This document shows, in pieces, positions 1 through 43,065 of a stretch of DNA of 43,065 bases. Location: assembly GCF_036402335.1 (NCBI RefSeq), contig NZ_DASWTD010000411.1:1-43065 (forward strand), in the 5' to 3' direction. The position numbers were made by a program, and so were the translations under genes. Within the stretch, counting starts at the first letter, position 1. Each line of letters begins with the position of its first letter. The notes beneath the pieces are model-generated. The model did no database searches, had not been told where the DNA came from, and saw only the letters and a list, made by a program, of their open reading frames with translations. The stretch comes from Sphingopyxis sp. (GTDB taxonomy: Bacteria > Pseudomonadota > Alphaproteobacteria > Sphingomonadales > Sphingomonadaceae).

Positions 1-56
1 TTGGGCGCGGCGGCCTTCTTGGCGGGAGCCTTCTTTTCAGCGGGAGCGGTAGCCAT
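1..56 (-). CDS. atpD: F1 ATP synthase subunit beta, N-terminal fragment (runs off the window)
   Basis: ATG at 56 reads MATAPAEKKAPAKKAAAP, with an AAGGAAG SD upstream. It lies directly after atpG, matching the canonical atpHAGDC order. Confidence 0.85.
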   Translation of the reverse strand, partial: MATAPAEKKAPAKKAAAP

Positions 57-80
57 TACGTTCTTCCTTGCTTGGATAGC

Positions 81-956
81 TTACAGCGCTTCGGCGCCGG
101 CAATGATTTCGATGAGTTCGGTGGTGATCGCCGCCTGACGCGTGCGGTTGTAAACGATGGTCAGCTTGTTGATCAGGTCGCCTGCGTTGCGCGTCGCATT
201 GTCCATCGCGGTCATCGACGCGCCCTGTTCGGACGCGGCGTTTTCAAGGAGGCCCTTGAAGATCTGGATCGTGATGTTGCGCGGGAGCAGGTCGGCGAGG
301 ATCGCTTCCTCATCGGGCTCATACTCGACCGCGGCGCCGCTCGATGCCGGAACGTCGACGGGGGCGGGAACGGGAATCAGCTGCTGGCCGGTCGCTTCCT
401 GAAGGAGCGCCGAACGGAACTTCGAATAAAAGAGATGCGCGACGTCGAAGACGCCGGCTTCGTACATCTCCATGACCTTTGCCGAAATTTCGTGCGCCTG
501 GTCGAAGCCGATGTCGCGGATACCGGTCGTCTCATAGAGCTCGGTAATCTGGCCTGCGAACAGGCGTGCGATCACCGGGCGGCCCTTGCGGCCGATCAGG
601 TAGAAGAGGACCTTCTTGCCCTGCGCCTGCAGCTCGAGCGCCTTGTCGCGCGCGGCCTTGACGATGTTCGAGTTGAACGCGCCCGCAAGACCGCGGTCGC
701 TGTTGAGCACGACCAGCAGGTGCGTGTCGCTCTTGCCGGTGCCCGCGAGCAACTGCGGCGCCGAATCCGACGCGCCGACCTTCGACGCGAGGCTGGCGAC
801 GACGCCTTCGAGACGCTCGGCATAGGGGCGCGCGGCCTCGGCCGCGGCCTGCGCCTTGCGAAGCTTGGCGGCCGCGACCATTTTCTTGGCCTTGGTGATC
901 TTCTGGGTCGATTTGACCGAGACGATGCGCCCTTTGAGTTCCTTCAACGAAGCCAT
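81..956 (-). CDS. atpG: F1 ATP synthase subunit gamma
   Basis: [24 protein letters not shown]-terminus; SDRGLAG; [24 protein letters not shown]-terminus. Confidence 0.98.
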
Positions 957-970
957 TTAAGCCCCTCTTT

Positions 971-993
971 GCGTCCCGGCCGGGCCGGGATGC
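971..993. other. Intergenic hairpin between atpA and atpG
   Basis: GCGTCCCGGC-CGG-GCCGGGATGC inverted repeat with no U-tract; possibly an mRNA stability element. Confidence 0.4.
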
Positions 994-1002
994 GGAAAGC
1001 GA

Positions 1003-2535
<1,533 letters not shown>

Positions 2536-3102
2536 TTAGCCTTTCATCGCCTGTGCGAAGCTATTGAGACGGGTACGGATGCTGCCGTCGATCAGCTGGC
2601 TGCCCAGCTGGACGACGAGGCCGCCGAGGATGGCGGGATCGACGGTCGTGTCGACGGTGACGTCGCGCCCGACACGGGATTTGAGGTTCGCGGTCAGCTC
2701 CTTGAGCTGCGCGGCCGAAAGCGGATGTGCGCTGGTGACCTTCGCGGTCACTTCGCCGCGGTGGTCGGCGACGATCGCGCTGAAGGCGTCGATCATCTTC
2801 GGCAGGTCGGCGAGGCGACGGTTCTCGGCGAGCACGCCGAGGAACTTCGCGGTCAGCGAATCGAGCTTCAGCGACTTGGCGACCGCAGCGATCGCCTTGG
2901 AGGCGTCGGCACGGCCGACGACCGGGCTGGCGATCAGCGCCGAGAGGTCGGCCGAATCGGCGAGGCCCGTCTTGAGGGTCGCAAGGCTCTTTGCCACCGC
3001 GTCGATCGCGTTCGATTCGCGAGCCAGATCGAACAGCGCGACCGCATAACGGCCCGCGAGGCCCGCCGTGATGTTGCCCTGAATGCCGCCGGAATTCTCC
3101 AC
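2536..3102 (-). CDS. atpH: F1 ATP synthase subunit delta
   Basis: AGRYAVALF...VDPAILGGLVVQLGSQLIDGS; GTG start; first gene of the operon. Confidence 0.96.
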   Translation of the reverse strand: MENSGGIQGNITAGLAGRYAVALFDLARESNAIDAVAKSLATLKTGLADSADLSALIASPVVGRADASKAIAAVAKSLKLDSLTAKFLGVLAENRRLADLPKMIDAFSAIVADHRGEVTAKVTSAHPLSAAQLKELTANLKSRVGRDVTVDTTVDPAILGGLVVQLGSQLIDGSIRTRLNSFAQAMKG

Positions 3103-3194
3103 GCGTGAAAGTCCTTTGCTACGATCCCGTGGGGGATGGGTCGCGCGCTTTTATGGGGAGATTCGTTGAATATCCCCCACGCGAAGTCGCGGCG

Positions 3195-3223
3195 CGCCTA
3201 GCAACGATTTTGCTGCAATGCAA
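3195..3223 (-). promoter_or_regulatory. Putative sigma70 promoter of the atp operon
   Basis: TTGCAT-17 nt-TAGGCG (GCTAG core typical of alphaproteobacterial -10 elements), about 90 nt upstream of atpH. Confidence 0.45.
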
Positions 3224-3306
3224 GGTGGGGGGACGATTGCTTTTGCCCCTTCGTGCGATAGGGACGGGCTGACAGAAAAATAAGGCCGCGACGGGAGGCA
3301 AAGAGC

Positions 3307-3984
3307 ATGGGCGAGATGATCCGGATGACGATGGACGACGGCGCCGAAATCGCGGTCTATCAAGCGCAACCGGCAGGCGGGCGCCGTGGCGGGCTTGTCC
3401 TCGTCCAGGAAATCTTCGGGGTCACCGACCATATCCGCGAGCTGTGCGACGAATATGCCGCCGATGGTTACGAGGTGCTCAGCCCGGCGCTCTTCGACCG
3501 CGAGCATCCGGGGTTCGAGAGCGACTATTCGGGACCGCAGTTCCAGCGTGCGGTGCAGTTGGCCCGCGAGCTCCATCCGTTCGAGCAGAGCTTGAAGGAT
3601 GCGCAGACGTGCATCGACGCGCTGAAAGGCAAAGGTCCGGTGTTCATCACCGGCTATTGCTATGGCGGCTCGGTCGCGTGGCGGATGGCGCAGACCAGCC
3701 CCGATCTCGCCGCATCCTCGGCCTATTATGGGAGCCTCGTGCCGACGATGTTCAGGGGCGAGGCACCGGCGTGCGCCACCATCGCCCATTTCGGACGCTT
3801 CGACGACGGCATCCCGATGGAGGGTGTCGAGGCGCTGGTCGCGAAGGATCACCCGACGGCGCAGGTGTTCATTTACGAGGCCGGCCACGGTTTCAACAGC
3901 GACCGGCGCAAGGATTATCATGAGCCGAGCGCCGACCTGGCGCGCGAGCGGACGCTGATGCTGTTCAGGGCGTGTGGCGGATGA
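3307..3984 (+). CDS. Dienelactone hydrolase family protein
   Basis: QEIFGV, GYCYGG nucleophile elbow, AGHGF catalytic His. Confidence 0.9.
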   Translation: MGEMIRMTMDDGAEIAVYQAQPAGGRRGGLVLVQEIFGVTDHIRELCDEYAADGYEVLSPALFDREHPGFESDYSGPQFQRAVQLARELHPFEQSLKDAQTCIDALKGKGPVFITGYCYGGSVAWRMAQTSPDLAASSAYYGSLVPTMFRGEAPACATIAHFGRFDDGIPMEGVEALVAKDHPTAQVFIYEAGHGFNSDRRKDYHEPSADLARERTLMLFRACGG

Positions 3985-4514
3985 GGCTGATATTCATTCA
4001 CGGGCCTGCCGCGAGCGGGAAGCTGACCGTGGCGCGCGAACTCGCGACATTGACCGGTTTGCCGCTGTTCCACAATCATCTGGTCGTCGATGCGCTGCTC
4101 GCGGTGTTTCCGTTCGGCAGCCCCGCCTTTGTCGAACTGCGCGAGCGGATATGGCTCGACGTTTTTCGCGCGGCGGCTGCCGAAGGCCGCTCGCTGATCT
4201 TCACCTTTCATCCCGAGGCGAGCGTCGCGCCCGACTTTCCCGCGCGTGTCGTCGCCGTCGTCGAGGCGGCGGGCGGTCGGGTCGATTTCGTCGGGCTGAC
4301 CTGCGCGCCCGAGGTCGTCGAAGCGCGGGTCGGGGCCGCATCGCGGCAGGCCAGCGGCAAATTGTCGTCGCTGGCGCTGCTGCGCGAACTCGAGGCAAAG
4401 GGCGCCTTTGCCTACCCCCCGATCCCGGCGGCGATCGAGATCGACACGGGCGCGGTCCAACCTGCCGAAGCGGCAACGCGGATCCGCGACGGCCTCGGGC
4501 TGCGCCAGGCGTGA
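3981..4514 (+). CDS. P-loop kinase (shikimate kinase-like/AAA family)
   Basis: MRLIFIHGPAASGKLT Walker A; ATGA overlap with the upstream stop. Confidence 0.8.
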   Translation: MRLIFIHGPAASGKLTVARELATLTGLPLFHNHLVVDALLAVFPFGSPAFVELRERIWLDVFRAAAAEGRSLIFTFHPEASVAPDFPARVVAVVEAAGGRVDFVGLTCAPEVVEARVGAASRQASGKLSSLALLRELEAKGAFAYPPIPAAIEIDTGAVQPAEAATRIRDGLGLRQA

Positions 4515-5302
4515 AAATCGCGATCAACCTGCTGATCTTCGCGCTCGTCGTTGCGCTTGCCGTCACCCTGCTGCTCTATACGCAGCAGCGCCGTATCCTT
4601 TTCCCGGCGCCGTCCGGCTATCCGACGGAGGCGCCCACGGGATTCCGGCTCGTCTATACCCGGACCGACGACGGCTTGCGGCTCTCGGCCTTCTATCGTC
4701 CGGCGATGCCGGGGAAGAAGACGATCCTCTTTTTCCACGGCAACGGCGACAATATGCTCGGCGCGATCGAGGCGACGCGCGGGCCGGCGGCGGCAGGGTA
4801 CGGGCTGATGCTCGCCGAATATCGCGGCTATGGCGGCAATCCCGGGTCGCCCGACGAGGCGGGGCTGTACCGTGACGGCGAGGCGGCGATTCGCTGGCTT
4901 GCCGAGGCGGGCATCGCGCCGCGCGATATCGTCATCGTCGGCAATTCGGTCGGTTCGGGGCCGGCGACGGAGATGGCGGTGCGGCACCATGTCGCGGCGC
5001 TGATACTCGTCTCGGGATTTTCCAGCCTGCCCGAGGTCGTGCGGAGCCAGGTGCCGATGACCGGATGGCTCGTTCGCGACCGGTTCGACAATATGGCGAA
5101 GCTCGCACGGGTGACGGCGCCAGTGTTCCTGCTGCACGGCGATGCCGATACGCTGGTGACGCCCGACAATCTGACGCGGTTGCGGCGCGTCCGGCCCGAT
5201 GCGACCGCCGTACTGGTCGCCGGGGCGGGACATGAGCTGGCCTATACCGCGCCGGCGCAGGCGATCCTTGCGGACTGGATCGACGGATTGCGGGCGCCGT
5301 AG
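4511..5302 (+). CDS. Alpha/beta hydrolase with N-terminal membrane anchor (ABHD13/17-like)
   Basis: GTG start overlapping the upstream TGA; FFHGNG, EYRGYG, GNSVG, LHGDAD and AGH motifs. Confidence 0.88.
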   Translation: MKIAINLLIFALVVALAVTLLLYTQQRRILFPAPSGYPTEAPTGFRLVYTRTDDGLRLSAFYRPAMPGKKTILFFHGNGDNMLGAIEATRGPAAAGYGLMLAEYRGYGGNPGSPDEAGLYRDGEAAIRWLAEAGIAPRDIVIVGNSVGSGPATEMAVRHHVAALILVSGFSSLPEVVRSQVPMTGWLVRDRFDNMAKLARVTAPVFLLHGDADTLVTPDNLTRLRRVRPDATAVLVAGAGHELAYTAPAQAILADWIDGLRAP

Positions 5303-5367
5303 CTCAATCATATGGTAACCCGCGCCGGGCATGATCGGCACCGACGTCCATTCGCGGAGTGCCCGTC

Positions 5368-5919
5368 ATGCTGTGGCCCATCATCCTGCTTTCGGCAGCG
5401 ACGTTCGATCTCGATCCGGCATGGAAGCCGGCGCGCGATCCGCTGGTCGATGCGCGCGCGGGAAAGATCCAGTGCCACGATGCCGATCCCGCCGCGCGCA
5501 CCTGCCGCATCATGACCTGGCTCGGCGAAGGAGAGGGCGGCCGGGTGCAGGTGCGGCAGTTGACTGCGCTCAGCGACAGCCCCGCGCTGGCAGCGGAACT
5601 GCGCATGGGTGCGACGCGCGAAGGCGCGGGGCTCTGCGGCGTGGTGAACGAGACCTATATGGCGAGCTTCCGCATCGTCAGCAGCCGCGCGCCCTACGTG
5701 CCGCTGAACGACAAGCGCTATTCGATCCTCTATCGCGACGCGCTCGTCGGGGCGCTCTGGAATCGCAAGACCTGCGCTTACGCCTATTCGCGCGCCGAGG
5801 ATGATTTGCAGCTCGAGGTCGGAACCGTCGACGGCCAGTTCGCCGGCGAGATGATGAGCAATTATATCTGGATCAGCCCCGGCGCGGGCTACCGGCTCAA
5901 GGCGCGGGTGCCGGCTTGA
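5368..5919 (+). CDS. Hypothetical exported protein with 4 Cys
   Basis: GGAG SD before the ATG at 5368; signal-peptide-like N-terminus; codon usage typical of the window's genes. Confidence 0.65.
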   Translation: MLWPIILLSAATFDLDPAWKPARDPLVDARAGKIQCHDADPAARTCRIMTWLGEGEGGRVQVRQLTALSDSPALAAELRMGATREGAGLCGVVNETYMASFRIVSSRAPYVPLNDKRYSILYRDALVGALWNRKTCAYAYSRAEDDLQLEVGTVDGQFAGEMMSNYIWISPGAGYRLKARVPA

Positions 5920-7438
5920 TCGCCGGCCTCGAAGCGGGCTGGCAGCGATAGACGAGCCGTTCGTTCGGGCTGGCGGGCAGCGCGCTGCGGATCGCGTCCT
6001 GCTGCGCCGCGAGCCCCGCCAGTTCGTCGGGGTTGGCGGTGCAGCTCTTGAGCGTGACCGTCGCGCGCGTCTCGCGCGCCTTCGTCATCGTTTCGGCATC
6101 GAGCAGATAGCGGTCGACGCGATAGTCGCGCCCGGTCGCATCGATCGATGCGACGGTGACCGTGGCTTCCTCGTTGGGGACGAGGATCCGCTGCCAGCGG
6201 TCGTCGGCGCCCTGCGTATACTGGGTACGGCCGTTGACGCAGCCCCCCTTGCCGATGGTGATCGGCACATCGGTCGTCGCCGACACGGTGATGCGGCTGC
6301 GGTCGGGACGGATGGTGCAGAGGAAATTGCCCTGCGCGAGTTTCGGCTCAGTCGTCGCGGCCGTGGCGGCCACTTCTTCGGCGATTTCGGCGTGCGCATC
6401 GGGGCGCGTCGCGAACAGCACCGCCGCGCCGAGCATCAGCACCGCGCCGGCGCCGCCCGCGATCTTCGCATTGCGGATATTCTTCTGGTTGTAGAAGAGC
6501 AGCCCCGCGCCCGCGGCGAGCGCGCCGATCACGAAGAGGACGCCGGCGAGCGCGATGCGATTCTCGCGCGAGGCGAGCGCGTCTTCCTCGGCGCGCGCCT
6601 GCTTGAGTTCGCGGTCGAGCCGGGCGGCGGCGTCCTTTGCGGCATTGGCTTCGGCGCTGGCGCGCGATTCGGCATCCATCGCGGCGCGGTCGCGCGCGTC
6701 GGCTTCGGCGAGCGACAGGCACGGCGTGCCGATGCTCGCATAATCCTGTCCCGCGTCGGTCAGGAAGCGCGTGAGTTCGCGCCCCGCGATCGCGAAGGCA
6801 AAGGGCGAATCGCCGTCGTCGGCGCGCGTGATCGCGGTGTTGATGCCGGTGATGCGGCCGCACGCGTCGACCAGCGGGCCGCCCGAATTACCGCGCGAAA
6901 TCTTCGCGGTGTGGATCAGCATCGCGACGCCGTCGACCGCCTGCGTGTTCGACAGATTGCCTTCGCTGCGCGTCGGGGTGCGCGGGGTGATATAATCGTT
7001 GGCGCTGCGCGCGGTCGCGAGGTCGACATTGCCCGGATAGCCCAATGCCACGACATCGGCGCCCGAATCGAGCGGGCCGGTGTAGATCGCGGCGGCGGGC
7101 AGGCGGCCCTCGGTAATCTCGACCAGCGCGAGGTCGCGTGCGGTGTCGATCGCGATCAGCTTGCCCGCATAGCTTTTCTGTCCTTCCGACGGGACGACGC
7201 CGAGCGCGACATTGCCCGGATATTTGGCCGCCGATTCGACGACATGCGCGTTCGTGACGATTCGTGTGGGCGAGATCGCGATGCCGCTGCCATGGCCGAA
7301 GCCGACAACCTCGCCATCGACCATGGCGACGGTGACGACGCGCACGACGCTGCGCGACGCGGCGCTGATGTCGTCGGCGGCGCGGGCCGGGACAGCGAGG
7401 GTAAAGAGAGCGAGCAGCAGCGCGAGAAGGCGAGTCAT
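5897..7438 (-). CDS. Trypsin-like (S1) serine protease with coiled coil, two TM helices and a C-terminal domain
   Basis: Signal peptide MTRLLALLL; TNAHVV (His), DLAL (Asp), GNSGGP (Ser). The 3' part of the 1000-aa ORF is the real gene. Confidence 0.88.
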   Translation of the reverse strand: MTRLLALLLALFTLAVPARAADDISAASRSVVRVVTVAMVDGEVVGFGHGSGIAISPTRIVTNAHVVESAAKYPGNVALGVVPSEGQKSYAGKLIAIDTARDLALVEITEGRLPAAAIYTGPLDSGADVVALGYPGNVDLATARSANDYITPRTPTRSEGNLSNTQAVDGVAMLIHTAKISRGNSGGPLVDACGRITGINTAITRADDGDSPFAFAIAGRELTRFLTDAGQDYASIGTPCLSLAEADARDRAAMDAESRASAEANAAKDAAARLDRELKQARAEEDALASRENRIALAGVLFVIGALAAGAGLLFYNQKNIRNAKIAGGAGAVLMLGAAVLFATRPDAHAEIAEEVAATAATTEPKLAQGNFLCTIRPDRSRITVSATTDVPITIGKGGCVNGRTQYTQGADDRWQRILVPNEEATVTVASIDATGRDYRVDRYLLDAETMTKARETRATVTLKSCTANPDELAGLAAQQDAIRSALPASPNERLVYRCQPASRPAIKPAPAP

Positions 7439-7479
7439 GGCGCGGACCCTAGTCGCTCGCGGCACGAAGGCAAGCGGCG

Positions 7480-8301
7480 CTAGATGTAAGGGCCCCACAT
7501 GATTATCCACGCGCCCGCGCTGCCGGCGAGGATGACGAGGCCGCTGAAGCCCAGCAGGATCGCGACGCCCTTTTTCGCCGCCGGCGTGCCGTGCGCCCCG
7601 GCGCGCAGATAAAGCTCGGCGAGTGCGAGCGGGATCAGCGAGCTGGCGAAGGCGAGGAAGAGATCGAAGGGCCCGTCCAGCGCCTTGCCGATCCCCGCGC
7701 CGCCGGTCGCCATGCCCCACGCCATATAGGCGACGCGCATGAACCAGACCGCCGATGCGACCGCGAACAGGCGCAGCGCCCAGCGGCGATGCTCGATGAA
7801 TCGGCGCGCGCGGGCAGCGCGGTAGGCAAGCGCGGCGAAGGCGAGGATGAGCAAGGCGTCGAGCGTGATGCCGATCGCGCCTGCGAGTACGAGCCAGGTC
7901 TGGCGTACCCAGGTAAGCCACAGCCCGCCGAGCGCGAGCATCAGCGCGCTGACGAGGTAAAGCCGCCCGTTCCAGCGGTGCACCGCGGGCCAGCGGGTGC
8001 GGATCGCGGGGACGAGCTGGACGAGCCCGCCGAAGGTGATGACCGCTGCCATCAGCACATGCACCGCAAAGAAGAGGTTGCCCGCGGTGTCGCCCGCGAC
8101 GAAGCCCTTGATCAGCGGCTTGTCGTTCCAGCCTGCAAAATCGCCCGAAAGCGACGGGGGGTAATAGAAGAGCAGGATGAAGACGGTGAAGAGCAGCTGT
8201 CCCGCGGCGATCGCCAGATAGCAGAAGGTCGCGCCGCGCCCGAGCCAGTCGATACGGCTGGCGGGCCGTGCCGATACGATCGATGCGTCGATACTCGCCA
8301 T
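7480..8301 (-). CDS. DUF2306-like integral membrane protein
   Basis: Multiple TM segments; HRWNGRLY and HRRWALRL motifs; GGGGAGG SD. Confidence 0.75.
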   Translation of the reverse strand: MASIDASIVSARPASRIDWLGRGATFCYLAIAAGQLLFTVFILLFYYPPSLSGDFAGWNDKPLIKGFVAGDTAGNLFFAVHVLMAAVITFGGLVQLVPAIRTRWPAVHRWNGRLYLVSALMLALGGLWLTWVRQTWLVLAGAIGITLDALLILAFAALAYRAARARRFIEHRRWALRLFAVASAVWFMRVAYMAWGMATGGAGIGKALDGPFDLFLAFASSLIPLALAELYLRAGAHGTPAAKKGVAILLGFSGLVILAGSAGAWIIMWGPYI

Positions 8302-8356
8302 CACGACCTCCCCGTTTCCGGCAGCGAATGTGCGCGCTCCGCCAAGGTGAGTCAAT

Positions 8357-8376
8357 GATATAATACAGTAATACAG
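8357..8376 (-). promoter_or_regulatory. Putative operator (tandem TAATACAG repeat, YtrA/GntR-like)
   Basis: TAATACAG at 8361-8368 and 8369-8376 in an AT-rich patch between divergent genes. Confidence 0.4.
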
Positions 8377-8467
8377 TTGGGCGAATGTTTGAACGCAAGC
8401 ATCGGGACGCGGCGCGATGCGGAGCATGGCATTGAAGGCTGGCAGCCGCGAAAGGATGTTTGTTTCG

Positions 8468-8932
8468 ATGACCTATTCGATCGAGGGGCTCAGCCCCGAA
8501 AAATTCGCCCCGCTCTTCGCGCTCGATGATGCCGGGCTCGCCGCGATCAACGCGCGCCGCCTCACCGCGACCGCCGACCGCGGCTTTCCGTGCCGTGTCA
8601 GCCTGGAGGACGCGAAGGCGGGCGAGGAACTGATCCTGCTTCATCACACGAGCCACGATGTCGCGACGCCGTATCGCAGCGCCTATGCGATCTATATCCG
8701 GCCGCATGTCACCGCCGCGCGTTATCGCGACGAGGTGCCGCCGGTGTTCGCGGGCCGCTCGCTTGCGCTGCGCGCCTTCGACGCGGACGGCATGCTGCGG
8801 ACCGCGCGGCTGGCGGGACCGGGCGAGGCCGATGGCGCGATCCGCGACCTGTTCGCTGACGACGCCATATCCTATATCGATGCCCACAACGCCGCGCACG
8901 GTTGTTTCGCCGCGCGGATCGAGAGGAATTGA
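8468..8932 (+). CDS. DUF1203 domain protein
   Basis: GFPCRVSLEDA..GEELILL, PYRS, HNAAHGCFAARIER motifs. Confidence 0.85.
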   Translation: MTYSIEGLSPEKFAPLFALDDAGLAAINARRLTATADRGFPCRVSLEDAKAGEELILLHHTSHDVATPYRSAYAIYIRPHVTAARYRDEVPPVFAGRSLALRAFDADGMLRTARLAGPGEADGAIRDLFADDAISYIDAHNAAHGCFAARIERN

Positions 8933-8934
8933 CC

Positions 8935-9969
8935 ATGAACTTCAAGGCCATGACCGACGACGAGCGTTGGGACGCGGTGCAGGCGCGCGACAAGGCGCAG
9001 GACGGCCGCTTCGTCACCGGGGTGCTTACCACCGGCATCTATTGCCGGCCAAGCTGCGCCGCGCGCCATCCCCTGCGCCAGAATGTCCGCTTCTTTCCCG
9101 ACGGCGACGCGGCGCGCGCGACCGGGCTCCGGCCGTGCAAGCGCTGCCTGCCCGACGATGTTGCGCGCGACGAAAATGCCGTGATCAAGGCGATTGCGGC
9201 GATCAAGGGCAGCGAGGAGCCGCTCGCGCTCGCCGATCTGGCGCGCCGCACCGGTTATTCGCCGACGCATTTCCAGCGCGTCTTCACGCGCCACACCGGC
9301 CTGTCGCCCGCGGCCTATGCTCGCGCGCTACGCGACGAACGCGCACGACAGGCACTCAGCGAGGGCAGCCGGGTGACCGACGCGATTTACGACGCGGGCT
9401 TTTCGGGGCCGTCGCGCTTTTACGGGAATATGGAAGGGCGCATGGGAATGACCGCGTCGGCGTGGGTGAACGGCGGGAAGGGCGCGACGATCCACTGGGC
9501 GGTCGTGCCGACCAGCCTCGGCGAGATGCTGGTCGCGGCGACCGGGAAGGGCGTGTGCCGCCTGTCGTTCGCCGAAGGACGCGAGGCGCTGGAAGAGCGT
9601 TTCCCGGCCGCCGATCTGGTCGAGGGGGGCGAGGAGTTTTCGGCATTGCTGAAACAGGTGATCGCCGCGGTCGAGGCACCCGTGAACGGCTTCGACCATA
9701 TTCCGATCGACGTGAAGGGTACCGCCTTTCAGGAAGCCGTGTGGCGCGAACTCAGGAAGATACCCGCGGGCGAGACGCGCAGCTATTCGGACATCGCCGC
9801 CGCGGTCGGGAAGCCGAACGCGGTGCGCGCGGCGGGCAGCGCCAATGGCGCGAACAATGTCGCGGTGCTGATCCCGTGCCACCGCGTGGTGCGCAGCGAC
9901 GGGACGCTCGGCGGCTACGCCTATGGTCTGCCGATCAAGGAAGAATTGCTGAAGAGGGAGAGTTTTTGA
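8935..9969 (+). CDS. ada: Bifunctional Ada transcriptional activator / O6-methylguanine-DNA methyltransferase
   Basis: CRPSC...RPCKRC Zn site, AraC-type HTH, IPCHRV active site. Confidence 0.95.
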   Translation: MNFKAMTDDERWDAVQARDKAQDGRFVTGVLTTGIYCRPSCAARHPLRQNVRFFPDGDAARATGLRPCKRCLPDDVARDENAVIKAIAAIKGSEEPLALADLARRTGYSPTHFQRVFTRHTGLSPAAYARALRDERARQALSEGSRVTDAIYDAGFSGPSRFYGNMEGRMGMTASAWVNGGKGATIHWAVVPTSLGEMLVAATGKGVCRLSFAEGREALEERFPAADLVEGGEEFSALLKQVIAAVEAPVNGFDHIPIDVKGTAFQEAVWRELRKIPAGETRSYSDIAAAVGKPNAVRAAGSANGANNVAVLIPCHRVVRSDGTLGGYAYGLPIKEELLKRESF

Positions 9970-10727
9970 TGTCCGACAAAATTGCCGAATTCCGGGCGCT
10001 GCATGTCCCCGGCGACCCGCTGATCCTGATCAACATCTGGGATGCGGGAAGCGCGAGGGCGGTTTCGGCCACCGGTGCAAAGGCGATCGCGACGGGGAGC
10101 TTCGGCGTCGCCGGCGCGCAGGGCCGCGCCGATGGCGAGGATTTCCCGATCGAGGATGTCTTCGAAAATCTCGCGCGCATCCTGTCGGTCACCGACCTGC
10201 CCGTGACGATCGACATGGAAGCGGGCTATGGCGCCGATCCGGCGGCGGTCGGCGTGTCGGTCGCCCGGGCGAGGGATGCCGGCGCGGCGGGGATCAATAT
10301 GGAGGACCGCCTGCCGGGCGCGACCGGACTGCTGCCGATTGCCGAAGCCGTCGCGCGCTACCGCGCCGCAACCGACACCGGCATTTTCGTCAATGCGCGC
10401 TGCGACACGTTTCGCGGGGCCGATGCGGCGAAGGATGGGGACAGCCTCGTCGCCGCGACGCTCGAACGCGCGCGCGCCTATGCCGATGCCGGCGCGGGAT
10501 CGCTGTTCGTGCCCTTCCTGCTCGATCCGAAATGCATCGGCGCGATCTGCGAGGCGTCACCGCTGCCGGTCAATATCCTGCGCGGCAAGGGCGGCCCGAC
10601 GCACAGGGAACTCGCGAACCTTGGTGTTGCGCGGATCAGCCACGGGCACCAGCCATGGGCCGCGGCGATGGCATGGCTGGCGGGGCAGGCCGGACAGGTG
10701 CTGGCGGGTGGCGAACCCGATTACTGA
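9969..10727 (+). CDS. Isocitrate lyase/PEP mutase family protein
   Basis: NIWDAGSA, IDMEAGYG, INMED and FVNARCD motifs; TGATG overlap with ada. Confidence 0.88.
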   Translation: MSDKIAEFRALHVPGDPLILINIWDAGSARAVSATGAKAIATGSFGVAGAQGRADGEDFPIEDVFENLARILSVTDLPVTIDMEAGYGADPAAVGVSVARARDAGAAGINMEDRLPGATGLLPIAEAVARYRAATDTGIFVNARCDTFRGADAAKDGDSLVAATLERARAYADAGAGSLFVPFLLDPKCIGAICEASPLPVNILRGKGGPTHRELANLGVARISHGHQPWAAAMAWLAGQAGQVLAGGEPDY

Positions 10728-10733
10728 TCTGCT

Positions 10734-12275
10734 TCAGTCTTTTGGCGGGTCGGCGGCGCTTTCGTCGCCCGCCTTGCCTTTGGTCCCTGCGCGCATGGTT
10801 TCGAGCTGCTTCATCAGTTCGTCGCCCCTGCCGCCGTCGTGCGGATCGAAAGCGACGATTTTCGCAAGGGCGATCGCCCGGTCGAAATGCCCGTCGGCCG
10901 CAAGCGCGAAGGCGTAGCTCACACGCGTTTCGATGTTTTCAGGGGCAAGTTGAAACGCGCGAGCGAGGCCGTCGACCGCGATTGACGGCGGTCGGACGCC
11001 TTGCTCCATAAATGTCCTGAAATAACCATAGAGCGGGACCGGATCGTCAGGATTGGTCCGGTTGGCGAGAATGATCGGCTTGCGCACCGCATCCCAGTCG
11101 GCGTCGACGGCGTCCTTCTTTTCTTCGGCTGCGGCGGCCAGCATCTCGCCCAAAAGCACGTTGGCGCGGACATGCTCGGGATCGATCGCCAGCGCCTTGT
11201 CGACTGCCGCGCGTGCGGCCGCCTTGTCGCGCTTTTCGTCGCTTAACCCCCATTCGGCCATGGCGAGTTCGAACCAGACGGCGGCGTCGCCGGGATGTCG
11301 TCCGGCCAGCTTCCGCAGCCCATCACGCGTCCTGATGAGCCGCTCGTCGTCGTCATCGGCGCTAAGCCGCTCAAGGCGCAGCGGCACAATCGCATCCTGC
11401 GCGGGGTCCATCGCGGTGACGGTGATCGGACCGGCGATCGCGATTGGATCATTTGTCATGCGATGGGCCAGCCGCGATTTCATATAACGGTCGAGGTCCT
11501 GATCGAGCTTTGCCAGATCGCCGAAGCTGTCGTTCGCTGCTTTTGCCGGATCGACGCCGCGGTCGATCGCGTCGATATAGGATCCGAGCTGTTCGATGCG
11601 CGTACGGTCACTGAAGAGCATGTGCGTCAACAGCCACGCGCGGCCATAATAGACGTCCACCTGCCCCGAGTTGCGCATCTCGAGCGGACGTTTGAAGAGC
11701 AGCGTCTCTGCCGGAATTTTTGGCATGGTGAGCAGGCCGACGGCGCGCCCAAAGGCGGGTTTGCCGATTTCCGCTTTACCCTCCCTGGTGAAGTCGACTG
11801 TCGAATAAAATTCGGCGAAACCCTCGATGAACCATGCCGGAAACGCGCCGGGCAGGAATCGCCTCATGAAATGATGGGTATATTCATGGAACAGGGTCTG
11901 CTGTGATTGCGGAGTTCCCCTAAACACAAAATCTTCGCGGTTCGACACCGCAAAGCTGCCTTCGGGGCTGGGCGAGTAAAAGCCCGCGATCGAGGATCCG
12001 CGGCTGCCCGACGCGAGGCGGCCGGCATCGCTGGCACTTTCGACAAGATATATGGTCAGCGGATTGGGGTCCTTGCCGCCCTCGATCTTGAACCGGTTGC
12101 GAAGCGTGGCGTCGAAGCGTTCGAGCTTTTCGGCGAAGTCGCGCAGGTCCCTTTCTGCGCCTTCGCTATAGATGATGAAATTGTTGGTGTCGGCGCGCAG
12201 CCATTTGGCGTCCGCCGGACTTGCTATCGCTACCGCGACGATTCCGGCCATCAGGCCCAAACCCGCTTTGTTCAT
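10734..12275 (-). CDS. Exported zincin-like (HExxH, DUF1570-like) protein with TPR-like C-terminus
   Basis: Signal peptide; FHEYTHH...PAWFIEGFAEF; helical repeats such as ALAIDPEHVRA and AFQLAPENIE. Confidence 0.75.
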   Translation of the reverse strand: MNKAGLGLMAGIVAVAIASPADAKWLRADTNNFIIYSEGAERDLRDFAEKLERFDATLRNRFKIEGGKDPNPLTIYLVESASDAGRLASGSRGSSIAGFYSPSPEGSFAVSNREDFVFRGTPQSQQTLFHEYTHHFMRRFLPGAFPAWFIEGFAEFYSTVDFTREGKAEIGKPAFGRAVGLLTMPKIPAETLLFKRPLEMRNSGQVDVYYGRAWLLTHMLFSDRTRIEQLGSYIDAIDRGVDPAKAANDSFGDLAKLDQDLDRYMKSRLAHRMTNDPIAIAGPITVTAMDPAQDAIVPLRLERLSADDDDERLIRTRDGLRKLAGRHPGDAAVWFELAMAEWGLSDEKRDKAAARAAVDKALAIDPEHVRANVLLGEMLAAAAEEKKDAVDADWDAVRKPIILANRTNPDDPVPLYGYFRTFMEQGVRPPSIAVDGLARAFQLAPENIETRVSYAFALAADGHFDRAIALAKIVAFDPHDGGRGDELMKQLETMRAGTKGKAGDESAADPPKD

Positions 12276-12344
12276 TTTGCGCCCCCGCCCAGTATTTGAG
12301 CCGATGCTGCCAGCCAGCTACGGCACTGTAAAGTTCTCTTTCAA

Positions 12345-14513
12345 TTAGACAAAGCTATAGGGGTCGATATCGATCGCCAGCCGCGCCTTCGACGGCCATT
12401 CGATGCTGTTCACCCATTCGCGGATCGTCCCCTGCAGGTCGAAGCTGCGCGGCGCGTGGAGTAGCAGGCGAAAGCGGTGCCGCCCACGGAGCATCGCGAG
12501 CGGGGCAGGGGCGGGGCCGTACACCGCGAGGCCTTCGGCGACCGGCGCCTTCTGCCCCAGCCGCTGCGCCACCCCGCGCGCGACCTCGATGTCTTCGGAG
12601 GAAATGACGAGCGCGGCGAAGCGGCCATAGGGCGGCGCGCCCGCGAATTTCCGCGCCGCAGCCTCGGCCGAATAGAAACCGTCGCGGTCGTTGGCGACGA
12701 GGGCGGCCATCACCGGCGCCTCGGGCACGCGCGTCTGGATCAGCACCTCGCCCGGCTTGACCCCGCGGCCGGCGCGTCCCGCGACCTGCGCGATCTGCTG
12801 GAAGGTACGCTCGGAGGCGCGAAGGTCGCCGCCGTCGAGCCCGAGATCGGCATCGACGACGCCGACGAGCGTGAGGTTGGGGAAATGATAGCCCTTGGTG
12901 ACGAGCTGCGTCCCGATGATGATATCGACCAGCCCGCCCTCGACATTGTCGACGAACTCGGCCGCTTTCGCGGGCGACCAGAGCGTGTCCGACGTGACGA
13001 TGGCGACGCGTGCCTCGGGGAAACGCAGCGCGACCTCGTCGGCGACGCGCTCGACCCCGGGGCCGCACGCGACGAGACTGTCCTCATCCTCGCATTCGGG
13101 GCAGAGGCGCGGCGGCGGCATGACATGGCCGCAATGGTGGCACGCAAGGCGGTGGACGAGGCGGTGCTCGACCATCCACGCGGTGCAGTTCGGGCACTGG
13201 ATGCGGTGGCCGCAGGTGCGGCAGAGCGTCAGCGGCGCGAAACCGCGGCGGTTGAGGAAGAGCAGGCTCTGCTCGCCCTTCTGGAGCCGGTCGGCGAGTG
13301 CGTCGACGAGCGGCGGCGCGAGCCAGCGGCCGCGGTCGGGCGGGTCCTGCCGCATGTCGATCGCCGCCAAGTCGGGCAGGGTCGCGCCGCCGAAGCGCGC
13401 GGGGAGGACGATGTGGCGATACCGCCCAGCCTCGACCATCGCGAGGCTTTCGAGCGCGGGGGTCGCGCTCGCGAGCACCACCGGCAGCCCCTCGAAATGT
13501 CCGCGCATCACCGCGACGTCGCGCGCATGGTAATGGACGCCATCCTCCTGCTTGAAACTCGTCTCGTGCGCCTCGTCGACGACGATGACGCCCAGATTCG
13601 CGTAAGGAAGGAACAGCGCCGAACGTGCCCCGACGACGATCTTCGCCTCGCCGCTCGCGATGGCGTGCCAGGCGCGGCGGCGCTCGGTCGAGCGCAACCC
13701 CGAGTGCCAAGCGACGGGCTCGCACCCGAAGCGTGCGGCGAAGCGTGTCAGCATCGGCTCAGTAAGCGCGATTTCGGGGAGCAGGACGAGCGCCTGCTTG
13801 CCCGCGTCGATCGCGGCGGCGATCGCCTCCATATAGACTTCGGTCTTGCCCGATCCGGTGACCCCGTCGAGCAGCAGCGTGTCGAATTTGGCGGCCGCCA
13901 CCGCATCCTTGAGCTGCGCCGCGGCGGCGGTTTGTTCGACAGACAGGTCGGGCGGCGCAAAGCCGCTGTCGGGTTCGGGATAGGGCTGGTCGGCCGAGAC
14001 GGTGACGGCTTCGAGCGCGCCGGTGCTCACGAGGCCGCGGATCACCGCGTCGCTGACCTCGGCGAGCGCCGCGAGTTCGCGCACCATGCCTTGCCTTGTC
14101 CCGATCTTTTCGAGCGCCACCGTCCGCTGCGCCGTCATCCGCGCGGGCAATTCGCCGGTAGCGCGATATTCGACGATCGGGCGGCGTGCGTCGGCAAAGG
14201 CGACCCCGGGCAAGACCATGCGCAGCACCGCGCCGGGCGGGGCAAGATAATAGTCGCTCGTCCATTCGACGAGGCGGCGCAGCGGCGCGCCGATCGGCGG
14301 CACGGGGACGACCTCGTAGAGGTTGCGCAGGCGATTGTCGCCGACCGCCTCGGGCGCGCCGAAGCTTTCATCCTCCCACACCACGCCGCCGAGCCGCCGC
14401 GGGCCGAGCGGGGCGACGACGACGCTGCCCAGCGGCGCCTCGGACTCGCGCGGAACGCGATAGTCGAGCGGGCCGAGGGCGGCGGTCAGGAGGAGGACGC
14501 GGGCGCGGGTCAT
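12345..14513 (-). CDS. priA: Primosomal protein N' (replication restart helicase)
   Basis: GVTGSGKTEVY, VDEAH, four CxxC motifs, QVAGRAGR, IDIDP C-terminus. Confidence 0.97.
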   Translation of the reverse strand: MTRARVLLLTAALGPLDYRVPRESEAPLGSVVVAPLGPRRLGGVVWEDESFGAPEAVGDNRLRNLYEVVPVPPIGAPLRRLVEWTSDYYLAPPGAVLRMVLPGVAFADARRPIVEYRATGELPARMTAQRTVALEKIGTRQGMVRELAALAEVSDAVIRGLVSTGALEAVTVSADQPYPEPDSGFAPPDLSVEQTAAAAQLKDAVAAAKFDTLLLDGVTGSGKTEVYMEAIAAAIDAGKQALVLLPEIALTEPMLTRFAARFGCEPVAWHSGLRSTERRRAWHAIASGEAKIVVGARSALFLPYANLGVIVVDEAHETSFKQEDGVHYHARDVAVMRGHFEGLPVVLASATPALESLAMVEAGRYRHIVLPARFGGATLPDLAAIDMRQDPPDRGRWLAPPLVDALADRLQKGEQSLLFLNRRGFAPLTLCRTCGHRIQCPNCTAWMVEHRLVHRLACHHCGHVMPPPRLCPECEDEDSLVACGPGVERVADEVALRFPEARVAIVTSDTLWSPAKAAEFVDNVEGGLVDIIIGTQLVTKGYHFPNLTLVGVVDADLGLDGGDLRASERTFQQIAQVAGRAGRGVKPGEVLIQTRVPEAPVMAALVANDRDGFYSAEAAARKFAGAPPYGRFAALVISSEDIEVARGVAQRLGQKAPVAEGLAVYGPAPAPLAMLRGRHRFRLLLHAPRSFDLQGTIREWVNSIEWPSKARLAIDIDPYSFV

Positions 14514-14659
14514 GGATCGGGCAGGATATAGGGCGGCGGGTAAAATAGGAAAGCGCGAGGTGGGCAGTGGCTGCTGACCGGTTGCGAGCGGACACCAACG
14601 CCTATCTGAACGGAAATGCAAAGGGCAGCTCGCCATCCCCGAGCCGACGGCGTCAATTC

Positions 14660-15130
14660 CTAGAGCATATATTTCATCTTGATCGACTGGCGCATATCGC
14701 CCGTGACGGCAAAGCTGGCCGATTTGAAACTCGGCGGTCCGACGGTGATCGCCGGATTGCGCGAAAAGCCGAAGCCTTCGCGTGGCAGGAAGATCGCAAC
14801 ATCCATCTTGTTGTTGCTGTTCTCGTCATGGACGACCGCGATCGCATAGGTGCCCGTCGAGGGGGCGTGGACCGCGAAATCGCCGGCGTCGGCTGCCTTC
14901 ACCGCCATCCGCACCGACGCCTTGTCCTTGCTGCAGTCGGGAAACGCTTTGGGATTGGTTGTCAGGCAGACGAGGATCTGTCCCTTCGCGCTGCGCAGCC
15001 CGGTGATACTGACCTCAACGGTCGGGGCGGGTGTCGGCGGCGGCGCTGCGGCGGCGGTGAGCAGCGGCAAAATCGCCCAGCCCGATATCCGTACCGCACG
15101 CCTTGTCCCAGAAGCGGAAATAAAGCCCAT
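14660..15130 (-). CDS. DUF2141 domain protein (start uncertain: 15163, 15130 or 15070)
   Basis: GTYAIAVVHDENSNNKMD..PREGFGFSRN motif; overlaps the 3' end of crtG. Confidence 0.8.
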   Translation of the reverse strand: MGFISASGTRRAVRISGWAILPLLTAAAAPPPTPAPTVEVSITGLRSAKGQILVCLTTNPKAFPDCSKDKASVRMAVKAADAGDFAVHAPSTGTYAIAVVHDENSNNKMDVAIFLPREGFGFSRNPAITVGPPSFKSASFAVTGDMRQSIKMKYML

Positions 15131-15785
15131 AATTCCCCCGGTAAACGGCGTGATGCTGTTCATGATGCGTCGCGGTTATCAGCCATCGCCCTGCGGGTCC
15201 ATGGACCAGCGCGCGCGGGAACATCTCCCACCCCATATGATTGCCGACACCCATGAGCGTCATGATCGCCAGGACCGTCCCCAGAACCGTGACATGGATC
15301 GGAATGAGGAAGACCAGCGCCGGGATGACGACAGCGCCGGTGATGGCTTCGAGCGGGTGAAAGCTCATCGCCGCCCACGCGGTCGGCGGGCGGCTGGCGT
15401 GGTGGACACTGTGCGCGAGGCGGAACAGCGCCGGCCGGTGCATCCAGCGGTGCGTCCAATAGAACCATGTGTCGTGGATTAGCAGGTAAGCGAACAGGCT
15501 GACGGGCAGGTACCAGAACGGAAAGGCGCGGATGTCGCTGTAGATGCGCGTCCAGCCATACGACTGCCACCCCCACGCGACGATTCCGGCAGGAATACCA
15601 TAGATGGCGGCGCTTGCGAGGCTCCAGCCGACCTCGCGGCGCATCTGCGGTTCGAGCCCACGATAGAGGCCGGGATGCCGGATTCGCGTCGCGAAAGCGA
15701 AAGCACCGCTGGTGATCAGGTAACGCACGCCGACGATCGCGGTCATCGCGAGCGCCGAGCCCAGCAGGGCGAGCGCGGGGGTCAC
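15015..15785 (-). CDS. crtG: Sterol desaturase-family carotenoid 2,2'-beta-hydroxylase
   Basis: His boxes HDTWFYWTHRWMH, HSVHH, NH and HHEQHH; GTG start overlapping the ParA stop; located in the crt cluster. Confidence 0.8.
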   Translation of the reverse strand: MTPALALLGSALAMTAIVGVRYLITSGAFAFATRIRHPGLYRGLEPQMRREVGWSLASAAIYGIPAGIVAWGWQSYGWTRIYSDIRAFPFWYLPVSLFAYLLIHDTWFYWTHRWMHRPALFRLAHSVHHASRPPTAWAAMSFHPLEAITGAVVIPALVFLIPIHVTVLGTVLAIMTLMGVGNHMGWEMFPRALVHGPAGRWLITATHHEQHHAVYRGNYGLYFRFWDKACGTDIGLGDFAAAHRRRSAAADTRPDR

Positions 15786-16534
15786 CCGGGTTTGCGGACG
15801 CCGAGCAGGGCGGCGACGCGCAGCCACAGCGCGGCATAGGCCTGCCCCGCCTTGCTGCGCCGGGCATAGGCCGCGAGTGGCCGGCGCCGGGCTGCCATCT
15901 GTTCGACGATGCTCGCCATCGGCAGCACCGGCCAGGCGGTCTCGGCGGCGAGCGCGTCGCGGTGGAGCGCGCGCCGCGCGTCGACCATCGCATAGACGGG
16001 CATCAACGGCGTGCTGTTCTTCTTCGCGGGGCGGAGATGCGCGATCACCTCGTCGAGCGCGCGGCGCGACAGCGGCGAGGGGATCACCGGCACAACGATC
16101 AGGTCGGCGGCGCGCATCATCTGCTCGCTCGTTTCGGTGAGCCCGGGCGGGCAATCGAGGATGATGCGGTCGTAATCGGCGCCGATGTCGGCAAGCAGCC
16201 TGGCGAGCCGCTTTTTCTTGCCGGCGTCGAGGAAAAGCGCGTCGAGCCCGCGCAGCGAGGTGTCGGCAGGCAGCAGGTCGAGGCCCTCGATCGCGGTCGG
16301 GGTCACCAGTTTCGCGGGGGCTACGTCGCGATCGAACACCTGTTCGGCGGTGCGCTTGCCGGGGCCGTCGTGGCCGAGGATGAAGCTCGCCGCGGCCTGG
16401 CCGTCGAGGTCCCACAGTAAGGTCCGTCCGCCCGCCTGCAGCGCTGCTTCGGCGGCGAGGTTGACCGCGAGGCTGGTCTTTCCGACCCCGCCCTTCAGGC
16501 TGTAGACGGCGATGACGTGCGCCTGCTTGCTCAT
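15782..16534 (-). CDS. Orphan ParA/MinD family ATPase
   Basis: KGGVGKTS deviant Walker A, DLDGQ, ILDCPP; GGAG SD; no parB in the window. Confidence 0.9.
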   Translation of the reverse strand: MSKQAHVIAVYSLKGGVGKTSLAVNLAAEAALQAGGRTLLWDLDGQAAASFILGHDGPGKRTAEQVFDRDVAPAKLVTPTAIEGLDLLPADTSLRGLDALFLDAGKKKRLARLLADIGADYDRIILDCPPGLTETSEQMMRAADLIVVPVIPSPLSRRALDEVIAHLRPAKKNSTPLMPVYAMVDARRALHRDALAAETAWPVLPMASIVEQMAARRRPLAAYARRSKAGQAYAALWLRVAALLGVRKPG

Positions 16535-16592
16535 ATCCACTGGACTCCGTCGTTTCGCGCGGCGAGTCAAGCGCACAGCACGCCGAACGGCT

Positions 16593-16621
16593 TTGCGCTT
16601 CGCCGCACCGACCGCTAGAGC
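16593..16621 (+). promoter_or_regulatory. Putative promoter of a leaderless crtY transcript
   Basis: TTGCGC-17-TAGAGC, then 6 nt to the ATG; no SD. Confidence 0.45.
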
Positions 16622-16627
16622 AAAAAT

Positions 16628-17782
16628 ATGACCGCTGATCTTCCCCGCTGCGATATCGCCATCGTCGGCGGAGGGTTGGCGGGCGGGCTAGCGGCGCTGG
16701 CGCTCGCGGCGCGGCGGCCCGATCTCGACGTCCGGCTGGTCGAACCCGAGCCCGTCGGCGGCAACCATATCTGGTCCTTCTTCGACAGCGATATCGCCAG
16801 AAAGGACCGCTGGCTCGTCGGGCCGCTCGTCCGTCATCACTGGCAGGGCTACGACGTTCGCTTTCCGTCGCACGAGCGCCGGATACGCATGGGTTACAAG
16901 AGTATCACCAGCGAAGCGCTGGCGGAGGCGGTCGCGGCCGCGCTGCCCGGAGGGCACATCATTGCCGACAGGGCCAAGCATGTCGCGCCCGACCATCTGC
17001 TGCTGTCGCGCGGAGGGCGATTGTCGGCGAAGCATGTCATCGATGCGCGCGGGGCGGGGAAATTCCCGACACTCGACTGCGGCTGGCAGAAATTTGTCGG
17101 GCAGGCACTGACGGTGGCGGATGGGCATGGCGTCGAGCATCCCGTCGTAATGGATGCGACCGTCGAGCAGATCGACGGCTATCGCTTCGTCTATCTGCTG
17201 CCCTTCGACGCCGAGACCATTTTCGTCGAGGATACCTGTTATAGCGACGATGCCGACCTCGACGTGGCGGCGGCGCGCGACCGGATTGCGACCTATGCGG
17301 CGGGGCGGGGCTGGACGGTCACTGCGACGACGCGCGAGGAAAGCGGCGTGCTGCCCGTCGTGGTCGCTGGCGATTTCGAGCGGCTGTGGCCCGCGTCGGA
17401 CCGCACCGGGCGGATCGGCGTGCGCGCGGGTGCGTTTCACGCGACCACCGGCTATTCGCTTCCCGACGCGGTGCGGACCGCCGCTGCATTGCCCGCACTG
17501 GTCGATCATGGCGACTTCCCGGCGATCCTGCGCGATCGTGCCGCGGCTTCGTGGCGGCGGCAGCGCTTTTATCGCATGCTTGGCGCGATGCTGTTCCGCT
17601 CCGCCGACCCGGACGAACGCTATCGCATTTTCGAGCGCTTCTACCGCCTGTCGCCGCGGCTGATCGCGCGCTTTTACGCCGGGCGTTCGGCAGGCGGCGA
17701 CAAGCTGCGCCTGCTCGTCGGCAGGCCGCCGGTTCCGGTCGGCCGCGCGATATCGGCGCTGGCGAAGCTCGATTGGCGATGA
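16628..17782 (+). CDS. crtY: Lycopene beta-cyclase
   Basis: GGGLAG FAD motif, GGNHIWSF, WQKFVG, MDATVEQIDGYRFVY, TTGYSLP. Confidence 0.95.
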   Translation: MTADLPRCDIAIVGGGLAGGLAALALAARRPDLDVRLVEPEPVGGNHIWSFFDSDIARKDRWLVGPLVRHHWQGYDVRFPSHERRIRMGYKSITSEALAEAVAAALPGGHIIADRAKHVAPDHLLLSRGGRLSAKHVIDARGAGKFPTLDCGWQKFVGQALTVADGHGVEHPVVMDATVEQIDGYRFVYLLPFDAETIFVEDTCYSDDADLDVAAARDRIATYAAGRGWTVTATTREESGVLPVVVAGDFERLWPASDRTGRIGVRAGAFHATTGYSLPDAVRTAAALPALVDHGDFPAILRDRAAASWRRQRFYRMLGAMLFRSADPDERYRIFERFYRLSPRLIARFYAGRSAGGDKLRLLVGRPPVPVGRAISALAKLDWR

Positions 17783-19251
17783 GCCGCCGCGCGATTGTCG
17801 TCGGCGCGGGGTTCGGCGGGCTGGCGCTTGCGATCCGGCTGCAGTCGGCTGGCGTGGCAACGACAATCGTCGAGGCTCGCGACAAGCCGGGCGGGCGCGC
17901 CTATCATTGGCGGAAGGGCGGCTTCACCTTCGATGCGGGACCGACCGTCATCACCGATCCACCATGCCTTGCGGAGCTCTGGGCGCTCAGCGGGCAGGAT
18001 ATCGCCGGGGATGTCGACCTCGTCCCGGTCATGCCCTTCTATCGCCTCAACTGGCCCGACGGCACGAACTTCGACTCTTCGAACGACGAGGCGGCGCTCC
18101 GCGCCGAAATCGCCAAGCTCCACCCCGCCGATGTCGCGGGTTACGAGCGCTTCCTCGAATATTCGAAGGGGGTTTACGAGCAGGGCTATGTCAAGCTCGG
18201 CGCGGTCGCCTTCCTCGATTTCGCGTCGATGGTCCGGGCGGCGCCCGCGCTGATGAAATATCGGGCATGGCGCAGCGTCTATGGAGTCGTGTCATCCTAT
18301 GTACAGGACGAGCGGCTGCGGCAGGCGCTGTCGTTCCACACCTTGCTTGTCGGCGGCAATCCGATGACGACGAGTGCGATCTATGCGCTGATCCATACCA
18401 TCGAGAAGGATGGCGGCGTCTGGTTCGCGCGTGGCGGTACCAATGCGCTGGTGAACGGCATGGTTCGCCTGTTCGAGCGGCTGGGCGGAGAGGTCAGGCT
18501 CGGCGACCCGGTATCGCGGATCGAAACGGCAGGCGACCGCGCGACCGGCGTCACGACGGCGAGCGGTTGGCACCGCGCCGCCGATATGGTCGCGTGCAAT
18601 GCCGACCTGATGCATAGCTACAGGGATTTGCTCGATCACCGGCGCGGCGCGAAGGTGGCACGCAGCCTGTCGCGCAAGCGCTGGTCGCCCTCGCTGTTCA
18701 TCGTCCATTTCGGGGTGAAGGGCAGCTATCCCGATATCGCGCACCACAGCATCCTCTTCGGACCGCGCTACAAGGGGCTGCTCGACGACATTTATGGCGG
18801 CGTCGTTCCCGAGGATTTCTCGCTCTACCTCCATCATCCGAGCATCACCGATCCGGGCATGGCGCCACCGGGTCACTCGACCTTCTACGCGCTCGCGCCG
18901 GTCGCGCATCTCGGCAAGGCGAAGGCCGACTGGGAGGGCGATTTCGGCCGGCAATTCGCCGACGCGATCCTCGAAGAGGTCGAGCGCCGAGTCGCGCCTG
19001 GCCTCCGCGCCAATCTCGTCACGCGTTTCCACTACACCCCCGCCGATTTCGGCCGCGACCTGTCAGCATATCTCGGCAGCGCATTCAGCCTCGAGCCGGT
19101 GCTCTGGCAGAGCGCATGGTTCAGGGCGCACAACCGCGACGATGCAATTTCCAACCTTTACTTCGTCGGCGCGGGGACGCATCCGGGCGCGGGTATCCCG
19201 GGGGTCGTTGGCAGTGCCAAGGCGACCGCCAGTCTGATGTTGGAAAAATGA
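17779..19251 (+). CDS. crtI: Phytoene desaturase
   Basis: GAGFGGLA, FDAGPTVIT, GAGTHPGAGIPGV; ATGA overlap with crtY. Confidence 0.96.
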   Translation: MSRRAIVVGAGFGGLALAIRLQSAGVATTIVEARDKPGGRAYHWRKGGFTFDAGPTVITDPPCLAELWALSGQDIAGDVDLVPVMPFYRLNWPDGTNFDSSNDEAALRAEIAKLHPADVAGYERFLEYSKGVYEQGYVKLGAVAFLDFASMVRAAPALMKYRAWRSVYGVVSSYVQDERLRQALSFHTLLVGGNPMTTSAIYALIHTIEKDGGVWFARGGTNALVNGMVRLFERLGGEVRLGDPVSRIETAGDRATGVTTASGWHRAADMVACNADLMHSYRDLLDHRRGAKVARSLSRKRWSPSLFIVHFGVKGSYPDIAHHSILFGPRYKGLLDDIYGGVVPEDFSLYLHHPSITDPGMAPPGHSTFYALAPVAHLGKAKADWEGDFGRQFADAILEEVERRVAPGLRANLVTRFHYTPADFGRDLSAYLGSAFSLEPVLWQSAWFRAHNRDDAISNLYFVGAGTHPGAGIPGVVGSAKATASLMLEK

Positions 19252-19832
19252 TGAAACGCCTTGCCGTCTATTGCGGGTCCGCGACCCCCGAAGATCCGAT
19301 CTATATCGAAACCGCGCGCCATGTCGGCCGCACCCTCGCCGAGCGCGGCATCGGCGTCGTCTACGGCGGCGGCCGGCTGGGGCTGATGGGCGCGGTCGCC
19401 GACAGCGCGCTTGAGGCCGGCGGTGAGGTGATCGGGATCATCCCCGACGCGCTCGTGGGGGCCGAGGTCGCGCACCGCGGCTGCACCGAGTTGCACGTCG
19501 TGTCGGGCATGCACGAGCGCAAGAAGATGTTCACCGATCTGTCGGACGGGTTCCTGACCATCCCCGGCGGGGTCGGGACGATGGACGAATTGTGGGAAGC
19601 GATCAGCTGGGCACAGCTTGGCTATCATGCGAAGCCGGTCGGCCTGCTCAACGCCGCGGGCTTCTACAACGAACTGATCGCCTTCAACCGCAAAATGGTC
19701 GACGTCGGCTTTATCCGACCCGCGCACGCCGGGATCATGATCGTCGACGCCGGGCTCGACGAATTGCTCGACAAGATGGTGTCCTATGTTCCGCACAAGA
19801 CGATCTTTGCGATGAAGGCCGAAAATCTCTGA
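19248..19832 (+). CDS. LOG family (TIGR00730) nucleotide phosphoribohydrolase
   Basis: VYCGS, YGGGRLGLMG, MHERK, PGGVGTMDE. Confidence 0.92.
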   Translation: MMKRLAVYCGSATPEDPIYIETARHVGRTLAERGIGVVYGGGRLGLMGAVADSALEAGGEVIGIIPDALVGAEVAHRGCTELHVVSGMHERKKMFTDLSDGFLTIPGGVGTMDELWEAISWAQLGYHAKPVGLLNAAGFYNELIAFNRKMVDVGFIRPAHAGIMIVDAGLDELLDKMVSYVPHKTIFAMKAENL

Positions 19833-20791
19833 TGATCGAGGCGGGGGCCTATGACGCACACGCCCTCCACGGTTTCGCGCATGACAGCATCGCGCGCGGA
19901 TCGAAAAGCTTTGCGCTGGCCAGCCAGCTCTTCGATCGCCGGACACGCGAACGCGTGTGGCTACTCTACGCCTGGTGCCGTGCCGCCGACGATCTGACCG
20001 ACGGGCAGGAGCATGGCGGCGCAATGAAGCAGGACCATGATCCGGTCGCTGCCGTCGCGCATATCCGCGCGCAGACGGACAAGGCTTTCGCCGGCGACCC
20101 AACGGGCGAGATGGCATTCGATGCGCTTGGTTTCCTGCTCACCGAGGTCGCGATCCCGCGCCGGGTCATCGATGACATCATTGCGGGCTTCGAACTCGAT
20201 GCCAAGGACTGGCGTCCGCGCAGCGAGGCCGACCTGCTGCGCTACGCCTATCATGTCGCGGGCGCGGTCGGGGTCGCAATGGCGCTGGTGATGGGGATCG
20301 ATCCAGCCGACGAAACCACGCTCGATCGCGCTTCCGACCTCGGCATTGCCTTCCAGCTTGCCAATATCGCCCGCGACGTCGCGGAGGATGCCGCTGCCGA
20401 CCGCTGTTATTTGCCGGTCGAGTGGATGGTCGAACTCGATATCCCGCCGGGGCAGCATATGCACCCTGCCTTTCGCGGGCGCCTGTCGGTGATGGCCCGA
20501 TGGCTGTCCGAAATGGCCGAGGAATATGAAGCCTCGGCGCGCTGGGGCGCGCGCAAGCTTGGTCCGCGCAGCCGCTGGGCGGTGCTCGCCGCCGCCGGCA
20601 TCTATGGCGATATCGCGCGGGAGGTGCGCGCGCGCGGTGACCATGCGTGGGACCACCGCGCGTCGAGCTCGCTCGGTGCAAAGCTCGGCTGGGTGGCGCG
20701 CGCGGGCTGGTCGGTGCTGCGCCGCCCGCCGCAGCGGCGGATCAGTCGCGACGGCCTCTGGACGCGCCCGCGCCACGGGGCTGACGCGTGA
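19832..20791 (+). CDS. crtB: Phytoene synthase
   Basis: GSKSFA, YAWCRAADDLTD, AFQLANIARDVAED. Confidence 0.95.
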   Translation: MIEAGAYDAHALHGFAHDSIARGSKSFALASQLFDRRTRERVWLLYAWCRAADDLTDGQEHGGAMKQDHDPVAAVAHIRAQTDKAFAGDPTGEMAFDALGFLLTEVAIPRRVIDDIIAGFELDAKDWRPRSEADLLRYAYHVAGAVGVAMALVMGIDPADETTLDRASDLGIAFQLANIARDVAEDAAADRCYLPVEWMVELDIPPGQHMHPAFRGRLSVMARWLSEMAEEYEASARWGARKLGPRSRWAVLAAAGIYGDIAREVRARGDHAWDHRASSSLGAKLGWVARAGWSVLRRPPQRRISRDGLWTRPRHGADA

Positions 20792-21357
20792 GCCATCTCG
20801 AATGGATCGCAGCGGCGTTCGTGCTGACCAATGTCGCGTTCGTCGCGCTGCGCAGCGTGTGGAACTATCCCTTCGCGCTCGTTGCGGTGACGCTTTATGC
20901 GTTCGTTTTCTTCGAGGCGAAACTCTACAGCGACATGCTGCTTCAGGGCTTCTTCTTTGCGCTCAACCTTTATGGCTGGGCGGCCTGGATGCGCGCGCGC
21001 GATGACAGCGGCGTACCGGTTCGCTGGATGACCGAACGCGCGCGCCGGGGCTGGGCGCTGACGACGGTCGCCGCCTGGGTTGGCTGGAGCTTCGCGATGG
21101 ATCGCTACACCGATGCGATCGCGCCATGGGTCGACGGCGCCATCGCCATGCTCAGTGTTACCGCGCAGTGGTTGCTCGCGCGCCGCCGCGTCGAAAGCTG
21201 GTTCCTCTGGATCCTCGTCGACCTGATCGCCGTGCCGCTCTTCGCCTGGCGCGGTCTTTACGCGACAAGCGCGGTCTATGTCATATTGCTCGGGCTTTCG
21301 ATCGACGGATTTATCCAGTGGCGCCGCGCCGCTGCGACAGGGGGAGCGGTGGCATGA
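20788..21357 (+). CDS. pnuC: Nicotinamide riboside transporter PnuC
   Basis: Multi-TM; YGW..W, AQWLLARRRVESW and WILVD motifs; GTGA overlap with crtB. Confidence 0.88.
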   Translation: MSHLEWIAAAFVLTNVAFVALRSVWNYPFALVAVTLYAFVFFEAKLYSDMLLQGFFFALNLYGWAAWMRARDDSGVPVRWMTERARRGWALTTVAAWVGWSFAMDRYTDAIAPWVDGAIAMLSVTAQWLLARRRVESWFLWILVDLIAVPLFAWRGLYATSAVYVILLGLSIDGFIQWRRAAATGGAVA

Positions 21358-21872
21358 CGCGGCATATCTGCCTTCACGGTGCCGAGAGCACCGGCAAGTC
21401 GACGCTTGCGCCGCGCCTGGCGCTCCAGCTTGGCGGGCTCGTCGTGCCCGAATATGGCCGCACATACGCCGAGGCGAACGGCATCAATCTCGACGAGGTC
21501 GACCTGCTCGCGATTTTCGGCGGCCATGTCGCCGCGACCCGCGAGGCGCTTGCGCAGCGGCCCGAATGGCTTGTCTCGGACACCGATCCGCTGATGACGC
21601 AGGCGTGGGCGATCATGCTTCTTGGTCGCCGCCTGCCCGAAATCGACCTGTGGGACGAGGTCGCCGACCTCTATCTTGTCCCCGCGATGGACCTGCCGTG
21701 GGAGGAGGATGGCACGCGGCTGTTCGGCAGCGAACTCGCGCGGAAGCGGTTCATGGAGGTCGCGATCGGCGAACTCGACCGGCGCAAACTCGAATGGGCA
21801 TGGGTCGAGGGCGAAGGCGATGCGCGGTTGGCGAGTGCATTGGCGGCGATCGCGGCGGCGGGCCTGTCCTGA
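21354..21872 (+). CDS. NadR-like ribosylnicotinamide kinase domain (AAA_28)
   Basis: GAESTGKSTL, VPEYGRTY, SDTD, PWEEDGTR; adjacent to pnuC; no NMNAT domain. Confidence 0.8.
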   Translation: MTRHICLHGAESTGKSTLAPRLALQLGGLVVPEYGRTYAEANGINLDEVDLLAIFGGHVAATREALAQRPEWLVSDTDPLMTQAWAIMLLGRRLPEIDLWDEVADLYLVPAMDLPWEEDGTRLFGSELARKRFMEVAIGELDRRKLEWAWVEGEGDARLASALAAIAAAGLS

Positions 21873-21889
21873 TCGAAATTTGCCTATGC

Positions 21890-22188
21890 GTTTTGGAGGG
21901 TGGGGAGCGGCCGCTGCCCTCTTTGGACATCCCCGGCTGGGTCCGGGATCGGGTTGGCGCAAGGGCCGTGCGATATTTCAAAGTTCAGGAAAGTTCAGCC
22001 TTATGTGCGCCCCGATTTGGAAGTCGCGGGGCGTTGGATGCGCGCGGCACGTCGCATCATGGTCGTACCCGCTAGCCGGGTAGCGACCGCTTTTTGTTTA
22101 CCGAATGAAAGAGCCGGATGAAGGCTGGCACAGCCAAATAATGTAGGAAAGACCTATTTTGGGGCGATGTCTGTTTTGGAGTGGGGAG
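21890..22188. repeat. Structured intergenic element bounded by imperfect direct repeats
   Basis: GTTTTGGAGGGTGGGGAG (21890-21907) and GTTTTGGAGTGGGGAG (22173-22188); internal AAAGTTCAG x2 and three hairpins. Confidence 0.45.
22061..22099 (+). terminator. Rho-independent terminator-like hairpin
   Basis: GGTCGTACCCG-CTAGC-CGGGTAGCGACC (one bulge) followed by GCTTTTTGTTT. Confidence 0.55.
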
Positions 22189-22199
22189 TTGCCGCCATC

Positions 22200-22220
22200 C
22201 CCCTCCCTTTTAGGGAGGGG
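22200..22220. repeat. REP-like palindrome downstream of metA
   Basis: CCCCTCCCT-TTT-AGGGAGGGG, a perfect 9-bp stem. Confidence 0.5.
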
Positions 22221-22254
22221 AGAAGAAAGGGCAGCCCTCGGCCGCTTCAAGCGA

Positions 22255-23181
22255 TCAGGCCACGACCAGAGCGTCACGCTCCCCGATCGATGCGACCTCG
22301 AACGGCGTGGTCTGGTAGATTTCGTTGATCCAGTTCGCGAACAACAGATGCGCGTGGCTGCGCCAGCGGTTCTCCGGCGCGCGCGCGGGATCGTCGGCGG
22401 GAAAATAGCCGATTGGGAGCTGGGTTCCGCCGTCGCGATGATATTCGGCCGCCAGCGTGCCGGTATCATATTCGAGGTGATTGAACATATGCAGGGTCCG
22501 GCGCGCCCGATCATAGACGAGGCCCGCGCCCCCCTCTTCGCTGCCCGCCAGAATCTGCAGTCCGTTCGCCTCTGTGAGCGCGTCGGGGCAGACTTCCGTC
22601 CAGCGCGACACGGGAATATCGAACCTGTCTGAAAAGCCCCGCAGATAGGGCGAGGCGGGCGCAAGATTTGCATGGGGGAATATGCCGAAAGCCTTTTGGG
22701 GCAAGTCGAGTTTGGGAATGCCGTGGAAATGGAAAAGAGCGGCCTGCGCGGCCCAGCAGATCGTGAAGCAGCGATGGACGTGCGTCTGCGTCCAATCGAG
22801 GATCGCGCGCAGTTCGGGCCAGTATCGGACCTCGTCATAGGGAAGCCGTTCAACCGGCGCCCCGGTGATGATGAAGCCGTCGAACTTTTCGGTACGGACA
22901 TCGCTCCAAGGCCGATAAAAGGTCGCCATATGGTCGGCCGACGTGTTGCGGGCGACATGATCGGTCATCCGCACAAGCGTCAACTCGATCTGGAGCGGCG
23001 TCGCTCCGAGTAGCCGGGCGAGCTGCGTTTCGGTGCTGATCTTGTCCGGCATCAGGTTGAGCAGGGCGATCCGCAAAGGCCTGACATCCTGTCGCACCGC
23101 GTCGACTTCGCGCATGACCATCACGCCCTCGGCCTCGAGAATATGTCGGGCGGGAAGTTGATCGGGTATTTTTATCGGCAC
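22255..23181 (-). CDS. metA: Homoserine O-acyltransferase, MetA family (probably acetyl-specific)
   Basis: GTG start MPIKIP; LLNLMPDKISTETQ, ITGAPVE, ICWAAQA (catalytic Cys), HLEYD, WRSHAHLLFANWIN. Confidence 0.95.
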   Translation of the reverse strand: MPIKIPDQLPARHILEAEGVMVMREVDAVRQDVRPLRIALLNLMPDKISTETQLARLLGATPLQIELTLVRMTDHVARNTSADHMATFYRPWSDVRTEKFDGFIITGAPVERLPYDEVRYWPELRAILDWTQTHVHRCFTICWAAQAALFHFHGIPKLDLPQKAFGIFPHANLAPASPYLRGFSDRFDIPVSRWTEVCPDALTEANGLQILAGSEEGGAGLVYDRARRTLHMFNHLEYDTGTLAAEYHRDGGTQLPIGYFPADDPARAPENRWRSHAHLLFANWINEIYQTTPFEVASIGERDALVVA

Positions 23182-23204
23182 GAAACGTCGTTCCCTCTTT
23201 ACGG

Positions 23205-23323
23205 TTCGACGCTGCATGGCTTGGTCCGCTTGGTTGCCGGCTCGGCCACATCCTCCTTGCGGAGCGCCACCTTGCCCGGATCGGCAGGTTGGCGTTGGGC
23301 GTCGACCCAACTCTTGATGCTGA
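23205..23323 (-). ncRNA. SAM-I/IV-variant riboswitch upstream of metA
   Basis: Minus strand CAGCAUCAAGAG-UUGGG(UCGACG)CCCAA-CGCCAACC..GGUGGCG-CUCC(GCAA)GGAG-GAUGUGG. The loop UCGACG is complementary to a downstream CGUCGA (23206-23211), giving a pseudoknot. Confidence 0.8.
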
Positions 23324-23417
23324 TATTCTCTTACGTCGCCGCGCCGGTCTACGCAACAGCCGGTTTCGGCCGATCGAGGCGTGGAATCCGCAACCGGTCG
23401 AAAGTGACGCTTCGAAG

Positions 23418-24950
23418 CTAGCGGATGTGGGCGTCGCGCAATTCGCGCTTCAGCACCTTGCCGATCGGGCTGCGCGGCAACTCGTCTACTTGCCTGATCG
23501 CGCTCAGCCGCTGCGTCTTGCCGACCTTGGCATTGCAGTCGGCGCGTACCGCCTCGGCATCGGCGCCGGGTTGCAGCACGACGAAGGCGACCGGCGTCTC
23601 GCCCCATTCCTCGCTCGGCATGCCGACCACGGCCGCCTCGACGACACGCTCGTCCGCAATCAGGATCGCTTCGAGGTCGCTCGGAAAAATGTTGAACCCG
23701 CCCGAGATGATCATGTCCTTGGCGCGGTCCATCAAGGTCAGGAAGCCGTCCTCGTCGATGCGACCGATATCACCGTGGCGGTAGAAGAGATTTCCATCGG
23801 CATCGTACCAGTGCATCGCCCTGGTCGCGTCGGGGCGGTTGTTATATCCCGTCATCATCGCGGGGCTGCGGCCGACGACTTCGCCGACCGATCCCTGCGG
23901 CAGTTCGTTGCCGTCCTCGTCGATCACCTTCGCGATATGCCCCGGCGCGGGCTTGCCCACCGTGTGGAGCTTGTCGGGGAATTGGTGCGCCTCGAGGATG
24001 AAGGCGGCGCCGCCCTCGGTCATGCCATAGATTTCGACGAGCCCGCCGGGCCAGCGCTGCAGCACATCGGCCTTGAGCGCGGCGGGGAACGGCGCCGAGG
24101 TGCAATATTTGACGACGAAGCTGGAGAGGTCGAAGTCGCCGAAATCCTCGAGCGCCATGATGCGGCGGTACTGCACGGGCACCAGCATCGTGTTCGTCGC
24201 GCGCTCGCGCGCCGCGAGTTCGAGGAAACCGCGCGCGTCGAATTTCTTCATCAGCACGACCTGTCCGCCCGATCCAACGGTCGGCATGAAGCTCGCCATC
24301 GTCGTGTTCGAATAGAGCGGGGTCGACAGGATCGTCACCGCATTGGGGCCATAAGCGGGGGCGCCGCGGATGATGTGCTGCCAGCGCATCGCGTGGCTGT
24401 GGACGATGCCCTTTGGCGTGCCCGTCGTTCCCGACGAATAGATGATGTTGAAGCCGTCTTCGGGCAGGATGTCGACCGGTGCCGGCCTCTCTCCCGCCAG
24501 CGACAGCCAGGCGTCGAGCGGGGTCCCAGCGTCGCTGCCGTCCATTGCGATCAGGTCGCTCGCGGTAATGACATGCCCCTCCAGGCTTGCCCTGGCGGCG
24601 CTGTCGAGGAACAGGTGGCGCGCGCCGGTATCGGCGATCATCGCCGCCATCTGCTCGCCCGTCGCGCTGTTGGTGACGAGTCCAGCGACCCCGCCGGCGC
24701 GCAGCGTGCCGAGGATCACCGCCATCTGCTCGACGCTGTTGAGGCCGGCGATCGCGGTGCGGTCGCCTTTTGCGAATCCGTCCTGCTGCAACCGGGCGGC
24801 GATTCGGTCGGTCAATTGATCCAGTTCGGACCAGCTCAGCCGCCGCTGTGCGTCCGCAGCCGCTACGGCATCGGGACGCTCCGCGGCATGGGCACGGACA
24901 AGATCGGGCAGGGTGGCGAAGTCGCTGTCGAGCATTTCGATACTGGTCAT
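23418..24950 (-). CDS. Class I adenylate-forming enzyme (acyl-CoA ligase)
   Basis: YSSGTTGTPKG, YGMTEG, HGDIG, DRAKDMIISGG, PRSPIGK. Confidence 0.92.
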   Translation of the reverse strand: MTSIEMLDSDFATLPDLVRAHAAERPDAVAAADAQRRLSWSELDQLTDRIAARLQQDGFAKGDRTAIAGLNSVEQMAVILGTLRAGGVAGLVTNSATGEQMAAMIADTGARHLFLDSAARASLEGHVITASDLIAMDGSDAGTPLDAWLSLAGERPAPVDILPEDGFNIIYSSGTTGTPKGIVHSHAMRWQHIIRGAPAYGPNAVTILSTPLYSNTTMASFMPTVGSGGQVVLMKKFDARGFLELAARERATNTMLVPVQYRRIMALEDFGDFDLSSFVVKYCTSAPFPAALKADVLQRWPGGLVEIYGMTEGGAAFILEAHQFPDKLHTVGKPAPGHIAKVIDEDGNELPQGSVGEVVGRSPAMMTGYNNRPDATRAMHWYDADGNLFYRHGDIGRIDEDGFLTLMDRAKDMIISGGFNIFPSDLEAILIADERVVEAAVVGMPSEEWGETPVAFVVLQPGADAEAVRADCNAKVGKTQRLSAIRQVDELPRSPIGKVLKRELRDAHIR

Positions 24951-25038
24951 GGCCTATGGACTAGCACAGCCGAAAGGCGGTGCAATGCCGGTGGGGCGGC
25001 GGGGTGACAGGATGTTGCGTCGACGACGGGGGGTGCGG

Positions 25039-25752
25039 ATGGCATCATCGGATATTGCGGAAGCAGGCGACAGGAAGTTGCTGGTTGCCATCTATCATCC
25101 CGTGGCGCCGCGCGCCGAGCGGCTGCGCGACGCCATCGAGGCTGCGGGGTACAAGGCGTATATATTGCCGCCGCATGCGAATGGTCTTCGGCCCTGGATC
25201 GATATCTGCTTCAACCTGTTGCTGATCAATCCCTTCCTCGACTGGCAAGAGCCGTTCGAGTTCGTCCGGTTGGCATCGACGCTGGCCGGACGGCGACCGG
25301 TCATCGTCGTGTCGGATCGCGCCTCGGCCGACGATCGCCTGGTCGCGCTGGAGGCGGGCGCCGACGATGCCGTCGGCTGGACCGACAATCTGCCCGAAGT
25401 GCTGGCGCGCGTTGCCGGTCTGCTGCGGCGCAGCCGTGTCGCCGCCGGCCAGCTCGGCGAGGGCGAATTGCGGATCGACCTGATCGACCGGCGCGTCGAG
25501 CGCGCCGGGCGGCTCATCCGCCTTCCGCTGCGCGAATTCGACCTGCTCGCCAATCTCGCGCGCGTTCCCGACCGGCCGCTTTCGCGCGGCGCGCTCCTGA
25601 AAGCAGTGTGGCGGCTCGATTTCGACCCCGGAACCAACCGGGTCGAGGTGCATATGTCGCGGCTGCGCGCGAAGGTCGACCGCGGCTTTGACTGGCCGAT
25701 GCTCCGCACGGTGAAAGGACAGGGCTACACGCTGCGCTCGCGGCCGGAATAG
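25039..25752 (+). CDS. OmpR/PhoB-type response regulator with an atypical receiver domain
   Basis: C-terminal wHTH (REFDLL..VEVHMSRLRAKVD..TVKGQGY); ALEAGADD; the phospho-Asp position reads LLLIN. Confidence 0.85.
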   Translation: MASSDIAEAGDRKLLVAIYHPVAPRAERLRDAIEAAGYKAYILPPHANGLRPWIDICFNLLLINPFLDWQEPFEFVRLASTLAGRRPVIVVSDRASADDRLVALEAGADDAVGWTDNLPEVLARVAGLLRRSRVAAGQLGEGELRIDLIDRRVERAGRLIRLPLREFDLLANLARVPDRPLSRGALLKAVWRLDFDPGTNRVEVHMSRLRAKVDRGFDWPMLRTVKGQGYTLRSRPE

Positions 25753-25824
25753 CCCGGCATCGCCCGATCTTGCGGCGCAATTTGCCGCTTCTTGATCGCG
25801 AACCTGTCATCGGTCCCAGCTTGC

Positions 25825-25852
25825 TTGACCGAAAGTTTCAGGTTGCTACTGA
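25825..25852 (+). promoter_or_regulatory. Putative promoter of the acyl-CoA synthetase operon
   Basis: TTGACC-16-TACTGA (GCTA core) upstream of 25896. Confidence 0.4.
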
Positions 25853-25895
25853 TCTTCGACATAAAGAAAGCAACGATTCCCGGAGATGATGCCCG

Positions 25896-27428
25896 ATGCA
25901 CCCCTCAGTCCACGCCCGCGCCAACCCGAACAAAGCCGCGATCATCGTCGCCGAGACGGGGGAAGCGATCAGCTATGGCGAACTCGACGCCGCATCGAAT
26001 CGCGCGGCGCAGCTCTTTCGTGCGCACGGGCTGGGGCATGAGGATGTCGTCGCGTTCATGCTCGACAACACGCCGCATTATTACGGTCTCACCTGGGGCG
26101 CACAGCGCGCGGGGCTGCGTTACGTCTGCATTTCGTCGCGGCTGACGCAGGACGAAACCGATTATATCCTCGAAAATTCGGGCGCACAGATACTGATCGT
26201 CTCGGCGAGCCTCGCAGGCGCCGCGCAGGAGCTGACCACCCGTATCAAGCGCTTCGCCATGGGCGGAAATATCCCGGGCTATGAAAGCTGGGAGGATGCC
26301 GTCGCCGCGATGCCCGCGACGCCCGTCGCCGACGAGCGCGCCGGGGTCGACATGCTCTATTCGTCCGGGACTACCGGCCGGCCCAAGGGCGTGCGCGTAC
26401 CACTCCCCGAAGATCCGGCGATCGACGCGGCGAACAGCCTCGTCATGCTCGCCTCGGCGGTGTTCCAGATCAACGCCGACAGCATCTATCTGTCCCCGGC
26501 ACCGCTCTATCACGCCGCGCCGCTGCGCTGGTCGATGACGATCCACCGCCTTGGCGGCACCGTCGTCCTGATGAAGAAATTCGACCCCGAAGCCGCGCTG
26601 TCGCACATCGAAAAATATCGCGTGAACAGCAGCCAGTGGGTGCCGACGCATTTCGTGCGCATGCTCAAGCTGCCCGACGATGCGCGTAGCCGGTACGACA
26701 CCTCGTCGCTCAAGGTCGCGATCCACGCCGCGGCGCCGTGCCCGGTGCCGGTCAAGCAGGCGATGATCGACTGGTGGGGGCCAGTGCTCTTCGAATATTA
26801 TGCCGGGTCCGAAGGCAATGGCATGACCTTTATCTCCAGCGCCGACTGGCTGACGCACAAGGGGAGTGTCGGCCGGCCGATCCTCGGCGCGATCCACATC
26901 ATGGGCGAGGATAATGAAACCGAGCTCGGTGCGAACGAAGAAGGCGCGGTGTTCTTCGAAAGCGAAAATGTCTTCGAATATCATGGAGATAACGAAAAGA
27001 CGGCGTCGAGCCGCAACAGCAGAGGCTGGTCCACCCTGGGCGATGTCGGCAAGGTCGACGACGAAGGCTTCCTCTATCTGACCGACCGCAAGAGCTTCAT
27101 GATCATCTCGGGCGGGGTGAACATCTACCCGCAGGAAATCGAGAATCATCTCGTCACCCATCCCAAGGTCGCCGACGTCGCGGTCGTGGGCGGCCCGCAC
27201 GACGAAATGGGCGAGGAAGTGATCGCGGTGATCCAGCCTGCCGATATGGCCGACGCGACCGAGGCGTTCCGCGACGAGCTGATCGCGTACGCGCGCGAGA
27301 AATTGTCCGGCGTGAAAATCCCGCGCCGCATCGACTTCCTCGAAGCGCTGCCGCGGCACGACACGGGCAAGCTCTACAAGCGCCTGCTGCGCGACCAATA
27401 TTGGGAAAAGGCGAAGGCGGAGGCTTGA
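25896..27428 (+). CDS. Acyl-CoA synthetase (AMP-forming)
   Basis: YSSGTTGRPKG, APLYHAAP, YYAGSE, LGDVG, DRKSFMIISGG, PRHDTGK. Confidence 0.92.
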   Translation: MHPSVHARANPNKAAIIVAETGEAISYGELDAASNRAAQLFRAHGLGHEDVVAFMLDNTPHYYGLTWGAQRAGLRYVCISSRLTQDETDYILENSGAQILIVSASLAGAAQELTTRIKRFAMGGNIPGYESWEDAVAAMPATPVADERAGVDMLYSSGTTGRPKGVRVPLPEDPAIDAANSLVMLASAVFQINADSIYLSPAPLYHAAPLRWSMTIHRLGGTVVLMKKFDPEAALSHIEKYRVNSSQWVPTHFVRMLKLPDDARSRYDTSSLKVAIHAAAPCPVPVKQAMIDWWGPVLFEYYAGSEGNGMTFISSADWLTHKGSVGRPILGAIHIMGEDNETELGANEEGAVFFESENVFEYHGDNEKTASSRNSRGWSTLGDVGKVDDEGFLYLTDRKSFMIISGGVNIYPQEIENHLVTHPKVADVAVVGGPHDEMGEEVIAVIQPADMADATEAFRDELIAYAREKLSGVKIPRRIDFLEALPRHDTGKLYKRLLRDQYWEKAKAEA

Positions 27429-27432
27429 TCCC

Positions 27433-28041
27433 ATGACCGCCCGCGTCGAATTCTTTTTCGACCTCTCTTCGCCGTGGACCTGCCTTGCGTTCCACAATTT
27501 GCCAGGCGTGCTCGAACGAACCGGCGCGACGGCTGTGTACCGGCCGATCCTTGTCGGCGGGGTGTTCAATGCGGTGAATCCCGCTGTTTATGCAGCGCGT
27601 GAGCAGGCCGATAACCGGCGGCTTCTGCATAGCTGGAAAGTGCTGAAAGACTGGGCGCGGCTCGCGGGGGTGCCGATGAATTTCCCCTCGCAGTGGCACC
27701 CCGCGAAGAGCATCGCCGCGATGCGCTTCTGCTGCGCACTCGAGGAGGATCAGGCGGCGCTCGTCCGTTTCGCGCGCGACGCCTTCGCGAGCTATTTCGA
27801 CCGGCAGGAAAATCTCGACGACCCCGCAGTGCTCGCCGCGGTTGCCGATGCCGGGGGGCTGGACGGGGCCGCGCTCGCTGCCGCGGCGGGCAGCGATGCG
27901 GTCAAGACGCGGCTGCGTGCGAATACCGACGAGGTCATCGCGCGCGGCGGCTATGGTTCGCCAACGATCTTCGTCGATGGCGACGACATGTATTTCGGCA
28001 ACGACCAGCTCCCGCTCGTCGAAGCCGCCCTGAAACGCTGA
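27433..28041 (+). CDS. 2-hydroxychromene-2-carboxylate isomerase / DsbA-like (kappa GST) protein
   Basis: FFFDLSSPW, GGYGSPTIFV, FGNDQL. Confidence 0.88.
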   Translation: MTARVEFFFDLSSPWTCLAFHNLPGVLERTGATAVYRPILVGGVFNAVNPAVYAAREQADNRRLLHSWKVLKDWARLAGVPMNFPSQWHPAKSIAAMRFCCALEEDQAALVRFARDAFASYFDRQENLDDPAVLAAVADAGGLDGAALAAAAGSDAVKTRLRANTDEVIARGGYGSPTIFVDGDDMYFGNDQLPLVEAALKR

Positions 28042-28054
28042 AAAGGATTCCTGC

Positions 28055-28858
28055 GTGAAAGACCGTATTTCGATCACCATGCTCGATGGCGGTATCGCCG
28101 ACGTCCGGCTGATCCGCGCTGACAAGATGAATGCGCTCGATCCGGCGATGTGGAACGCGCTGGCGGAAGCAATCGATCAGCTCAAGGCAACCACAGGCCT
28201 TCGCGTTGTCGTCCTGTCGGGTGAGGGGCGCGCCTGCTGCGCGGGCCTTGATCTTTCGAGCCTCAGCAATGATCGTGATCCGGGGGCGAGCAGCGCGGGC
28301 GGCACCTTGTCCGACCGGACGCGGGGCATCGCCAACAATGCGCAATATGCCGCATGGGGGTGGCGCGAAATCCCGGTTCCGGTGATCGCGGCGGTACATG
28401 GGGTCGCGTTCGGGGCGGGGAGCCAGATCATGGCGGCGGCCGACATCCGCATCGTCCATCCCGATACGCGCATCGCGATCATGGAAATGCGCTGGGGTCT
28501 CGTCCCCGACGTCGCAGGCATGGCGCTGTGGCGCACGCAGGTCGCCGACGATGTGCTGCGCGAACTGATTTACACCAATCGCGAATTCAACGGGTCGGAG
28601 GCGAAGCTGCTGGGTTTTGCGACGCATGTGTCGGACGATCCGCTCGCCAAGGCAATGGAACTGGCGGAGGTGATCGCCGACAAGAATCCGCACGCGATCC
28701 GCGGCGCGAAGCGGTTGTGCAATATGCTCGCCGACGCGAGCGACGCCGAAATTTTGCAGGCCGAAAGCGACGAACAGGTGAAGGTCATCCGCACTCCGAA
28801 CCAGATGGAAGCGGTGATGGCCGGCATGCAGAAGCGGAAACCGAACTTCGTCGATTGA
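28055..28858 (+). CDS. Crotonase/enoyl-CoA hydratase family protein
   Basis: DKMNAL, CAGLD, PVIAAVHGVAFGAG, MEMRWGLVPD. Confidence 0.92.
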   Translation: MKDRISITMLDGGIADVRLIRADKMNALDPAMWNALAEAIDQLKATTGLRVVVLSGEGRACCAGLDLSSLSNDRDPGASSAGGTLSDRTRGIANNAQYAAWGWREIPVPVIAAVHGVAFGAGSQIMAAADIRIVHPDTRIAIMEMRWGLVPDVAGMALWRTQVADDVLRELIYTNREFNGSEAKLLGFATHVSDDPLAKAMELAEVIADKNPHAIRGAKRLCNMLADASDAEILQAESDEQVKVIRTPNQMEAVMAGMQKRKPNFVD

Positions 28859-28872
28859 CCATCGCTCGATAT

Positions 28873-28954
28873 CCGTTCGTGTCGAGCGAAGTCGAGACAC
28901 CCGTCGAGATGGCGCCAAGCCGATGGGCATCTCGACTTCGCTCGATGCAAACGG
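28873..28954. repeat. Long palindromic REP/IRU-like element between convergent genes
   Basis: Arms CCGTTCGTGTCGAGCGAAGTCGAGA and TCTCGACTTCGCTCGATGCAAACGG; the 16-bp core TCGAGCGAAGTCGAGA is perfectly inverted. Confidence 0.75.
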
Positions 28955-28964
28955 GTTTCGCGAG

Positions 28965-29654
28965 TTACAGCAGGCTCAAAAACCGCGCCGCATTGTCCCA
29001 GTCGCGTTTGTGGATGGCGCGCGCTTTTTGCGCTTCGCCGTCCGCGCCCCAACGGCGTTCCTGATAGAGATCGTCGAGGCTGACCGCTTCCCACAAGGCG
29101 TCGGCTTCGTATGCGTTTTCGAGCAAGGCGAGGCCGGCAACGAGCGATCCGCCGATCGTCACCAGCGGAGTCAGCGCGGTGATCCGCCAGGCGTCCTGCG
29201 CCAGCACAGTGCCCTGCAACGTCGCTACCGTCGTGTCGGGCTGATCGACCGGCAGCACGCCCCGCGCCAGGGTGAATTCGATACCATATTGCGCCTCGGC
29301 CCAGGCGAGCAGCGGGTTCCACGCTGCCGCCTGTTCGGCCTGCAGCGCCGCGTCGCGCGCGTCACGATAGCAGAAGAGGTCGCTTGTCGCATACGCCGCG
29401 ATCGGTGCGGCGAAGGCGGCGATGTCGGGTGTGGCAAGGTCGATCGCGGCGTTGGTGAGGCCGGTCATCGGCATCATCGCCGGGTCGATCGTCTCGCCGA
29501 CATCGCGCCATTCGGCGGCAATCGCTTCGGCGAGAGCAGGGCTTGCGACCGCGAGCGGCGCGCGCTGCGGCGTGCGCACCGGGCGTCCGTCGAGCGCGAT
29601 GCCCCAGCCATCGTCTTCGGCGACGACGGCGACCTCTTCCCAGAAACGCTTCAC
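28965..29654 (-). CDS. ATP12 family F1 assembly chaperone
   Basis: GTG start MKRFW; LDGRPVRTP, AEW, MPMTGL.NAAID, DLFCYR, Q..WG.D. Confidence 0.9.
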   Translation of the reverse strand: MKRFWEEVAVVAEDDGWGIALDGRPVRTPQRAPLAVASPALAEAIAAEWRDVGETIDPAMMPMTGLTNAAIDLATPDIAAFAAPIAAYATSDLFCYRDARDAALQAEQAAAWNPLLAWAEAQYGIEFTLARGVLPVDQPDTTVATLQGTVLAQDAWRITALTPLVTIGGSLVAGLALLENAYEADALWEAVSLDDLYQERRWGADGEAQKARAIHKRDWDNAARFLSLL

Positions 29655-29887
29655 CGGTCTTTGGGCGAACGCCAGCGGCGCGCGAGGAGCAGCGGCATGA
29701 CGGCGAAATCGAACGCACCGACCAGCACGATCGCGACGCCGATCCAGCGGTCGGTCGGTTGCCCCGCGAGCGCGAAGCCGCCACCGATCAGGATGAAACC
29801 GATCGCCACAAAGGCGGCGCCCATCAGGCGCATGATCGAGAGGGCAAAGAAACGCTTCTTTGCGAGGGCGTCGTCGGCTTGGGTCAT
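29651..29887 (-). CDS. Small two-TM membrane protein
   Basis: 78 aa, two hydrophobic helices, RRWRSP C-terminus; overlaps both neighbours by 4 nt. Confidence 0.75.
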   Translation of the reverse strand: MTQADDALAKKRFFALSIMRLMGAAFVAIGFILIGGGFALAGQPTDRWIGVAIVLVGAFDFAVMPLLLARRWRSPKDR

Positions 29888-30504
29888 GCGCCCTCCCTAT
29901 CGCCGCCAAGGTGGCGCATCAACTGCGCGAGCGCGCCATGGCCGGTCGCCTCGACACCATCGATCACGCGCTCGCGTTCCTCTGCGGATTTATTCTGCGA
30001 CAGTTTGATCGTCGGCCGCCACGCGGCGATGCGGATCTCGAAGCCGGTGATAGCACCGGTCATCTTGCTGAACAGCGCGGGGTTCATCTTGGCGCGCGTC
30101 CATGGCGGATTGGCACCGGCACGCGCTTCGTGGTTCGCCGACAGCGTGTCGAGCTGTGCGACCAGTTCGGCATCGTCGAGTTTGCGCGCGACGCCTTCCA
30201 TTTCGATTGCGACATAATTCCACGTCGGCACCTGATCGGGGTCGGCGTACCAGCTTGCGCTGACATAGGCGTCGGGGCCCTGCACGACGGCCAGCGCGTT
30301 CGCGCCGCCCAGATGACGGGTGAGCGCATTGCCGCGCGCGAGGTGGAATTGCAGCGTCGTCCGGTCGTCGCTGAGCACAACCGGCGCGTGCGCGACGCGC
30401 GGCCCGTCGGGGGTGCTGGCAAAGATCGCGGCAAAGCCGATCTCGCGCACGAGCAATTCGGCGAGGTCGTCCTGCCTGGGCCGGAAGGCGCTGTTCGGGT
30501 GCAT
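29884..30504 (-). CDS. FMN-binding negative transcriptional regulator (PaiB-like)
   Basis: FHLARGN, GPDAYVSASWY, VPTWNY, KLSQNK. Confidence 0.9.
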   Translation of the reverse strand: MHPNSAFRPRQDDLAELLVREIGFAAIFASTPDGPRVAHAPVVLSDDRTTLQFHLARGNALTRHLGGANALAVVQGPDAYVSASWYADPDQVPTWNYVAIEMEGVARKLDDAELVAQLDTLSANHEARAGANPPWTRAKMNPALFSKMTGAITGFEIRIAAWRPTIKLSQNKSAEERERVIDGVEATGHGALAQLMRHLGGDREGA

Positions 30505-31727
30505 CAGCTCGGACGGGCAGGGCGCGACGGATGCTTCTTTGCACCCGGCCTTTTGCCCGCGGGTTTCCCCGGCGCGGCCTTGCCCGGTTTCGCTTTCGGC
30601 TTGGGCTTCGGCTTGCCGACAAAGTCGGTCGGCTTGCTGTCGGCGGTGCGTCCACGCCGTTCGCCGCGCCGCGCCTTGCGAATCTGTTTGCTGTGCGCCT
30701 TGGCGGCTGCTTTTGCCGCGGCTTTCGGCGGCGGGCCCTTGGCGCCATCGTCGACGCCGACTTCGCCGAGCAGCAGGTCGAAGCCCAGCGCGTCGAGGCT
30801 GGCGGCGAAATGCTCGGGCACTTCGGCATGCACGTCGATCGCGCCGCCGTCGGGATGGTCGATGCGCAGGCGGCGGCTGTGGAGGTGCATCTTGCGGCTG
30901 ATCGAGCCGGTCAGGAACGCGCCCTTGCCGCCATATTTGCCGTCGCCGACGATCGGGTGGCCGATCGCCGCCATATGGACGCGCAGCTGGTGGGTGCGCC
31001 CGGTGAGCGGCTGGAGTTCGACCCACGCGGCGCTGTTTCCCGCGCGCTCGATCACGCGGTAACGCGTCTTCGACGCGAGGCCGCTGTCGTGCACATGCAT
31101 CTTCTCGCCGCCCGATCCCGGCTGCTTGGCGAGCGGCAGGTCGATCTCGCCCTGCTGGATGTCGGGCACGCCGACGATCAGCGCCCAATAGGTCTTGCGC
31201 GCGCTGCGATTCGAAAAGCTCTTCGCGAAATAGGCGGCGGCGCGCGGAGTGCGCGCGATCAGCAGCGCGCCCGACGTGTCCTTGTCGAGCCGGTGGACCA
31301 GCTTCGGGCGCACCGGCGCATCATATTTCAGCGCGTCGAGCAGGCCGTCGACATGCTGTTCGGTCTTTGTGCCGCCCTGCGTCGCGAGGCCGGGCAGCTT
31401 GTTGAGCACGATCGCGCTCGCGTCGCGGTGGATCACCATCCCCGTCGCGAGTTCGATATCGGCATCGGTCAGCGGCCGGCCCTTACGTGCCGGGCGCGCT
31501 TCGGCTTCGACCGGCGGGGTCGGCATGACGAGCTTCTGTCCGGTCGCGATCCGGTCCGACACATCGGCCTTTTTGCCGTCGAGTGTCAGCTGCCCCGACC
31601 GCGCCCAGCGCGCAAGGAGCGCGTGCGGCGTCCCCTCGCGGTGGCGCTTGAACCAGCGGTCGAGGCGGATGCCGTCGTCCTCTTCGGCGATCGTCGCGCC
31701 GTCGAGTTTCATTTTGGGCTCGCTCAT
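30504..31727 (-). CDS. RluA/RluC family pseudouridine synthase with a basic C-terminal tail
   Basis: S4-like RLDRW, HRLDKDTSG catalytic Asp, TGRTHQLRVH, PIVGDGKYG. Confidence 0.93.
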   Translation of the reverse strand: MSEPKMKLDGATIAEEDDGIRLDRWFKRHREGTPHALLARWARSGQLTLDGKKADVSDRIATGQKLVMPTPPVEAEARPARKGRPLTDADIELATGMVIHRDASAIVLNKLPGLATQGGTKTEQHVDGLLDALKYDAPVRPKLVHRLDKDTSGALLIARTPRAAAYFAKSFSNRSARKTYWALIVGVPDIQQGEIDLPLAKQPGSGGEKMHVHDSGLASKTRYRVIERAGNSAAWVELQPLTGRTHQLRVHMAAIGHPIVGDGKYGGKGAFLTGSISRKMHLHSRRLRIDHPDGGAIDVHAEVPEHFAASLDALGFDLLLGEVGVDDGAKGPPPKAAAKAAAKAHSKQIRKARRGERRGRTADSKPTDFVGKPKPKPKAKPGKAAPGKPAGKRPGAKKHPSRPARPS

Positions 31728-32104
31728 GCCGGCACCTGCCGCATGATGAAGAGGCCAAGCCCGCAGGCCACGATCGCGCCGGTCACCGACGCGAGGACAT
31801 AGGCGGCCGCGTGCGCATTTTGACCGCGTTCGAAAAGCATCCAGAATTCCATGCTGAAAGAAGAGAAAGTGGTGAAGCCGCCGAGGACCCCGACACCGAT
31901 GAAGAGGCGCGCGGTTTCGCCGCCGTCGCTGCTCCGTGCAAGCGCGCCGACCAGCAGGCCCATGAGAAGGCTGCCGGCGATATTGATCGACAGTGTCCAC
32001 CAGGGAAAGCCGGGGCCGAGTCGCGCGAGCATCGCCTGCCCGACGAGATGGCGGGCGCCGGCACCGATCGCGCCGCCGATCATGACAGGAAACAGGCTGT
32101 TCAT
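31724..32104 (-). CDS. crcB: Fluoride channel Fluc/CrcB
   Basis: GGAIGAGARH, FPWWTLSINIAGS, GGFTTFSSF. Confidence 0.93.
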   Translation of the reverse strand: MNSLFPVMIGGAIGAGARHLVGQAMLARLGPGFPWWTLSINIAGSLLMGLLVGALARSSDGGETARLFIGVGVLGGFTTFSSFSMEFWMLFERGQNAHAAAYVLASVTGAIVACGLGLFIMRQVPA

Positions 32105-32151
32105 GACGCTCGCCCTAGCCCGAAACGGCCGCGAGGCATAGCGGGCCATTT

Positions 32152-32730
32152 CTAGGCGTCGGGCGGTGTCAGCGCGGTGGCGGGGCGTTCGTGCGTCGCG
32201 CGCCAGTTTTCGGGGCGGATGAAGTCGCCCTGCCAGATGCCGCGCCGCCGCGCCTGCGCCTCGGCTTCCTCGACCATATAGGCGTCGCTGGTCGCGACCG
32301 CCCAGCCGAGCCGCGTCATTTCGGCGCCGAGATCGACACCGTCGGGGAGGGGCGCGGTCCGGCACGCGGCGAGCGTGCGGCCATAACGATCCTTCGCTGC
32401 GACCTCGCAGGAGAGTGGGCCGCGGCCGACCAGTGTTTCGAGCGCGGTGCGCGCTTCGCGCCCGCAGGGCCAGCGCGTGCCGCTGCGTGCGCAATCCTGC
32501 CGGTATTCGACCGCGTCGATGCCGGTCAGGCGGATCGTCAGCGGCGCATCGCCCTGCCGCACCGCCAGGCTGTCCCCGTCGATCACATGGACGAGCGGAA
32601 CCGTGACGGCGGGGACCGGGAGCCACACCCATGCGGCAAAGGCGAAGGCGGCGAGAAGCAGCAGCGCGGCCAGCGACCGCAGCCGGCGCCGCCAGCGCAA
32701 ACGGGTGAGCGGTGAAGGGCCTCGCAACAT
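32152..32730 (-). CDS. Thermonuclease (SNase-like) with N-terminal membrane anchor
   Basis: DGDSL, IRLTGIDAVE, DRYGRTLA, AQARRRGIW; GGAG SD before the ATG at 32730. Confidence 0.88.
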   Translation of the reverse strand: MLRGPSPLTRLRWRRRLRSLAALLLLAAFAFAAWVWLPVPAVTVPLVHVIDGDSLAVRQGDAPLTIRLTGIDAVEYRQDCARSGTRWPCGREARTALETLVGRGPLSCEVAAKDRYGRTLAACRTAPLPDGVDLGAEMTRLGWAVATSDAYMVEEAEAQARRRGIWQGDFIRPENWRATHERPATALTPPDA

Positions 32731-32780
32731 GACGCTCCGACTGACCCGGCGCGTGCAGCTTGGCAAGAGTGAAGAATAGC

Positions 32781-32903
32781 TTGACGGTGAGAACAAACCG
32801 TGTCCAGAATGGACTAAACTCCATCCGGCTGACAGTCGCCGACTCGCGTTTTGTATCGCCTGGGTCCGGATTGGCGGCAAAAAGGAACGAACAAAAGGTG
32901 AAT
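32781..32903 (+). promoter_or_regulatory. Promoter with two LexA (SOS) box-like sites
   Basis: TTGACG (32781-86) and CAGAAT (32805-10). GAAC-N7-GTCC (32791-32805) and GAAC-N7-GAAT (32889-32903) resemble the alphaproteobacterial GAAC-N7-GAAC box. Confidence 0.45.
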
Positions 32904-32964
32904 ATCGCCGGAATGACGACATAGTTACGCCAAGGTGGAGCGATGGAACGGGGACGGTAGCAAG

Positions 32965-34008
32965 ATGGACCATGGACTATATTTCGGGCTCGACACATCG
33001 GCCTTTCCGCCGGGCGGCTTCGGTGCGGGCGGGGTCGAACCGCCCGCGACGGTCGGCAGGTCGTTTCCCGAGGGCATCGCATCGCCGCTTCTGGTGGTGG
33101 GGTCGCCGGTCGATTTTTCCGATGCGATCTCGCTTGCCGACGTGCGGCTCGCCAAAATCGTCGCGGCGCCGGAGGCGGCGGATTATATCAGGCAGACCGG
33201 CACGCTCGATATCGTGTGGTTCGCGGTGGCGGATGCGGTGGAAAGCGACATGTTCGCCGCCATATGCGGGGCGGTCGAGGCGCAGGGGTGCAGCCTGATT
33301 TGCGAAACCTCGCTGTCGGCGATCGATCGGGTGGCGGCGGCGATTCCGGCATCGGTCGACGTCCAATTCCTTGTCGACGCCGATCCGACCGAACGGCTCG
33401 TCGCCCTGGCGGCCGCCCGGCGCACGCGCGACGCGAAGGTCCATGACATCGCCCGCGACGATGCGATGGAGCGGATCGACCGGTTGCAGGAAGAGGTGGC
33501 GCGCATTTCGCGCCTGCTCGGCGACCTGGCGGGACAGAGGGGCGGACTTCCCGGTACCCCGACGGGCTTTGCACCGCGCGGCGATGATTTTACGGATTAT
33601 CCGGGTCAGGTGCGCGCGCCGACGCGCGATTTTGGCGCCATGCCGCGCAGCTTCGTTCCCGAAGAGCGCACGATCGACCGCAACCGCGCCAAGGCGGTGC
33701 GCCGGGTGCTGCGCCAGCGACGGATGCGCGAGCAATATTTCCCCGCCGACCTGTTTGCCGATCCGGCGTGGGACATGCTGCTCGACCTTTATGCCGCGCG
33801 GCTCGAGCGCCAGCCGGTGTCGGTATCGAGCCTGTGCATCGCCGCTGCGGTCCCCGCGACGACGGCGCTGCGCTGGATCAAGACGATGACCGACGCCGGG
33901 CTGTTCGTGCGCGAAGCCGACCCGCACGACGGGCGCCGTATCTTCATCGCGCTGGCCGAAGGTGCGTGCGACGCGCTCGCCCGCTATTTCGAGGCGCTCG
34001 AAGAATAG
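32965..34008 (+). CDS. Winged-helix (MarR-like C-terminal domain) DNA-binding protein
   Basis: C-terminus FADPAWDMLLDL..VSSLCIAAAVPATTALRWI..DPHDGRRIFIAL; start uncertain (32935 or 32965). Confidence 0.78.
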   Translation: MDHGLYFGLDTSAFPPGGFGAGGVEPPATVGRSFPEGIASPLLVVGSPVDFSDAISLADVRLAKIVAAPEAADYIRQTGTLDIVWFAVADAVESDMFAAICGAVEAQGCSLICETSLSAIDRVAAAIPASVDVQFLVDADPTERLVALAAARRTRDAKVHDIARDDAMERIDRLQEEVARISRLLGDLAGQRGGLPGTPTGFAPRGDDFTDYPGQVRAPTRDFGAMPRSFVPEERTIDRNRAKAVRRVLRQRRMREQYFPADLFADPAWDMLLDLYAARLERQPVSVSSLCIAAAVPATTALRWIKTMTDAGLFVREADPHDGRRIFIALAEGACDALARYFEALEE

Positions 34009-34059
34009 CGGCGGCTTGCCAGCGGCGGCGGCATGTGGCAGGGCGCGCTTCCCCAAAGG

Positions 34060-34135
34060 GGGCGCTTAGCTCAGTTGGTAGAGCATCTCGTTTACACCGA
34101 GAGGGTCGGCGGTTCGAGCCCGTCAGCGCCCACCA
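34060..34135 (+). tRNA. tRNA-Val (TAC)
   Basis: Acceptor GGGCGCT/AGCGCCC, anticodon arm TCTCG-TTTACAC-CGAGA, GGTTCGAG T-loop, encoded CCA; 76 nt. Confidence 0.98.
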
Positions 34136-34311
34136 CGGACATTTTCCTCCCTTCATGATCCTTGCGCAAGAAACCGGCGGCCGGTTTTGTGGCACGATTT
34201 CCGTGGCTTGTCCCTGTCAATGGCATCGCGGTACCGGTCATCGTCCTCTCTCACAAAAGCGAGGCTCGCCGCCCGAAAGATTTTCTTCGTCGCAAATCGA
34301 CGCGTATGGCA

Positions 34312-34341
34312 TTGACGAATCCAATATCTACCTTTTAAGTT
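34312..34341 (+). promoter_or_regulatory. Putative sigma70 promoter of the sulfur-scavenging operon
   Basis: TTGACG-18-TAAGTT; the predicted +1 near 34348 coincides with the start of the first RNA stem. Confidence 0.55.
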
Positions 34342-34347
34342 GACATT

Positions 34348-34395
34348 GTCATTCGGGACTGGTCGAGACGAATGGCGGGCTCTCCTCCCTCGACC
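34348..34395 (+). ncRNA. Pseudoknotted cis-regulatory RNA candidate (possibly sul1-motif-like)
   Basis: 8-bp stem GUCAUUCG/CGAAUGGC; loop GGUCGAG (34361-67) is complementary to CUCGACC (34389-95). Confidence 0.55.
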
Positions 34396-34445
34396 CGCGG
34401 CTTTTGACCGGGAAGCAGCTTGCTCCGCGTTATCAACGGCTAAAG
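34396..34445 (+). ncRNA. SAM-II/SAM-alpha-like riboswitch aptamer
   Basis: P1 CGCGG/CCGCG, UUUG loop, CUUGC core and 3' GCUAAAG in SAM-II order; located upstream of sulfur genes. Confidence 0.65.
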
Positions 34446-34502
34446 CGCGTGATGCTCGGGCGACAGCGCCAGGCATTGCGTTCCCCCAGAAGGGGTATTG
34501 CG

Positions 34503-34526
34503 ATGCGTATGTGTAGCACCAGTTGA
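34503..34526 (+). CDS. Putative leader peptide MRMCSTS
   Basis: AAGGGG SD 7 nt upstream; ATG CGT ATG TGT AGC ACC AGT TGA followed by TAA. Confidence 0.5.
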   Translation: MRMCSTS

Positions 34527-34854
34527 TAAACGGGCGCCGATGACGTCGCGCGCCGGGTAGCGGTCCGACCGCGCCCGGAGCGACCCGCGGCCTGTCCTTT
34601 CATCCCGGCCGCGCCTGCCTTTCGCGAGGACGCACTGCGGCTTTGCGTCCGGCGCCTGCGCGCGCCGGCGACAGGTGAATCATGCCTTTTCTGACCCAAT
34701 CCGACCTGTCGGATCTGGCTCGCTATCCTGCGTCCCTGCGCAGCGCCGCCCGGGCGCTGTGGGGGGCGGAGCCGACGGCTGCCCGATCGGACGCGGCGCC
34801 CCGCGCCACCATCCATCGCATCAAAAAAGGGGCGGGACTGCCGCCCGGGGAACC

Positions 34855-37308
34855 ATGATAATGTCGAAATTCTCTCCCGAACATCGTTTGAAGCTCTTGC
34901 TCGGCGCGGCGCTGCTGATCCCGGCGGCACCTGCCCGGGCGACCGAAGGCGGGGCAACCGAAAATGCCCCGGCCGAAAGCTCGGCGGCGGATGCCGGCAG
35001 CCTGGCGGTCGAATCTGCCGCGGCCTTCGATGGCGCCGAAATCATCGTGTCGGCGCGTCGCCGCGACGAAAGCGCACAGGAGGTGCCGATCGCGCTGTCG
35101 GTCGTGGGCTCCGAAACGCTTGCGGCGACGGGCAATTATACGCTCACGCAGGTTCAGCAGATCGTTCCCAGCCTGCAGGTGTTCAGCTTCAACCCGCGCA
35201 ACACCAACATCAACATCCGCGGCCTCGGCAGCAATGTCGCGCTGACCAACGACGGGCTGGAGAACGGCGTCGGTTTCTATGTCGACAATGTCTATTACGG
35301 CCGCGTCGGCCAGTCGCAGTTCGACCTGGTCGACCTGCAGCAGATCGAGGTTCTTCGCGGGCCGCAGGGCACGTTGTTCGGCAAGAACACCACATCGGGC
35401 GCGATCAACATCACCTCGAGGAAGCCCAGCTTCGAACCCGAATTTTCGGGCGAAGCGAGCGTCGGCGACTATGGCTATTACCAGCTTCGCGCGTCGGCGT
35501 CGGGCGGGCTGATCGACGACCTGCTCGCGGTTCGCCTGTCGGGCTCGGTGACCGAACGCCGCGGCTTCCTCTATAACGACACGCAGAACGAGCGCGCGCA
35601 GGATTATTCGAACTGGAGCGTGCGAGGGCAGTTGCTGTTCACCCCGACCGCCGACCTCGAAGTCCGCATCATCGGCGACTTCGCGCGCCAGAAGCAGAAT
35701 CATGTCCTCAACGTCTTCGCCGACTATTTCGGGACCTATGAAAATGGCGCGGCGATCCCCAACAGCTTCGCCGAGCGCGCCGCGCGCTTCCCCGGCTATA
35801 GTTTCCCGACGATCGATCCTTTCGCGCGGCGCGGCGAGGCCGACAGCCATTATCAGTCGAACATGGACGGCTATGGCGTATCGGGGCAGGTCGACTGGGA
35901 CGTCGGTGCGGCGAAGCTGACCTCGATCACCGCCTATCGCTGGTGGGACTGGAACCCGGCCAACGATGGCGATTCGACCTCGCTGCCGGTCATCACCAAG
36001 GCGCAGCAATCGAACCGCCAGCGCCAGTTCAGCCAGGAAATTCGCCTCGCCTCCGACAGCGATGGCCCGATCGACTATGTCGTTGGCGCCTATTATTTCT
36101 GGCAGGTGATCCGCGGCAAGGGCGCGAGCGCCTATGGGCCGGCGGCGGCGCTGTGGAACCGCCCCGCGACCTCGCCGCTCACACTCGCCGCGTGGGAAGC
36201 CGCGCTCGACGGCTTCGAGGCCAATTCGACGTCGGACCCGCGCACCAAAAGCTATGCGCTGTTCGGCCAGCTCGACTGGAAATTCACCGACCGGCTGACG
36301 CTGACGGCGGGGCTGCGCTACACGCACGAGAAGAAGAGCGGCTCGTTCACGCAGGTCCATGTCGCGGGGATCGACCTGTCGACCCTGCCGGCGCTGCTCG
36401 CGGCGCAGGCGGCAGGAATTCGCGCGCAGTTCAATCCCGTCACCAGCTATTCGACCGGCTTCACGGACAACAGCCTTTCGGGGCTCGCGACACTGTCGTG
36501 GCAGTTCAGCGACGATGCGCTCGCCTATGCGACTTATGCGCGCGGCAACAAGTCGGGCGGGCTCAACCTCACCAACCTCCCGGCAGGCCTGCGGCCCGAG
36601 GATGTCGCCGCGGTCGCGCCCGAAAAGGTCGACAGCTACGAACTCGGCATCAAGTCGCAGTGGCTCGACGAACGGGTGACGCTCAACGTTGCGGGCTACT
36701 GGACCGAAATCCGCGACTATCAGACCGCGATCACCGAACAGGTGCAGAATTCGGTCAATGTTCGCCAATATATCGCCAATATTCCCGGCGTTCGCTCGCG
36801 CGGGGTCGAGGGCGATCTGGCCTTCGCGCCTTCGCAGCGTGCGAGTTTCTATGCCTCGGTCGCCTATGCCGACACGACGTACAGCGACTATCCCAACGCG
36901 CCGCAGGCGCCCGAGCGGCTGAACGGCAGCGGGATTCAGGATTTGACCGGCGAGCAACTGCCGGGTGTTCCCAAATTCACCTACACGCTCGGCGGCGACG
37001 TTTCGGCCCCGCTCAGCAGCCTCGGCGGGCGCGACCTGTCGATCTATGCCCATGCCGATTATTCGCATCGCTCGTCGTTCAACACCTCGTCGAGCGACAG
37101 CATCTATGCCGACGTTCCCGCCTACGGGATTGCGAACGCACGGATCGGCTTCAAGACCGACGACGGCTTGTTCGACCTGTCGATCTGGGCGCGCAACCTG
37201 TTCGACAAGGATTATTTCCAGACCCTGTCGGCGCAGAACACCGGGATCGTCACCGCGCTGATCGGCGAACCGCGGACGGTGGGCGCGACGCTCCGGACGA
37301 AGCTGTGA
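34855..37308 (+). CDS. TonB-dependent receptor
   Basis: Signal peptide, EIIVSARRR, IEVLRGPQGTLFGKNT plug motif, NLFDKDY..GEPRTVG C-terminus. Confidence 0.93.
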   Translation: MIMSKFSPEHRLKLLLGAALLIPAAPARATEGGATENAPAESSAADAGSLAVESAAAFDGAEIIVSARRRDESAQEVPIALSVVGSETLAATGNYTLTQVQQIVPSLQVFSFNPRNTNINIRGLGSNVALTNDGLENGVGFYVDNVYYGRVGQSQFDLVDLQQIEVLRGPQGTLFGKNTTSGAINITSRKPSFEPEFSGEASVGDYGYYQLRASASGGLIDDLLAVRLSGSVTERRGFLYNDTQNERAQDYSNWSVRGQLLFTPTADLEVRIIGDFARQKQNHVLNVFADYFGTYENGAAIPNSFAERAARFPGYSFPTIDPFARRGEADSHYQSNMDGYGVSGQVDWDVGAAKLTSITAYRWWDWNPANDGDSTSLPVITKAQQSNRQRQFSQEIRLASDSDGPIDYVVGAYYFWQVIRGKGASAYGPAAALWNRPATSPLTLAAWEAALDGFEANSTSDPRTKSYALFGQLDWKFTDRLTLTAGLRYTHEKKSGSFTQVHVAGIDLSTLPALLAAQAAGIRAQFNPVTSYSTGFTDNSLSGLATLSWQFSDDALAYATYARGNKSGGLNLTNLPAGLRPEDVAAVAPEKVDSYELGIKSQWLDERVTLNVAGYWTEIRDYQTAITEQVQNSVNVRQYIANIPGVRSRGVEGDLAFAPSQRASFYASVAYADTTYSDYPNAPQAPERLNGSGIQDLTGEQLPGVPKFTYTLGGDVSAPLSSLGGRDLSIYAHADYSHRSSFNTSSSDSIYADVPAYGIANARIGFKTDDGLFDLSIWARNLFDKDYFQTLSAQNTGIVTALIGEPRTVGATLRTKL

Positions 37309-38660
37309 TGAGCGCCGCGCCGCCCCCCACCGCCGGCCAGCTCGCCCGCTTCTCCGCGGTCGCGGTGCCGCTTGCCGCCGCCGGACTCCCTCTCGGCGTG
37401 TACCTCCCCGCCATCTATGCGCGCGATTATGGCCTGTCGCTGACGGTGATCGGCGTCATCTTCCTGCTCGGCCGATTGTGGGACGCCATCGCCGATCCGG
37501 TGATGGGGTCGCTCAGCGACCGGACGCGCAGCATCTATGGGCGGCGCAAGCCGTGGATCGCGGCGGGCGGGGTCGTCTTCGGCCTGTCGTCGATCTTTCT
37601 CTTCTTTCCGCCATTCGGGGTGACGCCCCTCTCGCTCGGGCTCGTGCTCTTCTTTTTCTACCTCGGCTGGACCGCGGTGCAGATCCCGTTCCAGGCATGG
37701 TCGGGCGAAGTGTCGGGCGACTATCACCAGCGCACGCGGATCGCGACCTACCAGACCGTCGTGACCTCGTCGGCCTTGCTGCTGACGCTGATCCTGCCGA
37801 CGATCGCCGACCAGCTGCGCCCCGGCGACGGGCATCTGCAGCTGTCGCTGATGGGCGGACTGGTTTTGCTGTCGATCGTTCCGGCGCTTGTTCTGACGCT
37901 GACGGCGCTCAAGGAACCGCCGCTGCCGCCGCTTCCGGTCGGCAAGCCGAGCCTCAAGGACACGATCCGCGCGATCACCGGCGAGCCGCTGCTGCTGCGC
38001 GTGCTTGCTTCCGATTTCGCGGTGACCCTCGCGCAGAATATCCGCGCCGCGCTGATCGTCTTTTTCGTGACCTTCTATATGGGCCGCCCCGAATGGGCAG
38101 GCGGCCTGTTCCTGTTCCAGTTCGTCTTCGGCATCTTTGCTGGACCGATCTGGCTCAAGATCGGGCGCCGCTACGGCAAGCACCGCACCGCCGTCGCGGG
38201 AGAGCTGGTGCAGGTGGTCATCAACCTGTCGCTGCTGCTCGTCACCCCCGACACCTTCCCGCTGCTGCTCGCGCTGACGCTGGCGCAGGGGCTGGCGCAG
38301 GGTTCGGGCAACCTGATGCTCCGCGCCATCGTCGCCGACGTCGCCGACAAGCATCGTCTCGACAGCGGCGAGGATCGCACCGGGCTGTATTATTCGGTGT
38401 TCAGCCTGGCCGGGAAGACCGCGACCGCGGTGGCCATCGGCATCGCGCTGCCGCTCGTCAGCTGGCTGGGCTTCGATCCCAAGGGCGTCAACAGCCCCGA
38501 GGCGCTGACCGGCCTGCTCCTCGTCTTCGCTCTTGGCCCCGCCATCGCCCACGCCTTGTCCGCCGCCCTCATTGCGCGCTTCCCGCTCGACGAGGCGGCA
38601 CACGCCGAAATTCGCCGACAGCTCGATCCCGGACCGCCGGACTATGCCTTCGCCGAATGA
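37308..38660 (+). CDS. MFS transporter (GPH/MelB-like family)
   Basis: RLWDAIADPVMGSLSDRTRSIYGRRKPW; about 12 TM segments; TGATG overlap with the TBDR. Confidence 0.9.
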   Translation: MSAAPPPTAGQLARFSAVAVPLAAAGLPLGVYLPAIYARDYGLSLTVIGVIFLLGRLWDAIADPVMGSLSDRTRSIYGRRKPWIAAGGVVFGLSSIFLFFPPFGVTPLSLGLVLFFFYLGWTAVQIPFQAWSGEVSGDYHQRTRIATYQTVVTSSALLLTLILPTIADQLRPGDGHLQLSLMGGLVLLSIVPALVLTLTALKEPPLPPLPVGKPSLKDTIRAITGEPLLLRVLASDFAVTLAQNIRAALIVFFVTFYMGRPEWAGGLFLFQFVFGIFAGPIWLKIGRRYGKHRTAVAGELVQVVINLSLLLVTPDTFPLLLALTLAQGLAQGSGNLMLRAIVADVADKHRLDSGEDRTGLYYSVFSLAGKTATAVAIGIALPLVSWLGFDPKGVNSPEALTGLLLVFALGPAIAHALSAALIARFPLDEAAHAEIRRQLDPGPPDYAFAE

Positions 38661-38697
38661 CCACGCCTGCCAACCCGTAACCCCAAGGAGACTGACA

Positions 38698-39651
38698 ATG
38701 ACGGACCTTCATAACAGCTATGCCAATGCGCGCGACAAGGGCATCGACCTCGACGTCACCCCGGTGACCGGCACGATCGGTGCGATCGTGAACGGCGTCC
38801 AGCTGTCGGGCGACCTGCCCGCTGCGACGGTGCAGGCCATCCAGGCGGCGCTCGTGCGGCACAAGGTGCTGTTCTTCCGCGACCAGCAGCATCTGACCGA
38901 TCAGGAGCATGAGGATTTTGCCGCCCAGCTCGGCGATCCGATCGCGCACCCGACGGTGCCGGTCGCCGAAGGGTCGCGCTATCTGCTCGAGCTCGACAGC
39001 CGCGAAGGCTATGCCGCGTCGAGCTGGCACACCGACGTGACCTTCGTCGATGCCTACCCCAAGGCATCGATCCTGCGCGCGCTCACCATCCCGGAGGCGG
39101 GCGGAGATACGCAGTGGGCGAACGGCGAGACGGCCTATGAAGGTCTGCCCGAGGTGCTGCGCCAGCTCGTCAACAATCTGTGGGCGACGCACACCAACCT
39201 CTACGACTATGCCGCAATCCTGCAGTCGGCGCCCGACAACGACACCGCGCGCGAGCGCATCGCCCAGCACCGCAACGTCTTTGCCTCGACCGTCTATGAA
39301 ACCGAACATCCCGTGGTGCGCGTGCATCCCGTCAGCGGCCAGCGCAGCCTGCTCCTCGGCCACTTCGTCAAGCAGTTCGTCGGGCTGAACGCCACCGACA
39401 GCGCGCGGCTGTTCCAGACGCTGCAGGATCACATCACCAAGCCCGAGAATGTCGTGCGCTGGCGCTGGCGCGAGGGCGACGTCGCGATCTGGGACAACCA
39501 GGCGACCCAGCACCGCGCGACCGCCGACTTCGGACTCCAGCGCCGGACGCTGCGCCGTGCGACGATCGCGGGTGAAATCCCGGTTTCGATCGACGGACGC
39601 AAGAGCCGCACCGTGCGCAAGGACAAAGCGGTTCAATACGAACCGGCGTGA
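38698..39651 (+). CDS. TauD/AtsK-type Fe(II)/2-oxoglutarate dioxygenase (alkylsulfatase/sulfonate)
   Basis: HKVLFFRDQ, WHTDVTF (HxD), HPVVRVHP, WDNQATQH; AAGGAG SD. Confidence 0.9.
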   Translation: MTDLHNSYANARDKGIDLDVTPVTGTIGAIVNGVQLSGDLPAATVQAIQAALVRHKVLFFRDQQHLTDQEHEDFAAQLGDPIAHPTVPVAEGSRYLLELDSREGYAASSWHTDVTFVDAYPKASILRALTIPEAGGDTQWANGETAYEGLPEVLRQLVNNLWATHTNLYDYAAILQSAPDNDTARERIAQHRNVFASTVYETEHPVVRVHPVSGQRSLLLGHFVKQFVGLNATDSARLFQTLQDHITKPENVVRWRWREGDVAIWDNQATQHRATADFGLQRRTLRRATIAGEIPVSIDGRKSRTVRKDKAVQYEPA

Positions 39652-39700
39652 CGAATTCGGCCGGCGCCCGACTCCTCTCCCTCTTGCGCTGGTCCAGACT

Positions 39701-39738
39701 GCGGCGCGCCCGGGTTTCATTCGCCCGCGGCGCGCTGC
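39701..39738 (+). other. GC-rich intergenic hairpin
   Basis: GCGGCGCGCCCGGG...CCCGCGGCGCGCTGC between the dioxygenase and the sulfatase. Confidence 0.4.
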
Positions 39739-39762
39739 CCTTCCTTTATGAGGACGCCCCCC

Positions 39763-41403
39763 ATGAAACATCTTGTGCCGTTGCTGATCGCCCTTTTCGT
39801 CGCCGTCCCGTCCGCGCAGGCGAAGGAGCGGCGGCCGAATCTGCTTGTGATCGTTGCGGACGATCTCGGCTATTCGGACCTCGGCGCGTTCGGCGGCGAG
39901 ATCGCGACGCCGAACCTCGACCGGCTCGCGCTCGGCGGCATCCGTCTCGCGGGATTTCACACCGCGCCGACCTGTTCGCCGACGCGTTCGATGCTGCTTT
40001 CGGGCACCGACAATCATCTGGCCGGGCTCGGTACGATGGCGGAAATGATCCGGCCGAACCAGCAGGGCAAGCCCGGCTACGAAGGTTATCTGCGCAGCGA
40101 CGTCGCGACGCTCGCCGAGCGGCTGCGGGAAGGCGGTTACCGGACGCTCTTTTCGGGCAAGTGGCACCTTGGGCTGACCGAAGAACAGGATCCTTTCGCG
40201 CGCGGTTTCCAGCGCAGCTTTGCGCTTGCGCAGGGCGGGCACAATCATTTCGGGACCGATGCCGGCATCGAGCCACCGGATGGCACGACCTATCGGGACA
40301 ATGGCAAGCGGGTCCGGCGCCTGCCCGGGGATTTCTATTCGAGCGACTATTTTGCGACGCGTCTCATCGATTTCCTGGGCGAGCGTCCCGCCGCCGGGGA
40401 GGGGAAGCAGCCCTTTTTCGCCTATCTGGCCTTTACCGCGCCGCACTGGCCGCTTCAGGCGCCGCCCGAGGATATTGCCCGTTACCGCGGGCGATACGAC
40501 GAAGGCTTCGACGTGTTGCGCGAACGGCGGCTGGCGCGGCAAATTGCGCTGGGAATCCTGCCTTCGGGCGTCGTGGCGCATGTGCCGCGCAACCGCGACG
40601 GCAGCTGGGATTCGCTGACCGCCGAGCAGAAGCGCACCGCCGCACGCAACATGGAAATCTATGCCGCGATGGTCGACCGGCTCGACCGGAATGTCGGCCG
40701 GGTGATCGCCCGGCTGCGTGCTTCGGGCGAGCTCGACAATACGGTGATCGTCTTTCTGGCCGATAATGGCGCCGAGGCGCTCGATGCCGAGACCACCGGC
40801 GCGGCGATGCTCGCAAAGCGGCTCGAGGGCGCCGACAACGGTTTCGCCAATCGCGGGGCAGCGTCGTCCTACATCACTTATGGCGCCGGCTGGGCGCAGG
40901 CCGCCACGGCGCCTTCGTGGCTGACCAAAGGCTATCAGACCGAAGGCGGCACGCGCGTCGTTGCCTTCATCAGCGGCGCCGGTATTCCGCAGCGCAAGGG
41001 CGCCGATACGCAGTTCCTCTCCGTCGTCGACATCGCCCCGACCCTGCTCGAACTCGCCGGGGTCGATCCGGCGGCAACCGAGGTCGAGGGCCGGGCGGTG
41101 CGTCCGATCACCGGCCGCTCGTGGACGGCATGGCTGCGGGATCCCGGGGCCCGCATCTATGGCGCCGACGATGGCTTCGGGGCCGAGCTGTTCGGTTCGC
41201 GCGCCTATCGCCAGGGCGACTGGAAACTCACCGACATCGGCGACGGTGCCTGGCGCCTGTTCGATATCGCCCGCGACCCTGGCGAAACGCACGACCTGTC
41301 GCGCGACGAACCTGCAAGGCGCGCGGCGCTGGTCGAAGCGTGGAAGCGCTATGCGCGCGATGTCGGCGTCATTGATCCCGATTCGATCCCGTACCGGCCA
41401 TAG
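39763..41403 (+). CDS. Periplasmic Cys-type arylsulfatase (AtsA-like)
   Basis: Signal peptide; ADDLGYSD, CSPTR (CxPxR formylglycine motif), GKWHLG, TAPHWP, DNG. Confidence 0.92.
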   Translation: MKHLVPLLIALFVAVPSAQAKERRPNLLVIVADDLGYSDLGAFGGEIATPNLDRLALGGIRLAGFHTAPTCSPTRSMLLSGTDNHLAGLGTMAEMIRPNQQGKPGYEGYLRSDVATLAERLREGGYRTLFSGKWHLGLTEEQDPFARGFQRSFALAQGGHNHFGTDAGIEPPDGTTYRDNGKRVRRLPGDFYSSDYFATRLIDFLGERPAAGEGKQPFFAYLAFTAPHWPLQAPPEDIARYRGRYDEGFDVLRERRLARQIALGILPSGVVAHVPRNRDGSWDSLTAEQKRTAARNMEIYAAMVDRLDRNVGRVIARLRASGELDNTVIVFLADNGAEALDAETTGAAMLAKRLEGADNGFANRGAASSYITYGAGWAQAATAPSWLTKGYQTEGGTRVVAFISGAGIPQRKGADTQFLSVVDIAPTLLELAGVDPAATEVEGRAVRPITGRSWTAWLRDPGARIYGADDGFGAELFGSRAYRQGDWKLTDIGDGAWRLFDIARDPGETHDLSRDEPARRAALVEAWKRYARDVGVIDPDSIPYRP

Positions 41404-41496
41404 ATCAGGAGGGCGGCCCGCGCGGCGGAGAGGATATGGGTCGCTTGATCTCGTCCGCGATCGGGTTAAGGGACGACCAACCCGAAAGGTCGCCTC

Positions 41497-42954
41497 ATGA
41501 AAAACCTGTTTGCCGCTCTCGCTCCCGCCTTGTGTGTCCTTGCGTCGCCCGCGCTCGCGGCGCCGAAACCGGCGGACGTCATCATCCGGCATGCGACGGT
41601 GGTCGATGTGGAGGCGGCGAGGACGATCGCCGGGCAGGCGGTCGTGCTGAAAGGCGGCGATATCGTCGCGGTGGGTGCCGACGCGGCGATCGCGAAGGAC
41701 TGGCGCGCCGACCGGACGGTCGAGGGCAAAGGGCGCTTCCTGATCCCCGGCCTATGGGACATGCATGTCCATTTCGGCGGCGGACCGGAACTCGTCGAAG
41801 AGAATAAGGCGCTGTTGCCGCTGTATGTTGCGAACGGCATCACGACGATCCGCGATGCCTCGGGCGATTTGCCCGACCAGGTGCTCGCGTGGCGCGGCGA
41901 GATCGCGAACGGCAAGCTGTTCGGTCCGCGGCTGCTGACCTCGGGTGCGAAAATCGAGGGAATCGCGCCGGTGTGGAAAGGCACGATCGAGGTTGGCAGC
42001 GAGGCCGACGTTGACGCCGCGCTGCTACGCCTCAAGGACCGCGACAAGGTCGATTTCGTCAAGATCACCGACAGCACGCTGAAACCCGAGCTGTTCCTCT
42101 ATGCGCTTCGGCAGGCCAAGGCGCTGGGCCTTCGGACCTCGGGGCATATACCGATGGCGCTCACGACCGAGCAGGCGGTCGACGCCGGGATCAGTTCGAT
42201 CGAGCATCTCGACTATGCCTATAACGCCGGCGCGAAGGACGAAGCCGCGATCGCGGCCGATTTCGCTGCGGGACGGATCGACCGCGCCGAGGCGAACCGC
42301 CGGCTCGATGCGGGTTTCGACCGCGATACGGCGACGGCTGCTTACCGGCGCTTCGCCGCCAAGGGCGTGTCTGTCACCCCGACGCTCAACGGTAGCCGCA
42401 TCATTGCGTATCTGGACCGCGACGATCATTCGAAGGATGCGGGGCTCGCTTATATGGGCCCGAAGCTGCGCAAGACCTATGAATGGCGGATCGAGCGCGC
42501 GGCGAAAGCCGATGCGGCGGGAATCGCGGCGCGGCACAAGCAGATCGACGATGTTGCGACGATCCTGCCGATGCTTGCCGAAGCGGGCGTGCCGATCATC
42601 GCGGGGACCGACGCGGGATTCCTCAACAGCTTCAATTATCCGGGTTTCGGGCTGCACGACGAGATCGAGCTCTATACCGAAAAAGGTCTGACGCCGGCGC
42701 AGGCGCTGGCGTCGGCAACGCGCGCGGGGCCGGCATGGTTCGGCTGGCTCGACCGTTATGGCGCGATCAAGCCGGGGATGGCGGCCGACCTCGTGCTGCT
42801 GACGAAAAATCCGCTCGACGATATCGCGGCGACGCGGGCGATCGATACGGTCGTCATGCGCGGGCAGATCCATGACCGTGCCGCGCTCGACGCAATGCTC
42901 GCCGATGCGCGCGCAAGGGTGGCGGCCTGGAACGCCGGGGCAGAGGCGCGTTAG
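41497..42954 (+). CDS. Exported amidohydrolase family protein
   Basis: Signal peptide; PGLWDMHVH, SGH, IEH, AGTDAG, G.IKPGMAADLVLL. Confidence 0.88.
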   Translation: MKNLFAALAPALCVLASPALAAPKPADVIIRHATVVDVEAARTIAGQAVVLKGGDIVAVGADAAIAKDWRADRTVEGKGRFLIPGLWDMHVHFGGGPELVEENKALLPLYVANGITTIRDASGDLPDQVLAWRGEIANGKLFGPRLLTSGAKIEGIAPVWKGTIEVGSEADVDAALLRLKDRDKVDFVKITDSTLKPELFLYALRQAKALGLRTSGHIPMALTTEQAVDAGISSIEHLDYAYNAGAKDEAAIAADFAAGRIDRAEANRRLDAGFDRDTATAAYRRFAAKGVSVTPTLNGSRIIAYLDRDDHSKDAGLAYMGPKLRKTYEWRIERAAKADAAGIAARHKQIDDVATILPMLAEAGVPIIAGTDAGFLNSFNYPGFGLHDEIELYTEKGLTPAQALASATRAGPAWFGWLDRYGAIKPGMAADLVLLTKNPLDDIAATRAIDTVVMRGQIHDRAALDAMLADARARVAAWNAGAEAR

Positions 42955-43064
42955 GGGATCGTGGCGCGAGCCGCGACGCGGCCCCGCCATACCAGCCAGA
43001 GCGTGAAAATCCCCATGCCGCCCCAGATGACGTTGAGCACGGCCGACGGCAATGCACCATTATA
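42951..43064 (-). CDS. C-terminal fragment of a small membrane protein (CBU_0592-like), running in from beyond the window
   Basis: Reads YNGALPSAVLNVIWGGMGIFTLWLVWRGRVAARATIP*; its TAA overlaps the amidohydrolase TAG. Confidence 0.55.
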   Translation of the reverse strand, partial: YNGALPSAVLNVIWGGMGIFTLWLVWRGRVAARATIP

Positions 43065-43065
43065 G

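Follow-up and report, generated by a model that had tools for sequence, protein, structure and literature searches.

A SAM-II-like aptamer variant of the Sphingomonadales that may gate a methionine-containing leader ORF before sulfur-scavenging genes

The leader of a TonB-dependent receptor gene in Sphingopyxis sp. carries a variant of the SAM-II aptamer, and this variant belongs to a family in the Sphingomonadales. The reading that we prefer, and to which we give somewhat less than an even chance, is that the variant binds SAM and thereby shuts off a 7-codon Met-containing uORF, translation of which would protect the transcript from Rho-type termination before a sulfur-scavenging operon. The window, that is, the whole stretch of DNA analysed, is 43,065 nt long and holds the following features.

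34312..34341, + strand: promoter-like −35 TTGACG and −10 region, with a transcription start predicted near 34347
34327..34343, no strand assigned: palindromic operator TCWAY-N7-RTWGA, lying over the spacer and −10
34348..34395, + strand: 5' H-type pseudoknot (S1 34348-34355/34369-34376; S2 34361-34367/34389-34395), abutting aptamer P1
34396..34448, + strand: SAM-II-like aptamer variant (P1 34396-34400/34425-34429); pocket U10-U12 at 34403-34405, U20-C23 at 34420-34423 and G42-A47 at 34439-34444; deviations C at G8 (34401), U at A9 (34402) and U at A24 (34424)
34447..34481, + strand: predicted ON helix A:B (34447-34455 with 34473-34481), enclosing a hairpin at 34459-34470
34473..34506, + strand: predicted OFF helix B:C (34473-34479 with 34500-34506, plus anti-SD CCCC/GGGG)
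34503..34526, + strand: uORF MRMCSTS, 7 codons plus stop
34560..34630, + strand: C-rich, G-poor tract, candidate Rho utilisation site
34682..34858, + strand: conserved 58-aa small gene (YPxSLxxAAxALWG family) with its own SD; its stop overlaps the receptor start
34855..37308, + strand: TonB-dependent receptor (Pfam Plug and barrel)
37308..41403, + strand: MFS transporter, TauD-family dioxygenase and sulfatase (Pfam)

The receptor probably starts at its second ATG, 34861. The genes at 37308..41403 also have NCBIfam matches, below cut-off, to taurine dioxygenase and arylsulfatase, and they would form an organosulfur-scavenging operon. The sulfur-scavenging context claimed by an earlier sequence-only reading is borne out by TauD and the sulfatase downstream in the window and by TauD, SsuA-like and CysE-like genes at other loci of the family. 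Such sulfur genes are also the usual context of SAM-II. Genes downstream of the variant encode TonB receptors, TauD, SsuA-like, CysE-like and GATase proteins; 62 of them were scanned and included 19 TonB-dependent receptors, 10 GATase, nine TauD, four SsuA-like, two CysE-like, two aminotransferase and two serine hydrolase genes.

The family accounts for 101 of 121 genome matches, to which 120 metagenome matches can be added. Five features that lie outside the scan pattern co-occur in these 101 matches, and 19 of the others have at most two of them. The family extent of about 390 genome stretches is a scan estimate that includes chance matches (20 of the 121 seen). A class-wide pattern search of 401 genomes found the variant in its own genome only, in a set that held just three genomes from its own family. 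No description of the variant family was found in the literature searched, a coverage that excluded subscription papers.

The aptamer core lies at 34396-34448, directly after the pseudoknot as originally read, and its pocket residues are kept. Thirteen SAM-II pocket residues are completely conserved (U10-U12, U20-C23 and G42-A47; PMC3764141) and the window retains all of them, including all those with reported contacts to SAM (U11, U21, U44, A47 and G22; PMC3764141). Across the family U44 is found in 101/101 copies and U10 in 100/101, though the scan pattern permitted C. P1 is 100% paired and seven P2 pairs are invariant in 87 sequences; the core shows little covariation and is partly fixed by the scan pattern. 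P1 is one pair shorter than in SAM-II. The G8-G42-C23 triple position is altered in every family copy, with C in place of G8, and the aptamer is therefore filed as a variant of SAM-II and not as a member. An Rfam scan at E<=10 matched none of SAM_alpha, SAM-II long loops, SAM-V and sul1 at 34396-34448. The RF00521 gathering score was not reached in the window, in the whole genome or at 14 family loci, in a search where control genomes also gave no positive over the cut-off. With SAM_alpha a bridging form (L036) reaches 32.5 bits, below the cut-off of 36, and with a model of the variant family it reaches 34.7 bits. Judged from its conserved pocket, the variant is likely to bind SAM.

Downstream of the aptamer, the competing helices described previously were recovered, both with compensatory changes, and the switch covers the uORF start. 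A:B shares 34447-34448 with aptamer P2, an overlap of only about two pairs. Double changes occur at 8/13 pairs of A:B, 90% of cells are paired and 0/500 shuffles score as high; for B:C, to which the alignment had been fitted, the figures are 7/7 pairs and 91%. The two helices are mutually exclusive and both covary. B:C is predicted to hide the SD at 34490-34495 and the AUG at 34503. At L018, L099 and L146 the buried AUG opens a real gene, and so the AUG is the target of the switch. In the window the alternatives are near-isoenergetic (−23.7 kcal/mol for A:B and −23.6 kcal/mol for B:C) and blocking four P2 bases flips the minimum free energy structure. In partition functions, switching upon blocking is seen in only 18/41 class-A and 4/31 class-B copies, and a shorter fragment of the window locus is already 90% B:C without blocking. 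Folding of the whole leader is no better than that of shuffles (z −0.85).

The uORF MRMCSTS stands as first read, and M[RH]MC uORFs of 7-8 aa are found in 17/17 orthologues. In one class, class A, the AUG that is predicted to be gated starts a short uORF; its length is 7-8 codons in 84/113. The in-frame codon enrichment expected of a leader peptide was found for Met in two sets, with 29 of 294 codons in the first (1.0 and 3.5 in the other frames) and 29 of 276 in the held-out set (1 and 1 in the other frames; 2.6 in shuffles) against a background of 2.1%, the p-values being overstated since uORF clusters are related to each other. No internal Met or Cys is present in 15/43 and 15/41 uORF clusters. 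Much of the Met lies at codon 3, where it might reflect a second start site or a preference at the nucleotide level. For Cys the first set gave 13 against 6.2 expected (p=0.009), a signal that did not replicate in the held-out set (7 against 4.2, p=0.13). Of the proposed ribosome-based Met/Cys sensor, the Met half has family-wide enrichment behind it and the Cys half is not supported. In the orthologues the Cys codon is always TGT, so constraint on the protein and on the RNA are inseparable here.

The tract at 34560..34630 contains 31 C and 22 G, a milder skew than in the orthologues (about 2:1). The excess of C over G across the family is significant, at 0.089 compared with 0.012, 0.020 and 0.009 in controls, and is 0.062 in the held-out set. 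It peaks 40-80 nt past the uORF stop, beyond the ribosome footprint. An intrinsic-terminator model was rejected: the + strand of the window has no such terminator, and terminator-like sites occur in only 3/43 family representatives. Because a C-rich tract is present and intrinsic terminators are rare, the sequences suggest a Rho relay. A rho gene was found in the genome.

The leader of about 330 nt had been taken as non-coding, overlooking that half of it is filled by the conserved 58-codon ORF at 34682-34858. This gene is intact in 16/17 orthologues and has 70 homologues, or 44 representatives at 50% clustering; the protein has no Pfam or NCBIfam match. That the ORF is mere RNA structure was rejected, with 49/105 changed positions being third positions and the motif holding across genera. 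The C-terminal PPG of the protein is probably due to a local hairpin and SD.

Upstream, the promoter-like TTGACG (34312-34317), 18-nt spacer and TAAGTT (34336-34341) are there as described and TTGAC is retained in all 16 orthologues that hold the promoter region; the element was not called by a sigma-70 consensus scan. The operator that overlaps it was missed in the earlier reading. Its score is at least 9/10 in 81/121 upstream regions compared with 3% of shuffles, and within the same genome it matches before a hydrolase-cysK-like operon and tauD-like, GATase, TBDR and TauE-like genes. Additionally, the motif precedes 7/20 Rrf2 orthologues (2.2% by comparison). We consider the palindrome a likely candidate site for an Rrf2-type repressor; a LysR-type protein may be its owner instead. 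SahR is disfavoured because the ahcY and metK promoters score 8/10 and 7/10 for the operator motif.

The preferred reading would work as follows. A repressor, probably an Rrf2 protein, would leave the promoter when sulfur is short. With no ligand, A:B would form and the uORF start would be open; with SAM bound, P2 would take the 5' end of A and B would pair with C, burying the SD and AUG. An untranslated uORF would expose the C-rich tract to Rho, and read-through would be favoured by a ribosome that dwells on the uORF, for example at Met codons under Met scarcity. The 58-aa ORF would then pass ribosomes to the receptor gene via the stop/start overlap. As a more tentative extension, which we think rather improbable in its entirety, hundreds of sphingomonad leaders may share a three-layer sulfur AND gate: the Rrf2 repressor on the promoter, the SAM-II variant missed by Rfam licensing ribosome entry on a uORF of 7-8 codons, and lingering at Met codons blocking Rho, so that the scavenging genes would be expressed only under joint shortage of sulfur, SAM and methionyl-tRNA.

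Four other explanations bear on these steps. A SAM switch acting likewise on the uORF start could work through a relay without Rho, in which ribosomes load at the distant riboswitch SD, or uORF ribosomes unfold or protect the RNA to the benefit of the 58-aa ORF and receptor. There are precedents, in that the SD of S. meliloti metA acts over a distance of 74 nt and mRNA stability is affected by SAM-II (PMC9373788), and the M. tuberculosis ppe2 uORF works by termination-reinitiation (PMC11260477); at L042 the uORF and the 58-aa-family motif are fused in one ORF. However, the next start, preceded by an SD of its own, lies about 155 nt past the uORF stop, and a relay without Rho leaves both the conserved C>G skew and the tight 7-8 codon length unexplained; we regard such a relay as unlikely. 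Sensing of another ligand (SAH, methylthioadenosine or another sulfonium) by a pocket remodelled through three family-wide changes is a distinctly unlikely explanation. C at G8 and U at A24 occur in all 101 copies (both fixed by the scan pattern) and A9 is a pyrimidine, U in 99/101. The targets are sulfur scavenging and not Met synthesis, the homoserine acyltransferase gene of this genome is under a SAM-I/IV switch, and variant aptamers with changed ligands have been published. Against this, all reported SAM-contact residues are kept and a C-G-C triple is conceivable with C at position 8.

The sequence-only reading in its full form, with the 5' pseudoknot as an independent second sensor and a peptide sensing both Met and Cys, is highly doubtful. 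The pseudoknot at 34348-34395 does exist and its shape is conserved in class A: a comparable form (S2 and S1 each at least 5 bp) recurs in 23/43 class-A (short-uORF) representatives compared with 3.5% of shuffles, and GRYC adjoins P1 in 37/43. MC is invariant in the 17 orthologues, and Cys was enriched in the first set. But only the GRYC 4-mer of the pseudoknot is conserved in sequence, a comparable form is present in just 6/31 class-B representatives, and the pseudoknot lacks a separate expression platform and is stacked directly against P1; the Cys enrichment was lost on replication. It has no Rfam match, and no second domain with conserved ligand-contacting nucleotides, as in a tandem riboswitch, was found. 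Since it is conserved in shape and hardly in sequence, a second-sensor role is unlikely, and the pseudoknot is likely structural, stabilising only P1 or the 5' end. Finally, the RNA layer could be vestigial or constitutive and the operator alone regulate, as the same operator precedes other sulfur genes of this genome that have no aptamer; the constancy of the core and the covariation of the alternative helices in several genera imply that selection acts, and we regard this explanation as very improbable.

Direct action on the SD of the neighbouring gene, taken as the norm for SAM-II in the sequence-only reading, is too narrow a premise, as many SAM-II riboswitches carry terminators (PMC1273637) and S. 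meliloti metA is controlled by SAM-II from 74 nt away (PMC9373788). The variant resembles SAM-II (Rfam SAM_alpha RF00521; PMC1273637; PMC3764141) in its P1 and P2 pseudoknot, UUU / UUGC / GCUAAA pocket, A-containing L3, promoter shortly upstream and sulfur-related genes. It differs in G8>C, A9>U, A24>U, the shorter P1, the missing Rfam score, the 5' pseudoknot extension, its occurrence in Sphingomonadales before scavenging and not Met-synthesis genes, and the separate A:B/B:C platform on a uORF. In S. meliloti metA the platform SD likewise lies well upstream of the gene start, but its AUG1 is in frame and unused with a terminator between, whereas here a short Met-rich uORF begins at the AUG, 350 nt from the gene. 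The M. tuberculosis ppe2 B12 riboswitch (PMC11260477) also masks a uORF start and needs stop/start overlap downstream; its ligand is different and uORF and gene overlap directly, whereas here the two are separated by a C-rich untranslated gap and a further small gene. A reviewed multi-layer sulfur control built on the SAM-II fold is alike in fold and layering, with no second aptamer shown here, and none of the review passages searched describes a case involving a uORF, leader peptide, attenuator or Rho.

The Rho-dependent leader-peptide attenuators mgtL and tnaC combine a short uORF, a C-rich tract after it and no intrinsic terminator. In contrast with these, here a predicted aptamer would control whether the uORF is initiated, and Met is the codon that stands out. 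The sul1 RNA motif (RF03058; PMC5737381) is a cis element before sulfur genes in the same bacteria, of unrelated sequence and at other loci of two relatives. RF03058 scored in 2/5 genomes, at those other loci, and gave 0 in this genome, and sul1 identity of the leader RNA was rejected.

SAM_alpha was reported absent from seven Sphingomonadales genomes (PMC4239095), yet the variant occurs in this order and fills the gap, which suggests that riboswitch counts may overlook whole lineage variants. The variant offers a compact test of whether changes at G8, A9 and A24 shift ligand choice, and with it comes a natural example of a Met-codon leader peptide coupled in series to a predicted riboswitch. 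Other items flagged by it are organosulfur TonB receptors, a sulfur regulon for which a repressor candidate is proposed, and two small-protein families that lack annotation.

A search of viral contigs gave 0 matches. The leader is nearly full length in 16/36 genomes of the same genus. The locus was also matched by 24 RNA runs, at shares below 0.1 and all as contigs, and of four examined, three extend upstream of the promoter.

Every leader feature named in the sequence-only reading was found in place on inspection of the sequence, and the genes 3' of the leader encode a TonB receptor, an MFS transporter, a TauD-family dioxygenase and a sulfatase. The aptamer had been called SAM-II-like; the leader has no Rfam match, even at E<=10, and a search of the genome with SAM_alpha (RF00521), run without a positive control, gave no match. 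Compared with the SAM_alpha consensus and the residue list in the accessible part of PMC3764141, the window aptamer retains U10-U12, U20-C23 and G42-A47, has G8 changed to C, A9 to U and A24 to U, and lacks the final P1 pair.

Scanning species genomes (20 of 64 parts) with a sequence pattern yielded 121 loci. Most core positions were imposed by the pattern, which left U44 and U10 free. Five extra features outside the pattern are all present in 101 loci, where U44 is kept in 101/101 and U10 in 100/101; one locus carries four of them, and the other 19 no more than two. Going by record titles, 97 of the five-feature loci are from Sphingomonadales and four have unspecific titles, and none of the 19 poor loci is named as Sphingomonadales. 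SAM_alpha is reported only from Rhizobiales and Rhodobacterales (0/7 Sphingomonadales) in the accessible part of PMC4239095. Judged by sequence, the leader family would be a new SAM-II variant with an unusual uORF-directed platform, a reading that is well supported, and its ligand is probably SAM.

At locus L036, which lies ahead of a gene for a probable sulfate-binding protein, the canonical loop is joined to the 3' tail of the variant family. The locus scores 32.5 bits with SAM_alpha (cut-off 36) and 34.7 with R1, our own model of the family. These mixed features and scores link SAM-II to the variant family, and L036 is likely to be an evolutionary intermediate.
L036:211-315, canonical-type SAM-II with the same 3' tail, from a different family of the order, slightly below the Rfam threshold

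R1 matches in 6 of 151 genomes of the order and once in the window's own genome; in a class-wide draw the family was found in that genome alone (1/401). Leader matches occur in 20 of 61 genomes, and the leader is nearly complete in 16 of 36 of the same genus. The 16 orthologues include L013 (from G001, unpublished), which enters the orthologue counts, alignment A1 and R1 and is the sole basis of no conclusion. Twelve fetched loci, ahead of different genes, share only about 34392-34486. The operon is patchy across the genus (16/36) and a tRNA-linked insertion is therefore possible. Immediately 5' of the promoter lies:
34060-34132, tRNA gene, anticodon TAC (Val)

Strand B of the leader is predicted to pair with A (ON helix, 34447-55/34473-81) or with C (OFF helix, 34473-79/34500-06, hiding the SD and AUG), and the two helices are mutually exclusive. 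In 87 hand-picked, largely non-redundant loci, double changes occur in 8/13 pairs of A:B plus the inner hairpin and in 7/7 pairs of B:C, which contains the AUG and to which, rather than A:B, the alignment was fitted. At the window locus the gap between A:B and B:C is 0.1 kcal/mol, and blocking four P2-held bases flips the MFE; a shorter fragment is 90% B:C in the ensemble even unblocked. In class A (loci with a short uORF) blocking moves the A:B/B:C ensemble from 0.48/0.42 to 0.23/0.69, with switching in 18/41. Class B (a 44-61 aa peptide start instead) scarcely shifts, and 4/31 switch. Given that the ensemble test is the weaker one, a kinetic, co-transcriptional switch would be likelier than a simple equilibrium. 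Folding of the leader as a whole is no more stable than that of shuffled sequences (z -0.85).

Of 123 unique loci, 116 have an AUG led by an SD 52-65 nt past the core. At L018, L099 and L146 this AUG opens a real gene; in 72 loci (class A) it opens a uORF no longer than 15 codons, and in 31 (class B) a conserved peptide of 44-61 aa with the motifs PHxSW and FWxRLGL. The class B loci are 28 more and:
L046:1302-1472, class B peptide
L066:989-1141 (-), class B peptide
L092:1302-1433, class B peptide
We consider it quite probable that the aptamer controls the uORF start. The class B peptides are unannotated and precede GATase or Met-aminotransferase-like genes; the family has no Pfam match, and its fixed aliphatic C-terminus is reminiscent of CysK-binding tails.

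The uORF had been proposed to sense both Met and Cys. In the first set (43 clusters from the genome scan, related clusters not being independent), Met is enriched in frame (29 in 294 codons; the other frames have 1.0 and 3.5, shuffled sequences 3.5), also from codon 4 onward (13 vs 2.1), and Cys likewise (13 vs 6.2); in ordinary genes Met makes up 2.1% of codons 2-8. A held-out metagenome scan, whose pattern selected class A, gave 120 loci (113 usable and 104 short; 58 differing from the first set, in 41 clusters). Here the Met enrichment was repeated (29 vs 1 and 1) and that of Cys was not (7 vs 4.2, p=0.13). Much of the Met signal sits at codon 3, and neither residue occurs in 15/43 and 15/41 clusters, among them all three linked to SsuA. 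Length is 7-8 codons in 84/113. Met-codon sensing by the uORF falls somewhat short of an even chance. Pro-Pro is found in 7/30 clusters without Met or Cys vs 1/54 with them (L023, L024, L026, L224, L265, L304); these uORFs, probably largely of one lineage, may instead impose a constitutive ribosome pause. The leader-peptide attenuators mgtL and tnaC served for comparison.

There is no intrinsic terminator on the + strand of the leader, and terminators occur in 3/43 of the family. Rho is encoded in the genome, and the 110 nt past the uORF stop are C-rich (skew 0.089 vs 0.012 in 261 upstream regions of the same genome; paired controls at 34 loci, 0.020 and 0.009; held-out set, 0.062; class B, 0.03), which fits Rho. 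The C-rich peak lies 40-80 nt past the stop, so plain ribosome masking is insufficient; the odds for a Rho relay are evenly balanced. Just ahead of the receptor SD is:
34824-34846, hairpin with an A run ahead of it, readable as a minus-strand terminator

A second RNA sensor had been seen in the 5' pseudoknot. Its shape is present in 23/43 class A loci vs 3.5% of shuffles and in 6/31 of class B, where it is mostly missing, and its sequence is unconstrained except for GRYC adjoining P1 (37/43). With shape and GRYC alone retained, a second sensor is very improbable, and we read the pseudoknot as a stacking or 5'-protecting element.

Our search of the accessible literature gave no description of the variant family, and the accessible parts of PMC8632094, PMC11109978 and PMC13285730 do not mention it. 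Precedents in the accessible parts of other papers are SAM-II acting 74 nt away (PMC9373788), a riboswitch-uORF relay (PMC11260477), terminators 3' of many SAM-II riboswitches (PMC1273637), tandem SAM-II with no uORF cases (PMC9481103) and the sul1 motif (PMC5737381).

The sequence-only reading had missed an ORF and an operator.
34682-34858, 58-aa ORF with its own SD, intact in 16/17 orthologues
The ORF is frameshifted in L015, and its stop touches the next AUG in 15/16. It has 70 close homologues, 44 representatives at 50% clustering (one or two of these being chance) and relatives in five other riboswitch leaders; the protein has no Pfam or NCBIfam match. At L014 and L017 the leader was not seen to be followed by an intact receptor ORF.

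The operator is a palindrome over the -10, scoring at least 9/10 in 81/121 upstream regions vs 3%. It also precedes other sulfur genes in the window's genome (G000), their names being read from the sequences without a domain scan:
G000:C444:3178, C405:1486, C194:877, C41:3459, C277:1029 and C61:13922, additional operator sites ahead of hydrolase-cysK-like, tauD-like, GATase, TBDR and TauE-like genes
G000:C374:4632-5075 (L161/L170), Rrf2 gene, palindrome about 50 nt upstream
The palindrome lies ahead of 7/20 orthologues of this Rrf2 gene vs 2.2%, and several others adjoin apparent sulfate-transport genes. The Rrf2 protein is a candidate repressor of the sulfur regulon. Elsewhere in the window there is:
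23220-23325 (-), SAM-I/IV riboswitch (Rfam, 61.6 bits) ahead of a homoserine O-succinyltransferase-family gene
Two SAM folds are thus in use in the genome, SAM-I/IV and the SAM-II-like variant.
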